Shown here: piece by piece, positions 1-64,000 of the stretch
How positions within the stretch are numbered: position 1 is the stretch's first letter
Layout of the letters: each line of letters opens with the position of its first letter
Assembly: GCA_035325995.1 (NCBI GenBank)
Contig: DAOKYU010000008.1
Span: forward strand, 6,897 to 70,896
DNA length: 64,000 nt
Direction: 5' to 3'
DNA from: Thermodesulfobacteriota bacterium
GTDB lineage: Bacteria > Desulfobacterota_D > UBA1144 > Nemesobacterales > UBA2774
Notes under the pieces: generated by a model
What the model was told of the DNA's origin: nothing
What the model saw: the letters and a program-made list of their open reading frames with translations, nothing else
Databases searched by the model: none
Made by a program: the position numbers and the translations under genes

Positions 1-175
1 TTGAATATAGGATATTTGTTTAGTCCCTAAATACCGCAATCCTGTTCCAGAAAAACGTGATCGAGTGGTAAAGCTTAATAGCCCTATTAACTAGATTATT
101 TTACTCGAAGGCAGGGCATTTATCAAGGAATTATTGGACTTGGCGGCGCTTTTCCGGCGGCTTTTAAGGCAGGGT

Positions 176-1402
176 TCAGTCTGAAAGAGAAGTCTCGTAA
201 TCGACCACTCTAAGGTTGTATTTAAGCCCCAGCACCTTTCCCGAAGGCGGGAATACCGCGTAAAAGGGTACGGACTCCCCGGGCTTTATGTCGAAATTAA
301 GCCCCCCCAGCTTCTCCGTATTATAAAAGTCTATATTCCCCGTTTTCTTCTTCAGCTTAAAGAGTATGTCCTGAAGCGGAAGGCCCCTCAGCTCTCCCTC
401 CGTAAAGGTATTACCCGCGTAAACGGTATCGTTGTAAAGCACCTGCCCCGCTGATATGAACTCGCTCTCTATCCTGACGTAGCTGACGGCGCTGTCAGAC
501 CGGTTCGTGACCCTGCCGGATATAACGTAAAGCGGCCCGTTCCTCGTGTTGAGCCACCTTCCCTGGTGCTCCGTGATGACGACGTCGTTCTTCGCGGGCT
601 CGGCCAGCATGCCCGGGACGAGCGACTTCACCGTCCCTTCCACCCGGGCCGCCATTTCGGGGGGCACGTATCCCGTGTTGAGGAGTATCACGTAAGACGC
701 CCCGAGTATGACCGCGAGAATTATCAGCGACAAAAGGGCGTAGGCGAATGTCGTCCAGAAGCCGCCCCTTTTCCCGGGTTTCGGCCTGTATACCCTTCCA
801 ATGTCCTGCCGGGGCCGCGCCGCTTCGGGGGGAGGGACGGTGCTCCGGTATTCGTTGTGCCTGAGAGCGTCCATATTAAGGAAGAGAGCGTCCCCCCTGA
901 TATCGCGCGACTTCTCTTCCGCCGTCTCCGCCTCTCCGCCGCGATCGACGGGTTCGGGCCTCCTTCCGAGCGGAATCTCCTCGGCCTCCTCAGGCTCCTC
1001 GTCCTCGAAGAGCCTCGGCTCCCGGGCCGGGGGCTCCGGCCCTTCCTTGTCTATCTTCAGGTTCTCCCAGTTAAATTCCGAGTCCCTCTTCTTAAAGGCG
1101 TCCTCGATGCTTACCTTAAAGTCCTCGGCCACGGTCCCGGTCTTGCTGATATTTACGAACTCCTCCCAGTTCCCGCCGTCTCCGGCGACGCCTGGCCCCG
1201 CCCCCGGTGTCTTTCCTCCCCCCGGTTTGAGCTCGATACCGTCGGGGTCTATCTCCCCCATCACCTCGGACCGTATCTCGTCGAAGAGCGTTCGCCCTCC
1301 GGCTCCGTCCGCGGCGGCGCTCCCGCACTCGGGGCAAAGGGCCTCCCCGCCGGTCCCGTCGGCTTCGAACTTCGCCTTGCATTTCTCACATTCTATAATC
1401 AT
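176..1402 (-). CDS. zinc-ribbon (MJ0042-type) / DUF3426-like membrane-associated protein
   Basis: N-terminal CxxC...CxxC zinc-ribbon (MIIECEKCKAKFE...CPECGS), a long acidic Gly/Pro/Glu-rich linker, one TM helix (FAYALLSLIILAVILGASYVILL), then a C-terminal beta-rich domain typical of DUF3426 proteins. Confidence 0.6.
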   Translation of the reverse strand: MIIECEKCKAKFEADGTGGEALCPECGSAAADGAGGRTLFDEIRSEVMGEIDPDGIELKPGGGKTPGAGPGVAGDGGNWEEFVNISKTGTVAEDFKVSIEDAFKKRDSEFNWENLKIDKEGPEPPAREPRLFEDEEPEEAEEIPLGRRPEPVDRGGEAETAEEKSRDIRGDALFLNMDALRHNEYRSTVPPPEAARPRQDIGRVYRPKPGKRGGFWTTFAYALLSLIILAVILGASYVILLNTGYVPPEMAARVEGTVKSLVPGMLAEPAKNDVVITEHQGRWLNTRNGPLYVISGRVTNRSDSAVSYVRIESEFISAGQVLYNDTVYAGNTFTEGELRGLPLQDILFKLKKKTGNIDFYNTEKLGGLNFDIKPGESVPFYAVFPPSGKVLGLKYNLRVVDYETSLSD

Positions 1403-1838
1403 CCGGTCCCGCTCTCCCCCGGCTTTCGGAAGGCTTTAAACAATTATTAGTGCTGTCTTCGCGTCCAGTCAATAACCGCCCGCCCCTTCGAACCCTGCCG
1501 CCCCGGGGCGGCCCCCCGGTCTACGCTCCCTATCCCGTTAATACGTCCGAAGCGCGTTCTTCCGCTTTTTGGTATTATATACGACCGGGCGACGAAGTAA
1601 TCTTCTCCTTATATAATTCGCGGTCCCGGCCCCGCGGGTTTCTTGTGGAGCAGCCTGAACGAGCGCTTCATGGCCTTCGGCGACGGCGGGATTCTCTGCA
1701 GCGATGTCTTTACGCGTATAGTCGAAGACCCGAAGCTCCCCGGCGCTTCAGGCTCGCTCAAGCCTAAGCCGCTTTCATTAATTGATTTTCGGGAATTCCG
1801 GTCCTTACTTTCCCGAGATGGGGCTCAAGGCCCCTCAT

Positions 1839-1892
1839 TTGACAAACCCCGGGGGTACCTTATATTGTAAATCTGTTACACTATACTATAAT
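1839..1892 (+). promoter_or_regulatory. tandem sigma70-like promoter elements upstream of ribBA (TTGACA-16-TATATT; TTGTAA-16-TATAAT)
   Basis: TTGACA at 1839-1844 with TATATT at 1861-1866. An overlapping TTGTAA at 1865-1870 with TATAAT at 1887-1892. RBS AAGGAAAAAG lies about 8 nt before the ATG at 1929. Confidence 0.4.
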
Positions 1893-1928
1893 CAAACTTT
1901 TCAATCCGTACCCAAGGAAAAAGACAAT

Positions 1929-3137
1929 ATGCCGATCAGTTCTATAGAAGATGCGATCTCGGATATCCGGGACGGGAAGATGGTTATTCTCGTCGACGAC
2001 AAGGACAGGGAAAACGAAGGGGACCTCGTCGTCGCGGCCGAGTACGCAACTGCGGAAACAATCAACTTCATGGCGAAGCACGGAAGGGGGCTCGTCTGCC
2101 TCGCGCTTACGAAAGAAAACGCCGACCGCATAGGGCTCCAGCCCATAAAGCCAGAATACAACCCCGTTCCCCAGTATACGGCATTCACGATATCCATCGA
2201 CGCGTGTAACGGCATCACGACGGGCATCTCCGCGTTCGACAGGGCCTCCACCATAAAACAGGCCATATCCGAAGAATCCAGGCCCGACGATTTCATCCGC
2301 CCGGGGCACGTGTTCCCGCTCATAAGCAGGGAAGGCGGGGTTCTCGTAAGGGCCGGTCATACGGAAGGCTCGGCCGACCTGGCGAGGCTCGCGGGTTTAA
2401 AGCCGGCTGCCGTTATATGCGAGATAATGAACGACGACGGCGACATGGCCAGGCTCCCCGATCTCGAAAAATTCGCCGAGACGCACAACATCAAGATAGC
2501 CTCGATTGCAGACCTCATCAGCTACCGCCTCCGCGCCGAAAGCCTCGTAAGGAGGGCGGCCTCGGCGGTGATACCGACCGAGTTCGGCGAATTCAAGATA
2601 ATAGTCTACGAAAGCGAGATAGACCCCCAGCACCACGTGGCCTTCGTAAAGGGCGACATCACCCCCGACAAGGACGTCCTCGTCAGGGTTCATTCCGAGT
2701 GCCTCACGAGCGACGTGTTCGGCTCTCTCCGCTGTGACTGCGGGCCCCAGATACGCCAGGCGATGAATATAATCAACAAGGAAGGAATGGGCGTTATACT
2801 TTACATGCGGCAGGAGGGCAGGGGGATCGGCCTCATCAACAAAATAAAGGCCTACGCCCTTCAGGACGACGGCTACGATACCGTCGAGGCCAACGAAGTG
2901 CTCGGGTTCAAACCCGATCTCAGGGATTATGGCATAGGGGCGCAGATTCTCCTCGACCTCGGCGTCAGGAACATGCGTCTCCTCACGAATAACCCCAAGA
3001 AGATAAAGGGCCTCGAAGGGTTCGGGCTCAAAATAGTCGAGCGCGTCCCGATAGAAATTCCGCCCAACGGCAGGAATTCCAGCTACCTCAAGGTAAAGAA
3101 GGACAAGCTGGGACACCTGCTCTCGATGGTGGACTGA
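1929..3137 (+). CDS. ribBA: bifunctional 3,4-dihydroxy-2-butanone-4-phosphate synthase / GTP cyclohydrolase II
   Basis: [41 protein letters not shown] (DHBP synthase signature) plus C-terminal GTP cyclohydrolase II with its Cys cluster ([15 protein letters not shown]). I place the start at the ATG at 1929, preceded by a good RBS; the longer ORF-track start at 1782 is unlikely. Confidence 0.9.
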
Positions 3138-3147
3138 GGAGAAAGAG

Positions 3148-3627
3148 ATGCCAAAGGTACACGAGGGCGGCCTCGACGCCAGGGGATTCAAGTTCGCGGT
3201 GGTCGTAAGCAGGTTCAACGATTTCATAACCGAGCGGCTCATGCACGGCGCCGTGGATACGCTCGTCAGGCACGGGGCCTCCGACGGCGACATCGAGATC
3301 ATAAGGGTCCCGGGTGCGTACGAGCTCCTCTACGCGGTGAAGAAGGCCGCCGAAAAGAACAAATACAACGCGATAATAGCGGTCGGGGCGATAATAAAGG
3401 GCCAGACGCCCCATTTCGACTACCTCTCCTCGACGGTGACGAGCCACATAGCTTCCATAAGCCTCGAAAAGGACGTGCCCGTAGCCTCGGGGATAATAAC
3501 GACGGAAACCCTCGAGCAGGCCATAGAACGGGCGGGCTCCAAGGCCGGGAACCGCGGCGCCGACGCGGCCATTTCGGCGATAGAAATGGCGAACCTCACC
3601 AAGGCTTTATCCCGCAAAGGGCAGTAG
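3148..3627 (+). CDS. ribH: 6,7-dimethyl-8-ribityllumazine synthase
   Basis: Full-length match to RibH (FAVVVSRFNDFITERLMHGAVDTL...GAYELLYAV...GQTPHFDY), 10 nt after ribBA. Confidence 0.92.
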   Translation: MPKVHEGGLDARGFKFAVVVSRFNDFITERLMHGAVDTLVRHGASDGDIEIIRVPGAYELLYAVKKAAEKNKYNAIIAVGAIIKGQTPHFDYLSSTVTSHIASISLEKDVPVASGIITTETLEQAIERAGSKAGNRGADAAISAIEMANLTKALSRKGQ

Positions 3628-3635
3628 CTTTATTT

Positions 3636-4103
3636 ATGGGTACAAGGAGACGCTCAAGGGAGCTCGCGCTCCAGTTCCTCTATCAGTTCGACACCCTCTC
3701 GGAAGCCTCGGACGGCGCGCCCGGCGTCTCGGGCAAAGGGGCCTCGCTCGACGAAGAGCTCGCGCTTTTCTGGGAAGGGCACGGCGACCGCATTCACGGC
3801 GACATGAAGGATTTCGCCGGGACGCTCATCCGCGGGACATGCGGCAACCTCTCCCATATAGACGGCATAATCTCGCGCTATTCCGAGAACTGGCGCCTCT
3901 CGCGCATGTCGAAGATAGACAGGAACATACTGCGCGTCGCCCTTTACGAGCTCGTTTACTTGAGCGGCATTCCCCCCGCGGTTACTATTAACGAGGCCGT
4001 CGAGCTCGGCAAGAGGTTCGGCACGGGAGAATCCGGCTCTTTTATAAACGGCATACTGGATAAAATCAGACTGGCGAAGGAAAACGGTGAGCTCATCAAA
4101 TGA
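3636..4103 (+). CDS. nusB: transcription antitermination factor NusB
   Basis: RRRSRELALQFLYQFD...NRLSMSKIDRNILRVALYEL is the NusB signature. Classic rib-nusB linkage. Confidence 0.9.
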   Translation: MGTRRRSRELALQFLYQFDTLSEASDGAPGVSGKGASLDEELALFWEGHGDRIHGDMKDFAGTLIRGTCGNLSHIDGIISRYSENWRLSRMSKIDRNILRVALYELVYLSGIPPAVTINEAVELGKRFGTGESGSFINGILDKIRLAKENGELIK

Positions 4104-5116
4104 TTAGGGAAGCCATAGCCAAGCTCGTCGAGCGTATAGACCTCGAAGAAGACGAAATGTCCGAAGTCATAGAGACCATGATGGAGGGCGAGGCGACGCC
4201 CAGCCAGATATCGGCATTCCTCGCGGCCCTCAGGATGAAGGGCGAATCCGTCCCCGAGATCACGGGGGCGGCGAAGGTGCTCCTCGACAAGGCCACCCGC
4301 ATATCTTCGGGGCACGACGTCGTGGTCGACCTCTGCGGCACGGGCGGAGACAGCCAGGGGACGTTCAACGTCTCCACGGTCGCCGCGCTCGTAGTCGCCG
4401 GCGCGGGGGTCCCCGTGGCGAAGCACGGGAACCGCTCCGTTTCGAGCTACGTCGGAAGCGCCGACGTCCTCGAAGCGCTGGGCGTCGATATAACCCCCTC
4501 CCCCGAAATCGCCGAGAGATGCCTCCGCGACGTCGGCATCGTATTCCTCTTCGCGCCCCTTTATCACCCGGCCATGAAGAACGTGTCCGTTCCCCGGAAA
4601 GAGATCGGCATCAGGACCATATTCAACATCATCGGCCCCATCGTAAACCCGGCGGGCGTAAAGCACCAGGTGATCGGCGTATATTCCGAGGTCCTCCTCG
4701 ACCCGATGATAAAGGTCCTCCGCAACCTCGGCCACAAGGGCGCTATGATAGTCCACGGCTCGGATTCGATGGACGAAATCACGGTCACGGGCAAGACGGT
4801 CATCGCCGAGCTCAAGGACGGCATGGTAAAGAAATTCCAGTTCGATCCTACGGAGATAGGAATTAAAAAGAGGAACATCGCCGAGCTCAAGGGCGGAAAG
4901 ACGGCCGAGGAAAACGCGACCCTCCTCGTTTCTATTCTCAAGGGCGAGGAGAGGGAAGCCAAGAGAGACATAGTTCTCCTGAACGCGGCAGCCGCGATTT
5001 ACGTCTCCGGCACGAGCCCCGACTTCGAAGATGCGCTCGGCCGTGCGGCCGAATCCATAGACTCGGGTAAGGCCTACGCCAGGCTCGAAGGGCTCATAAA
5101 GGCTACGCATAATTGA
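4100..5116 (+). CDS. trpD: anthranilate phosphoribosyltransferase
   Basis: GTGGDSQGTFNVSTVAALVVAGAGVPVAKHGNRSVSS glycine-rich PRPP motif. Overlaps the nusB stop by 4 nt (ATGA). Confidence 0.9.
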   Translation: MIREAIAKLVERIDLEEDEMSEVIETMMEGEATPSQISAFLAALRMKGESVPEITGAAKVLLDKATRISSGHDVVVDLCGTGGDSQGTFNVSTVAALVVAGAGVPVAKHGNRSVSSYVGSADVLEALGVDITPSPEIAERCLRDVGIVFLFAPLYHPAMKNVSVPRKEIGIRTIFNIIGPIVNPAGVKHQVIGVYSEVLLDPMIKVLRNLGHKGAMIVHGSDSMDEITVTGKTVIAELKDGMVKKFQFDPTEIGIKKRNIAELKGGKTAEENATLLVSILKGEEREAKRDIVLLNAAAAIYVSGTSPDFEDALGRAAESIDSGKAYARLEGLIKATHN

Positions 5117-5126
5117 ATCATCGACA

Positions 5127-5936
5127 GTGAGCTTGAATAAAATGGCCACAGGAACGATCCTCGACACCATAATCGAAAACACTCGCATCGAAGTCGCAGA
5201 GGCCGGAAAGTCCCTTCCCCTCGAAAGCCTCTCCCGTCTTGCGCAGTCTTCCCCGGCGCCGCGCGATTTCGCCTCGGCCATAAGCCCGTCCCGCGGGCTC
5301 AGGATTATCGCCGAGATAAAGCACGCCTCGCCCTCCAAGGGCATATTCAGGGAGGATTTCGACCCTGTCGCGATAGGAAAGGGGTACGAAGCAGGCGGCG
5401 CTTCCGCGCTTTCCGTGCTCACCGACAGGAAATTCTTCAGGGGCAGTCTCGACTATCTCGAAGCCGTCAAAAAAGAAGTCTCGATACCTCTACTCAGGAA
5501 GGATTTCATTATCGATCCTTACCAGGTCTATGAGGCCAGGGTGCGCGGTGCGGACGCGATTCTCCTCATAGTCGCGGCGCTGGAGCAGAGCCTCCTCGTC
5601 GAGCTCCAGACGCTCGCACGCGCGCTCGACCTCGGCGTTATGGTCGAGGTGCACGACGAAGCCGAGCTCGAAAGGGCCCTTTCGGCCGGGAGCGACATCG
5701 TCGGCATAAACAACCGCGACCTCCGGACGTTCGAGGTCGACCTCGGCGTTTCCGAAAGGCTGTCGCGGATGATACCCGGCGGTGTAACCATAGTGGCCGA
5801 AAGCGGCATATCTTCCGGAAACGACATCAAGCGGCTCCGGGACGAAGGCGTCCACGTCTTTCTCATAGGCGAGACGTTCATGAAAGCGCCCGTCCCCGGC
5901 GAAGAGCTCGGGAAGCTCATTCGGGAATCCTTATAA
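5127..5936 (+). CDS. trpC: indole-3-glycerol phosphate synthase
   Basis: IIAEIKHASPSKG...LLRKDFIIDPYQVYEARVRGADAILLIVAAL...GINNRDLRTFEVDL is the IGPS signature. Confidence 0.9.
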   Translation: MSLNKMATGTILDTIIENTRIEVAEAGKSLPLESLSRLAQSSPAPRDFASAISPSRGLRIIAEIKHASPSKGIFREDFDPVAIGKGYEAGGASALSVLTDRKFFRGSLDYLEAVKKEVSIPLLRKDFIIDPYQVYEARVRGADAILLIVAALEQSLLVELQTLARALDLGVMVEVHDEAELERALSAGSDIVGINNRDLRTFEVDLGVSERLSRMIPGGVTIVAESGISSGNDIKRLRDEGVHVFLIGETFMKAPVPGEELGKLIRESL

Positions 5937-6049
5937 TTTCAGTCCGCGTACGATGCCGCCTCGCGGCCGCATCCTGCCTTTTCCCTCTTTCCGATACTCC
6001 CGGCTGCCGCCGTTTTGTATAACTCAAAATCCGTATATATTATTGCTTC

Positions 6050-6373
6050 ATGACAGACGAAGCGCCCGTAAAGAAAAAAAGTCCCTTGATCGCCCTGGTG
6101 CTCTCGGGGTTCGTCCCGGGGTTCGGCCAGTTATACACCCGCCAGCCGCTGAAGGGCATAATTCTCCTGGTTCTCTACATAGCCATTACCGTCCTCGGCT
6201 TCGAGCCGTTCCAGACGGTTTTTCAGGCGGTTACGGCCCCCGAAACGGCGGTTCAGGACAAGAAAGCCTTCATTCTTTTTTTCATCTACACCATGGCGAC
6301 CCTGGTCCTTCTTCTCTACGCAATGTTCGACGCGTTTTCGAGGGCGAACAAGATCAACTCCGGCGCGGGGTAA
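6050..6373 (+). CDS. small membrane protein, two predicted TM helices (TM2-domain-like)
   Basis: 107-aa ORF with two hydrophobic helices and a GxGQLY motif. Its own promoter-like region lies upstream. Family assignment is uncertain. Confidence 0.4.
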   Translation: MTDEAPVKKKSPLIALVLSGFVPGFGQLYTRQPLKGIILLVLYIAITVLGFEPFQTVFQAVTAPETAVQDKKAFILFFIYTMATLVLLLYAMFDAFSRANKINSGAG

Positions 6374-6397
6374 AAAGATTCTCTTTTACGTCCCCGG

Positions 6398-6430
6398 CAT
6401 CTTGACAATCGTCCGCTGTAGACATTATTA
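6398..6430 (+). promoter_or_regulatory. sigma70-like promoter upstream of the RND efflux operon
   Basis: TTGACA at 6398-6403, then 16-17 nt, then ATTATT/TATTAT. Sits about 90 nt before the outer-membrane-factor gene. Confidence 0.3.
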
Positions 6431-6520
6431 TTTCGTATATTTTTCGGGCTGTTTCCTATAAAGGATCAGGAGGAGGATCTCCTGTAATTCCCATCCATTT
6501 AGAGTTCGCTGGAGACCTAA

Positions 6521-8014
6521 TTGGCCTGTTTTAAACATGTGTATTTTTGTATAGCCCTCGCAGCGATTGTACATCTCGCTTCGTGCGCGGGCGGAGTTCC
6601 CGAATTCGACCCATACAAGGAAGCCTCCCGGGCGCCCGGCGAGGCATGGGTTCCGTCCGAAGAAGAACGCACCAAATCCTTCGAGCTCGAAGAGCTGCCT
6701 GTCATGCCCGAGGAGCTCAAGCCGGACGAGGAAAAGCTGACGCTCTCACAGCTCGTCGATTTTGCCCTCGTAAACAACCCGACGACGCAGGTCGCCTGGC
6801 AGGACGCAAGGGCCGCGGCGGCGGTGTGGGCTCAGGCTCGCGGGCTCTACTATCCCCAGATAGGGGGCACGGCGAATTACGCATACGCACGGGGCGGCGG
6901 CTCGTCCACCGGCTCCGACCCCTACCGCGAGCAGTACGGCAATGTCGGCCTCACCCTCAGCTACCTCCTGTTCGACTTCGGGGGGCGCGAAGCCCAGATA
7001 GACGCGGCGCGGCTCGCCCTTATAAATGCGAACTGGAATCAGAACGACGCCATACAGAACGTCCTCAACACCGTTGCCGTCTCCTACTATAACTACATCG
7101 GTTCAAAGGCCCTGGTCACCGCATTCGAAACCAACCTCGAAGAGGCGAAGACAAGCCTCGAAGCGGCCGAGCTAAGGCTGGAAGCGGGCGTCGGCACGCT
7201 CCCGGACGTCCTACAGGCAAAGGCCCAGCTCTCGCAGGTCGAGCTCGACCTCGTGGATGCCGAGGGCAACGTCGAAATATTCCGCGGCCGGCTGGCGACG
7301 GCGGTCGGGTGGCCGGCCAACATCTCGTACAACGTCTCCGACGAAGCGAACGAGCCGCCGGTGGCGGCGCTGAGCGACAACGTGAACGACCTTATCGACA
7401 TCGGCATGAAGAACCGCCCCGACCTCGCCGCCGTCCAGGCGACCGTCAGGGAGCAGGAGGCGGTCCTGCGCGAGGCCAAGTCGCGGTTCTTCCCGACCAT
7501 ATCGGCAGGGGCGCAGGTCCTCGAATGGTGGGTCAAGCCCGAGGGCAGCACAAGGGATTATTTCACGAATTACCTCGTCGGGGTCCAGCTCCAGGTCCCG
7601 ATATTCCAGGGGTTCACGATCATAAACTCGGTGCGCGAGGCCAGGGCCGAGCTCGAATCCGCGAAAGCCGCGCTAAAGCTCCAGGAGCAGATAGTAATTA
7701 ACGACGTATGGAACGCCTATTTCAACTTTAAAACCTCGGTCCAGTCCTTAAACGCCGCCGGGAACCTTCTCGAAAGCGCGGCCGAATCCTACGATGCCTC
7801 GCTCGCCAGGTACCGGGCGGGAGTGGGCGACATAATCGAGCTCTTAAACGCGCAGACGACCCTCGCCCAGGCGCGCGCCGAGTACGTTCAGTCAAAGACG
7901 GACATCTTCACTACCTATGCCGACCTCGTAAACGCCATAGGGACGGAGCTTCCGTCCCCGGGCGCCCCGGAAGGCGGGATACCGGCCCTCGAAGGAGGAA
8001 CCACAACGCAATGA
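6521..8014 (+). CDS. RND efflux system outer membrane lipoprotein (TolC/NodT family)
   Basis: Lipobox LASC|AGG after the signal peptide, and the two-repeat OEP coiled-coil architecture (e.g. LSLAQLVDFALVNNPT, LPDVLQAKAQLSQVELDLVDAEGN). Confidence 0.85.
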   Translation: MACFKHVYFCIALAAIVHLASCAGGVPEFDPYKEASRAPGEAWVPSEEERTKSFELEELPVMPEELKPDEEKLTLSQLVDFALVNNPTTQVAWQDARAAAAVWAQARGLYYPQIGGTANYAYARGGGSSTGSDPYREQYGNVGLTLSYLLFDFGGREAQIDAARLALINANWNQNDAIQNVLNTVAVSYYNYIGSKALVTAFETNLEEAKTSLEAAELRLEAGVGTLPDVLQAKAQLSQVELDLVDAEGNVEIFRGRLATAVGWPANISYNVSDEANEPPVAALSDNVNDLIDIGMKNRPDLAAVQATVREQEAVLREAKSRFFPTISAGAQVLEWWVKPEGSTRDYFTNYLVGVQLQVPIFQGFTIINSVREARAELESAKAALKLQEQIVINDVWNAYFNFKTSVQSLNAAGNLLESAAESYDASLARYRAGVGDIIELLNAQTTLAQARAEYVQSKTDIFTTYADLVNAIGTELPSPGAPEGGIPALEGGTTTQ

Positions 8015-9198
8015 TTAAACGAAAGAAACTGTTTTCCGATCCTTTAAGGGCCGTACTGATCTACTCGTTTTCCCTCGCCCTCTTCGTTACGGCCGGGGGG
8101 TGCGGTAAGGAGGAAAAGAAATCCCCTCCGCCCATGCCCGTAACCGTGGCCCCGGTCGAATCGGAGACGGTCCCGATATACCTCGACTACGTCGGCACGA
8201 CCGACTCGATTCAAACGGTCGATATAAATGCGAGGGTGGAGGGCTTTCTCATAAAAAGGGCGTTCGAGGACGGCGCCGACGTCAGGGAAGGGCAGCTCCT
8301 CTTCGTAATAGACCCGAGGCCCTTCGAGGCCGACCTCGCCTCCGCGCAGGCGGAGCTCGCCGAGAGCAGGGCGTCCCTCTCCTATGCTCTGGAGCAGGTA
8401 AGGCGCTACGAGCCCCTCGTCGGGAAGCAGTACATAACCCAGGACACGTACGACGGCTACGTAACCCGGGCCAGGGAGAACCGCGCGGCGGTCGAGGCCG
8501 CCGAGGCCAGCGTGACGCAGGCCAGGCTCAACCTCGGCTACTGCACGATGTACGCGCCGTTCGACGGCCGCATCGGGAGGCGCTACGTCGACGTCGGTAA
8601 CCTCGTCGGCACGCCGGGCCAGCCGACAAAGCTCGCGACCATAGTGCAGCTCGACCCGCTCTACGTCTATTTCAGCGTGGCCGAGCGCGACGTGCCCAGG
8701 GTTATCAGCGCGCAGGAAGAAAAACCGCTCACAGTAAGCGTTCTCCTCCCCGACGAAACCAAAACCCCCGAGAGCGGCACTGTGGACTTCATAAACAACC
8801 AGGTCGACGTCAACACCGGCACAATAGAGCTAAGGGCCGTTGTTACGAACACGAGCGAAAGCATCCTTCCCGGTCAGTACGTAAAGGTCAGGCTCCTCCT
8901 CGGGGAGCAGCCCGATACGACCATAGTCCCCCAGCAGGCCATCGGCGAGCAGCAGGGGCAGAAATACGTCTACGTCGTCGGCGATAAAAACCAGGTCGAA
9001 TTCAGGAACGTGACGGTCGGTCAGGACTACGGCAGCAAGTACACGGTAATAACCGAGGGCGTAAAAGCCGGAGAGAAGGTCATAATCCAGGGGCTCCAGA
9101 AGGTCCGCCCCGGAATGACAGTCTCCCCTAAGGCCGCTCCCAATCCGGCGCCGGGCCCGACACCCGGTCCCCGGTCCCCGGAGAAGGGGGGCGAATAG
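8011..9198 (+). CDS. RND efflux periplasmic adaptor subunit (AcrA/MexA family)
   Basis: Lipoprotein signal (VTAGGCGKE) and biotinyl-lipoyl/beta-barrel hairpin motifs (GQLLFVIDPRPFEA, YAPFDGRIG). Overlaps the upstream gene by 4 nt. Confidence 0.88.
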   Translation: MIKRKKLFSDPLRAVLIYSFSLALFVTAGGCGKEEKKSPPPMPVTVAPVESETVPIYLDYVGTTDSIQTVDINARVEGFLIKRAFEDGADVREGQLLFVIDPRPFEADLASAQAELAESRASLSYALEQVRRYEPLVGKQYITQDTYDGYVTRARENRAAVEAAEASVTQARLNLGYCTMYAPFDGRIGRRYVDVGNLVGTPGQPTKLATIVQLDPLYVYFSVAERDVPRVISAQEEKPLTVSVLLPDETKTPESGTVDFINNQVDVNTGTIELRAVVTNTSESILPGQYVKVRLLLGEQPDTTIVPQQAIGEQQGQKYVYVVGDKNQVEFRNVTVGQDYGSKYTVITEGVKAGEKVIIQGLQKVRPGMTVSPKAAPNPAPGPTPGPRSPEKGGE

Positions 9199-9233
9199 CC
9201 GGTTGCCTTCGATAGCGTACGAGGAGATTCCTA

Positions 9234-12200
9234 TTGGTTGATTTTTTCATTCAGCGTCCGGTTCTCGCAACGGTCCTCGCGATCCTCATAACGCTCATAG
9301 GCGGCATCTCCATTCCGATACTGCCCATAGCCCAGTTCCCTGAGATCACGCCCCCGACTATCAACGTATCCGCCACGTACACGGGCGCCAGCGCCGAAGT
9401 CGTCGAGGAATCCGTAACCGACCCTATCGAAGAGCAGATAAACGGCGTCGAGGGCATGACCTACATGCAGTCCTTCAGCTCGAACGACGGCACCATGAAC
9501 CTGAACGTCACATTCGACGTCGGGTACGACCTCGACATAGCCAACGTAGACGTCACGAACCAGGTACAGCTCGCGACGCCCCTCGTCCCCGAAGAAGTCA
9601 GCAAATACGGCATCTCGGTGCAGAAGCAGTCGCCGAGCCTAATACTCGTCGTTCAGCTCATATCCCCCGACGGGAGCCGCGACGACATATTCCTCAGCAA
9701 CTACGCCGGCATACAGATAACCCAGACGCTCCAGAGGGTGCCCGGTGTCGGCAACATCACCGTCTTCGGCCAGCGTGAATATTCCATGCGTATATGGATG
9801 GACCCCGACAAGCTCGCCAGCCTCGGCCTCACGACGTCCGACGTGTCCGACGCCATATCCGAGCAGAACCTCCAGGTAGCGGCTGGAGCCATAGGGCAGC
9901 CGCCCGTTCCCGAGGGCCAGCAGTTCCAGTACACGATAACGACTCTCGGCAGGCTCGAAACAGCCGAGCAGTTCGGCGACATAATCCTCCGCGCCAATCC
10001 GGACGGAACGGTCGTCCGCATAAGGGACGTCGCCAGGGTAGAGCTCGGCGCCGTCACCTACAGCCAGGACAGCAAGCTCGACAACCGGACGGCCATCGGC
10101 ATAGGTATCTACCAGCTCCCCGGCGCGAACGCCCTCGACATCGACAAACAGATACGCGCGACGATGGAGCAGCTCAAGGAGAATTTCCCTTCGGGCGTCG
10201 ATTACAGCATAGTCTACGACACGACGGCTTTCGTCAAAGCCTCCATAGAAGAGGTCCTCATGACACTCTTCGAAGCCTTCGTCCTGGTCTTTATAGTCGT
10301 ATTCATATTCCTCCAGAATTTCAGGGCGACGCTCATTCCCGCCATAACGATCCCGGTCTCCCTGATAGGCACGTTCGCTCTCATAAACGCATTCGGATTC
10401 TCCATCAACACGCTCACACTTTTCGGCCTCGTGCTGGCGATAGGCCTCGTCGTAGACGACGCGATCGTCGTCGTCGAAAACGTCTCGCGCCTTCTCGAGG
10501 AAAAGGACATATCCCCGAAAGATGCCACGAGCCTCGCCATGAAAGAGGTCACCGGTCCGATCGTGGCGACTTCCCTCGTCCTCATGGCCGTGTTCGTCCC
10601 GGTCTCCTTCATGCCGGGGATCTCCGGCCAGATGTACAGGCAGTTCGCACTGACTATTGCATTCTCAGTCGGCATATCCGCCATAAACGCGCTCACGCTG
10701 AGCCCCGCGCTCTGCGCCATGCTGCTCAGGAAGGAACCGAGCAAGCAGAAATGGTGGTTCTTCAGAAAGTTCGACGAGGGCTTCGACAAGATGAGAGCCC
10801 ACTACCAGTCATTCGTAAAAACGATAAGCCTCAAGTGGAAAGTGGTGGTTCTCGTTTTCGTGGTCCTCATAGGGGTCACGGCATACCTCTTTAAAATAGT
10901 CCCGACCGGGTTCGTCCCCGAGGAGGATCAGGGGTACTTCATCGTAAACATACAGGGCCCCGAGGGCTCCTCGCTCCAGCGCACCAACCAGACAGTGGAC
11001 GAAGTCTACGAAATCCTCAGGGACATACCGGGCGTAGAGCACGTGATATCGATATCGGGCCTTAACTTCCTCACGTCCACCTCCGACTCCAACGCCGCTG
11101 CCGTTTTCGCGGTCCTGAAGCCCTGGGACGAACGAAAATCGAAAGAGCTCAACGTGGACTACATACTGAACGAGGCGAGGCAGAAATTCATGGGCATAAC
11201 GAGCGCCATAGTCGTCGCTTTCAACGCCCCCGCAATCCAGGGCCTGAGCTCCACCGGCGGCTTTCAGTTCGAGCTCCAGGACAGGACCGACCTGGGCATA
11301 GAGGTCCTCGCCGAAACCCTGATGAAGATGATAGAAGAGGGTGAAAAGAGGCCCGAGCTCGTCGGCCTGTTCAGCACCTTCTCGGCCAACACCCCGGGTC
11401 TCTACATCGAGCTCGACAGGACGAAGGCCAAGACGCAGGGGGTCCCGATCTCCGAGATCTTCAGCACGCTTCAAGGGTATCTGGGCTCGCTCTACGTAAA
11501 CGATTTCAACCTCTTCGGGCAGGTGTACAAGGTCTTCATACAGGCCGAGGCCAAATACAGGGCATCCGTCAACGACATCTCGCGCATATACGTGAAATCC
11601 TCGAACGGCGGGCTCGTCCCCCTCGATACCCTCATCGACGTAACGAGCATAGTCGGCCCGCAGACGATCTCGCATTACAACCTCTTCCGCTCGGCGGAGA
11701 TAGACGGCGACGCCGCCCCCGGCTACAGCTCCGGGCAGGCGATGAAGGCCATGGAAGAGGTCGCCGAAGAGGTGATGCCCGAGGGCATGGGCTACGAGTG
11801 GTCGGGCATATCCTACCAGGAAATCAAGGCCGGTAACCTCGCGCCCCTCATATTCTCTCTCTCGCTCATCTTCGTGTTCCTCTTCCTCGCCGCGCTTTAC
11901 GAGAGCTGGTCCATGCCGTTCATGGTCATGCTGGCGGTTCCGCTCGCGCTCCTTGGCGCCATGCTCGCCCAGCATCTCCGCGGGCTCTCTAACGACATCT
12001 ACTGCCAGATAGGCCTCGTCATGCTCATAGGTCTTGCGAGCAAGAACGCAATTCTCATAGTCGAGTTCGCGAAGCAGCGGCGCGACGAGGGAATGGATAT
12101 TCTCCAGTCCGCCCTCACCGCGGCCGAGATAAGGCTCCGGCCGATTCTCATGACGGCGTTCGCGTTTATTCTCGGCGTCTTCCCGCTCGTAATCGCGTCA

Positions 12201-12353
12201 GGCGCGGGGGCCAACAGCCGCCATTCGCTCGGCACGGCGGTCTTCGGGGGCATGATAGTCTCGACGCTCCTCAGCCTCATAATCGTCCCCGTGTTCTACG
12301 TCGTGATACAGACGCTGAGAGAAGGCGGATTCAGGAAAAAGCAGGCCCGGTAA
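9234..12353 (+). CDS. RND multidrug efflux permease (AcrB/MexB family)
   Basis: 1039 aa. MVDFFIQRPVLATVLAILITLIGGISIPILPIAQFPEITPP is the canonical AcrB N-terminus. 12-TM/2-loop layout, with the conserved FGLVLAIGLVVDDAIVVVENV motif in TM4. Confidence 0.95.
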   Translation: MVDFFIQRPVLATVLAILITLIGGISIPILPIAQFPEITPPTINVSATYTGASAEVVEESVTDPIEEQINGVEGMTYMQSFSSNDGTMNLNVTFDVGYDLDIANVDVTNQVQLATPLVPEEVSKYGISVQKQSPSLILVVQLISPDGSRDDIFLSNYAGIQITQTLQRVPGVGNITVFGQREYSMRIWMDPDKLASLGLTTSDVSDAISEQNLQVAAGAIGQPPVPEGQQFQYTITTLGRLETAEQFGDIILRANPDGTVVRIRDVARVELGAVTYSQDSKLDNRTAIGIGIYQLPGANALDIDKQIRATMEQLKENFPSGVDYSIVYDTTAFVKASIEEVLMTLFEAFVLVFIVVFIFLQNFRATLIPAITIPVSLIGTFALINAFGFSINTLTLFGLVLAIGLVVDDAIVVVENVSRLLEEKDISPKDATSLAMKEVTGPIVATSLVLMAVFVPVSFMPGISGQMYRQFALTIAFSVGISAINALTLSPALCAMLLRKEPSKQKWWFFRKFDEGFDKMRAHYQSFVKTISLKWKVVVLVFVVLIGVTAYLFKIVPTGFVPEEDQGYFIVNIQGPEGSSLQRTNQTVDEVYEILRDIPGVEHVISISGLNFLTSTSDSNAAAVFAVLKPWDERKSKELNVDYILNEARQKFMGITSAIVVAFNAPAIQGLSSTGGFQFELQDRTDLGIEVLAETLMKMIEEGEKRPELVGLFSTFSANTPGLYIELDRTKAKTQGVPISEIFSTLQGYLGSLYVNDFNLFGQVYKVFIQAEAKYRASVNDISRIYVKSSNGGLVPLDTLIDVTSIVGPQTISHYNLFRSAEIDGDAAPGYSSGQAMKAMEEVAEEVMPEGMGYEWSGISYQEIKAGNLAPLIFSLSLIFVFLFLAALYESWSMPFMVMLAVPLALLGAMLAQHLRGLSNDIYCQIGLVMLIGLASKNAILIVEFAKQRRDEGMDILQSALTAAEIRLRPILMTAFAFILGVFPLVIASGAGANSRHSLGTAVFGGMIVSTLLSLIIVPVFYVVIQTLREGGFRKKQAR

Positions 12354-12636
12354 AGCTGGGGCCACGCCGCGCGCCGCCGTCACGGCGGACCGGACAGCGA
12401 GCGAGGCGGAGCTCCTCTCCTCTTTCGGAAGAACGGCCTTACGCAGATGCTGTTCGGGGCTTCGAGGGACGGCTCGGGTAGGATCATCAAGACCTGCACG
12501 AACAAGGCCGCGCTCAACGGTTGTATCCAATTGTATTGCGTGTATTGCGGCTGGGCTCCGGCTCAGGTCGATTGCACCGAACCGTCGGTTGGGCAAATCG
12601 CTGCGGGCTCCGGAGGCCGGTAACACCCCCGCGGAG

Positions 12637-13287
12637 CTACTTCAAAATCTCCCCGGTCTTCTCGCTCCATAAGAGTAAATCGAGCTCGTCCATCGGAATG
12701 TCTATATCCTCCGAGAATCCCCTCAGCTTCTCTTCCGTGGATATGTAACTGTCCCTCGTCGAGGGCGGCTTCGGGCCTTCTATGACGCCCATCTCGTAAA
12801 GCGTATTGAGAATATGCTTGTCGAGGATCGCATACCCCGGAAAGCCGATGTTCCGGAGGAAGTGGCTCGCCTCCTTGTACCCTATACCCTTTATGTCCCT
12901 GTTCTTCGCGAAGAAATCCCTTCTTTCTACCGGGTCGGCAAACGACAGGACGAGCTTTCTCATGCCGAGCCCGTGCTCGCGCCTTAGATACTCCCTCGTG
13001 TGCACGATATACGCCGGCCTCCAGTTGGGGAACCTGTGCACACCATGCATCCGCTCGCGGAGGTCTTCGAGCTCCCCTTCGAGGAGCACATCCCTCAGGG
13101 CCTCGACCGACCTCATCCCCATCTTCGCGCTCGCCCCCGCCGTGCAGATGCAAAAGGCGAGCTCCTCGAATATCCTCCCGTCGTCGCCCGACTCCAGAAC
13201 CTCCCTGAACTCCGCGAGCCTCTCCCCGATTAAAACCCTTTTTTTGGAGTATGCACGCCTCAGCTTTTTATATTCAGCCTTTTTCAT
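12637..13287 (-). CDS. ogg: N-glycosylase/DNA lyase (8-oxoguanine DNA glycosylase, Ogg2-type HhH-GPD)
   Basis: HhH motif KGIGYKEASHFLRNIG with the catalytic Lys, and a downstream Asp (ILDKHIL). Size (216 aa) matches thermophile/archaeal-type Ogg. Confidence 0.7.
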   Translation of the reverse strand: MKKAEYKKLRRAYSKKRVLIGERLAEFREVLESGDDGRIFEELAFCICTAGASAKMGMRSVEALRDVLLEGELEDLRERMHGVHRFPNWRPAYIVHTREYLRREHGLGMRKLVLSFADPVERRDFFAKNRDIKGIGYKEASHFLRNIGFPGYAILDKHILNTLYEMGVIEGPKPPSTRDSYISTEEKLRGFSEDIDIPMDELDLLLWSEKTGEILK

Positions 13288-13342
13288 TGTCTCTGCTTTT
13301 TGAACGAATACCGGAATAAAGCTTTTCAGGAAGGAATATATT

Positions 13343-15811
13343 TTACTTGTAGATTGTGAGGCTCACGCCGGGCGTAAGCTCGGCCGAGTTCAGGTTGTTC
13401 CACTTCTTGATGCTCGCGACGGATACGTTGTGCCTGTTGGCTATGGCCCAGAGCGTGTCGCCCTTTTTCACTTTATAACTAACCACGTCGCTCGCGGAGC
13501 CCGACGAAGAAGAGCCGCCGCCCGGAATCACCAGCGTCTGTCCCGACCTTATCGTATTGCCGCTTATGTTGTTGGCACTCCTGAGCGAGGCGACCGACAC
13601 GCCGTTCCGGGAGGCGATCCCGCTGAGCGTGTCGCCCGACTTGACGGTGTATCTGGAAGAAGAGCTGGAACCTCTGGTGCTGGTCGCGGCGACGCTCGAA
13701 GAACCGCTCCCCGCGCCCGGGATCGTCAACACCTGACCGCGCTGTACAATCGTGCCCCTGAGGTTGTTCGCGCTCTGAATGGATGCCATGGATACGCCGT
13801 GCATCTGTGCTATCTTACCGAGTGTATCACCTGCCTGTACTCTGTACGTCCCGGAGCTGCCGGTGCTCGATGCGCGCTCGACAGGTGCGCTCGCCACTGC
13901 CTGCGAGGAAGACGAAGAGCCCGGAATGGTCAGCTTCTGCCCCCTCTTTACCACGGTCCCCCTCATGTTGTTGGCGCTCTGTATGGAAGACATCGAAACG
14001 CCGTGCCTCGCCGCTATGCCGCTCAGCGTATCGCCCGGCCTTACCGTATATTTCGTGGCTCCCCTCGAAGACGAGCTCGACGCCGAAGAACCGCTGCTCG
14101 CCGAATCCGCATAAACCGCCCCGCTGCCCGCTATGTAGGGGATCGTAAGCTCCTGGCCCGCCATTATCGTCGAGCCCCTGAGCCTGTTCGCCTTCTTTAT
14201 CGTGGAAACGCTTACGTTGTACCGCGACGCTATTGCACCCAGCGTATCGCCGGGCTTCACCCTGTAAGCGGTAGTTTTCGTTATAGCCGTTCCGCCCGAC
14301 GGCGTGTCGTAGTAGCGTCCCGAGGCTCCCGGTATCGTCAGAACCTGTCCGGGCCTGATGAGCGAGCCTCTCATGTTGTTTGCGCCCTTTATCGAGCCTA
14401 TGCTAACCCTGTGCCTGGCCGCAATCGCCCCGAGCGTGTCGCCCCTTCTGACGGTGTACCTCGCGGTAGACGTGGCGTTCTGCGAGCCGGACGAGGTCGA
14501 GGCCGTGCTTACGGAGCCCTTGAGCCCCGGTATTACGAGTGACTGCCCGACCATGATAGTCGAGCCCCTCATGTTGTTGGCCCTCTTTATGCTCGAAACG
14601 CTCACCCCATAGCGCCCGGCTATCTTCCCGAGTGTCTCGCCCCTTCTGACCTTGTGCCTTCCGGCCACAACGGTGCTCCTCTGCGCTATGGACGGGCTAA
14701 CGTCCGCAAGCGCATAGAGCTCCTTGGTCTTGCCGAGGGCGACGGCCGAATAACCTTTCGGCACGTTGATGTCGTACGGTCCGCCCGGGGGCGTCGCATT
14801 GAGCAGTATCGCGGGGTTGAGCTCGACGAGCTTGTAATGGCTTACGCCTATCACCCTCGCTATGTCGCTAAGGCTCTTCTGCGGGGGGACCCTTACGGTC
14901 TCGAAGTATTCCGGCTCGTGATAATCGATGCCGACGAACCCGTATTTCTCCGGGTTCTTCGCAATTATCAGCGCCGCCATAAGCTTGGGTACGTAGTTCT
15001 TCGTTTCGGTCGGAAGCGTGTATTCCGATATCTGCCAGAAATCGTTTATCTGATACTTGTCTATCGCGGCCTGCACCCTGTCCTCGCCGCAGTTGTATCC
15101 GGCCGCCGCAAGCTCCCACGACTGGAACATCGCGTAAAGGTCGCTCAGATAATCCGCCGCGGCCTTCGTCGATTTCTTCGGGTCCCTTCTCTCGTCGACC
15201 CATGCGTCCACCCTGAGCCCGTACCTTATCGCCGTCGGCTTTATGAACTGCCACGGCCCCACGGCGGCGGCGTGCGATTCGGCCTTCACGTTAAACCCGC
15301 TCTCTATCATCGCGAGATAAACGAGGTCCGTCGGCATTCCCCTCTCGGCCAGGATCGCGCTCATGAGCGGTATGAATCTGCCCGAACGCTCGAGCCATAT
15401 GCTGAACGATCTCCGCCCCTGGTTCTGGAAGTAAACCATGTAGTGCATGACCCTCTCGTTAAGCACTACCGGTATCTCGTTCTCCGTTTCGGGTACGACG
15501 TCCGGGAACTGCTCGAAAATGGTCTCTACGTAGTAGTATGTCTTCCAGCCCTGTATCTGCGGGTTAAGCATGAAAAAGCTCGACCTCAGGTCGTCCGCCT
15601 GCGAGGGCGAAGGCGAATATTCATCGACCATCTTTATGTCGGGGTGTTGCCCCCCGCTTTCGACGTCGATTCCCGGCATTGCTGACTGGGTTCTTTTCGG
15701 AGTGACAGATTTGCTTCCGCATCCTATTAGGACAAATGAAAGAGCGGCAGTAAGGAGTAAATACCTGTAAAACATTGGCTTTTTTTTATCATATTTCGAG
15801 ACAAATGTCAA
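13343..15811 (-). CDS. mltD: membrane-bound lytic murein transglycosylase D-like lipoprotein with 7 LysM domains
   Basis: Lipobox LIGC|GS; an SLT domain (ESGFNVKAESHAAAVGPWQFIKPTAIRYGL); then seven LysM repeats (YTV+xGDTLxxIAxRxxVS...L...N). Confidence 0.88.
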   Translation of the reverse strand: MTFVSKYDKKKPMFYRYLLLTAALSFVLIGCGSKSVTPKRTQSAMPGIDVESGGQHPDIKMVDEYSPSPSQADDLRSSFFMLNPQIQGWKTYYYVETIFEQFPDVVPETENEIPVVLNERVMHYMVYFQNQGRRSFSIWLERSGRFIPLMSAILAERGMPTDLVYLAMIESGFNVKAESHAAAVGPWQFIKPTAIRYGLRVDAWVDERRDPKKSTKAAADYLSDLYAMFQSWELAAAGYNCGEDRVQAAIDKYQINDFWQISEYTLPTETKNYVPKLMAALIIAKNPEKYGFVGIDYHEPEYFETVRVPPQKSLSDIARVIGVSHYKLVELNPAILLNATPPGGPYDINVPKGYSAVALGKTKELYALADVSPSIAQRSTVVAGRHKVRRGETLGKIAGRYGVSVSSIKRANNMRGSTIMVGQSLVIPGLKGSVSTASTSSGSQNATSTARYTVRRGDTLGAIAARHRVSIGSIKGANNMRGSLIRPGQVLTIPGASGRYYDTPSGGTAITKTTAYRVKPGDTLGAIASRYNVSVSTIKKANRLRGSTIMAGQELTIPYIAGSGAVYADSASSGSSASSSSSRGATKYTVRPGDTLSGIAARHGVSMSSIQSANNMRGTVVKRGQKLTIPGSSSSSQAVASAPVERASSTGSSGTYRVQAGDTLGKIAQMHGVSMASIQSANNLRGTIVQRGQVLTIPGAGSGSSSVAATSTRGSSSSSRYTVKSGDTLSGIASRNGVSVASLRSANNISGNTIRSGQTLVIPGGGSSSSGSASDVVSYKVKKGDTLWAIANRHNVSVASIKKWNNLNSAELTPGVSLTIYK

Positions 15812-15958
15812 TTTGGGCGTATGTCCCTTTAAGTATTTTTCTTAAATTTTTCAGAATGGGGCAAAAACTATATTCAATTATTTCAGGGCCTTGCGCTTTT
15901 CACGGGCAAAGCTTAAGAAATTCCTCTATCTATGCCCCGGAATCCGGTAAAAATACAC

Positions 15959-17221
15959 CTAATATACCGCCTGTGAAAAATAGCTTTTAAATTCGGCCGG
16001 TTTCATGTTCGCGGCCCTGGCGAGAGCGGCCAGTTTTTTCCTGTCCGTAAGGTCGTCTTCCCTCAGTTTTATCATGTACCTGTCCGCCACTTCATAGGCT
16101 TCCGTCCTGACGTCGACGAACCTTATCCTGGCCCTGTCCTTAACGGGGTCTATCATCTCCGAAAAGTCTATAGGCACCATTTTTCCCGTCTGGATGGTTA
16201 TGAGCGCCCCCGTGCCGCCGCCCATGAGGAACTTCACGGCGCTGTACCCGAGCTCCCGGGTGTACTTGGCGTCGAACGGAATAGGCGGGGCCGACCTCAG
16301 CTCGTACCCTATCACCTTGTCTATTACCCTTACGTCGATACCCTTTTCGGAGAGGGCCTTCATCGTCCTCTCCTTCAGGAACTCGCCGATATCCACCTCG
16401 GACAGCCTGAGGCGTCCGAACTCGTCCCTCTCCAGGTCCTGCAGCTCCTTTAAATCCTCCTCGTCGAGCTTCTCGGTAAGCCCCTCTGCGAGTATGGCGA
16501 CCCCGTCCGTCCTGCCCATGGCGAGCCTCTTGATTATCGCCCCTTCGAGCTTCGTAACCAGCTTCGAGAGCCTTACCTTCCCCCTCCCGAACTCCTCGGG
16601 TATCACGGTCAGCGTCGCGCCCGACGCCTTCCCGATCCCGAGCGCCAGGTGCCCGGTGAGCCTCCCCATCGTCACGACGAAATACCACCTCCCCGTGGTC
16701 TTCGCATCCTCCATCAGGTAATGGACGAGCCTCGTCCCTATGTGCCGGGCGGTCTCGTATCCGAACGTCGGAATATACGACGGTATAAGGATATTGTTGT
16801 CTATGGTCTTCGGCACGTGCGCGACCCTCAGCTTTCCCCCGGCCGCCTTTTCGAGCTTGTTCGCGAGACACATCGTCCCGTCCCCGCCGACGGTTATCAC
16901 GTACCCGACACCGAGCCCGAATAGTCCCTTCAGCGTATTTCTCATCCTCTCGGGAGAAGTCGTCGGGTTCGCCCTCGAGATGCCTATTATCGAGCCGCCC
17001 GTGTGGTGTATCCTCGAAGTGTTGTGGATGCCCAGCTTCTCCACGTGCGTCGCGTCCCCCTCGGCCAGCCACTTGAACCCGTCCCTTATCCCCACGACCT
17101 CGACGCCCCTGTTCGCGGCCTCTATGGTCGCTGCGCTTATGACGCCGTTTATACCCGGCGCGGGGCCTCCGCCTACGACTATCGCGATGCGTTTTCCCGT
17201 TTTCCTTTTAGCGTGAGCCAT
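15959..17221 (-). CDS. pfk: 6-phosphofructokinase (group III, possibly PPi-dependent)
   Basis: KRIAIVVGGGPAPGINGVISAATIEA...ITVGGDGTM...PKTIDNN are the PFK motifs. 420 aa. Confidence 0.85.
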   Translation of the reverse strand: MAHAKRKTGKRIAIVVGGGPAPGINGVISAATIEAANRGVEVVGIRDGFKWLAEGDATHVEKLGIHNTSRIHHTGGSIIGISRANPTTSPERMRNTLKGLFGLGVGYVITVGGDGTMCLANKLEKAAGGKLRVAHVPKTIDNNILIPSYIPTFGYETARHIGTRLVHYLMEDAKTTGRWYFVVTMGRLTGHLALGIGKASGATLTVIPEEFGRGKVRLSKLVTKLEGAIIKRLAMGRTDGVAILAEGLTEKLDEEDLKELQDLERDEFGRLRLSEVDIGEFLKERTMKALSEKGIDVRVIDKVIGYELRSAPPIPFDAKYTRELGYSAVKFLMGGGTGALITIQTGKMVPIDFSEMIDPVKDRARIRFVDVRTEAYEVADRYMIKLREDDLTDRKKLAALARAANMKPAEFKSYFSQAVY

Positions 17222-17295
17222 ATGCCCTCACCCGAAATGAATTCCCTGAATTATACTGGAACGCTTCCGCCCGGTCACTCCCGAAGGCCCCCGTC

Positions 17296-17991
17296 TCAAT
17301 GATAAAATCTCCTGCCGCCTCCGACCGCCCCGAGGCCGCCCCTGACGAAAAATCTCACGAGTATGAGCCCTGCGACGAACCCGCCTATGTGCGCCCAGAA
17401 CGCGACCCCGCCGATATCCGCGGCCCTTCCGAGCGAGCTCACGCCGCTCAGGAACTGTATTATGAACCATATGAATATGAACACCGCGGCCGGGATGTGT
17501 ATAAGCTGTATGAAGAAAAATATCGGCACGAGCGTAAGAATCCTCGACCTCGGAAAAAGCGTTATGTACGCCCCGAGGACGCCCGATATCGCTCCGCTTG
17601 CCCCTACCATCGGTATGACGGAATGAACGTTCGTCACGAACTGCATCGCGGCCGCCGCGAACCCGCAGACGAGGTAAAAGGCGAGATACCTGGCGTGCCC
17701 CATCCTTCCCTCGACGTTATCCCCGAATATGTAAAGAAACAGCACGTTCCCGATAAGATGGAGCCACCCCCCGTGAAGAAACATCGACGAGAAGAAGGGA
17801 TATATCCTTTCGCCGGCCGAAAATCCCGGGGCGAAAACGTCCGCCGGGACGAGCCCGTAGGCGTCTATAAACGCGTTTACCCCGGCCCCGAGCGAATATT
17901 CGTAAAGAAAAACCAGAATACAAACCGCTATAAGTGTTATATTAACGAATGGGATACCCGGCGTCGAAGTGGTGTCTCTGAGTGGTATCAT
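17296..17991 (-). CDS. rhomboid family intramembrane serine protease
   Basis: 6-7 TM helices, GASGAISG catalytic Ser motif, and a downstream His (AHIGGFVAG). Confidence 0.85.
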   Translation of the reverse strand: MIPLRDTTSTPGIPFVNITLIAVCILVFLYEYSLGAGVNAFIDAYGLVPADVFAPGFSAGERIYPFFSSMFLHGGWLHLIGNVLFLYIFGDNVEGRMGHARYLAFYLVCGFAAAAMQFVTNVHSVIPMVGASGAISGVLGAYITLFPRSRILTLVPIFFFIQLIHIPAAVFIFIWFIIQFLSGVSSLGRAADIGGVAFWAHIGGFVAGLILVRFFVRGGLGAVGGGRRFYH

Positions 17992-18103
17992 GTCGTTAGA
18001 TTATACATATAGGGCGCACCCCGGGCCACTTGCATTAAGCGCCCGATGCCTTAAAATGCTGGGGCGGATGCGGGCTGCCCCATAAGGATTCCGTAAGGGT
18101 TCA

Positions 18104-18598
18104 ATGTTCCAGAAGCTAAGAACGGATCTCGTAAAAAAACTCGCCGGCGTGAGGCTCGTTCTCGTAAACGCCGACGGGTTCGAACACGGTGGGGCCAACG
18201 GCAACGGCAGCCTGCCGGACGCGAAATATATTTCGGCTCTCAGGCACGGCGGCGTCGAATTCGCGGCCTTTTCCACGTCGAAGTCAAACGCTATATCGTC
18301 GGTGGCCGAAACGCTGGGTATAGAGCTCCACCAGGGCTTCCCCGGGGCCCTCGGCCTCTACGAAGCGCTAAAGTCCGAGCTCGGCGTGGCCGACAAGGAC
18401 ATCGCCCTCCTCTGCAGGGGGGAATCCGACATCCCGCTCATAGGCAGGGCCGGCTTCTCCGCGGCGCCGCCCGACGCCCCGCTCGGCGTTAAGGCCCGCT
18501 CCTACTTCGTAACGTATCATTCCGGCGGTTCGGCCGTGGGGGAGATAGCCTCCCTCATCTACGTCGCCAAAAAACACCCCGGCGGCTGGTCCGAATAA
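18104..18598 (+). CDS. KdsC-like HAD-superfamily protein with substituted catalytic motifs (possible pseudo-phosphatase)
   Basis: Collinear with KDO-8-phosphate phosphatase over its full length (TLGI.L.QG, L...G..D.P.....G.S.A..DA.......A.YV.T..GG.AV.E...L). However, motif I DxDG reads VNADG and motif IV GDDxxD reads GESDIP. Confidence 0.55.
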   Translation: MFQKLRTDLVKKLAGVRLVLVNADGFEHGGANGNGSLPDAKYISALRHGGVEFAAFSTSKSNAISSVAETLGIELHQGFPGALGLYEALKSELGVADKDIALLCRGESDIPLIGRAGFSAAPPDAPLGVKARSYFVTYHSGGSAVGEIASLIYVAKKHPGGWSE

Positions 18599-18649
18599 AA
18601 ACCCGGCATTCCTGAAATTCTTCCTGCAGCCGTGTGATAAAATATCCCT

Positions 18650-19807
18650 ATGGGAGTCAAAGACCTTACCTCCGGCATAAAACGTCACGCCCGCTCTCTC
18701 GGGTTCGACCTCGTTGGCGTATCCCCTGCGGGCCCTCTCCCCGACGGCCGGCGCTACAAGGAATGGCTCTCAAGGGGGCACGCGGGTAAGATGCATTATC
18801 TCGAGCGGCGCGTGGAGAGGCGCGAGGACGTGCGCAACATACTCCCCGGCGCAAAGTCCGTCATAACGTGCGGGCTCAACTACAACACCGATACGCCGTA
18901 TTCGACGGCCTGCGGCGACAGCCGCAGGGGATGGATAGCGCGCTACGCCTGGGGCGACGACTACCACGACGTGATGGATGAGAAGCTGTCGTCCCTCTCC
19001 GGCTTCATACGCGCCGAAACGTCCGGCTCCGCCGGGATCGTGCGATACTCCGACACGGGTCCCGTCCTCGAAAGGGCGCACGCGAGATACGGCGGCATCG
19101 GCTGGATAGGCAAGAACACCTGCCTCATAAACCAGGAGACGGGCTCGTGGATATTCCTCGGCGAGCTCATAACGGACATCGAGCTCGAATACGACTCACC
19201 TGCCCCCGACAGATGCGGCACGTGCACGAGATGCATCGACGCCTGCCCGACGGACGCGCTCACCGGGCCCTACACGCTCGACTCACGTCTCTGCATCTCC
19301 TACCTCACGATAGAGCTCAAGGACAGTATGCCGTTCGATCTCCGGGACAAGACGGGCTCCAATATATTCGGCTGCGACATCTGCCAGGACGTCTGCCCGT
19401 GGAACAGGAAGGCCCCGGTAACGGACGAAGCCTCGTTCCGGCCCCGGCCCGGCCTCTATAATCCGGGTCTCGACTCCATAGTCTCCCTCGGCCCCGAAGA
19501 GTTCAGGGCGCTCTTCAAGGGGAGCCCGGTAAAGCGCGCCAAGCGAAGGGGGCTCCTCCGGAACGCCCTCGTCGCCATCGGGAATTCGGGCGACCCCTCT
19601 TTCGTCCCCGTCGTCACGGAGCGCCTAGGCGACGAAGAGCCGCTCGTCAGGACTCACGCCGCCTGGGCCCTCTGGAAGCTCGAAGGGAAGGGCGCGCTCG
19701 GCCCGCTCCTCCGCCTGAAAGTATCCGAAGAAGACCCGTCGGTCCTCGAAGAGATCGATCACCTCCTCCGGCTTATCGACGGCTACGGGCTCGAAGCCTC
19801 GGGGTAA
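18650..19807 (+). CDS. queG: tRNA epoxyqueuosine(34) reductase
   Basis: Two 4Fe-4S cysteine clusters (CGTCTRCIDACPTDA, CDICQDVCPWN) and C-terminal HEAT-like repeats, as in QueG. Confidence 0.88.
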   Translation: MGVKDLTSGIKRHARSLGFDLVGVSPAGPLPDGRRYKEWLSRGHAGKMHYLERRVERREDVRNILPGAKSVITCGLNYNTDTPYSTACGDSRRGWIARYAWGDDYHDVMDEKLSSLSGFIRAETSGSAGIVRYSDTGPVLERAHARYGGIGWIGKNTCLINQETGSWIFLGELITDIELEYDSPAPDRCGTCTRCIDACPTDALTGPYTLDSRLCISYLTIELKDSMPFDLRDKTGSNIFGCDICQDVCPWNRKAPVTDEASFRPRPGLYNPGLDSIVSLGPEEFRALFKGSPVKRAKRRGLLRNALVAIGNSGDPSFVPVVTERLGDEEPLVRTHAAWALWKLEGKGALGPLLRLKVSEEDPSVLEEIDHLLRLIDGYGLEASG

Positions 19808-19872
19808 GGTGCGCCCCCGCCGCGGCCCGGACTGGAGTCGTCCCCGGAATTCAGTAATAATCTTTTTCTCCG

Positions 19873-20313
19873 ATGAATGAAACGTTCGACCACGAAGCCG
19901 AAGAAGTCATTTTGGCCAACGAGAAGTTTTATCTTGCCGTAAACCGGGCCGACATGGATCTTATGTCCGACGTATGGCTCGGCGGGCCCGACGACAAGTG
20001 CGTTCATCCCGGCTGGCCCATGCTCTACGGCTGGGAGGCGATTAAGGAGAGCTGGAAGAATATTTTCGGAGAGGGCGGCCCCGAAACGGTTGAGATTTCA
20101 CAGGTGAGCGTCGAGGTAGCCGAAGGGCTCGCATGGGTCGTCTGCGTCGAGAAGGTGATACACAGGGCCGGGGACGATGATATGAGGATCGGCTTCGCCC
20201 AATCCACTAACGTCTTCCACAAAACCGGCTCCGGCTGGAAGCTCGTCGTACACCACGCTTCGCCCATACCTATGCCGAGGACCGAGGCGGTCTCCGACAC
20301 GAATCTCCAGTAG
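19873..20313 (+). CDS. SnoaL-like / NTF2-fold (DUF4440-like) protein
   Basis: 146 aa. The LANEKFYLAVNRADMDLMSDVW...WKLVVHHASP pattern is typical of NTF2-like small proteins. Confidence 0.5.
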   Translation: MNETFDHEAEEVILANEKFYLAVNRADMDLMSDVWLGGPDDKCVHPGWPMLYGWEAIKESWKNIFGEGGPETVEISQVSVEVAEGLAWVVCVEKVIHRAGDDDMRIGFAQSTNVFHKTGSGWKLVVHHASPIPMPRTEAVSDTNLQ

Positions 20314-20330
20314 CGGCCCGGCGTTAAAAT

Positions 20331-23300
20331 CTAGTAGTTGAAGTTGTAGAACACGTCAACGCCCGGATTCTCGCCGCCGATGTCACCGTTTATGGAAACG
20401 TTCTTGAATATCGTATATTCGACGATTACCTTGGTCTGGGTTATCGTCGTCGAATCCGCCAGCGACTGCGTGGTCTGCCTTTCGACGGCGAAGTAGAGGT
20501 CCTCGGTCAGATACTTGCCCACCTCGAGCTCCGGCCCCTGGGTGCCGCTGCCTATGCTGACGACATCGAGCTTGAACTTGCTCCCGAGCATCTTCTCGAG
20601 CTGCGCCGCCGCCACACCGCCCGCGAGCCCCGAAGCCACTCCCTGTATGGAAGCCCTGTCGCTCGCGCCTATCTGGTCCGACGGCGCGCCGAAAACTATA
20701 TACGAAACCATGTCCGTCTCCGACATCGGCGGGTCGCTCGTAAGCTCGACCACGGGCTTCTTCGCGGTCCCCGATATGTTTATGTATATCTCGACCCCCG
20801 AAACCCTGTAAAGCGCCCTTATATCGAGGAAGGGGTTAATATCGGGCGTCCCCGAGAAGCTCACGTTCCCCTGGACGATCCTGAAAAGCTTTCCGAAATT
20901 CTCGTACGTCCCCCGTATGGTGCTTATGTTCCCGACTATCCTCATGTCCTGCTCGTATTCCTTCTTTATGTCGAGGTCTCCCCTGAGCTCTATGTTCGCC
21001 CCGCGCCCGCGCACCCAGTTGTTCCTCCTCATCCTCACCCTTAGATCCATGGCAATGTTCTGCTTGAAGTAATCCGAAGGCTTGCCGGCCTGGACCGTGA
21101 ACTCGTCTTCCCGCTCGTCGACGAACTTGATCTCCTCGACCTGCTTTTCCTCCGTTTCGGGAATCGTGATCCTGGCCCTCGAAACCGTGAGACTCCCCTT
21201 GAGGGCGATTCTGGAACCTTCCCCGTCGACGTCTATATTTCCGCTTAGCCGTCCGGCCATGTTCTTCGGCCTTATCAGGAAATCCTTGAGGTCGCCTTTC
21301 AGGTCGAAGGTCATGGCAGGTATGTCTATCTCGCCGGTGAAGCTCCCCGTTCCGTTCGACCCCGAATGAACGACGAGCTCTCTCAAAAATCCCTTCTGCC
21401 CGTTCATCTCGACGAGCGCGCTTTCAATCTTGAGCTCGTTCCTCAGCGACTTGATTTTAAAGATTGCGTCCTTCATCGAGAGCTGGCCGTTCGCGACGGG
21501 CCTCCCGAGCGTCCCGCTCGCTTTTAAATCGACGACCAGAACCCCTGTGGACTTTTCCACCTCCGGCACGAGCGTCGAAAGCGGGCTCAGGTCCACCCCG
21601 CTCGACGTAACCGTCAGGTTAAACGGCGCGGTCTCGATATTTCCTCCCGGCTCCTTCAGGTTAAGATCGACGTTCGAGCTCCCGCTCGCCTGCAGTATCG
21701 ACGCTCCCCCGTTCGTAATGTCGAATTTGAGCGTCAGGTTCTGCTCCAGGTACGAAACATCGAGATCGATATCGTCGTTCTTAAAATCCTTGTACACGAT
21801 GTTTCCGATGTTTATCTTCGCCCTCATCTGCGGCGAGGTCATTGTCCCTGAAGCGTCTATGTCGGCGGACAGCGCGCCCTCCACCTCGGCCTTCGGGGAG
21901 AATACCTTCACGACGTCGTTCAGGCTGAGGTCCTTCAGGTTCACGCTTGCCTCGACGCTCCCGTCGTAGAATATAGTCGCGTCGGCAATCGCCGAAGTGT
22001 CGTTGTAATAAAGATTGAACGAACTCAGAACGAGCGAATCCGGCGCTATCGTCAGGGATATGTTCTCCCTGTTTTCGAGCTCCGTATCCTCGAGGTCTAA
22101 AAGGAGCTTCGATATCTCGATATGCTTTTTCCTTCCGGTCAAATCGTCTATCGCAGCGTGGACGATATATTTGAAGTCGTCGTTCTCGGTTATCACCGTG
22201 TCCACGTTTATCGCCTTCCCGCCCTCGCTGTCGGCGTCGATCTCGACGCTCTCGAACTCCCTCTCGCCCACCGATATGGTCCCGGCGTTTATCTCCGCCT
22301 TTATATCCGGGTCCGAGAGATCGGGCCTCCCTTCCGCGGTTATCGTTATCGTCTCGGCTTTTATGTTGTCGTTCATCTCGAAGCCGTCCACGTCCCCGTC
22401 TATGGATATCTTCGGATTCGTTATCTCCCCTTCGACGCGCCCCTTCGCCTCGAGCGAGCCCGCGAGCTCGGTCCCCTTGGCGAACTTCGATATAAGGGCG
22501 AGGTCCTTAACTTCGAGCTCGTACCCCAGGTTGACGCCCTTCCTTCCTCCCCTTCCGTCGGTCACGTTGAGCTTAAACCCGTCGCCGTCGATCGTGAGCG
22601 CCCTCGCCGTAAGGACCTCCCTCTCGTACGTAACGTCTATCTTTCCGCTTTTAATATCGAGGTTGTAGATGTGTGAAGGCTTGATGCTCCCCTTGACGGC
22701 TCCGTGCATGCCTCGTACGACGTCGCCCTCCAGCGGCACGGACGCCTTCACGGCGAGGTCAGTCGTTACGCTTCCGTTAAGGTCCTTCTTGTTCGCTATG
22801 ACGCCGGGGTTTAGCTTGTTGAGTACGGTCCTGACGTCGAGCCCGAGGGCGGTCCGCGAGTAATCCACCTTTCCGGTGAGCTTAAGCTCCCCGGCCCTGG
22901 AGCCCTTTATGTCGAGTCTCGCGATATCAGCCGATGCCTTCATGTCATCGGGCTCGATCCAGCTTCCGCGCGCCTTTATTTCGCTGTTCAAAACCGCATC
23001 GAGCTGAGTGTTTATCCCCTCGGGCCGTGTATGGGCCTTCTCTTCGAGGAGGGTGAAGACCTCTGCCGTCTTAACGTTCCTGAGCTTAAGATTTACGTTA
23101 AAGGAGTTCTCGCCTTCCTTCGTGAGTATGCGCTTTATGTCCGCTCCGCCGCTTATTTCGAGCTCCCCCGGCCCCGTGACTATCTTCCCGTCCCCGAGGT
23201 CGATCCTGGTGCCCGACATCTTTATGCCGTCGAGCCTGCCCGAAACCTTCTGCCCGTAGAGCTCCGATTCGGGGACGACGATGCCGAGGTCGGCCCTTAT

Positions 23301-24170
23301 ATCCCCGGGCCCGGCGTACCCGCCCCGTCCCTTCGCCTCGACGCTCACGGTCCCGACGTCCTTTATCTCGTATCCCTTCGCTGCTATGTCCAGCATAAAA
23401 TCGGGGGTATCCTGGAGGTCCTCGGCCTTTACGTTCCCGCTTATCTCGGCCCCGTTAACGCTTACCTTCAGGTTTGCGACCTCCGCCGCGTCCGGCGAAT
23501 AAAGGGCCTTCGTCGAAAGCCCCCTCACGGTAATCCCCTCGCTCACGGCGTCGAAGTCCGCGTTCTTTATGTTCGCCTCTATCTTCTCATAGATATTGCC
23601 GAGCCGTACCGAAAGCTCCGTGTCGTTAAGTAGGTATTCCGACACCTTCCCGCTCTCCCTGTCGTCCACTGTCAGCCTTACGCCGTCGAGCGCGACGCTC
23701 GGGGCGGTTATGTTCCACCGGGGCGGCCCCTTCGTTTCCTTTTCCCTGTCTTCTTCCTTTTCTTTCTTTTCGCCTATCCTGCCGAAGTTCCAGGTCCCGT
23801 CGGCGTACTTTACGAGCCTCACGTCCGCGCCCCTGAGGGTAATGCCGTCCACGAGCACGTTCCTTCCGAAGAGAAAGGTCGAATTCAGCATCGCCGGGAT
23901 CGAATAGACGAGCTCCGCCTCGTCCACCGTGACGAACCCCTCGCCCTCCACCTCGAACGACACGTCCCTCAGTCTTATGCTGTAAAAGAATGTCCCCTCG
24001 ACGCTTCCTATAGTGAGCTTCTGCCCCGTGGACGAGCTCACTATCTCTTCCGTCTTCCGTTTTACGAAGCCCCTGAAATATTCCGTCTGGGTGAGAAAGT
24101 ACGCCCCCGTCAGGATAAGGACCAGGATCCCCAACAGGACCCCGAATATGATGGGAATCTTGTAGCGCAT
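20331..24170 (-). CDS. tamB: translocation and assembly module TamB-like protein (DUF490 / AsmA-like)
   Basis: 1279 aa, N-terminal signal-anchor helix, long repetitive beta-rich body, and a conserved DUF490-type C-terminus ending ...VFYNFNY. Confidence 0.75.
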   Translation of the reverse strand: MRYKIPIIFGVLLGILVLILTGAYFLTQTEYFRGFVKRKTEEIVSSSTGQKLTIGSVEGTFFYSIRLRDVSFEVEGEGFVTVDEAELVYSIPAMLNSTFLFGRNVLVDGITLRGADVRLVKYADGTWNFGRIGEKKEKEEDREKETKGPPRWNITAPSVALDGVRLTVDDRESGKVSEYLLNDTELSVRLGNIYEKIEANIKNADFDAVSEGITVRGLSTKALYSPDAAEVANLKVSVNGAEISGNVKAEDLQDTPDFMLDIAAKGYEIKDVGTVSVEAKGRGGYAGPGDIRADLGIVVPESELYGQKVSGRLDGIKMSGTRIDLGDGKIVTGPGELEISGGADIKRILTKEGENSFNVNLKLRNVKTAEVFTLLEEKAHTRPEGINTQLDAVLNSEIKARGSWIEPDDMKASADIARLDIKGSRAGELKLTGKVDYSRTALGLDVRTVLNKLNPGVIANKKDLNGSVTTDLAVKASVPLEGDVVRGMHGAVKGSIKPSHIYNLDIKSGKIDVTYEREVLTARALTIDGDGFKLNVTDGRGGRKGVNLGYELEVKDLALISKFAKGTELAGSLEAKGRVEGEITNPKISIDGDVDGFEMNDNIKAETITITAEGRPDLSDPDIKAEINAGTISVGEREFESVEIDADSEGGKAINVDTVITENDDFKYIVHAAIDDLTGRKKHIEISKLLLDLEDTELENRENISLTIAPDSLVLSSFNLYYNDTSAIADATIFYDGSVEASVNLKDLSLNDVVKVFSPKAEVEGALSADIDASGTMTSPQMRAKINIGNIVYKDFKNDDIDLDVSYLEQNLTLKFDITNGGASILQASGSSNVDLNLKEPGGNIETAPFNLTVTSSGVDLSPLSTLVPEVEKSTGVLVVDLKASGTLGRPVANGQLSMKDAIFKIKSLRNELKIESALVEMNGQKGFLRELVVHSGSNGTGSFTGEIDIPAMTFDLKGDLKDFLIRPKNMAGRLSGNIDVDGEGSRIALKGSLTVSRARITIPETEEKQVEEIKFVDEREDEFTVQAGKPSDYFKQNIAMDLRVRMRRNNWVRGRGANIELRGDLDIKKEYEQDMRIVGNISTIRGTYENFGKLFRIVQGNVSFSGTPDINPFLDIRALYRVSGVEIYINISGTAKKPVVELTSDPPMSETDMVSYIVFGAPSDQIGASDRASIQGVASGLAGGVAAAQLEKMLGSKFKLDVVSIGSGTQGPELEVGKYLTEDLYFAVERQTTQSLADSTTITQTKVIVEYTIFKNVSINGDIGGENPGVDVFYNFNY

Positions 24171-24313
24171 GGTATGAATCGGGGCTGCCCCCCGCCGTCT
24201 CGCAAATCCTTTTCTTTCTCGTGCGATTTCGTGCGATCCGGGAAGACGAGACGTTTACCAATTATACATTACGGGCAGTTCAAATAGAACCTGAAAATCG
24301 CTATGCCGGACGG

Positions 24314-25189
24314 TCATTTTCTGGAAACCATGTATATGCCGGCAAGGATAAAGATTCCTCCCGCAATGACCCCTGCGTCGAGCGGGTTTCCGAGCATGAG
24401 CCAGTCGAAGACGAGCCCGAGCACGGGCACCAGCATCGAAGAGAACGTCGTGATGTTTATGTCGAGCTTCTTTATGAGATAAAACCAGATCGTAAAGTCG
24501 ACTGCCGACGCTATTATGCCGGTGAAGAGGAGTATGTATACGGAGTACGCCGTCCACCTGACGTCCAGCGCCCCCTGCGGGAGGGCTATGAACAGAAGGA
24601 GCAATGTCCCGAGGGTCATCTGTATGGCGCTCACGGTGTATATGTCCTCACCGGCCATCCTCGTCTTCATCCATATGTTCGCCACGGCCCACGAAACGGC
24701 TGCTCCTACGACGAATATTTCGCCCGTGAAAATTTTGATGTCCTGCTGCGTTATCACGTCGAAGCCGAGAATCGAGAGTATCCCCAGGCTCCCGAGCGCG
24801 ACCCCTATCCACTTCGTCGGGCTCAGCCTGTCCTTAAGATAGAAATGAACGATAAGGATCGTCCATACCGGCATCGTGTAAAGGAGTACCGACGTCTTTC
24901 CGGCGGTTATGCGCTCCATGCCGAGCAGCATGAGCCCGAAGAGCAGTGTGGTCTGGAAGAACCCCACGGCCAGGTAATCGGGGAGCTTCCTGAGCGCCGG
25001 CCATTTGGGCCCCTTCCACCAGACGTACGCGAGAAGCGCAGCGGCCCCTATGCCGCACCTCCAGGCCGCGAAGGTGTAGGGCTTGGCATATCCGAGACCT
25101 ATCTTCATCAGTATCCACGAATACCCCCACGTAACTATGACGAAGGCCAGGAGCGCAATGTTAAGAGCCGCGGAATTCATATGAACCAT
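24314..25189 (-). CDS. DMT-superfamily (EamA-like) transporter
   Basis: 291 aa, 10 TM helices arranged as two EamA repeats. Confidence 0.75.
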   Translation of the reverse strand: MVHMNSAALNIALLAFVIVTWGYSWILMKIGLGYAKPYTFAAWRCGIGAAALLAYVWWKGPKWPALRKLPDYLAVGFFQTTLLFGLMLLGMERITAGKTSVLLYTMPVWTILIVHFYLKDRLSPTKWIGVALGSLGILSILGFDVITQQDIKIFTGEIFVVGAAVSWAVANIWMKTRMAGEDIYTVSAIQMTLGTLLLLFIALPQGALDVRWTAYSVYILLFTGIIASAVDFTIWFYLIKKLDINITTFSSMLVPVLGLVFDWLMLGNPLDAGVIAGGIFILAGIYMVSRK

Positions 25190-25284
25190 ATAATGTAACA
25201 GGTATTCCCGTACATGGCCCGGGGAAAGGCTTTTCCCCTCGGAAAACGGAGTTTTTTATCTTGAAAACCGTGTTCATTTTCGTC

Positions 25285-25312
25285 TTGACAAGGAAAGGTC
25301 AATATTTATAAT
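25285..25312 (+). promoter_or_regulatory. near-consensus sigma70 promoter (TTGACA-16-TATAAT) about 195 nt upstream of etfB
   Basis: TTGACA at 25285-25290 and TATAAT at 25307-25312. Confidence 0.45.
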
Positions 25313-25507
25313 AAAGTACCCTTTCGGACTCGAGGGGGGAGGGCGTTTTTCCGTTCGAGCGCCGGGAAGTTACACACCACGTCGGGGTTGGAAAGAGTTC
25401 CGGCAGTGCTAAACCAGGTTGGACCGAAATGCTCTGAAGTAATCATCTTTCCATAAATACGCTTTATCGTATTTGCAGTCAACTTTCATAACGGAGGTAC
25501 GCTAAAG

Positions 25508-26347
25508 GTGAAGATTCTCGTAGTTGTCAGCCAGACACAAGATACGGAAGCCAAGATCAAAGTATCCTCGTCGGGCGATTCCGTGGACACGAGCGGCATG
25601 AAGTGGATCATGAATCCCTACGACGAGTTCGCGGTCGAAGAGGCGATTCAAACCAAGGAAAAGCACGGCGGTGAAGTGGTAATCGTATCCATGGGCCCGG
25701 CAAGGGTAGTGGAGACGATACGTCAGGCACTCGCAATGGGCGCCGACAGCGCAATACATATCGCGGACGACAGCTTCTCCGACATCGACTCCTTCGCGGT
25801 TGGCAAGGTCATAGCCGGCGAGATCAAAAAATCGGGCGAGTTCGACGTCATCTTCACGGGCATGAAGATAATCGACGAGGAATCCGGCCAGGTCGGAGTC
25901 CAGATAGCCGAAGAGCTCGGCATTCCGCACGTCTCCCTCGTGAGCAAGGTGGTCGATATAGACCCGGCGGCCAAAAAGGCGGTCTGCCAGAAGGAAATCG
26001 ACGGCGGTCACATGGTCGTCGAGGTCCAGCTCCCGTGCCTCATCACCTGCCCCGACGCCATGAACGAGCCCAGATACGCATCCCTCCCCGGCATCATGAA
26101 GGCCAAGAAGAAGCCGCTAAAGGAAGTCGCCATAGGCGACATCAACCTCGAAGAGCTCGGCCTCACGGCGGATTCCCTCGGCAAGGCCGGGGCCCGGGTC
26201 AGGACGGTCGAGATCAAGGTCCCCGAGATTCAGAGGAAGCTCAAGATCATAAAGGGGCAGGACGAGCCCATGGTCAAGGGCGCCGAAGTCGAGAACGCGG
26301 CCGAAGAGCTCGTAAAGCTCTTAAGGGAAGAGGCCAAGGTCATATAG
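25508..26347 (+). CDS. etfB: electron transfer flavoprotein beta subunit
   Basis: MKILVVVSQTQDTEAKIKV... is EtfB. GTG start, preceded by GGAGGT. Confidence 0.9.
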   Translation: MKILVVVSQTQDTEAKIKVSSSGDSVDTSGMKWIMNPYDEFAVEEAIQTKEKHGGEVVIVSMGPARVVETIRQALAMGADSAIHIADDSFSDIDSFAVGKVIAGEIKKSGEFDVIFTGMKIIDEESGQVGVQIAEELGIPHVSLVSKVVDIDPAAKKAVCQKEIDGGHMVVEVQLPCLITCPDAMNEPRYASLPGIMKAKKKPLKEVAIGDINLEELGLTADSLGKAGARVRTVEIKVPEIQRKLKIIKGQDEPMVKGAEVENAAEELVKLLREEAKVI

Positions 26348-26377
26348 GGCCTCATAAACACATTCAGGAGGAATCAA

Positions 26378-27373
26378 ATGAGCAGCGAAATCTGGGTAGT
26401 GGCAGACCTCAAAATCGACGGCAGCATAAGGCAGGTCACGTTCGAGGCCCTGTCCGAGGCGAAGGCGAAGCTCGCGGGTAAATTCGGCGGGCCGGTTTGC
26501 GGCGTGCTTATCGGCGCGAACGTATCCTCCCTCGCGGGCGAGCTCGGCAAATACGGGGCCGAAAAGGTCTACGTCGTCGAAAACGAAACTCTAAAGGATT
26601 TTAACACCGAAGGCTACACGATAGCTCTTTCAGAGCTCATAAAAAAATATCAGCCGGCCGTGGTCATGACGGGCAACACCGTCTTCGGGCAGGACTACTT
26701 CCCCGGGGTCGCCGCGCGCGTCGGCGCCGGCGTAACCATGGACGCCATAGAAGTAGAGGCCACCGACGACAAGAAGCTTCAAATAAAACGCTTCTCCCAT
26801 TCGAGTAAGGCGATACCGACGAAGCTCTTCCTCGATCATTATCCGATGATGACGACGGTAAGGCCGAATTCCTTTAAAGCCGTCGAAGACCCGAAGACCC
26901 CCGAGGTCATAAACGAGGCTGTAGCGATCAACCCCGGCGACATCAAAACGAAGGTTATAGAGATAAAGGCCAAGGAATCCGACAGGCCCGAGCTCACCGA
27001 GGCCGACAGGGTCGTTTCCGGCGGAAGGGGGCTCGGAAGCGAGGAGAACTTCAAGCACGTCTACGAGCTCGCCGACATACTCGGCGCGGCGGTCGGCGCC
27101 ACGAGGGCGGCGGTCGACGCGGGCTACTGCCCCTACGACATGCAGGTCGGGCAGACGGGCAAGGCCGTGTCGCCCAACCTCTACATCGCAATCGCCATAT
27201 CCGGCTCTGTGCAGCACTTCGCCGGAATGGGCTCCTCGAAGGTCATCGTCGCTATAAACAAGGACCCCGAAGCACCGATATTCCAGAAATGCGACTACGG
27301 CATAGTGGGCGATCTTTTCGACGTGCTCCCGCCGTTCACGGCTAAAGTTAAGAGCCTTATTTCTCAAAGCTGA
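26378..27373 (+). CDS. etfA: electron transfer flavoprotein alpha subunit
   Basis: FAD-binding C-terminal domain (RVVSGGRGLGSEENF...PNLYIAIAISGSVQHFAGM). Confidence 0.9.
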   Translation: MSSEIWVVADLKIDGSIRQVTFEALSEAKAKLAGKFGGPVCGVLIGANVSSLAGELGKYGAEKVYVVENETLKDFNTEGYTIALSELIKKYQPAVVMTGNTVFGQDYFPGVAARVGAGVTMDAIEVEATDDKKLQIKRFSHSSKAIPTKLFLDHYPMMTTVRPNSFKAVEDPKTPEVINEAVAINPGDIKTKVIEIKAKESDRPELTEADRVVSGGRGLGSEENFKHVYELADILGAAVGATRAAVDAGYCPYDMQVGQTGKAVSPNLYIAIAISGSVQHFAGMGSSKVIVAINKDPEAPIFQKCDYGIVGDLFDVLPPFTAKVKSLISQS

Positions 27374-27401
27374 AGATAAACAACCAATAGCGCGGGGCGG
27401 T

Positions 27402-28226
27402 CTAAACGGCCGCCCCCGTTATATCCACCATCTCGATTTTCTCTATTTTTTCACCGAGGAACCTTCCGGCGACTGAAACGAACGTATCGGAAACGTCCGT
27501 AAGGTAGTACCGCTTCGAAGACGGGCCCGTCTGCGGGTTGAGCATGCCCCTTTCCGCAAGGACCTTCTCGATCTCCCTGGCCGTCTCTTCGGCCGAATCG
27601 ACTAGCGTAATACCGTCCCCCATGGTCTTCCTGATTGTCTTCTTTAAGAGCGGGTAATGCGTGCACCCGAGGACGAGGACGTCTATCCCGGATTTCCTCA
27701 TCGACGCGAGGTACCTCTCGGCCGCGAGCTCCGTTATGTCCTCCTCCGTCCACCCCTCCTCGGCCAGCGGCACGAACAGGGGGCACGCCTGCGTATACAC
27801 CGTAATCCCCGGCGACGCCGCTTCGAGGGCCCTCTTGTAGGCCGAGCTCTTTATGGTGGACGGCGTCCCGATGACGCCCGCCCGCCCTGTCTTCGTTGCG
27901 GCGGCCGCCTTCCGCGCCCCCGGCTCTATCACGCCTACGACGGGCACGGCGAATTCCCCCGTAAGGCTCGGGAGCGACACAGCCGACGAGGTGTTACACG
28001 CGACGACGACCATCTTCACACCCTTCGACACGAGGAACGCGGCGTTGTTCCGCGAATACGTGACGACGGTTCTTCCCGATTTTGTCCCGTACGGCACCCG
28101 CGCAGTGTCCCCGAGATATATTATGTCTTCTCCCGGGAGCCTCGCCGCTATCTCCCGGACGACGGTAAGCCCGCCTATGCCCGAATCGAATACGCCTATC
28201 GGCGCTTTGTTGCTGTTGTTTGTCAT
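27402..28226 (-). CDS. murI: glutamate racemase
   Basis: IGVFDSGIGGLTVVREI...YLGDTARVPYG...VVACNTSS...LGCTHYPLL are the MurI motifs. Confidence 0.92.
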   Translation of the reverse strand: MTNNSNKAPIGVFDSGIGGLTVVREIAARLPGEDIIYLGDTARVPYGTKSGRTVVTYSRNNAAFLVSKGVKMVVVACNTSSAVSLPSLTGEFAVPVVGVIEPGARKAAAATKTGRAGVIGTPSTIKSSAYKRALEAASPGITVYTQACPLFVPLAEEGWTEEDITELAAERYLASMRKSGIDVLVLGCTHYPLLKKTIRKTMGDGITLVDSAEETAREIEKVLAERGMLNPQTGPSSKRYYLTDVSDTFVSVAGRFLGEKIEKIEMVDITGAAV

Positions 28227-28256
28227 GGATTATCCCTAATGGCTCGTCCGGCAGGG

Positions 28257-29639
28257 CTAGAAGAATTCCTCTACCGCGCCCTCTACGGAATCGACCCCGA
28301 TAAGGGCAATAGAATCGTCTCCGGGCTTGAGTCTGTCAAGGTTTATGCGGGGGAGGACGCATTTTTTAAACCCGAGCTTCCGCGCCTCGTTTATCCTCAT
28401 GTCGGCGTGGGATACGCCTCTCACCTCTCCCGCGAGCCCTATCTCTCCGAAGGCCGCGACCCCCGGGTCGAAGGGCTTATTCAGAAAGCTCGACACGAGC
28501 GCGAGGCATATCGCGAGGTCTATCGCGGGCTCCTCTATCTTGACGCCCCCGGCGACGTTCATGAACACGTCCTGCCCGAGTATCTGGAGCCCGGCCCTCT
28601 TTTCCAGTACGGCCAGGAGGAGCGACACACGGCTGTTGTCGAGCCCTATGGTCGTCCTCCTCGGGACGCCGAACCCGCACGGCGACACGAGCGCCTGTAT
28701 CTCGACGAGTATAGGCCGCGTCCCCTCCATGCTCGGCGTCACTACCGAGCCCGACGCGTTATACGGCCTCTCGGAGAGGAATATCTCCGACGGGTTCGTA
28801 ACCTCGCGGAGTCCCGAGTCCAGCATCTCGAAAACCCCTATCTCGTTCGTCGAGCCGAACCTGTTCTTAACCGCCCTGAGTATCCTGTACGGATGGTCCT
28901 TCCCGCCCTCGAAATAAAGCACGGTATCCACGAGATGCTCCAGGACCTTCGGCCCCGCTATAGTCCCCTCCTTCGTCACGTGCCCGATTAAAAACACCGC
29001 CGTCCCGCTCGACTTCGCAAACTGCATGAGCCGCGCGGTCGATTCCCTTATCTGCCCGACGCTTCCGGGAGCCGAGGCGAAGGTCTCGGTGAACATAGTC
29101 TGTATCGAGTCTATAACGACTATCTCCGGCGCGAGCTTTTCCATCTCCTGCAGTATCGCCTCGACGGACGTTTCGGTCAGCACGTATACGTCCCCCGACG
29201 AAACGCCCGTCCTCTCGGCCCTCATCTTCACCTGCACGGGGGATTCCTCGCCCGTCACGTAAAGGAACCTGTGCTCGCCCGCGCCGCCCCGGCTCACCCT
29301 CTCGCTCACGTAATTCAGCATCTGAAGCGCGAGCGTCGATTTCCCGATTCCCGGGTCCCCGCCCACGAGTATCACGGAGCCCGGAACGAACCCCCCGCCG
29401 AGCACCCTGTCGAGCTCCCCGTTCCCGGTCGGTATGCGCGCCTCCCTGTCACTCGATATCGCGGAAATCGGACGCGGCCCCTCGGTCCGGGCGCGCCGTG
29501 CCGGGCTCTTCGCCTTCTCGACGGTCTCCTCGACGTAGGAATTCCAGCTCCCGCACTCCGGGCACTTCCCGAGCCACCTCGGCGACGGGTTCCCGCACTC
29601 CTGGCAGACGTACTGCATTACGCTTCTCGTTCTTTTCAT
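28257..29639 (-). CDS. radA: DNA repair protein RadA/Sms
   Basis: N-terminal C4 zinc ribbon (YVCQECG...CPECGSW), Walker A GDPGIGKST, the KNRFG motif and a Lon-like C-terminal domain. The longer ORF starts at 29678; I prefer 29639 (MKRTRSVMQYVCQECG) because the extra upstream ATG overlaps a TATAAT box. Confidence 0.88.
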   Translation of the reverse strand: MKRTRSVMQYVCQECGNPSPRWLGKCPECGSWNSYVEETVEKAKSPARRARTEGPRPISAISSDREARIPTGNGELDRVLGGGFVPGSVILVGGDPGIGKSTLALQMLNYVSERVSRGGAGEHRFLYVTGEESPVQVKMRAERTGVSSGDVYVLTETSVEAILQEMEKLAPEIVVIDSIQTMFTETFASAPGSVGQIRESTARLMQFAKSSGTAVFLIGHVTKEGTIAGPKVLEHLVDTVLYFEGGKDHPYRILRAVKNRFGSTNEIGVFEMLDSGLREVTNPSEIFLSERPYNASGSVVTPSMEGTRPILVEIQALVSPCGFGVPRRTTIGLDNSRVSLLLAVLEKRAGLQILGQDVFMNVAGGVKIEEPAIDLAICLALVSSFLNKPFDPGVAAFGEIGLAGEVRGVSHADMRINEARKLGFKKCVLPRINLDRLKPGDDSIALIGVDSVEGAVEEFF

Positions 29640-29768
29640 CTGGCTATCCGGGGTTTCGTACGAGTGGACATTATACAATATTCAGGTTAATAAATAGAGC
29701 GGCCGGGGGCGTGCATCTACACCTTTTCTGCAAGGGGTGAACGAGTAGAATAAGACGAGGAGGGCGGC

Positions 29769-30524
29769 ATGAGCGAAGACGAGAAGGAAGGGAAGGGCAA
29801 AACGCCCGGACAGGGCGGGCCCGGCCGAATAAAGGACGAATCCTTTAAGCTCTGGGGCGGCCTCCCCCGCTCGCGCGACCCCGAGGGCGGGCGGCTGAAG
29901 CGCCCGCTTTCGTGGCAGGACGCCCTCGCCGAGCTCATCGACGGCAACAGGCGCTTCATAGGCACCATGAAAGAGAGCACCGTCGAAAGAACCCCCGAGC
30001 GCCGGATGGAAGTCGCCGACGAGCAGACCCCCTTCGCCGTCATACTCTCATGCGCCGATTCCCGCGTCTCGCCGGAGATAGTCTTCGACCAGTGGATAGG
30101 AGACCTCTTCGTCATCCGGATCGCCGGCAACATAGTCAACCCCCCTCACTACGGCATACTCGGCAGCATCGAATACGGCGTCGCGACCCTCGGCGCTAAC
30201 CTCGTCATGGTCCTCGGGCACAGCAGGTGCGGGGCGGTCACGGCGGCGGTTCAGGCCGTCGAGACGGGCGTGGAGTTCCCCGGCTCTATAGCCTCGATAA
30301 TCGACACCATAACCCCCGCCGTTAGGAGCGCCGCGAAAATGCCGGGCGACCTCCTCCAAAACTCCGTCATGGAAAACGTCAGGCTGAGCGTCAAGAAGAT
30401 CGAAACGGCTTCCCCCATACTGACCCCGCTCATTAAAAGCGGCACGGTCAGGGTCGTCGGCGGAAAGTACGATCTCGTCACGGGCGAGGTCACCCTCTAT
30501 ACAGACATCGATACGCCGGCTTAA
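29769..30524 (+). CDS. beta-class carbonic anhydrase
   Basis: CADSRV...HSRCGAV zinc-ligand motifs. Confidence 0.85.
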   Translation: MSEDEKEGKGKTPGQGGPGRIKDESFKLWGGLPRSRDPEGGRLKRPLSWQDALAELIDGNRRFIGTMKESTVERTPERRMEVADEQTPFAVILSCADSRVSPEIVFDQWIGDLFVIRIAGNIVNPPHYGILGSIEYGVATLGANLVMVLGHSRCGAVTAAVQAVETGVEFPGSIASIIDTITPAVRSAAKMPGDLLQNSVMENVRLSVKKIETASPILTPLIKSGTVRVVGGKYDLVTGEVTLYTDIDTPA

Positions 30525-30658
30525 CGGCTTCCCGCCTCGCCGCACGGCAGCTCCATATTTCAACATCCAGCCCTTGAAATTCCGGCGCCCGTGACTATTT
30601 TTTATTTGAATTTCATACCCGAGTCCGTGCAAGGAATCACCGGAGGAATAATCTTAAA

Positions 30659-32509
30659 ATGACAGAGCAGTCACCGAGAAAGCACGAGTTCCAGGCCGAA
30701 GTCAGGCAGGTGCTCGACATCGTAATAAATTCCCTCTACAGGGACAAGGAAGTCTTCATACGCGAGCTCGTCTCCAACGCTTCCGACGCCCTCGAAAAAC
30801 TACGCCACATACAGCTCACCGAAAAAGACATTTACGACGAGGAGCTCCCTCTCGAAATCAACATCAGGACCGACGAGGCGGAGAACACCATCACCATAGA
30901 AGACCACGGCGTCGGCATGAGCGAAGAAGACCTCGTCCAAAACCTCGGCACGATAGCCCACTCCGGCTCGAAGGCGTTTTTAAAGGCCGTAAGGGAAGAG
31001 GGCAGGGCGGACCCCGATCTCATCGGCCGGTTCGGAGTCGGGTTCTACAGCGTCTTCATGGTGGCGGATTCCGTCGAGGTCCACACGCACGACTGGCGGA
31101 AGGACGGGAAGAGCCTCCTCTGGAAAAGTAGCGGCGCGGGCTCCTACGAGATCGAAACCATATCGGGCGAGAGGCGCGGCACGAAGATAGTCGCCCATTT
31201 AAAGGAAGACGCAAAGGAATTCGCCGACGCCGACCGCGTCCGCGACGTGCTCACGCACTACTCCAGCTTCGTCCAGTTCCCGATAAAGCTCAACGGCGAG
31301 CAGGTGAACACCGTCCAGCCCCTATGGACGCGGAACAAATCCGAGATCGCGGACGAGGAATATAACGAGTTCTACAAGTTCCAGGCGGGCGCCTTCGACG
31401 ACCCTCTCTACAGGCTCCACTTCAGCTCCGACGCCCCGCTCGAAATAAATGCGCTCGTTTTCGTTCCCGGCGAGAACCCCGAAAGGTGGGGCTTCGGCAA
31501 GGTAGACCCGGGCGTCAGCCTCTACTCGCGAAGAATCCTCATCGATCCGAAACCCGACGGCCTCCTCCCCGACTGGCTCAGGTTCCTTAAAGGTGTCGTC
31601 GACAGCTCCGACATCCCGCTCAACATCTCGCGCGAGAGCATGCAGGACAGTGCGCTGACGAAAAGAATAGGGCAGGTCATCACCGGGAGATTCATAAAAT
31701 TCCTCGAAGACGAGGCGAAGAAGGACCCGGCGAAATTCGAAGAGTTCTACAGGAAGTTCTCTATATATCTCAAGGAAGGAATAGCGGCGGACCTCAAAAA
31801 CAGGGATCAGCTCGCAAAGCTCCTCCGCTACGAATCCTCGGCGACGGAAAAAGGCAAGCTCACGACGCTCGAAGAATACGCCGCCCGTATGAAGGACGGC
31901 CAGAAAGAGATTTATTACCTCTACGCCCCCGGCCGCGAAATCCTCGAGGCCGGCCCGCACATCGAGGCCTTCCGGGCCCGCGGCCTCGAAGTCCTCTACC
32001 TCTACGAACCCGTAGACGAATTCGTTATGACGAGCCTCGGAAAGTACGACGATAAAGAGCTCGTCTCGGCCGACAACGCATCGATCGATTTCGGCGACGA
32101 TGGAAAAGCGCCGGAGAGCAAGGTCTCGGAAGAGGACGCGAAGGCGCTCACTGCGTGGTTCAAGGACGTCCTCGGGGACAGGGTGAACGAGGTCGTCATG
32201 AGTAAGCGCCTCGTCGACAGCCCGGCGGTCGCTCTCAATGCAGACAAGTTCATGACCCCCTCCATGCGCCGGATGATGAAGGCGATACAGCGTGAAGGCA
32301 AAATCGAGAATTCGATTAACCTCGAGCTCAACCCCGCGCACAAGCTCATCGAGGGGCTTTCCGTGCTCAGGGACAAAGACCCCGAAACTGCTAAGCTCGT
32401 CGCCGAGCAGATTTTCGACAACGCCCTCGTCGCGGCCGGATTCATGGAAGATGCGCGGGAAATGGTAGGCAGGGTCTACAGCATCCTCGAACGTGTGACG
32501 GAAAAATAG
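30659..32509 (+). CDS. htpG: molecular chaperone HtpG (Hsp90)
   Basis: FQAEVRQVLDIVINSLYRDKEVFIRELVSNASDA is the GHKL ATPase N-terminus. 616 aa. Confidence 0.95.
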   Translation: MTEQSPRKHEFQAEVRQVLDIVINSLYRDKEVFIRELVSNASDALEKLRHIQLTEKDIYDEELPLEINIRTDEAENTITIEDHGVGMSEEDLVQNLGTIAHSGSKAFLKAVREEGRADPDLIGRFGVGFYSVFMVADSVEVHTHDWRKDGKSLLWKSSGAGSYEIETISGERRGTKIVAHLKEDAKEFADADRVRDVLTHYSSFVQFPIKLNGEQVNTVQPLWTRNKSEIADEEYNEFYKFQAGAFDDPLYRLHFSSDAPLEINALVFVPGENPERWGFGKVDPGVSLYSRRILIDPKPDGLLPDWLRFLKGVVDSSDIPLNISRESMQDSALTKRIGQVITGRFIKFLEDEAKKDPAKFEEFYRKFSIYLKEGIAADLKNRDQLAKLLRYESSATEKGKLTTLEEYAARMKDGQKEIYYLYAPGREILEAGPHIEAFRARGLEVLYLYEPVDEFVMTSLGKYDDKELVSADNASIDFGDDGKAPESKVSEEDAKALTAWFKDVLGDRVNEVVMSKRLVDSPAVALNADKFMTPSMRRMMKAIQREGKIENSINLELNPAHKLIEGLSVLRDKDPETAKLVAEQIFDNALVAAGFMEDAREMVGRVYSILERVTEK

Positions 32510-32572
32510 CTTACATCATCCTGCGTTCGGGTTTAATATGTGTTTCTGATAACAGTTGAACGGGGGAGTAAT

Positions 32573-32944
32573 ATGCTTACGAAAAAGCTCGCCGACCACG
32601 TCGTGGTCCATTCGCCATTTTGCGGCGAGATACGCGAAATCCTTCTCGGCGGCGATTACGACAAGCTCGGTGTCGCCGTCGCGATCGATATAAACCCCAC
32701 GACGGCTCACTTTCACAAAACATTCGACGAGATATATTTCGTCCTCGACGGCGAGCTCGAGCTCGAATTTTACGACCCCGAATCCGGCAGGACGTGGACG
32801 GAATCATTATCTGCGAACGAGCTCGCGGTAGTTTCGAATGGCATTCACCACAGAGTCATTAAAGCAACGGAAAAGAACCGCCTTTGCGTGCTCAGCGCTC
32901 CCCCGTTTCACGCCGACGACGAGAACCCGTCCGATAAAATATAA
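32573..32944 (+). CDS. cupin-domain protein
   Basis: Small beta-barrel protein with cupin motifs (HFHKTFDEIYFVLDGELELEF...NGIHHRV). Start placed at 32573, after a GGGGGAG RBS. Confidence 0.55.
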   Translation: MLTKKLADHVVVHSPFCGEIREILLGGDYDKLGVAVAIDINPTTAHFHKTFDEIYFVLDGELELEFYDPESGRTWTESLSANELAVVSNGIHHRVIKATEKNRLCVLSAPPFHADDENPSDKI

Positions 32945-32987
32945 AAGCCCGGCCACGGCGGGCGCATCTTCCCGGGGCCGCCGGTAT

Positions 32988-33016
32988 TTGCCTAACCCGC
33001 TCATAAAAAGTATAAT
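32988..33016 (+). promoter_or_regulatory. sigma70-like promoter (TTGCCT-17-TATAAT) for the AAA+/VWA operon
   Basis: TTGCCT at 32988-32993 and TATAAT at 33011-33016, about 95 nt before the AAA+ start codon. Confidence 0.4.
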
Positions 33017-33109
33017 TTCTACTACTTAAGGGGTTTAGAGCCGGTCGGGGAAGAGCAGGTCCACAACCGTAAAACCAACAAAATCTAAAATACTCACGGG
33101 GCTTAATAT

Positions 33110-33946
33110 ATGAGATTCGAAGGCACGGAAAATTATATCTCGACGCGGGACCTTAACCTCGCCGTAAACGCTTCGATAACACTTCAGCGCCCGCTCCTCA
33201 TAAAGGGCGAGCCCGGCACGGGCAAGACGATGCTCGCGTTCGAGGTGGCCGAGGCCCTCGGAAAGGAGCTCATCACGTGGCACGTAAAGTCCTCGACGAC
33301 GGCGCAGCAGGGGCTCTACGAATACGACGCCGTCTCCCGACTCCGCGATTCCCAGCTCGGGGACGACAGGGTCAACGACATCGCGAACTATATAAAGAAA
33401 GGGAAGCTCTGGGAGGCTTTCGAATCCGAAGAGCAGATAGTGCTCCTCATCGACGAGATCGACAAGGCGGACATCGAATTCCCTAACGACCTTCTGTTAG
33501 AGCTCGACCGCATGGAGTTCTACTGCTACGAGCTCCGAAAGACCATAAGGGCCAGGGAGCGCCCGATAATCATCATCACGTCCAACAACGAAAAGGAGCT
33601 CCCCGACGCATTCTTAAGGAGATGCTTCTTCCACTACATCAGCTTCCCCGACAGAGAAACGTTAAAGGCCATAGTAAAGGTTCACTACCCGAAGCTCGAA
33701 GGGAAGCTCATCGAAAACGCCATGAATATCTTCTACGACCTCCGCGAGATCGACGGCCTCAAGAAGAAGCCCTCGACGAGCGAATTAATAGACTGGCTAA
33801 AGCTCCTCATGGTCGGGAAGATCACGGAGTCCGAGCTCGGCGCGGTGGATCTCTCCGAAAGCCTTCCGCCCTACGCGGGCGCGCTCCTAAAGAACGAGCA
33901 GGACCACGACCTCCTTTCCCGCATCAGGCTCAGGTTCAGGCGCTGA
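33110..33946 (+). CDS. MoxR-like AAA+ ATPase (AAA_5; CoxD-like)
   Basis: Walker A GEPGTGKT, Walker B LLIDEIDK, sensor/arginine-finger region. About 280 aa, typical of CoxD/MoxR-type chaperone ATPases. Confidence 0.85.
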   Translation: MRFEGTENYISTRDLNLAVNASITLQRPLLIKGEPGTGKTMLAFEVAEALGKELITWHVKSSTTAQQGLYEYDAVSRLRDSQLGDDRVNDIANYIKKGKLWEAFESEEQIVLLIDEIDKADIEFPNDLLLELDRMEFYCYELRKTIRARERPIIIITSNNEKELPDAFLRRCFFHYISFPDRETLKAIVKVHYPKLEGKLIENAMNIFYDLREIDGLKKKPSTSELIDWLKLLMVGKITESELGAVDLSESLPPYAGALLKNEQDHDLLSRIRLRFRR

Positions 33947-33992
33947 TACAGGCCGCCGTAGGCGGGCGCAATTCGATTCACGAAGGTGAGAA

Positions 33993-35195
33993 ATGTTTCT
34001 CGACTTTTTTCTGCTTCTTAAAAACGACGGCATACCGGTAACCATAAAGGAGTACCTCACCCTCCTCGAAGCGCTCGACGAAGGCATAGGCGAGTACAGC
34101 GTGGACGATTTCTACTACCTCTCCCGCACGTCCCTCATAAAGCACGAGCATCACCTCGACAGATTCGATCTCCTCTTCGGCTATTTCTTCGAAGGCGTCG
34201 AAAAAATAGACACCGAGGAGTTCATGAAGATACCCGAGGAATGGCTCAGGAAGAGCTTCGTCAACGCGCTTACGGACGAAGAGAAGGAGCTCATAAAAGG
34301 GATGGGCGGCCTCGACAAGCTCCTTGAGCGCCTGAAGGAATTAATGAAGGAGCAGAAGAAACGCCACGAGGGCGGTGGCAAGTGGATAGGCACGGGAGGC
34401 ACGTCCCCCTTCGGCGCCTACGGTTACAACCCCGAGGGCATCAGGATAGGGCAGGACGAGAGCCGCCACAGAAGGGCGGTCAAGGTGTGGGACAAGCGCG
34501 AATTCAAGGACCTCGACGACTCCGTCGAGCTCCAGACGAGGAACATGAAGATGGCCCTCCGCCGCCTCCGCATACTCACACGCGAAGGAACTTCGGAAGA
34601 GCTCGACCTAGATAAAACGATAGACAAAACGTCGCGCAACGCCGGCTTTCTCGAGATCGAAATGGTCCCGGCGAAAAAGAACAACGTAAAGGTTTTACTC
34701 TTCCTCGACATCGGCGGCTCGATGGACGATCATATCGAGCTGTGCTCGCGCCTCTTCTCCGCAGCAAAATACGAGTTCAAGCATCTTGAATACTACTACT
34801 TCCACAACTGCCTCTACGAATTCGTCTGGAAGAACAATAAAAGAAGGTGGCAGGAAGCGATACCCACGTTCGAGGTTTTCAACAAGTACAACAGCGACTA
34901 CAAGGTCATAATCGTGGGCGACGCGTCGATGTCTCCCTACGAGCTCCTGTATCAGAACGGCAGCGTCGAGCACAACAACGACGAGGCCGGCTTCGTCTGG
35001 CTCGACCGCCTGAAGACCCGCTACCCCGACATCGTCTGGCTCAACCCCGTCCCCGTCCCGCAGTGGAAATACACCGAGTCCATAGGCATGGTCAAGCAGT
35101 TCATGAACGACCGCATGTTCCCGCTGACGCTCTCCGGCCTCCAGAAAGCCATCCGCGCGCTCAAAGACAGAAAAATCAAATTCGAAGGGCATTGA
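33993..35195 (+). CDS. VWA domain protein (CoxE-like)
   Basis: CoxE-type N-terminus (MFLDFFLLLKNDGIPVTIKEYLTLLEAL) and a C-terminal VWA domain with the DxGxS MIDAS-like motif (FLDIGGSM). Usual partner of MoxR/CoxD ATPases. Confidence 0.8.
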   Translation: MFLDFFLLLKNDGIPVTIKEYLTLLEALDEGIGEYSVDDFYYLSRTSLIKHEHHLDRFDLLFGYFFEGVEKIDTEEFMKIPEEWLRKSFVNALTDEEKELIKGMGGLDKLLERLKELMKEQKKRHEGGGKWIGTGGTSPFGAYGYNPEGIRIGQDESRHRRAVKVWDKREFKDLDDSVELQTRNMKMALRRLRILTREGTSEELDLDKTIDKTSRNAGFLEIEMVPAKKNNVKVLLFLDIGGSMDDHIELCSRLFSAAKYEFKHLEYYYFHNCLYEFVWKNNKRRWQEAIPTFEVFNKYNSDYKVIIVGDASMSPYELLYQNGSVEHNNDEAGFVWLDRLKTRYPDIVWLNPVPVPQWKYTESIGMVKQFMNDRMFPLTLSGLQKAIRALKDRKIKFEGH

Positions 35196-35197
35196 CT

Positions 35198-35623
35198 ATG
35201 ACTTTTCCCACTTTAGACAATATTGTCGCTGTGTTGGGATTATTAGGAATTGGGGGAATCATAGGGAATTATGTTCGAATTCTGTTGGAAAGAAAAAACC
35301 AAGCCCAATTACAGAAACAAGAATTTAAGGAAACTCGATATAAGTGTATTGTTCTGCTTATGTATGCTTCGTTAGATTTTGAAAAAGAAATACACAATCT
35401 CAGAAAGCATGGTCGCGATTTTGCTTCTTATGAAGAATTAATGGAAGAACTAAAAACTGAATGGTACAACATGATTCTATTTGCTTCTGACGAAGTTCTC
35501 AGAACAACTCATGCTTTTATTTTAAATCCTTCGGTTTCATTGTTTAAAAATACCGTGTTGGCGATGCGAAGGGATCTTTGGGGCGGGAAACTTTCTGAAG
35601 ATCTTATTGATCTCAAGTTTTAA
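35198..35623 (+). CDS. hypothetical small membrane-anchored protein (compositionally atypical)
   Basis: 141 aa (MTFPTLDNIVAVLGLLGIGGIIGNYV...): one N-terminal TM helix, then a soluble domain. Starts 2 nt after the VWA stop. Markedly AT-rich with different codon choice (TTA/ATT/GAA/AAA) from its GC-rich neighbours. Confidence 0.55.
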   Translation: MTFPTLDNIVAVLGLLGIGGIIGNYVRILLERKNQAQLQKQEFKETRYKCIVLLMYASLDFEKEIHNLRKHGRDFASYEELMEELKTEWYNMILFASDEVLRTTHAFILNPSVSLFKNTVLAMRRDLWGGKLSEDLIDLKF

Positions 35624-35667
35624 ATCGTGTCCAAATAAAAAATCAATGTACTGTTCATAATCGGCAA

Positions 35668-36126
35668 ATGATCCTCTCAATCGACCTCATCAACTTCGTA
35701 GTCTCCGACCTCGAAAGGTCAGTCAGGTTCTATACAGAGCTACTCGGGTTCCATGAATCGAAGCGCGCGCATCTGGAAGGCGACTGGATAGAAAAGATAG
35801 TGGGACTCAAAGGCGTCGTCGCCGACGTCGCCTTCATAATCGCGCCCGCGGGCGAGCCCCGCATCGAGCTCCTCTGCTATAAAACCCCCTCGGGTGAATC
35901 GATACCCGCAAACTCCCTCGCCAACACTGTCGGCATCCGGCACATAGCCTTCAGGGTAGACGACATTCACGCAGCCGCCCGGAAGCTCAAAGACGCCGGG
36001 GTAAAGCTCCTCGGCGACCCGGTCATCGTCCCCGAAACCGTCGTCACGCACGACGCCGGCCACAAGATGCTCTGCTACTTCCACGACCCCGACGGCATCC
36101 TTCTCGAAATCACCGAGTATAAATAG
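35668..36126 (+). CDS. VOC-family (glyoxalase/bleomycin-resistance/dioxygenase fold) protein
   Basis: Two beta-alpha-beta-beta-beta modules (LIDLINFVVSDLERSVRFYTELLGF...HIAFRVDDIHAAARKLKDAGVKLL). Confidence 0.7.
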   Translation: MILSIDLINFVVSDLERSVRFYTELLGFHESKRAHLEGDWIEKIVGLKGVVADVAFIIAPAGEPRIELLCYKTPSGESIPANSLANTVGIRHIAFRVDDIHAAARKLKDAGVKLLGDPVIVPETVVTHDAGHKMLCYFHDPDGILLEITEYK

Positions 36127-36399
36127 CGCGCAGCTCTTTTTTCAGGGGGGGGACTATAGTGGGGGGTACATTCAATCTGTCATTCCCAACGATTTCGAGC
36201 GAGCGAGGAATCGGACGCCTCCACATAAATCTTCGACGTTTATCCAGTACCGCTCAAAATTTGCCTATACATCGGGAATCCATTTCCACAAGCAATTTGT
36301 TAGAATTATTTGTCTTCTAATCCCTCCTTGGGAAAAGGGGGGGTGGGAGGTTTACACGTCATTGCTGGCAGAGCAGCGAAACGGCGCGCGGCAATCTCG

Positions 36400-37290
36400 C
36401 TAATCGAAGATCAGCGTCCTGTTCCCATAGACCAGGATCTTCCTCTTCAGGTGATACCACACGGCCTGCGACAGCACTACCTTCTCCAGGTCGCGCCCCT
36501 TTCGTATAAGGTCCTCGACACTGTCCTTGTGCGTGATGCGGACGACGTTCTGGTCTATTATCGGCCCCGCGTCGAGCTCCGCGGTCACATAATGGCTCGT
36601 CGCGCCGATGATCTTCACTCCCCTCTCGTACGCCGAATGATACGGCCTCGCCCCTGGAAATGCCGGCAGGAACGAGTGGTGGATGTTTATTATCCTGTGG
36701 GGATACTGCGACACGAAATCACCGCTCAGTATCTGCATGTACCTCGCCAGGACGACGAAGTCTATGTCGTATTCTTTCAAGAGCTCCATCTGCTTTTTCT
36801 CGGCGGCCGCCTTGTCTTCCTTCACGTTCGGCGTCACGTGAAAATTAATGCCGAACGCGCGCGCCACGGGCTCCAGGTCCTCGTGGTTGCTGATTATGAG
36901 CGGCACCTCGACGTTCCACTGATCGGACTGGGACCGCGACAATATATCGTGAAGACAGTGCGGCATCTTCGACACGAATATCGCCATCTTCTGGACGTAG
37001 TCCGAAAAATAAAGGCTCCACTTCATGCCGAACCTTTCCGCGATCAGCGTCTGAAAATACTCGCCTATCTTATCCGGGGGTATGCTGAAGTTCGTCAGGT
37101 CCCACTCGACGCGCATGAAGAACACCTTCTCCTGCGTGTCCACGTGCTGGTCGAGATAAATTATGTTTCCGTCGTTCTTGAATATGAACTCGGTGATCGC
37201 GGATACGAGCCCCTTTCTGTCGGGGCAGTGTACGAGTAATATCGCCGAGCGTACGTCCTTTCCGTTCTGTTCTGTCATGTCCTTTTCCAT
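36400..37290 (-). CDS. purU: formyltetrahydrofolate deformylase
   Basis: N-terminal ACT domain (AILLVHCPDRKGLVSAITEFI) plus a formyl-transferase domain with the HHSFLPAF...GA.PYHSA motif. Confidence 0.9.
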   Translation of the reverse strand: MEKDMTEQNGKDVRSAILLVHCPDRKGLVSAITEFIFKNDGNIIYLDQHVDTQEKVFFMRVEWDLTNFSIPPDKIGEYFQTLIAERFGMKWSLYFSDYVQKMAIFVSKMPHCLHDILSRSQSDQWNVEVPLIISNHEDLEPVARAFGINFHVTPNVKEDKAAAEKKQMELLKEYDIDFVVLARYMQILSGDFVSQYPHRIINIHHSFLPAFPGARPYHSAYERGVKIIGATSHYVTAELDAGPIIDQNVVRITHKDSVEDLIRKGRDLEKVVLSQAVWYHLKRKILVYGNRTLIFD

Positions 37291-37311
37291 AAGCGCGTGA
37301 GCGGCGGCCGG

Positions 37312-37683
37312 TCAGTCCCTTCCCATGAGCGCATAGATTTCGTCGTCGTTAAGGCCGAAGTAGTGAGCTATCTCGTGCTGGAGCACCTCTTCCACCCTGT
37401 CCGCTATCTCTTCGTCCGTACGGCATATCTTCTCGATGTCTTTCTGGTAGAGGACGATCTCGTCCGGGAGCCTTATCCCCTCCCAGACGCTCCTCAGGTG
37501 AAGCGGCGTCCCCCTGTAAAGGCCGAGCAGAAGCCCTTCGCCCCTTATCTCCAGCTTTTCCAGGTCCTCCCGCGTGGGATAGTCCTCCACCTTGATAACG
37601 ACGTTATCGATCTTCTTCCGGAACTCCTCGGGAATCCTGTCGTAGGCCTCTTCTACGAGCTGCTCGAATCTTTGCCTTTTCAA
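37312..37683 (-). CDS. putative Zn-dependent metallopeptidase (COG3824/DUF1025-like)
   Basis: 123 aa with an HEIAHYFG (HExxH) motif near the C-terminus. Confidence 0.55.
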   Translation of the reverse strand: MKRQRFEQLVEEAYDRIPEEFRKKIDNVVIKVEDYPTREDLEKLEIRGEGLLLGLYRGTPLHLRSVWEGIRLPDEIVLYQKDIEKICRTDEEIADRVEEVLQHEIAHYFGLNDDEIYALMGRD

Positions 37684-37953
37684 AGTCGGTTTGGTTTAAC
37701 TTATGCGATTAAGTGCTCAGTAAGATTATAATAAGAACCCGAATCTTTCAATCGGAGGTGAAAGGGAAGGGCCGGGACCGTGGAAATAATCGCCCGGGAT
37801 TTTTATCGTCCGTATGCCCGCCTGAGCCCGGCTATGTCCGGCTTCTCCATCTTTAAAAGGGCTTTCATAACCTTCTCCGCTTTCGACGGAACGATTTTCT
37901 GCATGGTTATAAGCCTCCCTCTTTATTCCCCCTTCCGCTTAAACAAGAAACTC

Positions 37954-38565
37954 TTAGCGCTGATTAGTCTGCGTTCCTTTGCTATACTCCTCGACGAACG
38001 AAACCAGCTCCGGGAAAAACGCCCTGAAATTCTCCTCCAGGGCATTGTAGTTGCGGGATATCTCATCCACAGCGCCCGGGAGGCTGTTCTTCCTCCCGAA
38101 CCTCCTCTCGACCCTGACGGCTATCCTGTCGAGCGCCCGCCCGATCCCGTCGAGCCGTCTGTACGATCCGAGCCAGTCCTCTTCTATCATAAACCTGAGA
38201 ACCTCTCTCGGCCTCGGGGGCATGAGCCCCGCGTTAGCGGCAAGCAGGCTGTAAGTCCTCTGGATGAAATCCCCGAGCGGGAGCTCCGAATAGTCGCCCC
38301 AGTTCAGGGCGAGAATGTGGTCGAACGCGAGGTCTACGATGATCCCCGAGAACCTTCTTCGCTCCCGGCTTACGAGCCTCTTCGAGCTAATGACGCGCTC
38401 GTGCGAATCGGTAAAGGCGTCGATCTTTCTGTGGGTTCTGATTCCCTCGGCCACGCCGGGCGGGAATTCGTCCCCTATGCGCCCCTTAACGAAATCCCCG
38501 AGCATGTTGCCGACGAGGGACTCCTCGGAATCCCCGGCCAGGTACATGTGCGCGAGGTAATTCAC
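37954..38565 (-). CDS. acpH: acyl carrier protein phosphodiesterase
   Basis: MNYLAHMYLA...GNMLGDFVKG...GIRTHRKID...DLAFDHIL is collinear with the AcpH N-terminus and HD-like core. Confidence 0.8.
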   Translation of the reverse strand: MNYLAHMYLAGDSEESLVGNMLGDFVKGRIGDEFPPGVAEGIRTHRKIDAFTDSHERVISSKRLVSRERRRFSGIIVDLAFDHILALNWGDYSELPLGDFIQRTYSLLAANAGLMPPRPREVLRFMIEEDWLGSYRRLDGIGRALDRIAVRVERRFGRKNSLPGAVDEISRNYNALEENFRAFFPELVSFVEEYSKGTQTNQR

Positions 38566-38626
38566 CGCATCCTCCCGGCTTCGTCCATGCCCGAACGCCC
38601 TGTGCGCCGTCCCGTTCCAGGGGCCG

Positions 38627-39094
38627 TCAGTCCGCTATATCCACGAGCTCGACGTCGAATATCAGCGTCGAGTTCGGCGGTATGACCGGGGGGAATCCCC
38701 TCTCCCCGTATCCGAGAGACGGGGGGATTATAAGCTGGCGCTTTCCGCCTTCCTTCATGTCGGCGATGCCCTCGTCCCATCCCTTTATCACCTGCCCGAC
38801 GCCGAGCGTAAACTCTATGGGCTCGCCCCTCTTCACCGAGCTGTCGAAAACGGTGCCGTCCTCCAGCTTTCCGGTGTAATGAACCTTCACCTTCTGCCCC
38901 GTCTTCGGCTTCTCTCCCTGTCCTTCCTCTATTATTATGTACTCGAGTCCAGAATCGGTCTTCATAACCTTGCCCTCGCTTTTCTGTTGGTCTTTGTTCT
39001 GCTCGTCTGCATTCGCGTATGCGGTCATAAGGCCGAGGGCCATGATTGCTAATATTGCAAATGCGGTAATTTGTCCCGGATACCTCTTAAGCAT
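38627..39094 (-). CDS. FKBP-type peptidyl-prolyl cis-trans isomerase (secreted)
   Basis: Signal peptide, then an FKBP domain ([16 protein letters not shown]...[17 protein letters not shown]...[10 protein letters not shown]). I prefer the start at 39094 ([21 protein letters not shown]) over the longer ORF to 39181. Confidence 0.85.
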
Positions 39095-39471
39095 TCGTGC
39101 CTCCTTTGGCGTGGGGATTGTTTCTCGTGCCTGCCCCCGATTGAGAAACTCTACCTGATTAAGCCTGTCCGGGCCAAACAATCTTCCTTCCTCCCGTGTA
39201 TGGAGGGCGAACAGCCCGCACCCGCGCGCCGCATTTCAGTTGTATATATATACGGTAAGTGCCGGGAATACGGCCGAAACCCCATTATTATAAATTACCG
39301 CCGCATGTCCCCGACGCCGTCCCGTACTGTTTGCGCCGCTTTGACCGTCTCTTCCCCATTTTTCGATAATCTACGGTTTCTTATGCTCTTTTTCTATTTC
39401 GCAGCCCTCTTCGCAGCACAAAATCCGGGCGATTCTTCTCCATATTTTCTTCGCTTGTGCGAAGAAAAGCA

Positions 39472-39500
39472 TTGACAAGCCCCCTTTACCCTGTATTAAT
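39472..39500 (+). promoter_or_regulatory. sigma70-like promoter (TTGACA-17-ATTAAT) for the crotonase gene, with an adjacent 8-bp inverted repeat
   Basis: TTGACA at 39472-39477, 17-nt spacer, ATTAAT/TATTAA at about 39495-39500. A perfect inverted repeat TTCTTCGC-TTGT-GCGAAGAA at 39448-39467 lies immediately upstream. Confidence 0.4.
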
Positions 39501-39546
39501 ATCACTTTAGACAGAGCCCTGCCAAACCATAATGAGGAGGAGTCTC

Positions 39547-40332
39547 ATGGGATTCAAATACATACAGTTTCAAAAGGAGCCTAACGGCATCGGCATTCTG
39601 ACCATTAACAGGCCGAACGTCCTGAATGCCCTTAACTGGGATACGCTCAGCGAGCTTAAGGTATTCCTCGAAGACATACTTCCCGGTGAGGAATTAAAAG
39701 CGCTCATCGTCACGGGTGCCGGGGAAAAGGCCTTCGTCGCCGGCGCCGACATCGCGCAGATGAACGAAATGAAAGAGAGGGACTTCCAGGAGTACGTCGA
39801 TACAGCGCACAGGGTATACGAGCTCATCGAAAACAGCTCCTGCCCCTCGATCGCGGCCATTAACGGCTACGCCCTCGGGGGCGGCTGCGAGCTTGCCCTC
39901 GCGTGCGACATAAGGATAGCGTCCGAAAAGGCCCGGCTCGGATTCCCCGAGGTAAAGCTCGGCATATTCCCGGGATGGGGCGGCACGCAGCGCGTAACGA
40001 GGGTCCTCGGCCTCGGGAAAACGAAGGAGCTCGTATTCACGGGCGAGATGATCGACGCCAACGAAGCCCTCAGGATCGGCCTCGTCGAAAAGGTCGTCCC
40101 CCACGACGAAGTGATGAAGGAAGCGAGAGACCTGGCCGGCGCGATAGCCAAAAGGGGCCCCATTGCAGTCAGGATGTCCAAGACCGCCATTAACGCCGGC
40201 TCCGAAATGGACCTTCAGAAGGCGCTCCTTCTCGAAAAGACGCTCGTCTCCCTCTGCTTCGACTCCGAGGACAGGATAGAGGGCATGAACGCCTTTCTCG
40301 AAAAGAGAGAGCCCCTCTTTACCGGCAGATAA
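39547..40332 (+). CDS. enoyl-CoA hydratase (crotonase family)
   Basis: ILTINRPNVLNALN...VTGAGEKAFVAGADI...INGYALGGGCELALACDIRIA is the crotonase signature. RBS GGAGGAG. Confidence 0.88.
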   Translation: MGFKYIQFQKEPNGIGILTINRPNVLNALNWDTLSELKVFLEDILPGEELKALIVTGAGEKAFVAGADIAQMNEMKERDFQEYVDTAHRVYELIENSSCPSIAAINGYALGGGCELALACDIRIASEKARLGFPEVKLGIFPGWGGTQRVTRVLGLGKTKELVFTGEMIDANEALRIGLVEKVVPHDEVMKEARDLAGAIAKRGPIAVRMSKTAINAGSEMDLQKALLLEKTLVSLCFDSEDRIEGMNAFLEKREPLFTGR

Positions 40333-40544
40333 TACGATAACGAGCTCGCCGGTCCGTGTCCGCACGGGCCGGTGCCCAAAGCCTTTCCTCCACCTTCCGG
40401 CGGGCTGTTCCGAGCGCCGGGATCTTTCCCCACTTGATGCCCGTTTTGCCCGCACGTATTCAGGTTGACAAAAAAACCATTAGGAATAAAATCTATAATC
40501 CTCAGTTTTCACAGCGGAAATTCACGGAGTCCGGGAGGTTTTCG

Positions 40545-41300
40545 ATGCTTGAACAGATGCACGATTTGAGCGGCAAGGTTGCCGTAGTGACCGGTGGGTC
40601 GAGGGGTATAGGAAAGTCCATTTCCCTGGCTCTGGCCGAAGCCGGCGCCGATATACTCCTTAACTATTCCCGCAGCGACAAGGAAGCCGACAAGATAAAA
40701 AAGGAGATCGAAAAGCTCGGCCGCAAATGTGTGACGGTAAGGGCGAACGTCGCGAATTTCCAGCAGGCCCAGGGCCTCGGCCTCGCCGCGAAGAACCACT
40801 TCGGCCGCGTCGACATACTCGTCAACAACGCCGGCATCAACCGCGACAGGACGCTCAAGAGAATGACTTTCGAGCAGTGGAACGAGGTAATACAAACGAA
40901 CCTTTCGAGCGTCTTTAACTGCACCAAGGCCGTCCTCGACCTCATGTCCGAGCACGGCGGCGCAATTATTTCCATATCCTCCATCATCGGCGAGATGGGT
41001 AACCTCGGCCAGTGTAACTACGCTGCGACAAAGGCGGGCATCATCGGGTTCACGAAAACGATGGCGAAGGAGCTCGCCAAGAGCAATATACGCGTAAACG
41101 CCATAGCCCCGGGCTTCGTCGAAACGGACATGCTCGGGACCGTCCCCGAGGACATCCGCGATCAGATTAAAAAGGAGATTGCGCTCGGCAGGTTCGGCAC
41201 CCCCGAAGAAATCGCCATGGCCGTTGTCTATCTATCCTCTCCGGCCGCGAGCTGGATAACGGGCGTAACGCTCCGTATAAACGGCGGGCACTACATCTAA
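40545..41300 (+). CDS. fabG: 3-oxoacyl-[ACP]/acetoacetyl-CoA reductase (SDR family; FabG/PhaB-like)
   Basis: TGGSRGIGKSI cofactor motif, NNAG, and the catalytic S...YxxxK (NYAATKAG). I place the start at the ATG at 40545 after GGGAGG; the ORF-track start at 40356 looks like an over-extension. Confidence 0.88.
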   Translation: MLEQMHDLSGKVAVVTGGSRGIGKSISLALAEAGADILLNYSRSDKEADKIKKEIEKLGRKCVTVRANVANFQQAQGLGLAAKNHFGRVDILVNNAGINRDRTLKRMTFEQWNEVIQTNLSSVFNCTKAVLDLMSEHGGAIISISSIIGEMGNLGQCNYAATKAGIIGFTKTMAKELAKSNIRVNAIAPGFVETDMLGTVPEDIRDQIKKEIALGRFGTPEEIAMAVVYLSSPAASWITGVTLRINGGHYI

Positions 41301-41334
41301 AGCTTACGAGTGGGATAATACAGGATTTAAAACT

Positions 41335-41365
41335 AAAGCGGCGGCTTATAAGCCGCCGCTTTTTT
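41335..41365. terminator. bidirectional intrinsic terminator between fabG (+) and phaC (-)
   Basis: GCGGCGGCTT-ATA-AGCCGCCGC hairpin, flanked by AAA upstream and TTTTTT downstream. Confidence 0.65.
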
Positions 41366-41386
41366 ATGTCGGTGAAGTTACTTTTT

Positions 41387-42460
41387 TCAGTTAGACCTTT
41401 CTATAATCCAGTCGGAAACTTCAGGCCATAGCCCCTTTAGCGATTTTCCGCTCACGGAAAGCCCTATGTGCCCGGCGGGGAAGACGATGGTCTTCTTGTC
41501 CTTGCTTGAGACGAGGTCGTTGAAAACTATGCTCGACGCCGGCGGCACCAGGTGGTCGTTTTCGGCTATCAGGTTGAGGACGGGACACGTTATATCTTTC
41601 AGGTGAACCGGCTTTCCGTTTATCTTGAGCTTGTCCTCGACGAGCTGGTTCTCCTGATACAGGTACTTTATGAACTCCCTGTATACCTCGCCCGCGACGG
41701 GTATGTTGTCGTTGAGCCACTTTTCCATGGCGAGGAAGCTCTCCAGGAAAGCCTCGTTGTCAACGTTCTCGTAAAAGTTCACGTATTTCGAAACGAGGTT
41801 CTGTATCGGCTTCATTATAAGAAATCCCGATTGGAGGAAATCGGCCGGCGCATTGCCGTAAGCGTCGACGAACTTGTCCACGTTGAAATTCGGCCTGTCG
41901 CCCCACAAATTAAGCGTGCCGTCCACCTTAAAATCTATGCCGGCGGTCATGAGTATCAGGTTCCTCACCTCTTCGGGGTGAAGCGCGGTGTACATGGCCG
42001 ACATGGTCCCTCCCATGCAGTATCCGAGTATGTTCACCTTGTCCGAGCCCGAGTGCTTCTTCACCCTCTGCACTACCTTGTGTATGTATCTGTTTATGTA
42101 GTGGTTGAGGTCGAGGTCCTTGTCCTCGTCTCCGGGCGAGCCCCAGTCTATGAGATAAACCGGGATCCCCTTTTTAAGGAGCACCTCGACGACGCTTCTT
42201 CCGGGCATGAGGTCGAGTATGTAGGGTCTGTTAACGAGTGCGAATACCAGTATGAGGGGCGTTGAGCAGGCTTCCTCCGTCTGCGGGTAATAGTGCAGGA
42301 GCCTCAGCTTGTTCTCGGTGAATATCACCTCGTGCGGGCTCGTGCCCACTTCGACGTCCGGCGGATTTAGAAGCGTTATGTCGAGCGCCTTCAGGAATTT
42401 CTCCCTCGCCTTCTCTACTTTGTCTAAAGCTGGAATGAATTTTGTGGATTTTATCGTCAT
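41387..42460 (-). CDS. phaC: poly(3-hydroxyalkanoate) synthase catalytic subunit, class III/IV
   Basis: 357 aa, lipase box GYCMGG, collinear with class III PhaC (LILVFALVNRPYILDL...VYLIDWG...DITCPVLN...PAGHIG). Confidence 0.88.
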   Translation of the reverse strand: MTIKSTKFIPALDKVEKAREKFLKALDITLLNPPDVEVGTSPHEVIFTENKLRLLHYYPQTEEACSTPLILVFALVNRPYILDLMPGRSVVEVLLKKGIPVYLIDWGSPGDEDKDLDLNHYINRYIHKVVQRVKKHSGSDKVNILGYCMGGTMSAMYTALHPEEVRNLILMTAGIDFKVDGTLNLWGDRPNFNVDKFVDAYGNAPADFLQSGFLIMKPIQNLVSKYVNFYENVDNEAFLESFLAMEKWLNDNIPVAGEVYREFIKYLYQENQLVEDKLKINGKPVHLKDITCPVLNLIAENDHLVPPASSIVFNDLVSSKDKKTIVFPAGHIGLSVSGKSLKGLWPEVSDWIIERSN

Positions 42461-42540
42461 TTTTTTTCGGCCTCCCCGGCCCTTGATTTTTGAATGCCGG
42501 CCGTGCGTCGTATGAAATTACGGATATGAGCGGTGCCCGT

Positions 42541-42993
42541 TTATTTCTTCTTCCGCGTGCTTGCGGCGGGCGGCGGTGTGCTTACATCGTCCAGCTTGTC
42601 GGTAAGATCGTTGATTTTTTCCTCGAGGTTGTTTATCGAAGAGAGCACACGCTCAATGTCGGTCTTGGTCGGGAACCTCATGTTCCTGAGCACCTTCTCG
42701 GCGGCTTCGTCGAAGCGCTTCTTGAGGTCGGACGATCCCTCGACGGCCTTTCCTATGTTTGCGGCGAAAAGGGGGCTGTTCACCCACTTCTCCAGTATCT
42801 CCGAGGACGATTTTTCCCAGGCGTCGTAAAACTTTTTATACTGCTCCATGGGGTCGTAATCTTCCGCCTCTTCGACGCCGGTTTTTACGATCGGGTTTTT
42901 CTTCCACACGTCCATGGCCTCGGACATGGTCTTTTCCCACGCCTCGTAAAGTTTCTTGTATTGCTCTGAATAATCGAAGCTTTCGCTGCTCAT
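42541..42993 (-). CDS. PhaE/PhaR-like PHA synthase accessory subunit (paralog 2, internally duplicated N-motif)
   Basis: Two copies of the Trp-rich motif (EQYKKLYEAWEKTMSEAMDVWKKNPI / EQYKKFYDAWEKSSSEILEKWVNSPL), then a coiled coil and a Lys-rich tail. Sits immediately upstream of phaC on the same strand. Confidence 0.6.
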   Translation of the reverse strand: MSSESFDYSEQYKKLYEAWEKTMSEAMDVWKKNPIVKTGVEEAEDYDPMEQYKKFYDAWEKSSSEILEKWVNSPLFAANIGKAVEGSSDLKKRFDEAAEKVLRNMRFPTKTDIERVLSSINNLEEKINDLTDKLDDVSTPPPAASTRKKK

Positions 42994-43361
42994 TATTTCT
43001 TCTCCTTGGCTTTTCTCGCCGGTTTCTTGGCCGCGGTTCTCTCGGTCGCGGTCTTGGCGGGCCTCGACTCAAGGCCCGCTATCTTCTGTTCGAGCTCGGC
43101 TATTTTCGCTTCGAGCGAGTCTATCGTATCAACCAGGCGGTCCATCTCCATCCTTTGGGGCGAGCACCTGGTTTCGAGCGTCTGCTCTATAAAGCCGTGT
43201 ATGTAGTCCTTGAACTCCGACGATTTTTCGACAGCCCTGTCCATGAGCGGGCTGTTCATCCATACGTCCATCATCTTGTTCGTGGACTCTTCCCACGATT
43301 CGTAGAGTTTCTTGAAGTATCCGAAGTAATACATTTCGGCGTACTCTTTCTGTTTGCTCAC
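42993..43361 (-). CDS. PhaE/PhaR-like PHA synthase accessory subunit (paralog 1)
   Basis: Single copy of the same motif (FKKLYESWEESTNKMMDVWMNSPL), a coiled coil, and a K/A-rich basic tail (AKKPARKAKEKK). Confidence 0.6.
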   Translation of the reverse strand: MSKQKEYAEMYYFGYFKKLYESWEESTNKMMDVWMNSPLMDRAVEKSSEFKDYIHGFIEQTLETRCSPQRMEMDRLVDTIDSLEAKIAELEQKIAGLESRPAKTATERTAAKKPARKAKEKK

Positions 43362-43462
43362 TACTTACCTCCGGCCCGATCGGCCATCCGATTTTATAAA
43401 CTCGCTACCTATATTATACTATATAACCCCGTCCGGGGAGAAACCCCCGGGCCAGGTCTTAT

Positions 43463-43885
43463 TTAATGCGAGAGCGAGCTCACGAACCTGTCCATGGCGG
43501 AAAAAGCCCTCTCCGCCGACTTCTGATTCAGGTCCAGTAATTCCTTCGTATAATTGTCGGAGGCTTTCTTAACGGCCGCGAAGCATCTGTTCTGGATTTC
43601 GAGCAGAAGGTCGAGCCCTCCGCCGATGTCCCACCTGGGGTACTCGCCGGGCATCGAGCCGATTGCGGACTTGACCTGCTCGGCGTATTCCTTCTGTATC
43701 CTGTTCAAATGCTCCAGCTGCGAATCCATGAACCGCTTATTCTCCTCTATCAACGAATGAGCAGCGTCGAGTCCTATGAGATAGTTTTCCTTTGCTATCC
43801 CGCTTATCTCTTTAAGAGCCTCACCGGAATTTCCGTTTGTAACCACTTCCGGGGTTACCGTCTTCTGCGCTTTACTTTTCGGCAT
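43463..43885 (-). CDS. phasin-family PHA granule-associated protein
   Basis: 140-aa, largely alpha-helical amphipathic protein at the head of the phaE-phaC gene string. Confidence 0.5.
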   Translation of the reverse strand: MPKSKAQKTVTPEVVTNGNSGEALKEISGIAKENYLIGLDAAHSLIEENKRFMDSQLEHLNRIQKEYAEQVKSAIGSMPGEYPRWDIGGGLDLLLEIQNRCFAAVKKASDNYTKELLDLNQKSAERAFSAMDRFVSSLSH

Positions 43886-44135
43886 GTGTTGACCTCTCCT
43901 TCAGTACAAATATAATCCGGCGAGGTCTTTTGTCAAGATTTTAGTTAGCAGTTGCACAATAATATTTCGTAATGATAGATATAGGATGCGTGCCGGGCTT
44001 TTCTCCAATCATAGCATTAGCGTAATTTCGGGATTTCTTGTGGATACGTGTGTAAACCTTGTTCGGCAGGCCCCGAAAACTGCATATTTGCCGCCGTCCC
44101 TGTAAATGCAGCCTCAAAACGGTAACCATATACCC

Positions 44136-45287
44136 ATGATCCGGCTCCTTCCAGGCCTTGTCCTCCTTTTCGGGCTTCTGATTCACGCCGCACCGGTGCA
44201 CTCCCAGCCGGCGGCTCCGCCCGGGGCGGCCGCCGATACCGGGCTTCCTCCCGGCGGCGAAACCTCCGTCGGGTGCCTTCTTCCCCTTAGCGGAAAGTAC
44301 GCGCCCGTCGGCGAGAGGGCGCTCAAGGGCATACTCACGGCGGCGGCGCAGGGCCCGGACGGTTACAGGCTCATAGTGAAGGACATCGGCAGCGAGGGGC
44401 AGAACCTTGCGTCGGCCCTCGACGAGCTCCTCGCCGTGCCCGGCCTCTCCTTCATAATCGGCCCCATCCCCTCTTCCTACGCCGCCGCCGCTGCGCGGGC
44501 CGGCCGCGCAAAAGTCCCCATGATAATATTCCCCGCCTCGGAAAGCGAATCCCGGGGCGGCCCGTATGTCGTCGAGTTCTTCTACCCGCTCGAAGAGCAG
44601 GCGAAGGTCCTCTCCTCCTACGCGGCCCGCGATCTCGGGGCGCGCGCGTTCGGAATCCTCTACCCCGAAACCCCCGCCGGAAGGGAGCTCGCCGCGCTTT
44701 TCAGGGAAGCCGCCACGGGATCGGGCGGTAAGATAGTCTACGAAAAGGGCTATCCCCCGGGGGCGGCCGACCTCTCCGGCGAAGCGGAGTGGATAGCCTC
44801 CATAAAACCCGACGCCATGTTCATACCCGACGGGGCTTCGGTCTCCGCCGAAATCATACTCCGCCTCAAGCAAAACCCCCGCCTCTCGGACGTCCTCTTC
44901 CTCGGCCCCGCGACGTGGAACAGTCCGCTCTTCCTAAAGCTCGCCGGCGGCGGGATCGACGGCTTCGTCTACAGGGCCGTCTATACCGACTTCTTTCACT
45001 TCGGCGACGGCGGCTGGCTCCGCTTCGGTAAGGATTTCGAGACGCAGCACGGTGAGAAGCCGGGCTCATTCGAATACCTTATATACGGCGGCGTTTCTCT
45101 CATGTTAAAAGCGGCGGACGGCGGTGGCGGCGACGGCCGGTCGTTCCTCGAATCGCTCGAAAAGCTCGCTTCGTCTCCGGAATATAGAGTAAAGAGGGAT
45201 AAGGCCGGGAGCCTTCGAATATCCCCCCTCCCGAGGATCCTCTCCGTTAGCAGGGGAGAGATTATCGAGATAATGAAGGTGAGGTAA
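44136..45287 (+). CDS. periplasmic substrate-binding protein (type I PBP fold; Leu/Ile/Val-binding-like), orphan
   Basis: Signal peptide (MIRLLPGLVLLFGLLIHAAPVHS), then a two-lobe PBP-I domain. No permease or ATPase genes adjacent. An alternative upstream ATG at 44106 lacks a signal peptide. Confidence 0.6.
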   Translation: MIRLLPGLVLLFGLLIHAAPVHSQPAAPPGAAADTGLPPGGETSVGCLLPLSGKYAPVGERALKGILTAAAQGPDGYRLIVKDIGSEGQNLASALDELLAVPGLSFIIGPIPSSYAAAAARAGRAKVPMIIFPASESESRGGPYVVEFFYPLEEQAKVLSSYAARDLGARAFGILYPETPAGRELAALFREAATGSGGKIVYEKGYPPGAADLSGEAEWIASIKPDAMFIPDGASVSAEIILRLKQNPRLSDVLFLGPATWNSPLFLKLAGGGIDGFVYRAVYTDFFHFGDGGWLRFGKDFETQHGEKPGSFEYLIYGGVSLMLKAADGGGGDGRSFLESLEKLASSPEYRVKRDKAGSLRISPLPRILSVSRGEIIEIMKVR

Positions 45288-45313
45288 AAGCGGGAGCGGA
45301 ATGGCTCGCCGGA

Positions 45314-46126
45314 CTAATACTCCAGGAAATCGTGCTGGCCCGGCGATATATAGCCGATTACGAATAGCGTGAACAGGATTATCCCGAAGCCGAGGACGGC
45401 GCCGAAGGCCGCCTTCTTCCCTTTCCAGCCCGAAGACAGCCTGCCGTGAAGGAGTATCGCGTAAAGGAGCCAGGTCACCATCGACCAGGTCTCCTTCTGC
45501 CCCCACACCCAGTACTCTCCCCATATCTCCTTTGCCAAAAGGAGCCCCAGCGCAAGCCCGAGCGTCAGCAGCGGAAATCCGGAAAGAAGGCATATGTGAT
45601 TTATCCTGTCTAGCGTGGTGAGCGACGGCAGTTTCCGGAGGAAGCTGCCCACGTGCTTCGATTTAATCTTCCTCTCCTCGAATATGTACAGCACCCCCGA
45701 TATGAAAGCCACCGTGAAGAGCGCCTCTCCCAGGAGTATAAGCACTATATGCACGAGCACCCACGGGTTCGTGAGCGAGGGGTCGTGCTCTATCATCCCC
45801 TTGGGCAGTATAACGTGCGGCAGCGTCATGATAAAAGCCAGGGGCGAGACGAAGGTCCCGATTATGGGGGCGTTGAACTTAAGCTGCGATCCTATGAACG
45901 CTATGGTGATGAAAAGGGCGAAGAGGTAAAGCGTGGTGTCGAGCCCGCCGGCTATGGGGATGCCCCTCACGAATAATATGCCGAGGCTCGCCGCCTGAAA
46001 TACGGTCCCGAGGACTACTATGTAGAACCCTATCCTGAGCCCGCTTTTCTGGTTCATGAAAAGGTAGCCCATGTAAAATAAGGTGGCCACGAAGTAGCAG
46101 AGAACAGGAATCCAGTAAAAGTCCAT
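45314..46126 (-). CDS. cytochrome c assembly protein family membrane protein (CcsA/HemX-like)
   Basis: 8 TM helices and the Trp-rich motif WGEYWVWGQKETWS, characteristic of the CcmC/CcsA/HemX family. Confidence 0.75.
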   Translation of the reverse strand: MDFYWIPVLCYFVATLFYMGYLFMNQKSGLRIGFYIVVLGTVFQAASLGILFVRGIPIAGGLDTTLYLFALFITIAFIGSQLKFNAPIIGTFVSPLAFIMTLPHVILPKGMIEHDPSLTNPWVLVHIVLILLGEALFTVAFISGVLYIFEERKIKSKHVGSFLRKLPSLTTLDRINHICLLSGFPLLTLGLALGLLLAKEIWGEYWVWGQKETWSMVTWLLYAILLHGRLSSGWKGKKAAFGAVLGFGIILFTLFVIGYISPGQHDFLEY

Positions 46127-46242
46127 GTCTATATTCTATTAATCGTTGTCGTTAAATACAATAAAAGCTTCTGAATTATGAAACTTTCAGGTCTGTCCGG
46201 CGCCGGGCGGGACTGCCCGGAATGGCGGGTGGCGCGTGCCGG

Positions 46243-47316
46243 TCAGGAATACGCCGCCTGTTTCAGGATTTCGGTCTGGTAATAGGCCGTCAGGGCATCG
46301 ACCAGCTCGTCGAGCTCCCCGTTCAGTATAGCCTCTATCTTATATAAGGTAAGCCCGATCCTGTGGTCCGTTATCCTGCCGTCCCTGTAGTTATAGGTCC
46401 GTATCTTCTCGCTCCTGTCCCCCGTACCGACGAGGCTCTTTCTCGCGCTGGCTATCTCGTTCCTCCGCTTCTCCTCTTCCATCTCGTAGAGCTTCGCCCG
46501 GAGCATCCTCATCGCGTGGGCCCTGTTCTTGTGCTGAGACCTCTCGTCCTGGCACTGTACGACTATTCCCGTCGGGAGGTGCGTTATCCTTATCGCCGAG
46601 TCGGTCTTGTTCACGTGCTGCCCGCCCGGCCCGGACGCCCTGTAGGTGTCGATCTTGAGCTCCTTCTCGTCTATGTCCACCTCTACCTCGTCCGGCTCGG
46701 CAAGGATCGCGACCGTGGCGGTGGACGTATGGATCCGCCCGCTGGTCTCCGTGGACGGCACCCTCTGCACCCTGTGCACGCCGCTCTCGTACTTCATGCG
46801 GCTGTAGACGTTCTTCCCCTCTATCGCGGCCACCACTTCCTTTATCCCGCCTATGCCCGTCTCGCTTATGCTTATCACCTCGACCTTCCACCTTCTGGCC
46901 TCGGCATACTTCGAGTACATCCTGAAGAGGTCCGCCGCGAACAGGGCCGCCTCGTCGCCGCCGGTGCCGGCCCTTATTTCGAGGAAGACGTTTTTTGCGT
47001 CGTTAGGGTCCTTCGGCAAGAGCAGTGTCCTGAGCTCGTTTTCGAGCCGGGCCAGCTCTCCCTCCAGCTCCTCGAGCTCCTCGCGCGCAAGCTCCCCGAG
47101 GTCCCTGTCCTTCAGAAGGGCCCTGTTCTCCTCTATTGTTTCGAGCGTTTTCTTATAGCTCCTGTACGTCTCGACTATCTCGTCGAGGTCCGAAAGTTCC
47201 TTGGAATACTTATGAATTTCCGTCGGACTGATGTCGGGACTGTTTAAATTTCGCTCTATTTCGAGGTACTTTTGCTCGACTTCCTCGAGCCGCTTGAGCA
47301 TACCGGTTTCTGGCAT
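46243..47316 (-). CDS. prfA: peptide chain release factor 1
   Basis: GGQ motif ([19 protein letters not shown]) and an RF1-type PxT tripeptide (PST). Confidence 0.95.
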
Positions 47317-47385
47317 TTCAGCCTAATATCATCACACATCTTGCATAAATTTCAAGATAAGATTAAACTTGTGATGTGTAAGACA

Positions 47386-47595
47386 ATGGAAACAATGGAT
47401 ATTCTAGAAGGCAAAATCAAAGAGGCTTTGTCGAGGAAAACAAAGCTCGAGGTGGAGCATAAAAACCTACTTGAGGAAGTGTCGAAACTCAGGGATAGTG
47501 TGAAGAAACTGGAAAAGGAAAGAGACGAAATAAGGCAGAAGCTCGACAGGGTTATAGAGAAGGTCGAGATATATTTGAGCAGGTCAGAGGCATAG
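47386..47595 (+). CDS. zapB: ZapB-like coiled-coil cell division protein
   Basis: 69-aa all-coiled-coil protein (METMDILEGKIKEALSRKTKLEVEHKNLLEEVSKLRDSVKKLEKERDEIRQKL), directly upstream of zapA. Confidence 0.55.
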   Translation: METMDILEGKIKEALSRKTKLEVEHKNLLEEVSKLRDSVKKLEKERDEIRQKLDRVIEKVEIYLSRSEA

Positions 47596-47596
47596 G

Positions 47597-47959
47597 TTGA
47601 AGCGTCTTAAAATAAAGTTTTTCGACATCGAGTATTTCATTAAAACAGATGCCGAAGAGAGTTACGTTCAGGAGATAGCTTCTTATCTCGAACAGAAGAT
47701 AAAGGAAATCTCCGGCCAGGAGGGCGGCGCCGCCGTGCCCAGGCCGGTTTTGCTTGCCATGCTGAAGATTACAGACGATTACTTCAAGCTACTGAAGGAC
47801 TTCAAGGAATTTAAAGAAAGTGCAGAAGAGAGATCTAACAGATTGGTCAAAATATTGGATAACTCCCTCAACGATAAAGAAACATTCGGTTTGGACGAAG
47901 GCGTTCTTAGAGAAGGGCTCGGAAGAGAAGAGCTGGAAGACTCGTATAAATACAGATGA
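47597..47959 (+). CDS. zapA: cell division protein ZapA
   Basis: KIKFFDIEYFIKTD..SYVQEIASYLEQKIKEI...RPVLLAMLKITDDYFKL is the ZapA fold pattern. 120 aa. Confidence 0.7.
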   Translation: MKRLKIKFFDIEYFIKTDAEESYVQEIASYLEQKIKEISGQEGGAAVPRPVLLAMLKITDDYFKLLKDFKEFKESAEERSNRLVKILDNSLNDKETFGLDEGVLREGLGREELEDSYKYR

Positions 47960-48578
47960 TTTTGAAAAGGCTGAAGAGCTCCATTCCGTTCCCGAGGCAG
48001 GGGGTTTAAATCTTTCCAGAGAGAAAGATTCCGTCCGCTCTTTTGTTCTGGATCTGAGGATAAACAGCCGCCGTGAAGACCTCGCGCTCAAAAGCGGGTC
48101 CATATTCCGGAGGCTCGCCGCACTCGAATGCTACAGGGCAGCGGCCCGCGTAGCCCTTTATTTTCCAGTCAGAAACGAAGTCGATACATCCGCAATTTTC
48201 AGCGACGTAATCGCCTCCGGCAAGGAGGCTTATTTCCCCGTAGCCCGGCAAGGTAATCTCGTATTCCGGAGGGTGAGCGATTTGTCCGGGCTCTCCCCCG
48301 GCGCTTACGGTATTCCCGAGCCGCCGGCCTCGGCCCCGGCGGCCGACGTCTCGGGGCTCGACCTCGTCCTCGTTCCCGGCGTGGCTTTCGACGTTTCGGG
48401 AAACAGAATCGGCTACGGGAAGGGATATTACGACCGCGCGTTGTCCTCGGTCCCGCGCGGAAAGAGAATTGCCCTCGCGTACGGCTTTCAGGTGCTGAAA
48501 TCCGTACCCCTGGGGGAGCATGACCTTGGCTGCGGTATGGTAATAACGGAGTCGGGGGTGTTTATTGCAAGAGAATAA
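47820..48578 (+). CDS. 5-formyltetrahydrofolate cyclo-ligase (start uncertain)
   Basis: The C-terminal about 190 aa (from about 48010) are clearly 5-FCL (VALYFPVRNEVD...GYGKGYYDR...). The only in-frame ATG/GTG/TTG upstream of the conserved N-terminus is at 47820, which overlaps zapA by 140 nt. Confidence 0.7.
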   Translation: MQKRDLTDWSKYWITPSTIKKHSVWTKAFLEKGSEEKSWKTRINTDDFEKAEELHSVPEAGGLNLSREKDSVRSFVLDLRINSRREDLALKSGSIFRRLAALECYRAAARVALYFPVRNEVDTSAIFSDVIASGKEAYFPVARQGNLVFRRVSDLSGLSPGAYGIPEPPASAPAADVSGLDLVLVPGVAFDVSGNRIGYGKGYYDRALSSVPRGKRIALAYGFQVLKSVPLGEHDLGCGMVITESGVFIARE

Positions 48579-48593
48579 CAGGAGGTAGCCAAA

Positions 48594-50156
48594 ATGTCTG
48601 CATGGATAATAGCGGCCGTGTTCGCGGCCGTGGCTTTCGTGCTGGGTTTTTTGCTTCATCACCTTTACAGACAAATGGAACTTAAAAAGAAAATTGGTCT
48701 AAAAAAGGACGAAGCCGAAATCATCATCGAAAATGCCAGAAAGGAAGCGGAAAAGGTAAGGATTCAGGGTGAATTAAAAGCAAAGGAGATAGTAGAAAAG
48801 AAGACGTCGGAAATAGAGTTCGAGGTAAGGGAGAAACAAAAAGAGCTGTTCAAGGCCGAAAAAAGGATCCAGAAGCGTGAAGAGGTACTCGACAAGAAGT
48901 ACGAAGCGGTAGAAAAAAGGGAATCCGAAACGGCACGAAAAGAACGTGACCTAATCTCCAGGGATGAGGCCCTTTCCGACAAGCAGAAGGAGCTCGATTC
49001 CGTAATAGACGAAGCAAGGAAGAAAATAGAAGACATAGCCGGCATGACGCAGGAGGCCGCGAAGAACGAGCTCGTAAACATCATAGAAGACGAGGCACGC
49101 CACGAGGCCGCCAGGAAATTAAAACAGATAGAAGAGCAGCTCAACGAGGACGCCGAGCGCAGGGCCAAGGACATAATCGCCCTCGCCATACAGAAATACT
49201 CCGGCGAGTACACGAGCGAAAAGACCATCTCCGTCGTAAACCTCCCGAACGACGACATGAAGGGGAGGATTATAGGCCGCGAGGGCAGGAACATAAGGTC
49301 GATAGAGGCGAGAACCGGGGTAGACATTATAATCGACGATACCCCCGAAACGGTGGTCGTCTCGTCGCTTAACCCCATAAGGCGGGAAATAGCGAGGATA
49401 TCCCTCGAAAAGCTCATCAACGACGGCAGGATACACCCGGCCCGCATAGAAGAGATAGTCTCCGACGTCGAAAAGGAAGTCGAGCGCGAGATCCAGAAGG
49501 CCGGCGAGGCGGCGCTCTTCGACCTCGGCATCCCGTCGATGCATCCCGAGCTCGTAAAGCTCGTCGGAAGGCTCAAGTACAGGACGAGCTACTCCCAGAA
49601 CATACTTAACCACTCCATAGAGGTCGCGTTCATTTGCGGCATACTCGCCGCCGAGATCGGGTACGACGTAAAGCTCGCCAAGAGGGGAGGGCTCCTTCAC
49701 GACATCGGCAAGGCCGTAGACCACGAGATCGAGGGCTCCCACGTCGACATCGGCGAGGACCTCGTCCGGAAATACGGCGAGCCCAAGGAGATAATAGAGG
49801 CCGTCGCCATGGCGCACGACCCTCACCCGCAGCTCCTCCTCGCCATTCTCGTCCAGGCGGCGGACGCCATCTCGGCCGCCCGTCCCGGCGCGAGGAGGGA
49901 GACGTACGAAGCCTACGTCAAGCGTATCAACGACATCGAGAGCATCGCGGGCTCGTTCCGCGGCGTCGAGAAGTGCTACGCCATACAGGCGGGCCGCGAG
50001 GTCAGGGTGATAGTCGAAAGCTCCAAGGTCAACGACGAAGAGGGCGCGCTCCTCTCGCACGAGATAGCGAAGAAGATAGAGCGCGAGGTCGCCTACCCGG
50101 GCCAGATAAAGATAACGGTAATAAGGGAAGTGAGGTCCACGGCCTTCGCGAGCTAA
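48594..50156 (+). CDS. rny: ribonuclease Y
   Basis: N-terminal TM anchor, coiled coil, KH domain (GRIIGREGRNIRSIE) and HD domain (HDIGKAVDHE...). Confidence 0.93.
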   Translation: MSAWIIAAVFAAVAFVLGFLLHHLYRQMELKKKIGLKKDEAEIIIENARKEAEKVRIQGELKAKEIVEKKTSEIEFEVREKQKELFKAEKRIQKREEVLDKKYEAVEKRESETARKERDLISRDEALSDKQKELDSVIDEARKKIEDIAGMTQEAAKNELVNIIEDEARHEAARKLKQIEEQLNEDAERRAKDIIALAIQKYSGEYTSEKTISVVNLPNDDMKGRIIGREGRNIRSIEARTGVDIIIDDTPETVVVSSLNPIRREIARISLEKLINDGRIHPARIEEIVSDVEKEVEREIQKAGEAALFDLGIPSMHPELVKLVGRLKYRTSYSQNILNHSIEVAFICGILAAEIGYDVKLAKRGGLLHDIGKAVDHEIEGSHVDIGEDLVRKYGEPKEIIEAVAMAHDPHPQLLLAILVQAADAISAARPGARRETYEAYVKRINDIESIAGSFRGVEKCYAIQAGREVRVIVESSKVNDEEGALLSHEIAKKIEREVAYPGQIKITVIREVRSTAFAS

Positions 50157-50221
50157 ATATAAGGCCGTCCGTAAATACCGGAAAAACGCCCGCGGCAGTC
50201 ACCAGCCCGGCCCTAAAATAC

Positions 50222-50262
50222 AAAACCCGCCGGTCTCTCATCAGAGGCCGGCGGGTTTTTTT
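50222..50262. terminator. bidirectional intrinsic terminator between rny (+) and ppdK (-)
   Basis: 12-bp stem CCCGCCGGTCTC-TCATCA-GAGGCCGGCGGG (one G-U pair), flanked by AAAA upstream and a TTTTTTT run downstream. Confidence 0.8.
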
Positions 50263-50287
50263 GTTGTCTGTTTTTTATTCGTTCGGG

Positions 50288-53017
50288 TTATACCGCTTTC
50301 TTGCCGAGCGCGCCCTTGGCCGCCGCGAGCCTCGCTATCGGCACCCTGAAAGGCGAGCAGCTCACGTAATCGACGCCGACGGCGTTCGAATACTCTATGG
50401 ACTGCGGGTCGCCTCCGTGCTCGCCGCATATTCCGACTTTAAGCCCCGGCCTTACGCTCCTTCCCTTCTGTATGGCGAGCTTCATGAGCTCTACGACGCC
50501 CATGTCGAGCGTCAGGAACGGGTCCTTCTCCATTATCGTGACTTCCTTTCCGTTGAGCGCGACCTTGTTGTTCATGTAGGTCTTTATTATCTTCCCCGAG
50601 TCGTCCCTCGAAAGCCCGAACAGCATCTGCGTAAGGTCGTTCGTCCCGAAGGAGAAGAACTCGGCCTCGGTCGCTATCTGGTCTGCGGTAACGGCGGCGC
50701 GCGGCACCTCTATCATGGTGCCTATCTTGTACTGGATTTTCTTCTTCGAGCCGGCGAGGACTTCCTTCGCCACCTCTTCTATAACGTCCTTCTGTGACTT
50801 CATCTCGGTAACCATCGACACGAGCGGCACCATTATCTCCGGCAGCACCTTTTCGCCCTCCTCGGCCACCTCTCTCGCGGCCTCCAGAATAGCCCTCGCC
50901 TGCATCCTCGTGATGTCCGGGATCAGTATTCCGAGCCTGCATCCCCTGAGCCCGAGCATGGGGTTGAATTCGTGTAGCTCCTCCACCCTTTCCAGGAGGA
51001 GTCTTTTCTTTTCGAGAAGATGGGACGATCCCTTCTTACGCTCCAGCTCTTTTATTTCGAGCTTGAGCTCGTCACGCTTTGGAAGGAACTCGTGGAGCGG
51101 CGGATCGAGGAGCCTTATTGTAACCGGGTACCCCTTCATGTTCCTGAAGAGCTCCTTGAAGTCCTTCTTCTGCATCGGGAGGAGCTTCGCAAGGTACTTG
51201 GCCCTCTCCTCGGGCGTCTGCGAGAGGATCATGTCCTGCATTATGCCTATCCTGTCCTTGGCGAAGAACATGTGCTCCGTCCTGCAGAGCCCTATGCCCT
51301 CGGCCCCGAACCTGTAGGCTATCTTCGTATCCTCCGGGGTGTCGGCGTTCGTCCTTACGCCGATGGTCCTTGTCTTGTCGGCCCATCCGAGTATCGTCGA
51401 GAATATCCGGTAATTCTCCGATTCCTCGGGCCTGAGCTTGTCCTCCACCACCTGTATTATGTCCGACGGTATCACGGGGACGTGGCCCGAATACACCTTG
51501 CCCACGAACCCGTCGAGGGATATGTAATCCCCCTCCTTCACCTTATACTCGCCCGAGTGGAAACACTTCTTCTTCTCGTCGATTATTATGTCCTCTGCCC
51601 CGACGATACATACCTTCCCCATCTGCCTTCCGACGACGGCCGCGTGGCTCGTCCTTCCGCCCCTGGCGGTGAGGACTCCCTCGGACGCCGCCATTCCCTT
51701 TATGTCGTCGGCGCTCGTCTCTTTCCTGACGAGTATCACCTTAAACCCCTCTCCCCTCATCTTTACCGCTGTGTCGGCGTCGAGCGCCACCTTTCCGGAT
51801 ACCGCTCCGGGCGATGCCGCGAGCCCGCTCGCGATCTCGCTCTGCTTCTCCCTGGCGACAGGGTCGAATATCGGGAAGAGGAACTGCTCCAAATGCTCGG
51901 GCTCTATCCTCGTCAAGGCCTCTTCCTTTGTAATGAGCTTTTCCTTTACCATGTCGTATGCAATTCGGAGGGCGGCGAGGCCGGTCCTCTTTCCGTTACG
52001 CGTCTGGAGGAAATAAAGCTTTCCCTTCTCTATGGTGAACTCGAAGTCCTGCATGTCCTTGAAATGATTTTCGAGTATCTTCGCGATCTTCACCAGCTCC
52101 TTGTAAACCTTGGGAAGCTCGCGCTCGAGCTCCTCTATGTGCTTGGGCGTCCTTATTCCGGCGACGAGGTCCTCGCCCTGTGCGTTCATGAGGCACTCGG
52201 CGTAAAGGCTCTTCTCGCCGGTGGCGGGGTCCCTAGTAAAGCCGACCCCCGTTCCCGAATCGTCGCTCATGTTGCCGAACACCATCGCCTGCACGTTCGC
52301 GGCCGTGCCTATGTCGTCCGGTATGCCGTACTGCTTCCTGTAAAAGATCGCCCTCTGGTTGTTCCACGAGAGGAACACGGCGTTTATCGCCATGTAGAGC
52401 TGGTCCAGGGGGCTCTGGGGGAAGTCCTTTTTCGTCTTCGACTTCACGAGCTGCTTCGATTTCTTTATCACTTCCTTTACGACTTCAGGGGTGAGCCTGG
52501 TGTCGTCCTTTATGCCCGCCTTCCTTTTCACCTCGTCGAATATGTGCTCGAACTCCTCCTTGTCTATTCCCAGGACGACGTCCGAGAACATCTGGACGAG
52601 CCTTCTATAGGCGTCCCACACGAACAGCGGGTTATCGGTCTTCCGCGAAAGCCTTTCGGCCGTCTCGTCGTTGAGCCCGAGGTTAAGTATCGTATCCATC
52701 ATTCCCGGCATGGAGAACTTCGCCCCCGAGCGGACCGAAACGAGAAGAGGGTTGTCCGGGTCGCCGAACTTCTTGTCTATCAGCTTTTCGAACTTCCCGA
52801 GGTTCTGCTCTATCTCCTTTACGATCCCCGCCGGCAGCTTCCCGCCGTTATCGTAGAATTCCTTGCACGCTTCGGTGCTTATCGTGAATCCCGGAGGCAC
52901 GGGTATGCCTATCCTGGTCATCTCGGCCAGGCCGGCGCCCTTGCCGCCGAGGAGGTCCTTCATATCCCCCTTTCCTTCAGCCTTTCCGTTTCCGAATAGA
53001 TATACGAATTTCTTCAT
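50288..53017 (-). CDS. ppdK: pyruvate, phosphate dikinase
   Basis: 909 aa. MKKFVYLFGNGKAEGKGDMKDLLGGKGAGLAEMTRIGIPVPPGFTIST is the canonical PPDK N-terminus, with the phosphohistidine domain (GGRTSHAAV). Confidence 0.95.
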   Translation of the reverse strand: MKKFVYLFGNGKAEGKGDMKDLLGGKGAGLAEMTRIGIPVPPGFTISTEACKEFYDNGGKLPAGIVKEIEQNLGKFEKLIDKKFGDPDNPLLVSVRSGAKFSMPGMMDTILNLGLNDETAERLSRKTDNPLFVWDAYRRLVQMFSDVVLGIDKEEFEHIFDEVKRKAGIKDDTRLTPEVVKEVIKKSKQLVKSKTKKDFPQSPLDQLYMAINAVFLSWNNQRAIFYRKQYGIPDDIGTAANVQAMVFGNMSDDSGTGVGFTRDPATGEKSLYAECLMNAQGEDLVAGIRTPKHIEELERELPKVYKELVKIAKILENHFKDMQDFEFTIEKGKLYFLQTRNGKRTGLAALRIAYDMVKEKLITKEEALTRIEPEHLEQFLFPIFDPVAREKQSEIASGLAASPGAVSGKVALDADTAVKMRGEGFKVILVRKETSADDIKGMAASEGVLTARGGRTSHAAVVGRQMGKVCIVGAEDIIIDEKKKCFHSGEYKVKEGDYISLDGFVGKVYSGHVPVIPSDIIQVVEDKLRPEESENYRIFSTILGWADKTRTIGVRTNADTPEDTKIAYRFGAEGIGLCRTEHMFFAKDRIGIMQDMILSQTPEERAKYLAKLLPMQKKDFKELFRNMKGYPVTIRLLDPPLHEFLPKRDELKLEIKELERKKGSSHLLEKKRLLLERVEELHEFNPMLGLRGCRLGILIPDITRMQARAILEAAREVAEEGEKVLPEIMVPLVSMVTEMKSQKDVIEEVAKEVLAGSKKKIQYKIGTMIEVPRAAVTADQIATEAEFFSFGTNDLTQMLFGLSRDDSGKIIKTYMNNKVALNGKEVTIMEKDPFLTLDMGVVELMKLAIQKGRSVRPGLKVGICGEHGGDPQSIEYSNAVGVDYVSCSPFRVPIARLAAAKGALGKKAV

Positions 53018-53080
53018 TGCCGCTTCCTTCTGGTATAGAGTTTGATTTTAAGCCCTGTGGTTAATCCATAGTTTTCTCTT

Positions 53081-55168
53081 TTACGTGCTCAGCTTCGAGA
53101 AATCGGCTATCGTGAAAAAGAGCTCCCTGATTTCCCCGAGCATCGAAAGCCTGTTCCGTTTCAAATCCTCGTTCTTGTCCATGACCATCACGTTGTCGAA
53201 GAACCTGTCGACGGGCTCCTTGAGGTTCTTCATAACGGCCAGTGCGCCTTTATAATCCCTTTCGGCTATCCTTTCCCCGGCCCCGCTCCGCGCGGACTCG
53301 AAAGAAGTAAAGAGCTCCCTTTCGACGGGCTCCGCGAAAAGCGCTTCGCTCACTTCGCCCGCGGGTTGCCCCTTTACGATATTCACGACGCGCTTGAATG
53401 CAATACCGAGCGATTCGAAATCCGGGGCGCTCCTGAATTCCGCGAGCGCCTCTATCTTTCTCCTGGTCTCGACCATGTCGCCGAACCCCGCGCTTATAAC
53501 TGCATCAACGACGTCCTGCGGAAAGCCGTCCGCGATCATGAGGTTCCGGAACCTCTCCCTCACGAAATCCATTATCCCGCCGAGGGTCTCGTCCCCCTTC
53601 CCGCCGAACTTCCCTCCTGCGCGGTCCTCTATCGCCCTTATCCCGGCCCTGAAAAGGGCCTCCGGGTCGAGGGCGAATCCTTTTTCGAGAACTATATTTA
53701 TTATTCCTATCGCCTGCCGCCTGAGCGCGTAGGGGTCCGAAGCCCCCGTCGGCACTAGGCCGGCAATGAAGCACGCCGATATCGTGTCGGCCTTGTCGGC
53801 GATGCTGAGTATCGATCCCGTAATCGTCTCCGGGAGGTCCCCTGCGCGCGAGGTCGGCATGTACTGCTCTTCTATCGCCCTCGCTACTTCCTCTTTTTCG
53901 CCGGCGAGCCTCGCGTAGTATTTCCCCATGATGCCCTGGAGCTCCGGGAACTCGAAGACCATCTGCGTCGCGAGGTCGGCCTTCGACAGCTCGGCCGCGC
54001 GCACTGCATCGGCGGCCGCCTCTTCGTGCCCGATCGATTCCGCTATCGCTCCGGCGAGCTCTTTCAGCCTTTCGGTCTTGTCGTAATAGCTTCCGATCTC
54101 CGAGAGGAAAACCATTCCCTTGAGCTTTTCGAGGCATGATTCGAGCCCCGTGTTCCTGTCTTCGTCGTAAAAGAACCTCGCGTCGGTGAACCTCGCCCTT
54201 ATGACCCTCTCGTTGCCTTTCGAAACGACGCCGCTGTCTTTAACCCTGGTTCCCGAAACGAATATAAAATGCGGAAGGAGCTTCTCCGGCTCCGCCTTTG
54301 AGAATACCGCGAAATATTTTTGGTGGTTCTTCATAACGCTTATGAGAACCTCTTTCGGGAGCTCGAGGAAATCCTTCTCGAAATCCCCCTTCAGAACGAC
54401 GGGATACTCTACGAGATAATTCACCGTTTCTAAGAGCTCCGGGTCGTCCTCGACTGTCCCGCCTATAGACTCCGCGAGCCTCCTCACGTCTTCCCTGATT
54501 ATGCCCTTCCTCTTCTCCTGATCTAAAACGACGAACCCCTCTTCGAGCCCGCGGGAATAATCCTCCCACCCTGCTGCCTTAAAGGGCCTCGGGCTTATGA
54601 ACCTGTGCCCGCGGCTTTTATTCCCGCTCTTCACGTCGCCGAGCGCGAACGAAATCGTCTTCCCGCCGCAAACGGCCAGGATCCACCTTATCGGCCTTGC
54701 GAAGGTTACGTCCCCGTCTCCCCACTTCATCGATTTTCTAAAAGGTATTGATGTGATTATTTCAGGTAACAGCTGTTTGAGTATTGCGTCGGTTTTTTGT
54801 CCCTTGACCTGCCTTATCACCGCCAGAAGCTCGCCTTTGTCCCTTCTCACTCGGACGAGGTCGCCCACGTCCACGCCCTGTGATTTCGCGAACCCGAGTG
54901 TCGCCTTCGTCGGGTTCCCCTCCGCGTCGAAAGCTATCCTCACGGGCGGCCCGTAGGACTCGACGGCCCTGTCCTCCTGCTTTTCGGTGAGCCCCGTCAC
55001 TCTTAAGACGAGCCTCCTCGGCGTGCCGAAGGCCTCGGCGGCCTCGAACGGAACGGCGCTTTCCCCGAGCTTCCTCGCCGCTATGGAAGCCAGGCTCTCT
55101 ATCGCGTCGTTCATGAATCCCGCAGGAATTTCTTCTGTCCCTATCTCCAGTATCAGCTCTTTGCCCAT
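53081..55168 (-). CDS. glyS: glycine--tRNA ligase beta subunit
   Basis: [18 protein letters not shown] is the GlyS N-terminus. I prefer the start at 55168, overlapping glyQ by 16 nt; the alternative is 55231. Confidence 0.9.
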
Positions 55169-56040
55169 GGATCTTTTAAAGCCAGGGGATATCCCATCGC
55201 CTCCCTTTGTCTCAGGTATCCCTCGGCGCACATCTTCGCGAGTGCCCTCACCTTTCCTATGTACGATGCCCTCTCGGCGACGCCTATAGCGCCCCGGGCG
55301 TCCAGCAGATTAAACGTATGCGAGCATTTAAGACAGTAGTCGTACGCAGGAAGGGGCAGCTCCTTTTGCGCCAGCTTCCTCGACTCGGCTTCGAATTTAT
55401 CGAAAAGGTCCCGGAGCATCCCCGGGTCCGATTCCTGAAAGTTATACGTCGAAAATTCGTACTCGTCCCTGTGGTGTATCTCGCCGTATGTAACCCCTTT
55501 CGTCCATTCGAGGTCGTACACGCTCTCGACCCCCTGGAGGTACATGGCGATCCTCTCCGTCCCGTACGTAAGCTCGGCGGAAACGGGCTTTAAGTCTATG
55601 CCCCCCGCCTGCTGAAAGTACGTGAACTGCGTTATCTCCATGCCGTCGAGCCACACTTCCCACCCGAGCCCCCACGCTCCCAGCGTCGGCGACTCCCAGT
55701 CGTCCTCGACGAACCTTATGTCGTGCGCGAGCGGGTCTATCCCCAGGTGCCGGAGGCTGTCGAGGTAGAGCTCCTGGACGTTATCGGGCGACGGCTTTAT
55801 TATCACCTGGAACTGGTAGTAGTGCTGAAGCCTGTTCGGGTTCTCCCCGTACCGCCCGTCCGTCGGGCGCCTCGATGGCTCCACGTAAGCCACGTACCAC
55901 GGCTCAGGGCCGAGACACCGGAGGAACGTCGCGGGGTGAAAGGTCCCCGCTCCCTTCTCCGTGTCGTAGGGCTGCACTATGATGCACCCTTTTTTCGCCC
56001 AGTAGCTCTGGAGTGAAAGTATCAGTTCCTGAAAAGTCAT
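55153..56040 (-). CDS. glyQ: glycine--tRNA ligase alpha subunit
   Basis: [26 protein letters not shown]...[14 protein letters not shown] is the GlyQ signature. Confidence 0.95.
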
Positions 56041-56261
56041 CTATAAAACCCTATCGGATAAAATCCTTCCTTCCCGAAAAAATTCGACGGAAAATAATAC
56101 CATTATATAAATTTTTTGGAAATCCATAGCGAAGACAATCTTCATCACCGGCCGGAATGCGGCGTTTTTCATTCCATGAAACCGGGCGGCCGGGCCGTTC
56201 TGATTCTCTCCCCGGTTCCTCGTAGACAAACCCCGCCCCTCAGGTATCTTTCAAACCCGTC

Positions 56262-57302
56262 ATGGCGAAGACGACGTACAAAAGCTCAGGGGTCGATATA
56301 GACGCCGGAAACCTCTTCGTCGAGCTCATAAAACCGCTCGCGAAATCGACTTCCAACAAGAACGTCCTCGGTAAAATAGGGGGTTTCTCGGGCGCTTACG
56401 AGCTGCCCTTGGGCAGGTATAAAAAGCCGGTGCTCATGGCGGCGACAGACGGCGTCGGCACGAAGCTCAAAATAGCCTTCATGACGGGCAGGCTGGACAC
56501 TGTCGGCATAGACCTCGTCGCCATGAACGTGAACGACCTCGTCGCATGCGGCGCCAAGCCTCTATTCTTTCTGGATTACCTCGCAACCTCGAATCTAAAA
56601 CCGAAAGAAGCCGCCGAGATTATAAAAGGCATAGTCGCGGGCTGCAAGGCAGCCGGGTGTGCGCTCCTCGGGGGCGAGACGGCCGAAATGCCCGGGTTCT
56701 ATAAAAACGGCGAGTTCGACCTCGCGGGCTTCGCGGTCGGCGTTATCGACAAGGACGATATTATAGACGGCTCCCGCGTAAAGGCCGGCGACGCCGTGAT
56801 AGGCCTCCCGTCGAGCGGCCTTCACTCGAACGGCTACTCCCTTGCAAGGAAGGTCCTCCTCGAAAGGAAAAAGCACGAGCTCTCCGATACGCCCGGGCCG
56901 CTCTCGCGCACCCTCGGCGAGGAGCTCCTCGAACCCACGCGCATATACGTAAAAACGATTCTCAAGCTGAGGCGGGAATTTCAGATTAACGCCGCCGCGC
57001 ACATCACCGGCGGCGGCCTCCTCGAAAATATCCCCCGCGTGCTTCCCAAAGGGTGCGCCGCCTCGCTCGATTCCTCCAAATGGAAGATGCCCCCCGTTAT
57101 GGACCTCATCGAAAGGGAAGGGCGGATCGAGCGCGAAGAGATGCTCCGTACGTTTAACTGCGGCGTCGGGATGATAATCGTGGTGCCTTCCGAAACTGCG
57201 GCCGCGGTTTTGAAGAAGCTCCGCGGCATGAAGGAAAAGGCCTCGGTCATAGGCGAGATAATAAAGAAACGCCCGCGCGGCGCGGGCGTAATCGTGTCGT
57301 AG
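56262..57302 (+). CDS. purM: phosphoribosylformylglycinamidine cyclo-ligase (AIR synthetase)
   Basis: YKSSGVDIDAGN...GGFSGAYEL...ATDGVGTKL...MNVNDL are the PurM motifs. Confidence 0.93.
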   Translation: MAKTTYKSSGVDIDAGNLFVELIKPLAKSTSNKNVLGKIGGFSGAYELPLGRYKKPVLMAATDGVGTKLKIAFMTGRLDTVGIDLVAMNVNDLVACGAKPLFFLDYLATSNLKPKEAAEIIKGIVAGCKAAGCALLGGETAEMPGFYKNGEFDLAGFAVGVIDKDDIIDGSRVKAGDAVIGLPSSGLHSNGYSLARKVLLERKKHELSDTPGPLSRTLGEELLEPTRIYVKTILKLRREFQINAAAHITGGGLLENIPRVLPKGCAASLDSSKWKMPPVMDLIEREGRIEREEMLRTFNCGVGMIIVVPSETAAAVLKKLRGMKEKASVIGEIIKKRPRGAGVIVS

Positions 57303-57311
57303 TTATCAGCC

Positions 57312-58310
57312 CTACCTTATAAACCCGCCGAACTCGTATATGAACGTGGCCTTTATGTTAAGGACCTCGAGCGAGCCCCACGCTTCGGGGAAGGGGGCGA
57401 AAGGCGACGCCGCCCTTATGGCCCGCATCGCCTCCTGGTCGAGCCGCGCGTATCCCGAGGATCTCAAGAGCTCTATATTTGCCAGCTCCCCGTTCCTCTT
57501 TATGGTGAAGACGAGGTACAACTGGCCCTGCTCCCCGCGTATGCGCGATTCCTGCGGGTATCCCCAGACGCCCTCTATCTGCCTCTTCAGCTTGGCGAAG
57601 TAAGAGATGTACTTATACTCCGTCGTGCTGAGCTCGACGGTATCCTCTCTCTTGTTGACGTCTCTCGCGCCCAGGTAGTCCTGCGTGTTCCTCGATTCCT
57701 GGGGAAACGTGCTCGGAACGCCGCTGAAAAGGTCCTCCCTCGTTATCTCCGAGGGGTCCTTCGTCGGCGTCTTTTCCCGCGCCGGTTCCTTCGTGGTGGT
57801 TTCTTTCTTGAGCTCTTCACGCGGGAGCGCCGCCAGCGCATCCTTTCTCATCTGCTCCTCTTTCTCTACCTGCTTCTTCACTTCCTCGCGCTTGGCGACC
57901 TTGGCTTCGGGCTTCTTTTCCGGCTTCTTTTCGACGGGTTTTTCTTTCTTTACCTGGGGCTTCGGCTGTGGTGCGGGGGGGACGGCCGGCACAGGCTGCG
58001 CCGGTACGGACGGGGCTCTCTTCGTAAACTTGTCGCGCGTCTTTTCTTCGGGCGCGTCGTGAGACCTCTCCGCGAGACGCTTCGTCTCCTTGGGAGGCTT
58101 CGTCTCCTTTTCTTTCGGGACCGGTATATCGGTTATTTCGATGTATTCAGGCTGCTTTTTTTCTTCCTTGGCGACCTTCGGAGCCAAATCCAGCTGGTGG
58201 ATGACAAAAAATATGAGTAAAAGCAGGTGAAACAGGACGGAGCCGATAATAAAAGGCAGGAGATCGCCCTTTTTCTTCCGCCGCTTGTGCCTTATGTGTA
58301 TCTGCCTCAC
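57312..58310 (-). CDS. tonB: energy transducer TonB family protein
   Basis: N-terminal TM anchor, long Pro/Lys/Glu-rich spacer, and a C-terminal TonB_C domain (YPQESRIRGEQGQLYLVFTIKRNGELANIELLRSSG). Confidence 0.75.
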   Translation of the reverse strand: MRQIHIRHKRRKKKGDLLPFIIGSVLFHLLLLIFFVIHQLDLAPKVAKEEKKQPEYIEITDIPVPKEKETKPPKETKRLAERSHDAPEEKTRDKFTKRAPSVPAQPVPAVPPAPQPKPQVKKEKPVEKKPEKKPEAKVAKREEVKKQVEKEEQMRKDALAALPREELKKETTTKEPAREKTPTKDPSEITREDLFSGVPSTFPQESRNTQDYLGARDVNKREDTVELSTTEYKYISYFAKLKRQIEGVWGYPQESRIRGEQGQLYLVFTIKRNGELANIELLRSSGYARLDQEAMRAIRAASPFAPFPEAWGSLEVLNIKATFIYEFGGFIR

Positions 58311-58353
58311 GGATTATAATGATACCACTGGGTATTCCCCGATTCTATTGTCC

Positions 58354-59181
58354 TCAGGGCTCTTTTTCACTAAAGTTGACAATCAGCTTTAATATCGCGG
58401 AGTTCCATCCACGGGGCCCCGGGGCGTCCGCGACGGCCATCCCGGTGATGCTGACCCTCTCGTCGTATCCCCCGTCCGGCTTCCGGACGAGAATCGGTAT
58501 GTCCACCGTCTTCAGCATCGGGAGGTCGTTCAGGCTGTCCCCGATTCCTACGGTCTCGACGACGCCCCATTCCTTCACGTACAGCCCCTTCAGTATGGAA
58601 ACGGCCTTCCCCTTGTCGCTTTGCCCCAGTATGTGATGGAATCTCCCGCCCTGCGTATGCCTGAGCCCGCGTTTTTCGATTTCGCGGATGACGGTCTCCT
58701 CCGCCTCGCTGCCCCCGCCGACGACGAACGGCTCCCCGTATTCCCGCTCCCTGACGAGTCCGGCGTCCTCTTTGCCGAGCCCCGTGAGCTTCACCACTTC
58801 CTCGACGCCCATATCCGAGACGCCCCTTATCTCCATGCCGGTCCCGCGGCGTATATCCCCGAGCGCCCGGGCGAGCTCCGCGTGCGGGGTCCCGAGCTCG
58901 ATTACGAGATACCCGTCTTCCTTCCTGTCGTATACGAAATCCCCGCCGAAATATCCCTCGGGGACGAATATGGCGCCGCCGTTCTCGGAAATGAACGGGT
59001 CGTCGTTCCCCGCAAGCCGCCTCCACTTCTCTATCTCGGCCCTGGTCTTGCTCGTAGTGAATACGACGGGGATGTTCTCCGATTCGAGCGCCGCCAATGC
59101 CTCCCGGGCGGGCTCGAACGAGTACGTATCGTGGTCGAGCAGCGTTCCGTCGAGGTCCGTGAACAGGACGAGCCTAGGCAT
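58354..59181 (-). CDS. HAD-IIB phosphatase, mannosyl-/glucosyl-3-phosphoglycerate phosphatase-like
   Basis: MPRLVLFTDLDGTLLDHDTYSFEPAREAL...VFTTSKTRAE...GIGDSLNDLPML are the HAD-IIB (YedP/MPGP) motifs. Overlaps the upstream glycosyltransferase by 8 nt. Confidence 0.75.
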   Translation of the reverse strand: MPRLVLFTDLDGTLLDHDTYSFEPAREALAALESENIPVVFTTSKTRAEIEKWRRLAGNDDPFISENGGAIFVPEGYFGGDFVYDRKEDGYLVIELGTPHAELARALGDIRRGTGMEIRGVSDMGVEEVVKLTGLGKEDAGLVREREYGEPFVVGGGSEAEETVIREIEKRGLRHTQGGRFHHILGQSDKGKAVSILKGLYVKEWGVVETVGIGDSLNDLPMLKTVDIPILVRKPDGGYDERVSITGMAVADAPGPRGWNSAILKLIVNFSEKEP

Positions 59182-60382
59182 TGTCCTTCTCTACGGCGTC
59201 CTTAAGCTGATCGAGTATGTCGGGAATTGCCGAAGTGACCCTGCTCCAGTTCGGGATGAGCGGCGAGCCCAGCGGGTCTTCGAGGAACTGATGGCTCGCG
59301 ATCCTTATCCCCTTGGCGAACGTCTCCACGGCGAGCCCCTCGTCGTGCCTGTCGAAGAAAAGGCCGTTTATGGCTGCGTCGTCCTCGTACATCTTTATAG
59401 TGTCCTGCGCGATCTTAAGATAAGTGACGAGAAGCGTGTTGAATATGTTGTCCGAGAATACGACCCCCTCGGACGAAAGCGTCCTGAAGAGCGACTGCGA
59501 TATGTCTGCGCACATCTTGAGGAGCCCCCCCTTCTGGTCGTCGGGCGAGACTTCCTGGTGCTTGTGGTCGTAATTGTCCGCAAGGTCCACCTGGCACACC
59601 CTCTTTAAGGAAACGTTCCTGAACACCTCCGCGAGCGAGCCCACTTCGAGCCCCCAGTCGGCCGGGATCCTGTTCACCCTCACGAGGTCCGTCCTCATCG
59701 AGAACTCCCCGGCCAGCGGATACCTGAAGCTGTCCAGGTATTCCAGGAACGGCAGGTGCCCGAATATCTTTTTAAGCGCCCTCACGACGGGGGATATAAA
59801 AAGCCGGGTCACCCTTCCGAACATCCTGTCCGTAACCCTCGAATAGTAGCCCTTACAGAACTCGTAATCCATGTTCGGGTTCGCGAGCGGGTAACAGAGC
59901 CTCGCCAGAAGCTCGCGCGAATACGTCAGGATGTCGCAGTCGTGAAGGGCTATCACCTCGCTCTTCTCGCCGGCGAGGACGTATCCGTACGCTATCCACG
60001 CGGCCCTTCCTTTTCCGGGGTCGCCCGCATGAAGACGGTTCTCTTTCAGGAGATTGAATACGGACGTCATCCTCTCCCCGTCGTCCCATATTATCTTGTA
60101 GTTCTGGGGCAGGATCGAAAAATAATCCTGCGCGTGCCTGAACTCGGCCTCGTTCGCCCTTCCGAGCGTTATGACTATTTCGTTCAGGTATTTAACGTCC
60201 TTGAGCTTCTTCAATATGTCCTTGAGAGCTTTTCTCTTGAGCTCCGAGTAAAGGCACGGGAGGACGAGCGCGACGGGCCGCGTCTCGCAAAACTCTTCGA
60301 GCTCCTCTTCGAGCTGTGAAACGTTGTTCCTGTTAAGCCTGTGAAGTGTCGAAATCCTTTCCGATTGATAAAAGTCACTCAT
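59174..60382 (-). CDS. mannosyl-/glucosyl-3-phosphoglycerate synthase-like glycosyltransferase (GT55-like)
   Basis: 402 aa. Blocks collinear with MpgS: GKGRAAWIAYGYVL..EVIALHDCD (DxD), YSRVTDRMFGRVTRLFISPVV, YPLAGEFSMRTDLV...GLEVGSLAEV, QVDLADNYDHKHQ. Confidence 0.6.
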   Translation of the reverse strand: MSDFYQSERISTLHRLNRNNVSQLEEELEEFCETRPVALVLPCLYSELKRKALKDILKKLKDVKYLNEIVITLGRANEAEFRHAQDYFSILPQNYKIIWDDGERMTSVFNLLKENRLHAGDPGKGRAAWIAYGYVLAGEKSEVIALHDCDILTYSRELLARLCYPLANPNMDYEFCKGYYSRVTDRMFGRVTRLFISPVVRALKKIFGHLPFLEYLDSFRYPLAGEFSMRTDLVRVNRIPADWGLEVGSLAEVFRNVSLKRVCQVDLADNYDHKHQEVSPDDQKGGLLKMCADISQSLFRTLSSEGVVFSDNIFNTLLVTYLKIAQDTIKMYEDDAAINGLFFDRHDEGLAVETFAKGIRIASHQFLEDPLGSPLIPNWSRVTSAIPDILDQLKDAVEKDNA

Positions 60383-60493
60383 TCTAGTTGCCTCCGGACG
60401 TAGAAGGATAACATATACGTTATGGCCACCGTAACTTTTTCAGTGTTTCGGCCGAAATGGGGAGAATTAAAATTCCCGCACGGCGGGGGTTTG

Positions 60494-61075
60494 TCAAAAT
60501 AAATATTTGACGCCGACGAGTCCGAGAACGAGAAGAACGAAGAAAAGTGTAACCAGTAAATTGAAATACTTGTCTATAAATGATTTTATGCCGGAGCCGA
60601 AGAAGTATATAAGCCCCGCTTCGAGAAAGAACCTCGCCGACCTCCCTATAACCGAGGCCGCTATCAGGGCAGCGAGGCTTATCTGGAACACCCCTGCGGT
60701 AACCGTAAAAACCTTGTACGGAATTGGAGTAACCGCCGCGGTAAGTACGGCGATAAAGGCGTTATTCTCATACTGCGTCCCGACGAGCTCGAACACCTCG
60801 CGGCTGAAAACGTATGCAAAGAAGAAATCGTCGACGAGCTCCCATATCGCCCATCCTATGAGATAACCGAATATGCCTCCCAGGACGGACATCGCCGAGC
60901 ATATGGCGGCGTACCTGAAAGACCTCTCGGGCTTCCCCATGCAAAGGGCCATGAGCAGAGGATCCGGCGGAACCGGAAAAATCGAAGACTCGACGAACGA
61001 TACCAGGGACAGCGCCGGCACCCCGTACCTCGTATCCGCCCACGCCAGCACCCAGTCGTATATCCTTCTTATCAT
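60494..61075 (-). CDS. DedA/YqaA-family (SNARE-associated) membrane protein
   Basis: 193 aa, 4-5 TM helices, resembling YqaA/COG1238. Confidence 0.6.
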   Translation of the reverse strand: MIRRIYDWVLAWADTRYGVPALSLVSFVESSIFPVPPDPLLMALCMGKPERSFRYAAICSAMSVLGGIFGYLIGWAIWELVDDFFFAYVFSREVFELVGTQYENNAFIAVLTAAVTPIPYKVFTVTAGVFQISLAALIAASVIGRSARFFLEAGLIYFFGSGIKSFIDKYFNLLVTLFFVLLVLGLVGVKYLF

Positions 61076-61077
61076 GC

Positions 61078-61851
61078 TCAGGGCCTTTCGGGCAGGTCCC
61101 CCCTCAATTTGTCCAGAAATCCGTAATCCGTAAGGTCGAGGCTTATGGGGGTCACCGACACGTATCCGCTCTTGACGGCCGTTATGTCCGAGTTCTCTAT
61201 GTCTACCGACCCGAGCTCGTACCCGCCGATCCAGTAATACTTCTTCCCGCGCGGGTCCACCTTCTCCACTATCGGCTCGCCGTAGATCCGCTTTCCCTGT
61301 CTCGTCACGAGCACGCCCCTTATGTCGCCCTGCGGCATGTGCGGCACGTTCACGTTAAGTATCGTCGCCGGCGGAAGCTTCGAGCGGAGAACGTACTCCG
61401 CTATGAGCTTCGAATAATAGGCCGCCGCCTCGAAATTAAAGTCCACCTTCGTCGCGAGCGAAACGGCAATAGACGGCACACCCAGGAGCGCACCCTCCAT
61501 CGCTGCGCTCACGGTCCCCGAATACGTTATGTCGTCCCCCAGGTTCTCGCCCTTGTTTATCCCCGAGACGACGATATCGATTTTGCGGTCCTTGAGTATT
61601 CCGTTAACGGCGATGTTGATACAATCCGTCGGCGTCCCGTCCACTGTATAAACGTTGTCCGATATACGTTCTATCCTGAGCGGCCGGTAAAGGCTCAGCG
61701 AATGGCTCACGGCGCTCTGGTCCCTGTCCGGAGCGACCACGAACACCTCGCCCAGGTCCTTTAAAGTCTCGTGCAGCTTGTGAAGTCCTTCCGAATTTAT
61801 TCCGTCGTCGTTAGATATAAGTATAGTGGGCGGCATGGCTGTTTCCGGCAA
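61078..61851 (-). CDS. surE: 5'/3'-nucleotidase SurE
   Basis: ILISNDDGINSEGL...VVAPDRDQSAVSHSLSL...SGINKGENLGDDITYSGTVSAA is the SurE signature. Confidence 0.92.
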   Translation of the reverse strand: MPETAMPPTILISNDDGINSEGLHKLHETLKDLGEVFVVAPDRDQSAVSHSLSLYRPLRIERISDNVYTVDGTPTDCINIAVNGILKDRKIDIVVSGINKGENLGDDITYSGTVSAAMEGALLGVPSIAVSLATKVDFNFEAAAYYSKLIAEYVLRSKLPPATILNVNVPHMPQGDIRGVLVTRQGKRIYGEPIVEKVDPRGKKYYWIGGYELGSVDIENSDITAVKSGYVSVTPISLDLTDYGFLDKLRGDLPERP

Positions 61852-61944
61852 AGGCTCGGCCTAAAGCAATAGAAAATACACAATTACCCTCACGGGGCAA
61901 GTGCCGTGCGCGTAAATACTTTAACTCTCACTGAAAATATATCG

Positions 61945-62021
61945 TGGTCGGGGTGGCCGGAATCGAACCGGCGACCCTCGGCACCCCATGCCGATGCGCT
62001 ACCAAGCTGCGCTACACCCCG
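61945..62021 (-). tRNA. tRNA-Pro (anticodon GGG)
   Basis: 77-nt cloverleaf read on the minus strand: acceptor CGGGGTG/CACCCCG, D-arm GCGC-AGCTTGGTA-GCGC, anticodon arm TCGGC-AT GGG GT-GCCGA, T-arm GCCGG-TTCGATT-CCGGC, discriminator A, encoded CCA. Confidence 0.85.
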
Positions 62022-62067
62022 CCTGATTAAACTGGATAGCCTGAGTTATAAAGGGGAAAACGAAACT

Positions 62068-62412
62068 TCATCCAAGATTCTGCTTTATGGACTTCAGCTC
62101 GCCCAGGATCTCATGCAGCAGAACGTTGACCTTCGTGCTGACCCGTTTCTGGCTGGCCTCTTCCTTGAGCTTTTTCTTCGCCCCGGCTATGGTGAAGTTC
62201 TGATCGTAAAGCATATTCTTGATCTTTATGATCGTGTGAATAGCTTCCCTGTCGTATAGCCTCTGGGACTTTCTCCTGATAGGCGCGATCTCCTCGAACT
62301 CGCTCTCCCAGTACCTGAGCACGTAGGGTTTTATTCCCGTGAAATCGCTCACTTCACCTATCCGGAAGTATATTTTATCCGGAAGACTGACTTCCGCCCT
62401 GTTCTGAAGCAT
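62068..62412 (-). CDS. MerR-family transcriptional regulator (short)
   Basis: N-terminal winged HTH (YFRIGEVSDFTGIKPYVLRYWESEF) and a C-terminal coiled coil. I prefer the start at 62412 (MLQNRAEV...) over the longer ORF to 62448. Confidence 0.6.
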   Translation of the reverse strand: MLQNRAEVSLPDKIYFRIGEVSDFTGIKPYVLRYWESEFEEIAPIRRKSQRLYDREAIHTIIKIKNMLYDQNFTIAGAKKKLKEEASQKRVSTKVNVLLHEILGELKSIKQNLG

Positions 62413-62500
62413 AATGTAAAAATTAGACCACTTTATTATAAATGTCAAGTAAAGTTTATGAATTCCCTGAAGTCTTGAAAGCCCCCGCAGCCGCGTTTTT

Positions 62501-63874
62501 TCAGCTTTGGCTTACGCTCGTAAACCTCGCTCGCGACTGACTTAATTCGCTCTCCTGGGCATGGGCGAAGCCGCCTATCGCAAAGAGCGCCCTCTCGGCC
62601 ACGGCCCCCTTCCTCTCCGCCTTCCGCACCTTCCCCGGAAGGGCCGGGAAGAGTCCGAAATTGATGTTCATGGGCTGGAATTTCTTAATGCCCGCATCTG
62701 TTATGTAACCGAGGAGCGACCCTATCGCCGTCTCCCTCGGCGGCACGGTCGGCTCTCTCCCCGAAGCGAGCCTCGCGGCGTTTATCCCCGCTATTATTCC
62801 CATGGCTGCCGATTCCGCATACCCCTCGACGCCGACGATCTGCCCCGCGAAAAACAGCATGGGGTCCGTCTTCGTCTGGAGCGTCGGCCGGAGAAGCGCG
62901 GGCGAATTAATATATGTGTTCCTGTGAACGCTCCCGTATCTCATGAACTCTGCGTTCTCGAGCCCGGGGATCATCCTGAATATGCGCCTCTGCTCGGGAT
63001 ACCTGAGCTTCGTCTGAAACCCGACGATGTTGAACATCGTCCCCTCCGGGTTCTCGGCCCGGAGCTGAATCACGGCAAAGGGCGTCTTCCCCGTCCGGGG
63101 GTCCTTAAGGCCGACGGGCTTTGCGGGCCCGAATCTCAGCGTATCGATTCCCCTCTCGACAATAACCTCGACGGGAAGGCAGCTCTCGAAATATATCCCC
63201 TTCTCGAAGTCCCTGGTCTCTATCTTCTCCGCGTTCGCAAGCTCCCGGACGAGCCTGTAATACTCCTCGCTGTCCAGGGGGCAGTTTAGATAATCCCCCT
63301 CTTCGGTCTCCCCGTCCTCGTAGCGGGACGCCCTGAAGACCTTCGTGTAGTCTATCGACTCCGCGTCCACGATGGGCGATATCGCGTCGTAAAAATAAAG
63401 GTCCGGCCCTTCCGACATCCCCCTTATTCTTTCCGAAAGGGCCTCCGACGTTAGCGGTCCCGTGGCAATAATATGCGGCCGCGTGAGATGCCCGGGTATC
63501 TCGGTGAATTCCTCCCTCACGAGCTCTATGAGCGGCTCCGCTTCTATCCTCTCCGTTATATATTCGGCAAACCTGACCCTGTCCACGGCAAGCGCCTTCC
63601 CCGCCGGGACGCGCGTCCTGTCGGCCGCCTCTATGACGAGAGAGCCGAGCCTCCTCATCTCCTCCTTCAGTATGCCGCTCGCGTTCTCCATTGAATCCGA
63701 CTTGAGGGAATTGCTGCACACCAGCTCCCCGAGGTCCCCGGTGCTGTGCGCGGGCGACATCGTCCCCGGTCTCATCTCGTAGAGCCTGACGCCGATCCCG
63801 GCCTTCGCGGCCTGGTTCGCGGCCTCCACCCCGGCGAGCCCGCCGCCGGCTATAACGATCTTCGCTTCGGACAT
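62501..63874 (-). CDS. trmFO: methylenetetrahydrofolate--tRNA-(uracil-5-)-methyltransferase
   Basis: FAD motif [14 protein letters not shown] and full-length (457 aa) collinearity with TrmFO/Gid. Confidence 0.92.
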
Positions 63875-64000
63875 GGCGTTTATTCTACCTGACCCGGATC
63901 GGCCTCATCACGGGCTATTCTCTATCGCCGCCGGCATTAAAAGGCCCTGTTTAAAATTTGTCCATCCCCCTCCCAAAAGCGCCTTGTGCTCGGTTGAAAC

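Follow-up and report, generated by a model that had tools for sequence, protein, structure and literature searches.

A conserved pair of short, translationally coupled PhaE-like paralogs upstream of a class III PHA synthase gene in the Dadabacteria lineage

The locus described here lies in a 64,000-nucleotide stretch of DNA (the window) from an uncultured Dadabacteria-type bacterium. It belongs to the Dadabacteria lineage and is a chromosomal operon for a class III-type PHA synthase, a storage-granule operon carried on the minus strand. Four open reading frames were found exactly where the initial annotation had placed them: a 140-aa protein (43463-43885), two small accessory genes termed here paralog 1 (42993-43361) and paralog 2 (42541-42993), and phaC (41387-42460). 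Identification as a PHA locus is confirmed, and PhaC, a catalytic subunit of 357 aa, belongs to class III (418.5 bits against TIGR01836, cutoff 365.3). Its catalytic signature is intact, with Cys148 in a GYCMGG box, Asp302 and His331, which we take to correspond to the C149/D302/H331 triad of A. vinosum. Values of dN/dS for PhaC are comparable to those of both paralogs (0.03-0.2).

The gene at the head of the locus encodes an amphipathic helical protein (muH 0.5-0.63), probably a phasin or granule-associated protein. No Pfam or NCBIfam model matched it above threshold, and its earlier “phasin-like” label is carried by context and by weak matches to Phasin_2 (PF09361), which 3 of 13 orthologues gave (best E 4.9e-4) and the protein of the window did not. 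The gene is kept in 18 loci with dN/dS of 0.07-0.21, and its homologues also precede single mini-PhaE/PhaC pairs in L023-L025. Upstream of it lies a sigma-70-like promoter, P1 (TTGACA-16-TATATT, 43909-43936, minus strand), which agrees with the consensus at 11 of 12 positions; the pattern CTTGACA-N16/17-TATATT is kept in all loci, the most divergent included. Directly upstream of the -35 box we found an imperfect palindrome with a GCAAnTGC core, TTGTGCAACTGCTAAC (43944-43959, minus strand). Within the window it occurs once; all loci compared have it in this position, some of them as a perfect palindrome (for example TTCGCAATTGCGAA in L017), and it is a candidate binding site for a regulator. 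No thiolase, depolymerase or regulator was found among ten further open reading frames of the window.

A GC-rich hairpin follows the 140-aa gene at its 3' end (43421-43462, minus strand; -22.6 kcal/mol, z -2.45). L017 and L019 have stronger, non-homologous hairpins there (z -5.0 and z -6.1, respectively), while those of L003 and L008 are not significant. The window hairpin has no U-run and received no call in the terminator scan; it is possibly a partial terminator or attenuator. Just beyond it, a TATAAT box (43413-43418, minus strand) marks a candidate internal promoter, P2, that would serve both paralogs and phaC. The sequence GTATAAT is kept across the window clade, L005-L013 and L016, lacks a good -35 box and was not called by the promoter scan.

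In the gap beyond phaC, a bidirectional intrinsic terminator hairpin (41335-41362; 12-bp stem with 8 GC pairs) separates the operon from two plus-strand genes. As first described, both are convergent with it; the accompanying suggestion that they supply (R)-3-hydroxyacyl-CoA probably holds for one of them only. This is the SDR (40548-41300, the true start being probably 40548), a FabG/PhaB-like NADPH-dependent 3-ketoacyl reductase which passes the FabG subfamily model NF009466 and falls short of TIGR01829, acetoacetyl-CoA reductase (277.5 bits, cutoff 302), and TIGR01830 (294.4, cutoff 297.75). It is syntenic in 16 of 19 loci, the exceptions being L017, L018 and L006, the last of which ends just after phaC. 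The other gene encodes a crotonase-family short-chain enoyl-CoA hydratase (39532-40332, alternative start 39547; PF00378 228.5 bits, PRK05809 331.6 bits against a cutoff of 394) and is syntenic in L001-L005 and L007-L015. Since the product of crotonase-family hydratases is (S)-3-hydroxyacyl-CoA, this enzyme cannot feed PhaC directly.

The two small proteins had been described as diverged PhaE/PhaR-like paralogs, and both pairwise and profile comparisons agree with this. Paralog 1 and paralog 2 are 31% identical over 97 residues (BLASTP, E=5e-18), and their family profiles align with an hhalign probability of 99.7% (E=1.8e-25). The proposed doubling of the Trp-rich motif in paralog 2 is equally clear: residues 10-43 and 50-83 are 44% identical (E=5e-10), a motif HMM gives ~60 bits for each copy, and all 33 aligned orthologues carry the two copies. 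Copy A covers residues 10-37 (42883-42966, minus strand) and copy B residues 50-78 (42760-42846, minus strand); the latter is the homologue of the single motif in paralog 1 and in other mini-PhaEs. This homology, the internal repeat and the layout of the reading frames are far beyond chance. A C-terminal coiled-coil-like amphipathic helix was recognized in both proteins, as had been claimed. The K-rich tails reported for both are strong in paralog 1 and weak in paralog 2.

Paralog 1 (122 aa) is a divergent mini-PhaE-like protein that has a single Trp motif and a coiled coil and ends in a strongly basic tail. In every locus the tail carries 9-13 K/R in its last 25 residues and a net charge of +4 to +11 (overall pI 7.8-9.4); its composition is kept while its sequence is poorly conserved. 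Paralog 2 (150 aa) is a mini-PhaE in which the Trp motif occurs twice; it also has a PTKxD coiled coil and a basic tail, which is short (4-5 K/R in the last 15 residues). The charge split is conserved, paralog 1 combining an acidic body with its basic tail and paralog 2 having a pI of 5.0-6.6. An AF2 monomer model of paralog 2, built on a 33-sequence alignment, was all-helical with pLDDT 55.8 and pTM 0.29 and gave no reliable tertiary fold; a pLDDT of 56 is low confidence, which we counted against an interaction reading. Attractive pairs between heptad e/g charges, inspected by eye without a tool, numbered 2 for the heterodimer, 4 for the paralog 1 homodimer and 0 for the paralog 2 homodimer, and showed no preference for hetero- over homodimers.

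The junction of the two genes indicates translational coupling. Paralog 1 starts with GTG preceded by GGAGG, and its stop overlaps the start of paralog 2 in TAATG (42991-42995, read from the sequence). The Shine-Dalgarno sequence of paralog 2, AAGGAG (43002-43007, minus strand), lies inside the codons for KEKK in the paralog 1 tail, a part of which is constrained by this embedded signal. An overlap of -1, -4 or -8 nt is kept in every genome locus examined.

We then compared both proteins with the curated models. Paralog 2 passes PF09712 (PHA_synth_III_E) at 35.0 bits (gathering score 25.7), the match spanning positions 188-309 of 311 only, that is, the C-terminal third of the profile. It stays far below the cutoffs of TIGR01834, full-length class III PhaE (35.2 bits, cutoff 154.95), and TIGR02132, phaR_Bmeg (40 bits over positions 5-97, cutoff 148.4), and fails both phasin models (PF05597, 19.2 against 28.8; TIGR01837, 27.6 against 94.7). 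Paralog 1 passes none of the curated PhaE, PhaR or phasin thresholds. In the window protein there was no match to PF09712 at E<=1 and none to TIGR02132, and scores for TIGR01834 (16.7 bits, cutoff 154.95) and TIGR01837 (14.2 bits, cutoff 94.7) were low. The initial assignment to PhaE/PhaR families stands for paralog 2, through PF09712 only, and does not extend to paralog 1 at this level. Sub-threshold matches to PF09712 were obtained for 12 of 34 paralog 1 orthologues (best E 5.7e-4), and to the phasin model PF05597 for 24 of 34, all likewise sub-threshold; that more of them match the phasin than the PhaE model counts against a split-subunit reading. Orthologues of paralog 2 are named PhaE by NCBI, and several of paralog 1 are labelled “PHA synthesis regulator phasin” at JGI.

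The placement of paralog 1 comes from its own family profile. In an exhaustive search over 1.84 billion proteins, this profile reached the C-terminal module of a true PhaE, P0274 (397 aa; E 1.3e-4), which itself scores 118 bits against PF09712, and it also recovered mini-PhaEs that lie above the Pfam threshold. Judged by profiles only, paralog 1 belongs to the PhaE module. Its most conserved part is the Trp motif that opens this module. With dN/dS of 0.035-0.20 for paralog 1 and 0.03-0.12 for paralog 2, both copies evolve under purifying selection. Low dN/dS, kept length and presence in all loci rule out that paralog 1 is a decaying duplicate or a spurious reading frame.

The two paralogs and phaC lie next to one another in 19 of 19 genome loci of the Dadabacteria lineage. 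On metagenome contigs, the pair is followed by phaC in L027, and in L026 the contig ends before phaC would be reached. The genome collection was scanned with one single-sequence query, which returned the Dadabacteria lineage only, and the pair was absent from the other lineages sampled. In those lineages a single mini-PhaE of 109-122 aa lies directly upstream of phaC, so the shortness of these proteins is ordinary. The initial annotation had found two short copies beside one phaC atypical; this is right for the pair, and the conserved pair is the only unusual feature. Orphan modules related to mini-PhaE were also found away from any phaC (L029, L030, L031/L032). The module need therefore not be a synthase subunit, an observation which counts against reading the pair as a split one.

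In a neighbor-joining (NJ) tree, the two paralogs group together at 100% bootstrap, with 97% support for paralog 2. Their subtrees mirror one another, with longer branches for paralog 1, and single-copy mini-PhaEs obtain better scores from the paralog 2 HMM than from that of paralog 1. The tree points to one ancient, lineage-specific duplication from which both paralogs would derive; by branch length and profile score, paralog 2 is the conservative copy and paralog 1 the faster-evolving, diverged one. Fission of a long PhaE into two genes was ruled out, as each protein matches one and the same C-terminal module and the two group with each other to the exclusion of other mini-PhaEs.

PHA synthases are divided into classes according to their subunits and, to our knowledge, exactly one accessory subunit has been described for class III and class IV enzymes. 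The present locus resembles the bacterial class III PhaEC systems of Allochromatium vinosum and Synechocystis in its class III PhaC of ~355 aa with lipase-box Cys, Asp and His, in the co-transcribed accessory gene directly upstream of phaC, and in the C-terminal PhaE module. Canonical PhaE is, however, one protein of ~310-400 aa, whereas here we find 122 and 150 aa, both aligning to the last third or so of long PhaE and lacking the N-terminal two thirds or so. As in the class IV PhaRC of Bacillus, the accessory subunit is small, and paralog 2 matches the PhaR model over the N-terminal half of that model; the TIGR02132 score is nevertheless far under cutoff, and the Bacillus subunit is single. 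In Bacillus, phaB lies between phaR and phaC. Haloarchaeal PhaE is likewise much shortened (~180 aa), indispensable and granule-bound (PMC3191746), but there a single PhaE accompanies a C-terminally extended PhaC (449-525 aa), whereas here a PhaC of ordinary length accompanies two PhaE-like genes. The single-copy loci L021, L023/L024 and L028 share the ~100-residue module directly upstream of phaC; unlike the window locus, they have one accessory gene, usually with a single Trp motif. Searches of the PDB by sequence and profile gave no PhaE or PhaR, and PhaC structures of class I only, none of class III or IV. In the literature searched, no phaC gene was described with two accessory genes next to it; “phaE1/phaE2” returned unrelated mycobacteriophage and Drosophila matches only, and no locus-level description of PHA or PHB synthesis in Dadabacteria came up.

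We propose that the accessory role of PhaE may be split between two co-produced short paralogs of a class III synthase, and we give this proposal, tail tether included, an even chance. The common module, of about 100 residues, has three parts, namely an amphipathic helix rich in Trp, a coiled coil with PT(K/R)xD, and a basic tail, and it also forms the conserved C-terminus of long PhaE. Paralog 2, acidic, with its doubled Trp motif and a score above the Pfam PhaE threshold, would be PhaE proper, and translational coupling would deliver both paralogs in fixed proportion. The coiled coils would then hold the two paralogs to each other and to PhaC on the nascent granule, and the paralog 1 tail would tether this assembly to a polyanion, with nucleoid DNA as the likeliest one, in the manner of PhaF and PhaM tails. 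A heteromeric accessory complex and DNA binding by the basic tails, both raised in the initial annotation, would be compatible with these data.

The tether is suggested by analogy. PhaF and PhaM bind DNA through lysine-rich tails that follow a leucine zipper (PMC5658603). Like PhaF of Pseudomonas and PhaM of Ralstonia, paralog 1 combines an amphipathic helix with a short coil resembling a leucine zipper and a basic tail rich in K/A/P/T (e.g. AAKKPARKAKEKK); it is possibly a PhaF/PhaM-like tether. Unlike PhaF with its eight AAKP repeats, its tail has ~25 residues and no AAKP tandem repeats; and unlike both proteins it is by evolution a PhaE paralog, sub-threshold for PF05597 and TIGR01837. Basic tails are common throughout the mini-PhaE family, so the tail of paralog 1 may have no special role.

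The same likeness to PhaF, together with the excess of phasin-model over PhaE-model matches, the JGI labels, the orphan modules and the faster evolution of paralog 1, would also suit a reading in which paralog 2 alone is PhaE and paralog 1 is a PhaE-derived phasin or granule protein, a mini analogue of PhaF/PhaM outside the catalytic complex and dispensable for activity; one mini-PhaE does suffice in other lineages. We consider this somewhat unlikely. The overlap of stop and start codons between the two paralogs, strict in every locus, suggests that they are stoichiometric partners, the best-kept part of paralog 1 is the Trp motif of the PhaE module, and the locus already has a probable phasin gene of its own at its head. 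It overlaps in part with the split-subunit proposal, and the two differ only in whether paralog 1 contacts PhaC/PhaE and affects activity.

It is improbable that the paralogs are interchangeable alternative PhaE subunits forming two isoforms, PhaC-paralog 1 and PhaC-paralog 2, that differ in their properties or regulation. The Trp motif and the coiled coil are kept in both, and subunit mixing does occur in Haloferax, where several PhaC paralogs share one PhaE. Being co-transcribed and translationally coupled, however, the two cannot be differentially expressed, and the loss of neither copy in 19 of 19 genome loci despite deep divergence argues for non-redundant roles. That paralog 1 is mainly a DNA-binding transcriptional autoregulator of the pha operon, like the PhaR/PhaQ/PhaF regulators, is very improbable: the basic tail, the conserved palindrome upstream of the operon promoter and the effect of PhaF on pha gene expression would fit, but family scans recognized no sequence-specific DNA-binding domain in paralog 1, a tail that keeps composition and not sequence suits non-specific binding, and nothing links the palindrome to paralog 1.

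Returning to the split of the PhaE role between two paralogs, we regard as rather unlikely its extension to a three-component Dadabacteria PHA synthase outside the four current classes. Such an enzyme would unite PhaC with an obligate heterodimer of non-redundant mini-PhaEs, the doubled-motif copy activating or priming PhaC and the other coupling the granule to the nucleoid by its polybasic tail. If true, PhaE and PhaM/PhaF functions would be merged in one duplicated gene family. Practical impact would be modest unless an experiment shows a three-component requirement.

Class III PHA synthase itself is known; as read from sequence, the new variant is a pair of short, old, conserved and translationally coupled PhaE copies in place of one. 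For annotation, the gain concerns paralog 1 orthologues now labelled “hypothetical”. Together with its relatives, the locus marks out a minimal module, ~100 residues long, which long PhaE, mini-PhaEs and these paralogs have in common, and they provide a natural case in which this module was duplicated and its copies specialized, one acidic with a doubled motif and one basic-tailed. They offer small, tractable constructs with which to ask which part of PhaE activates PhaC and which handles the granule surface or localization.

ORF checks recovered the four minus-strand genes of the pha block at precisely the coordinates proposed in the initial annotation: a 140-aa ORF, the probable phasin (43463–43885), paralog 1 (122 aa, 42993–43361), which begins with a GTG preceded by GGAGG, paralog 2 (150 aa, 42541–42993) and phaC (357 aa, 41387–42460). 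The synthase, previously described as class III/IV, is of class III, as it scores 418.5 bits against the class III model TIGR01836 (cutoff 365.3); it has Cys148 within a GYCMGG box as well as Asp302 and His331. The 140-aa ORF showed no relationship to the paralogs.

Alignment of the two paralogs, as suggested in the initial annotation, gave 31% identity over 97 residues (BLASTP E 5e-18), and their family profiles match with 99.7% probability (E 1.8e-25), pairing residues 13–112 of paralog 1 with residues 49–150 of paralog 2. The tandem Trp-rich motif reported for paralog 2 was also confirmed: its first 48 residues are 44% identical (E 5e-10) to the motif at residues 50–83, and a motif HMM scores each copy at about 60 bits. 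The proposed PhaE/PhaR similarity cleared a curated cutoff for one paralog only. Paralog 2 passes the Pfam PhaE model PF09712 (35.0 bits, gathering score 25.7), covering only positions 188–309 of 311, and falls far under the cutoffs of the full-length NCBIfam PhaE and PhaR models, whereas paralog 1 reached no curated threshold in Pfam and NCBIfam profile scans. Among 34 orthologues, 24 match the phasin family PF05597 and 12 match PF09712, all below threshold, and the paralog 1 HMM, run exhaustively against 1.84 billion representatives, returned only 52 proteins. This profile matches the C-terminal residues 294–395 (E 1.3e-4) of P0274, a true PhaE of 397 aa (PF09712 118 bits), and also mini-PhaEs, short PhaE-like proteins of 109–156 aa, that lie above the Pfam threshold. 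Paralog 1 is thus securely homologous to the PhaE module despite its sub-threshold scores. Together with the paralog profile alignment, these matches define the unit as a roughly 100-residue module made up of a (Y/F)KKFYxxW amphipathic helix, an SP(L/F)FA...GK...S.(E/D)FKK segment, a PT(K/R)xD coiled coil and a basic tail; the conserved C-terminus of long PhaE is this same module.

Scanning genomes at one per species yielded 19 loci (L001–L019), all from Dadabacteria or “Thermodesulfobacteriota” MAGs, with a few labelled Spirochaetia. By tblastn, the order 140-aa ORF, paralog 1, paralog 2, phaC is kept in 18/18 loci with sufficient upstream DNA (L014 begins within the pha block and is not counted), down to identities of 70–73% for PhaC, 53–55% for paralog 2 and 39–41% for paralog 1. 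The chromosomal flanking genes for RF1, CcsA, a periplasmic binding protein and FKBP are syntenic in 17 loci, all but L017 and L018, as far as the available sequence covers them. In every locus the stop codon of paralog 1 overlaps the start codon of paralog 2 (TAATG, ATGA or −8), and the AAGGAG Shine–Dalgarno sequence of paralog 2 sits within the “KEKK” codons of paralog 1. Orthologue lengths are kept at about 122 aa (paralog 1) and 147–150 aa (paralog 2). Nei–Gojobori dN/dS values are 0.07–0.21 for the 140-aa ORF, 0.035–0.20 for paralog 1, 0.03–0.12 for paralog 2 and 0.02–0.07 for PhaC; all four are functional genes. Four records titled “uncultured Spirochaetia” (L003, L004, L016 and L017) carry the pha block, the first three with Dadabacteria-type RF1, CcsA, binding protein and FKBP flanks at 64–96% protein identity, and these titles probably reflect mistakes in binning or taxonomy. 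PhaC lies in two overlapping or interrupted pieces in L001 (5534–6831) and L014 (1045–2075), and the crotonase of L002 (7664–8459) is broken across three frames; these are likely MAG assembly or frameshift errors, not biology.

Two short copies beside one phaC had been called atypical. The pair was indeed found only in the Dadabacteria loci and in L026 and L027, metagenome contigs of greater divergence, but shortness itself is ordinary, since other lineages have one mini-PhaE immediately upstream of a class III-type phaC (109 aa in L021; 122 aa in L023 and L024; 109 aa, overlapping phaC, in L028). The mini-PhaEs of L023–L025 are preceded by a gene homologous to the 140-aa ORF (HMM E 3e-7), so that the unit “small helical protein, mini-PhaE, PhaC” is widespread. 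In the literature searched, each synthase is described with a single PhaE or PhaR (10.1101/693432; PMC8312272; PMC3191746), and no report of two such accessory genes was found. In a neighbor-joining tree of the 95-column module, a short alignment and a distance method that call for caution on duplication history, paralogs 1 and 2 form one clade against other mini-PhaEs (100% bootstrap), with the orphan P0254 inside it. Paralog 2 is monophyletic (97%), the two subtrees mirror each other in topology, and branches are longer for paralog 1. Single-copy mini-PhaEs match the HMM of paralog 2 much better than that of paralog 1 (91.6 vs. 49.1 and 63.8 vs. 37.3 bits). Tree and scores together indicate a single old duplication specific to the lineage, in which paralog 2 is the conservative copy. 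In some other lineages (P0266, P0286) the first motif copy is present but weak, so motif doubling is not unique to the Dadabacteria lineage, though strongest there. A short metagenome contig (L020, 242–1667) has three small genes in tandem, encoding a 177-aa protein with weak similarity to the family of the 140-aa ORF, a Trp-rich 127-aa protein with no homology detected and a 124-aa mini-PhaE with the double motif; here a pha locus may independently carry an additional small protein. We consider the gene identities and this evolutionary history very likely to be correct; the initial annotation identified the locus correctly, and its architecture is real, old and subject to selection.

A strong promoter-like site, TTGACA-16-TATATT (43909–43936, minus strand, 11/12 matches), is kept in all loci. 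Adjoining its −35 box upstream is a palindrome with a GCAAnTGC core (43944–43959, minus strand), at the same position in L001–L019, which reads TTGTGCAACTGCTAAC in the window and takes the perfect form TTCGCAATTGCGAA in L017. It occurs once within the window and is a candidate regulator binding site. Between the 140-aa ORF and paralog 1 lie a GC-rich hairpin and, after it, a conserved GTATAAT box (43413–43462, minus strand). Hairpin folding reaches significance in the window (z −2.45) as well as in L017 and L019, not in L003 and L008, and the box suggests a second promoter. Together they may act as partial terminator and internal promoter, uncoupling expression of the phasin-like gene from that of the synthase genes. 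The operon ends at a 12-bp bidirectional terminator (41335–41362) that separates it from the convergent SDR gene.

The SDR and crotonase genes had been proposed to feed (R)-3-hydroxyacyl-CoA to PhaC. The SDR plausibly fits this role, being FabG/PhaB-like with a score just under the acetoacetyl-CoA reductase cutoff, but crotonase-family hydratases yield the (S)-enantiomer, so the crotonase could supply PhaC only by a detour in which its product is oxidised to 3-ketoacyl-CoA and then passed to the reductase. Synteny extends to the SDR in 16/19 loci and to the crotonase in L001–L005 and L007–L015. The longest SDR ORF starts at a GTG (40356, plus strand); its 64-residue N-terminal extension (40356–40547) is probably not translated, because the profile match and the orthologues start at ATG 40548. 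Ten window ORFs were scanned, and none encodes a thiolase, a PHA depolymerase or a PhaR-type regulator. Elsewhere the window encodes electron-transfer flavoprotein beta and alpha subunits (25508–27373, plus strand), a phosphofructokinase (15959–17221, minus strand) and a QueG-like epoxyqueuosine reductase (18650–19807, plus strand).

The paralogs differ in charge consistently across loci. In paralog 1 (overall pI 7.8–9.4) an acidic body (0 to −7) precedes a basic tail (+4 to +11 over the last 25 residues), which is rich in K, R, A, P, T and S but differs in sequence from locus to locus. Paralog 2, by contrast, is acidic (pI 5.0–6.6) with a short tail. The more divergent paralog 1-type proteins P0244 and P0246 have still longer tails of this kind. 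Both paralogs and the 140-aa product have strongly amphipathic helices (muH 0.5–0.68). For paralog 2, AF2 gives a helical model of low confidence (pLDDT 56), as expected for a protein folding on a partner or granule. In other lineages, orphan mini-PhaE-like genes without a nearby phaC were found in L029 (616–1071), L030 (5001–5306, beside CoaBC), and L031 (1427–1852) and L032 (655–1080), both beside a Rieske/cytochrome b operon; the module is thus used outside synthase operons, or phaC lies elsewhere in those genomes. These orphans, like the basic tails common across the mini-PhaE family, argue against a strict synthase-subunit reading. The main rival, that paralog 1 is a PhaE-derived phasin dispensable for catalysis, seems to us possible but rather unlikely. 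The short haloarchaeal PhaE is both granule-bound and indispensable (PMC3191746). PhaF joins a PHA-binding helix and a leucine zipper to a DNA-binding, histone-like tail that serves granule segregation, and PhaM behaves similarly (PMC5658603). In the best-supported mechanism, to which as a whole we give an even chance, the accessory role of the class III synthase would be divided between two co-produced mini-PhaE paralogs, and paralog 1 would possibly supply a PhaF/PhaM-like tether.
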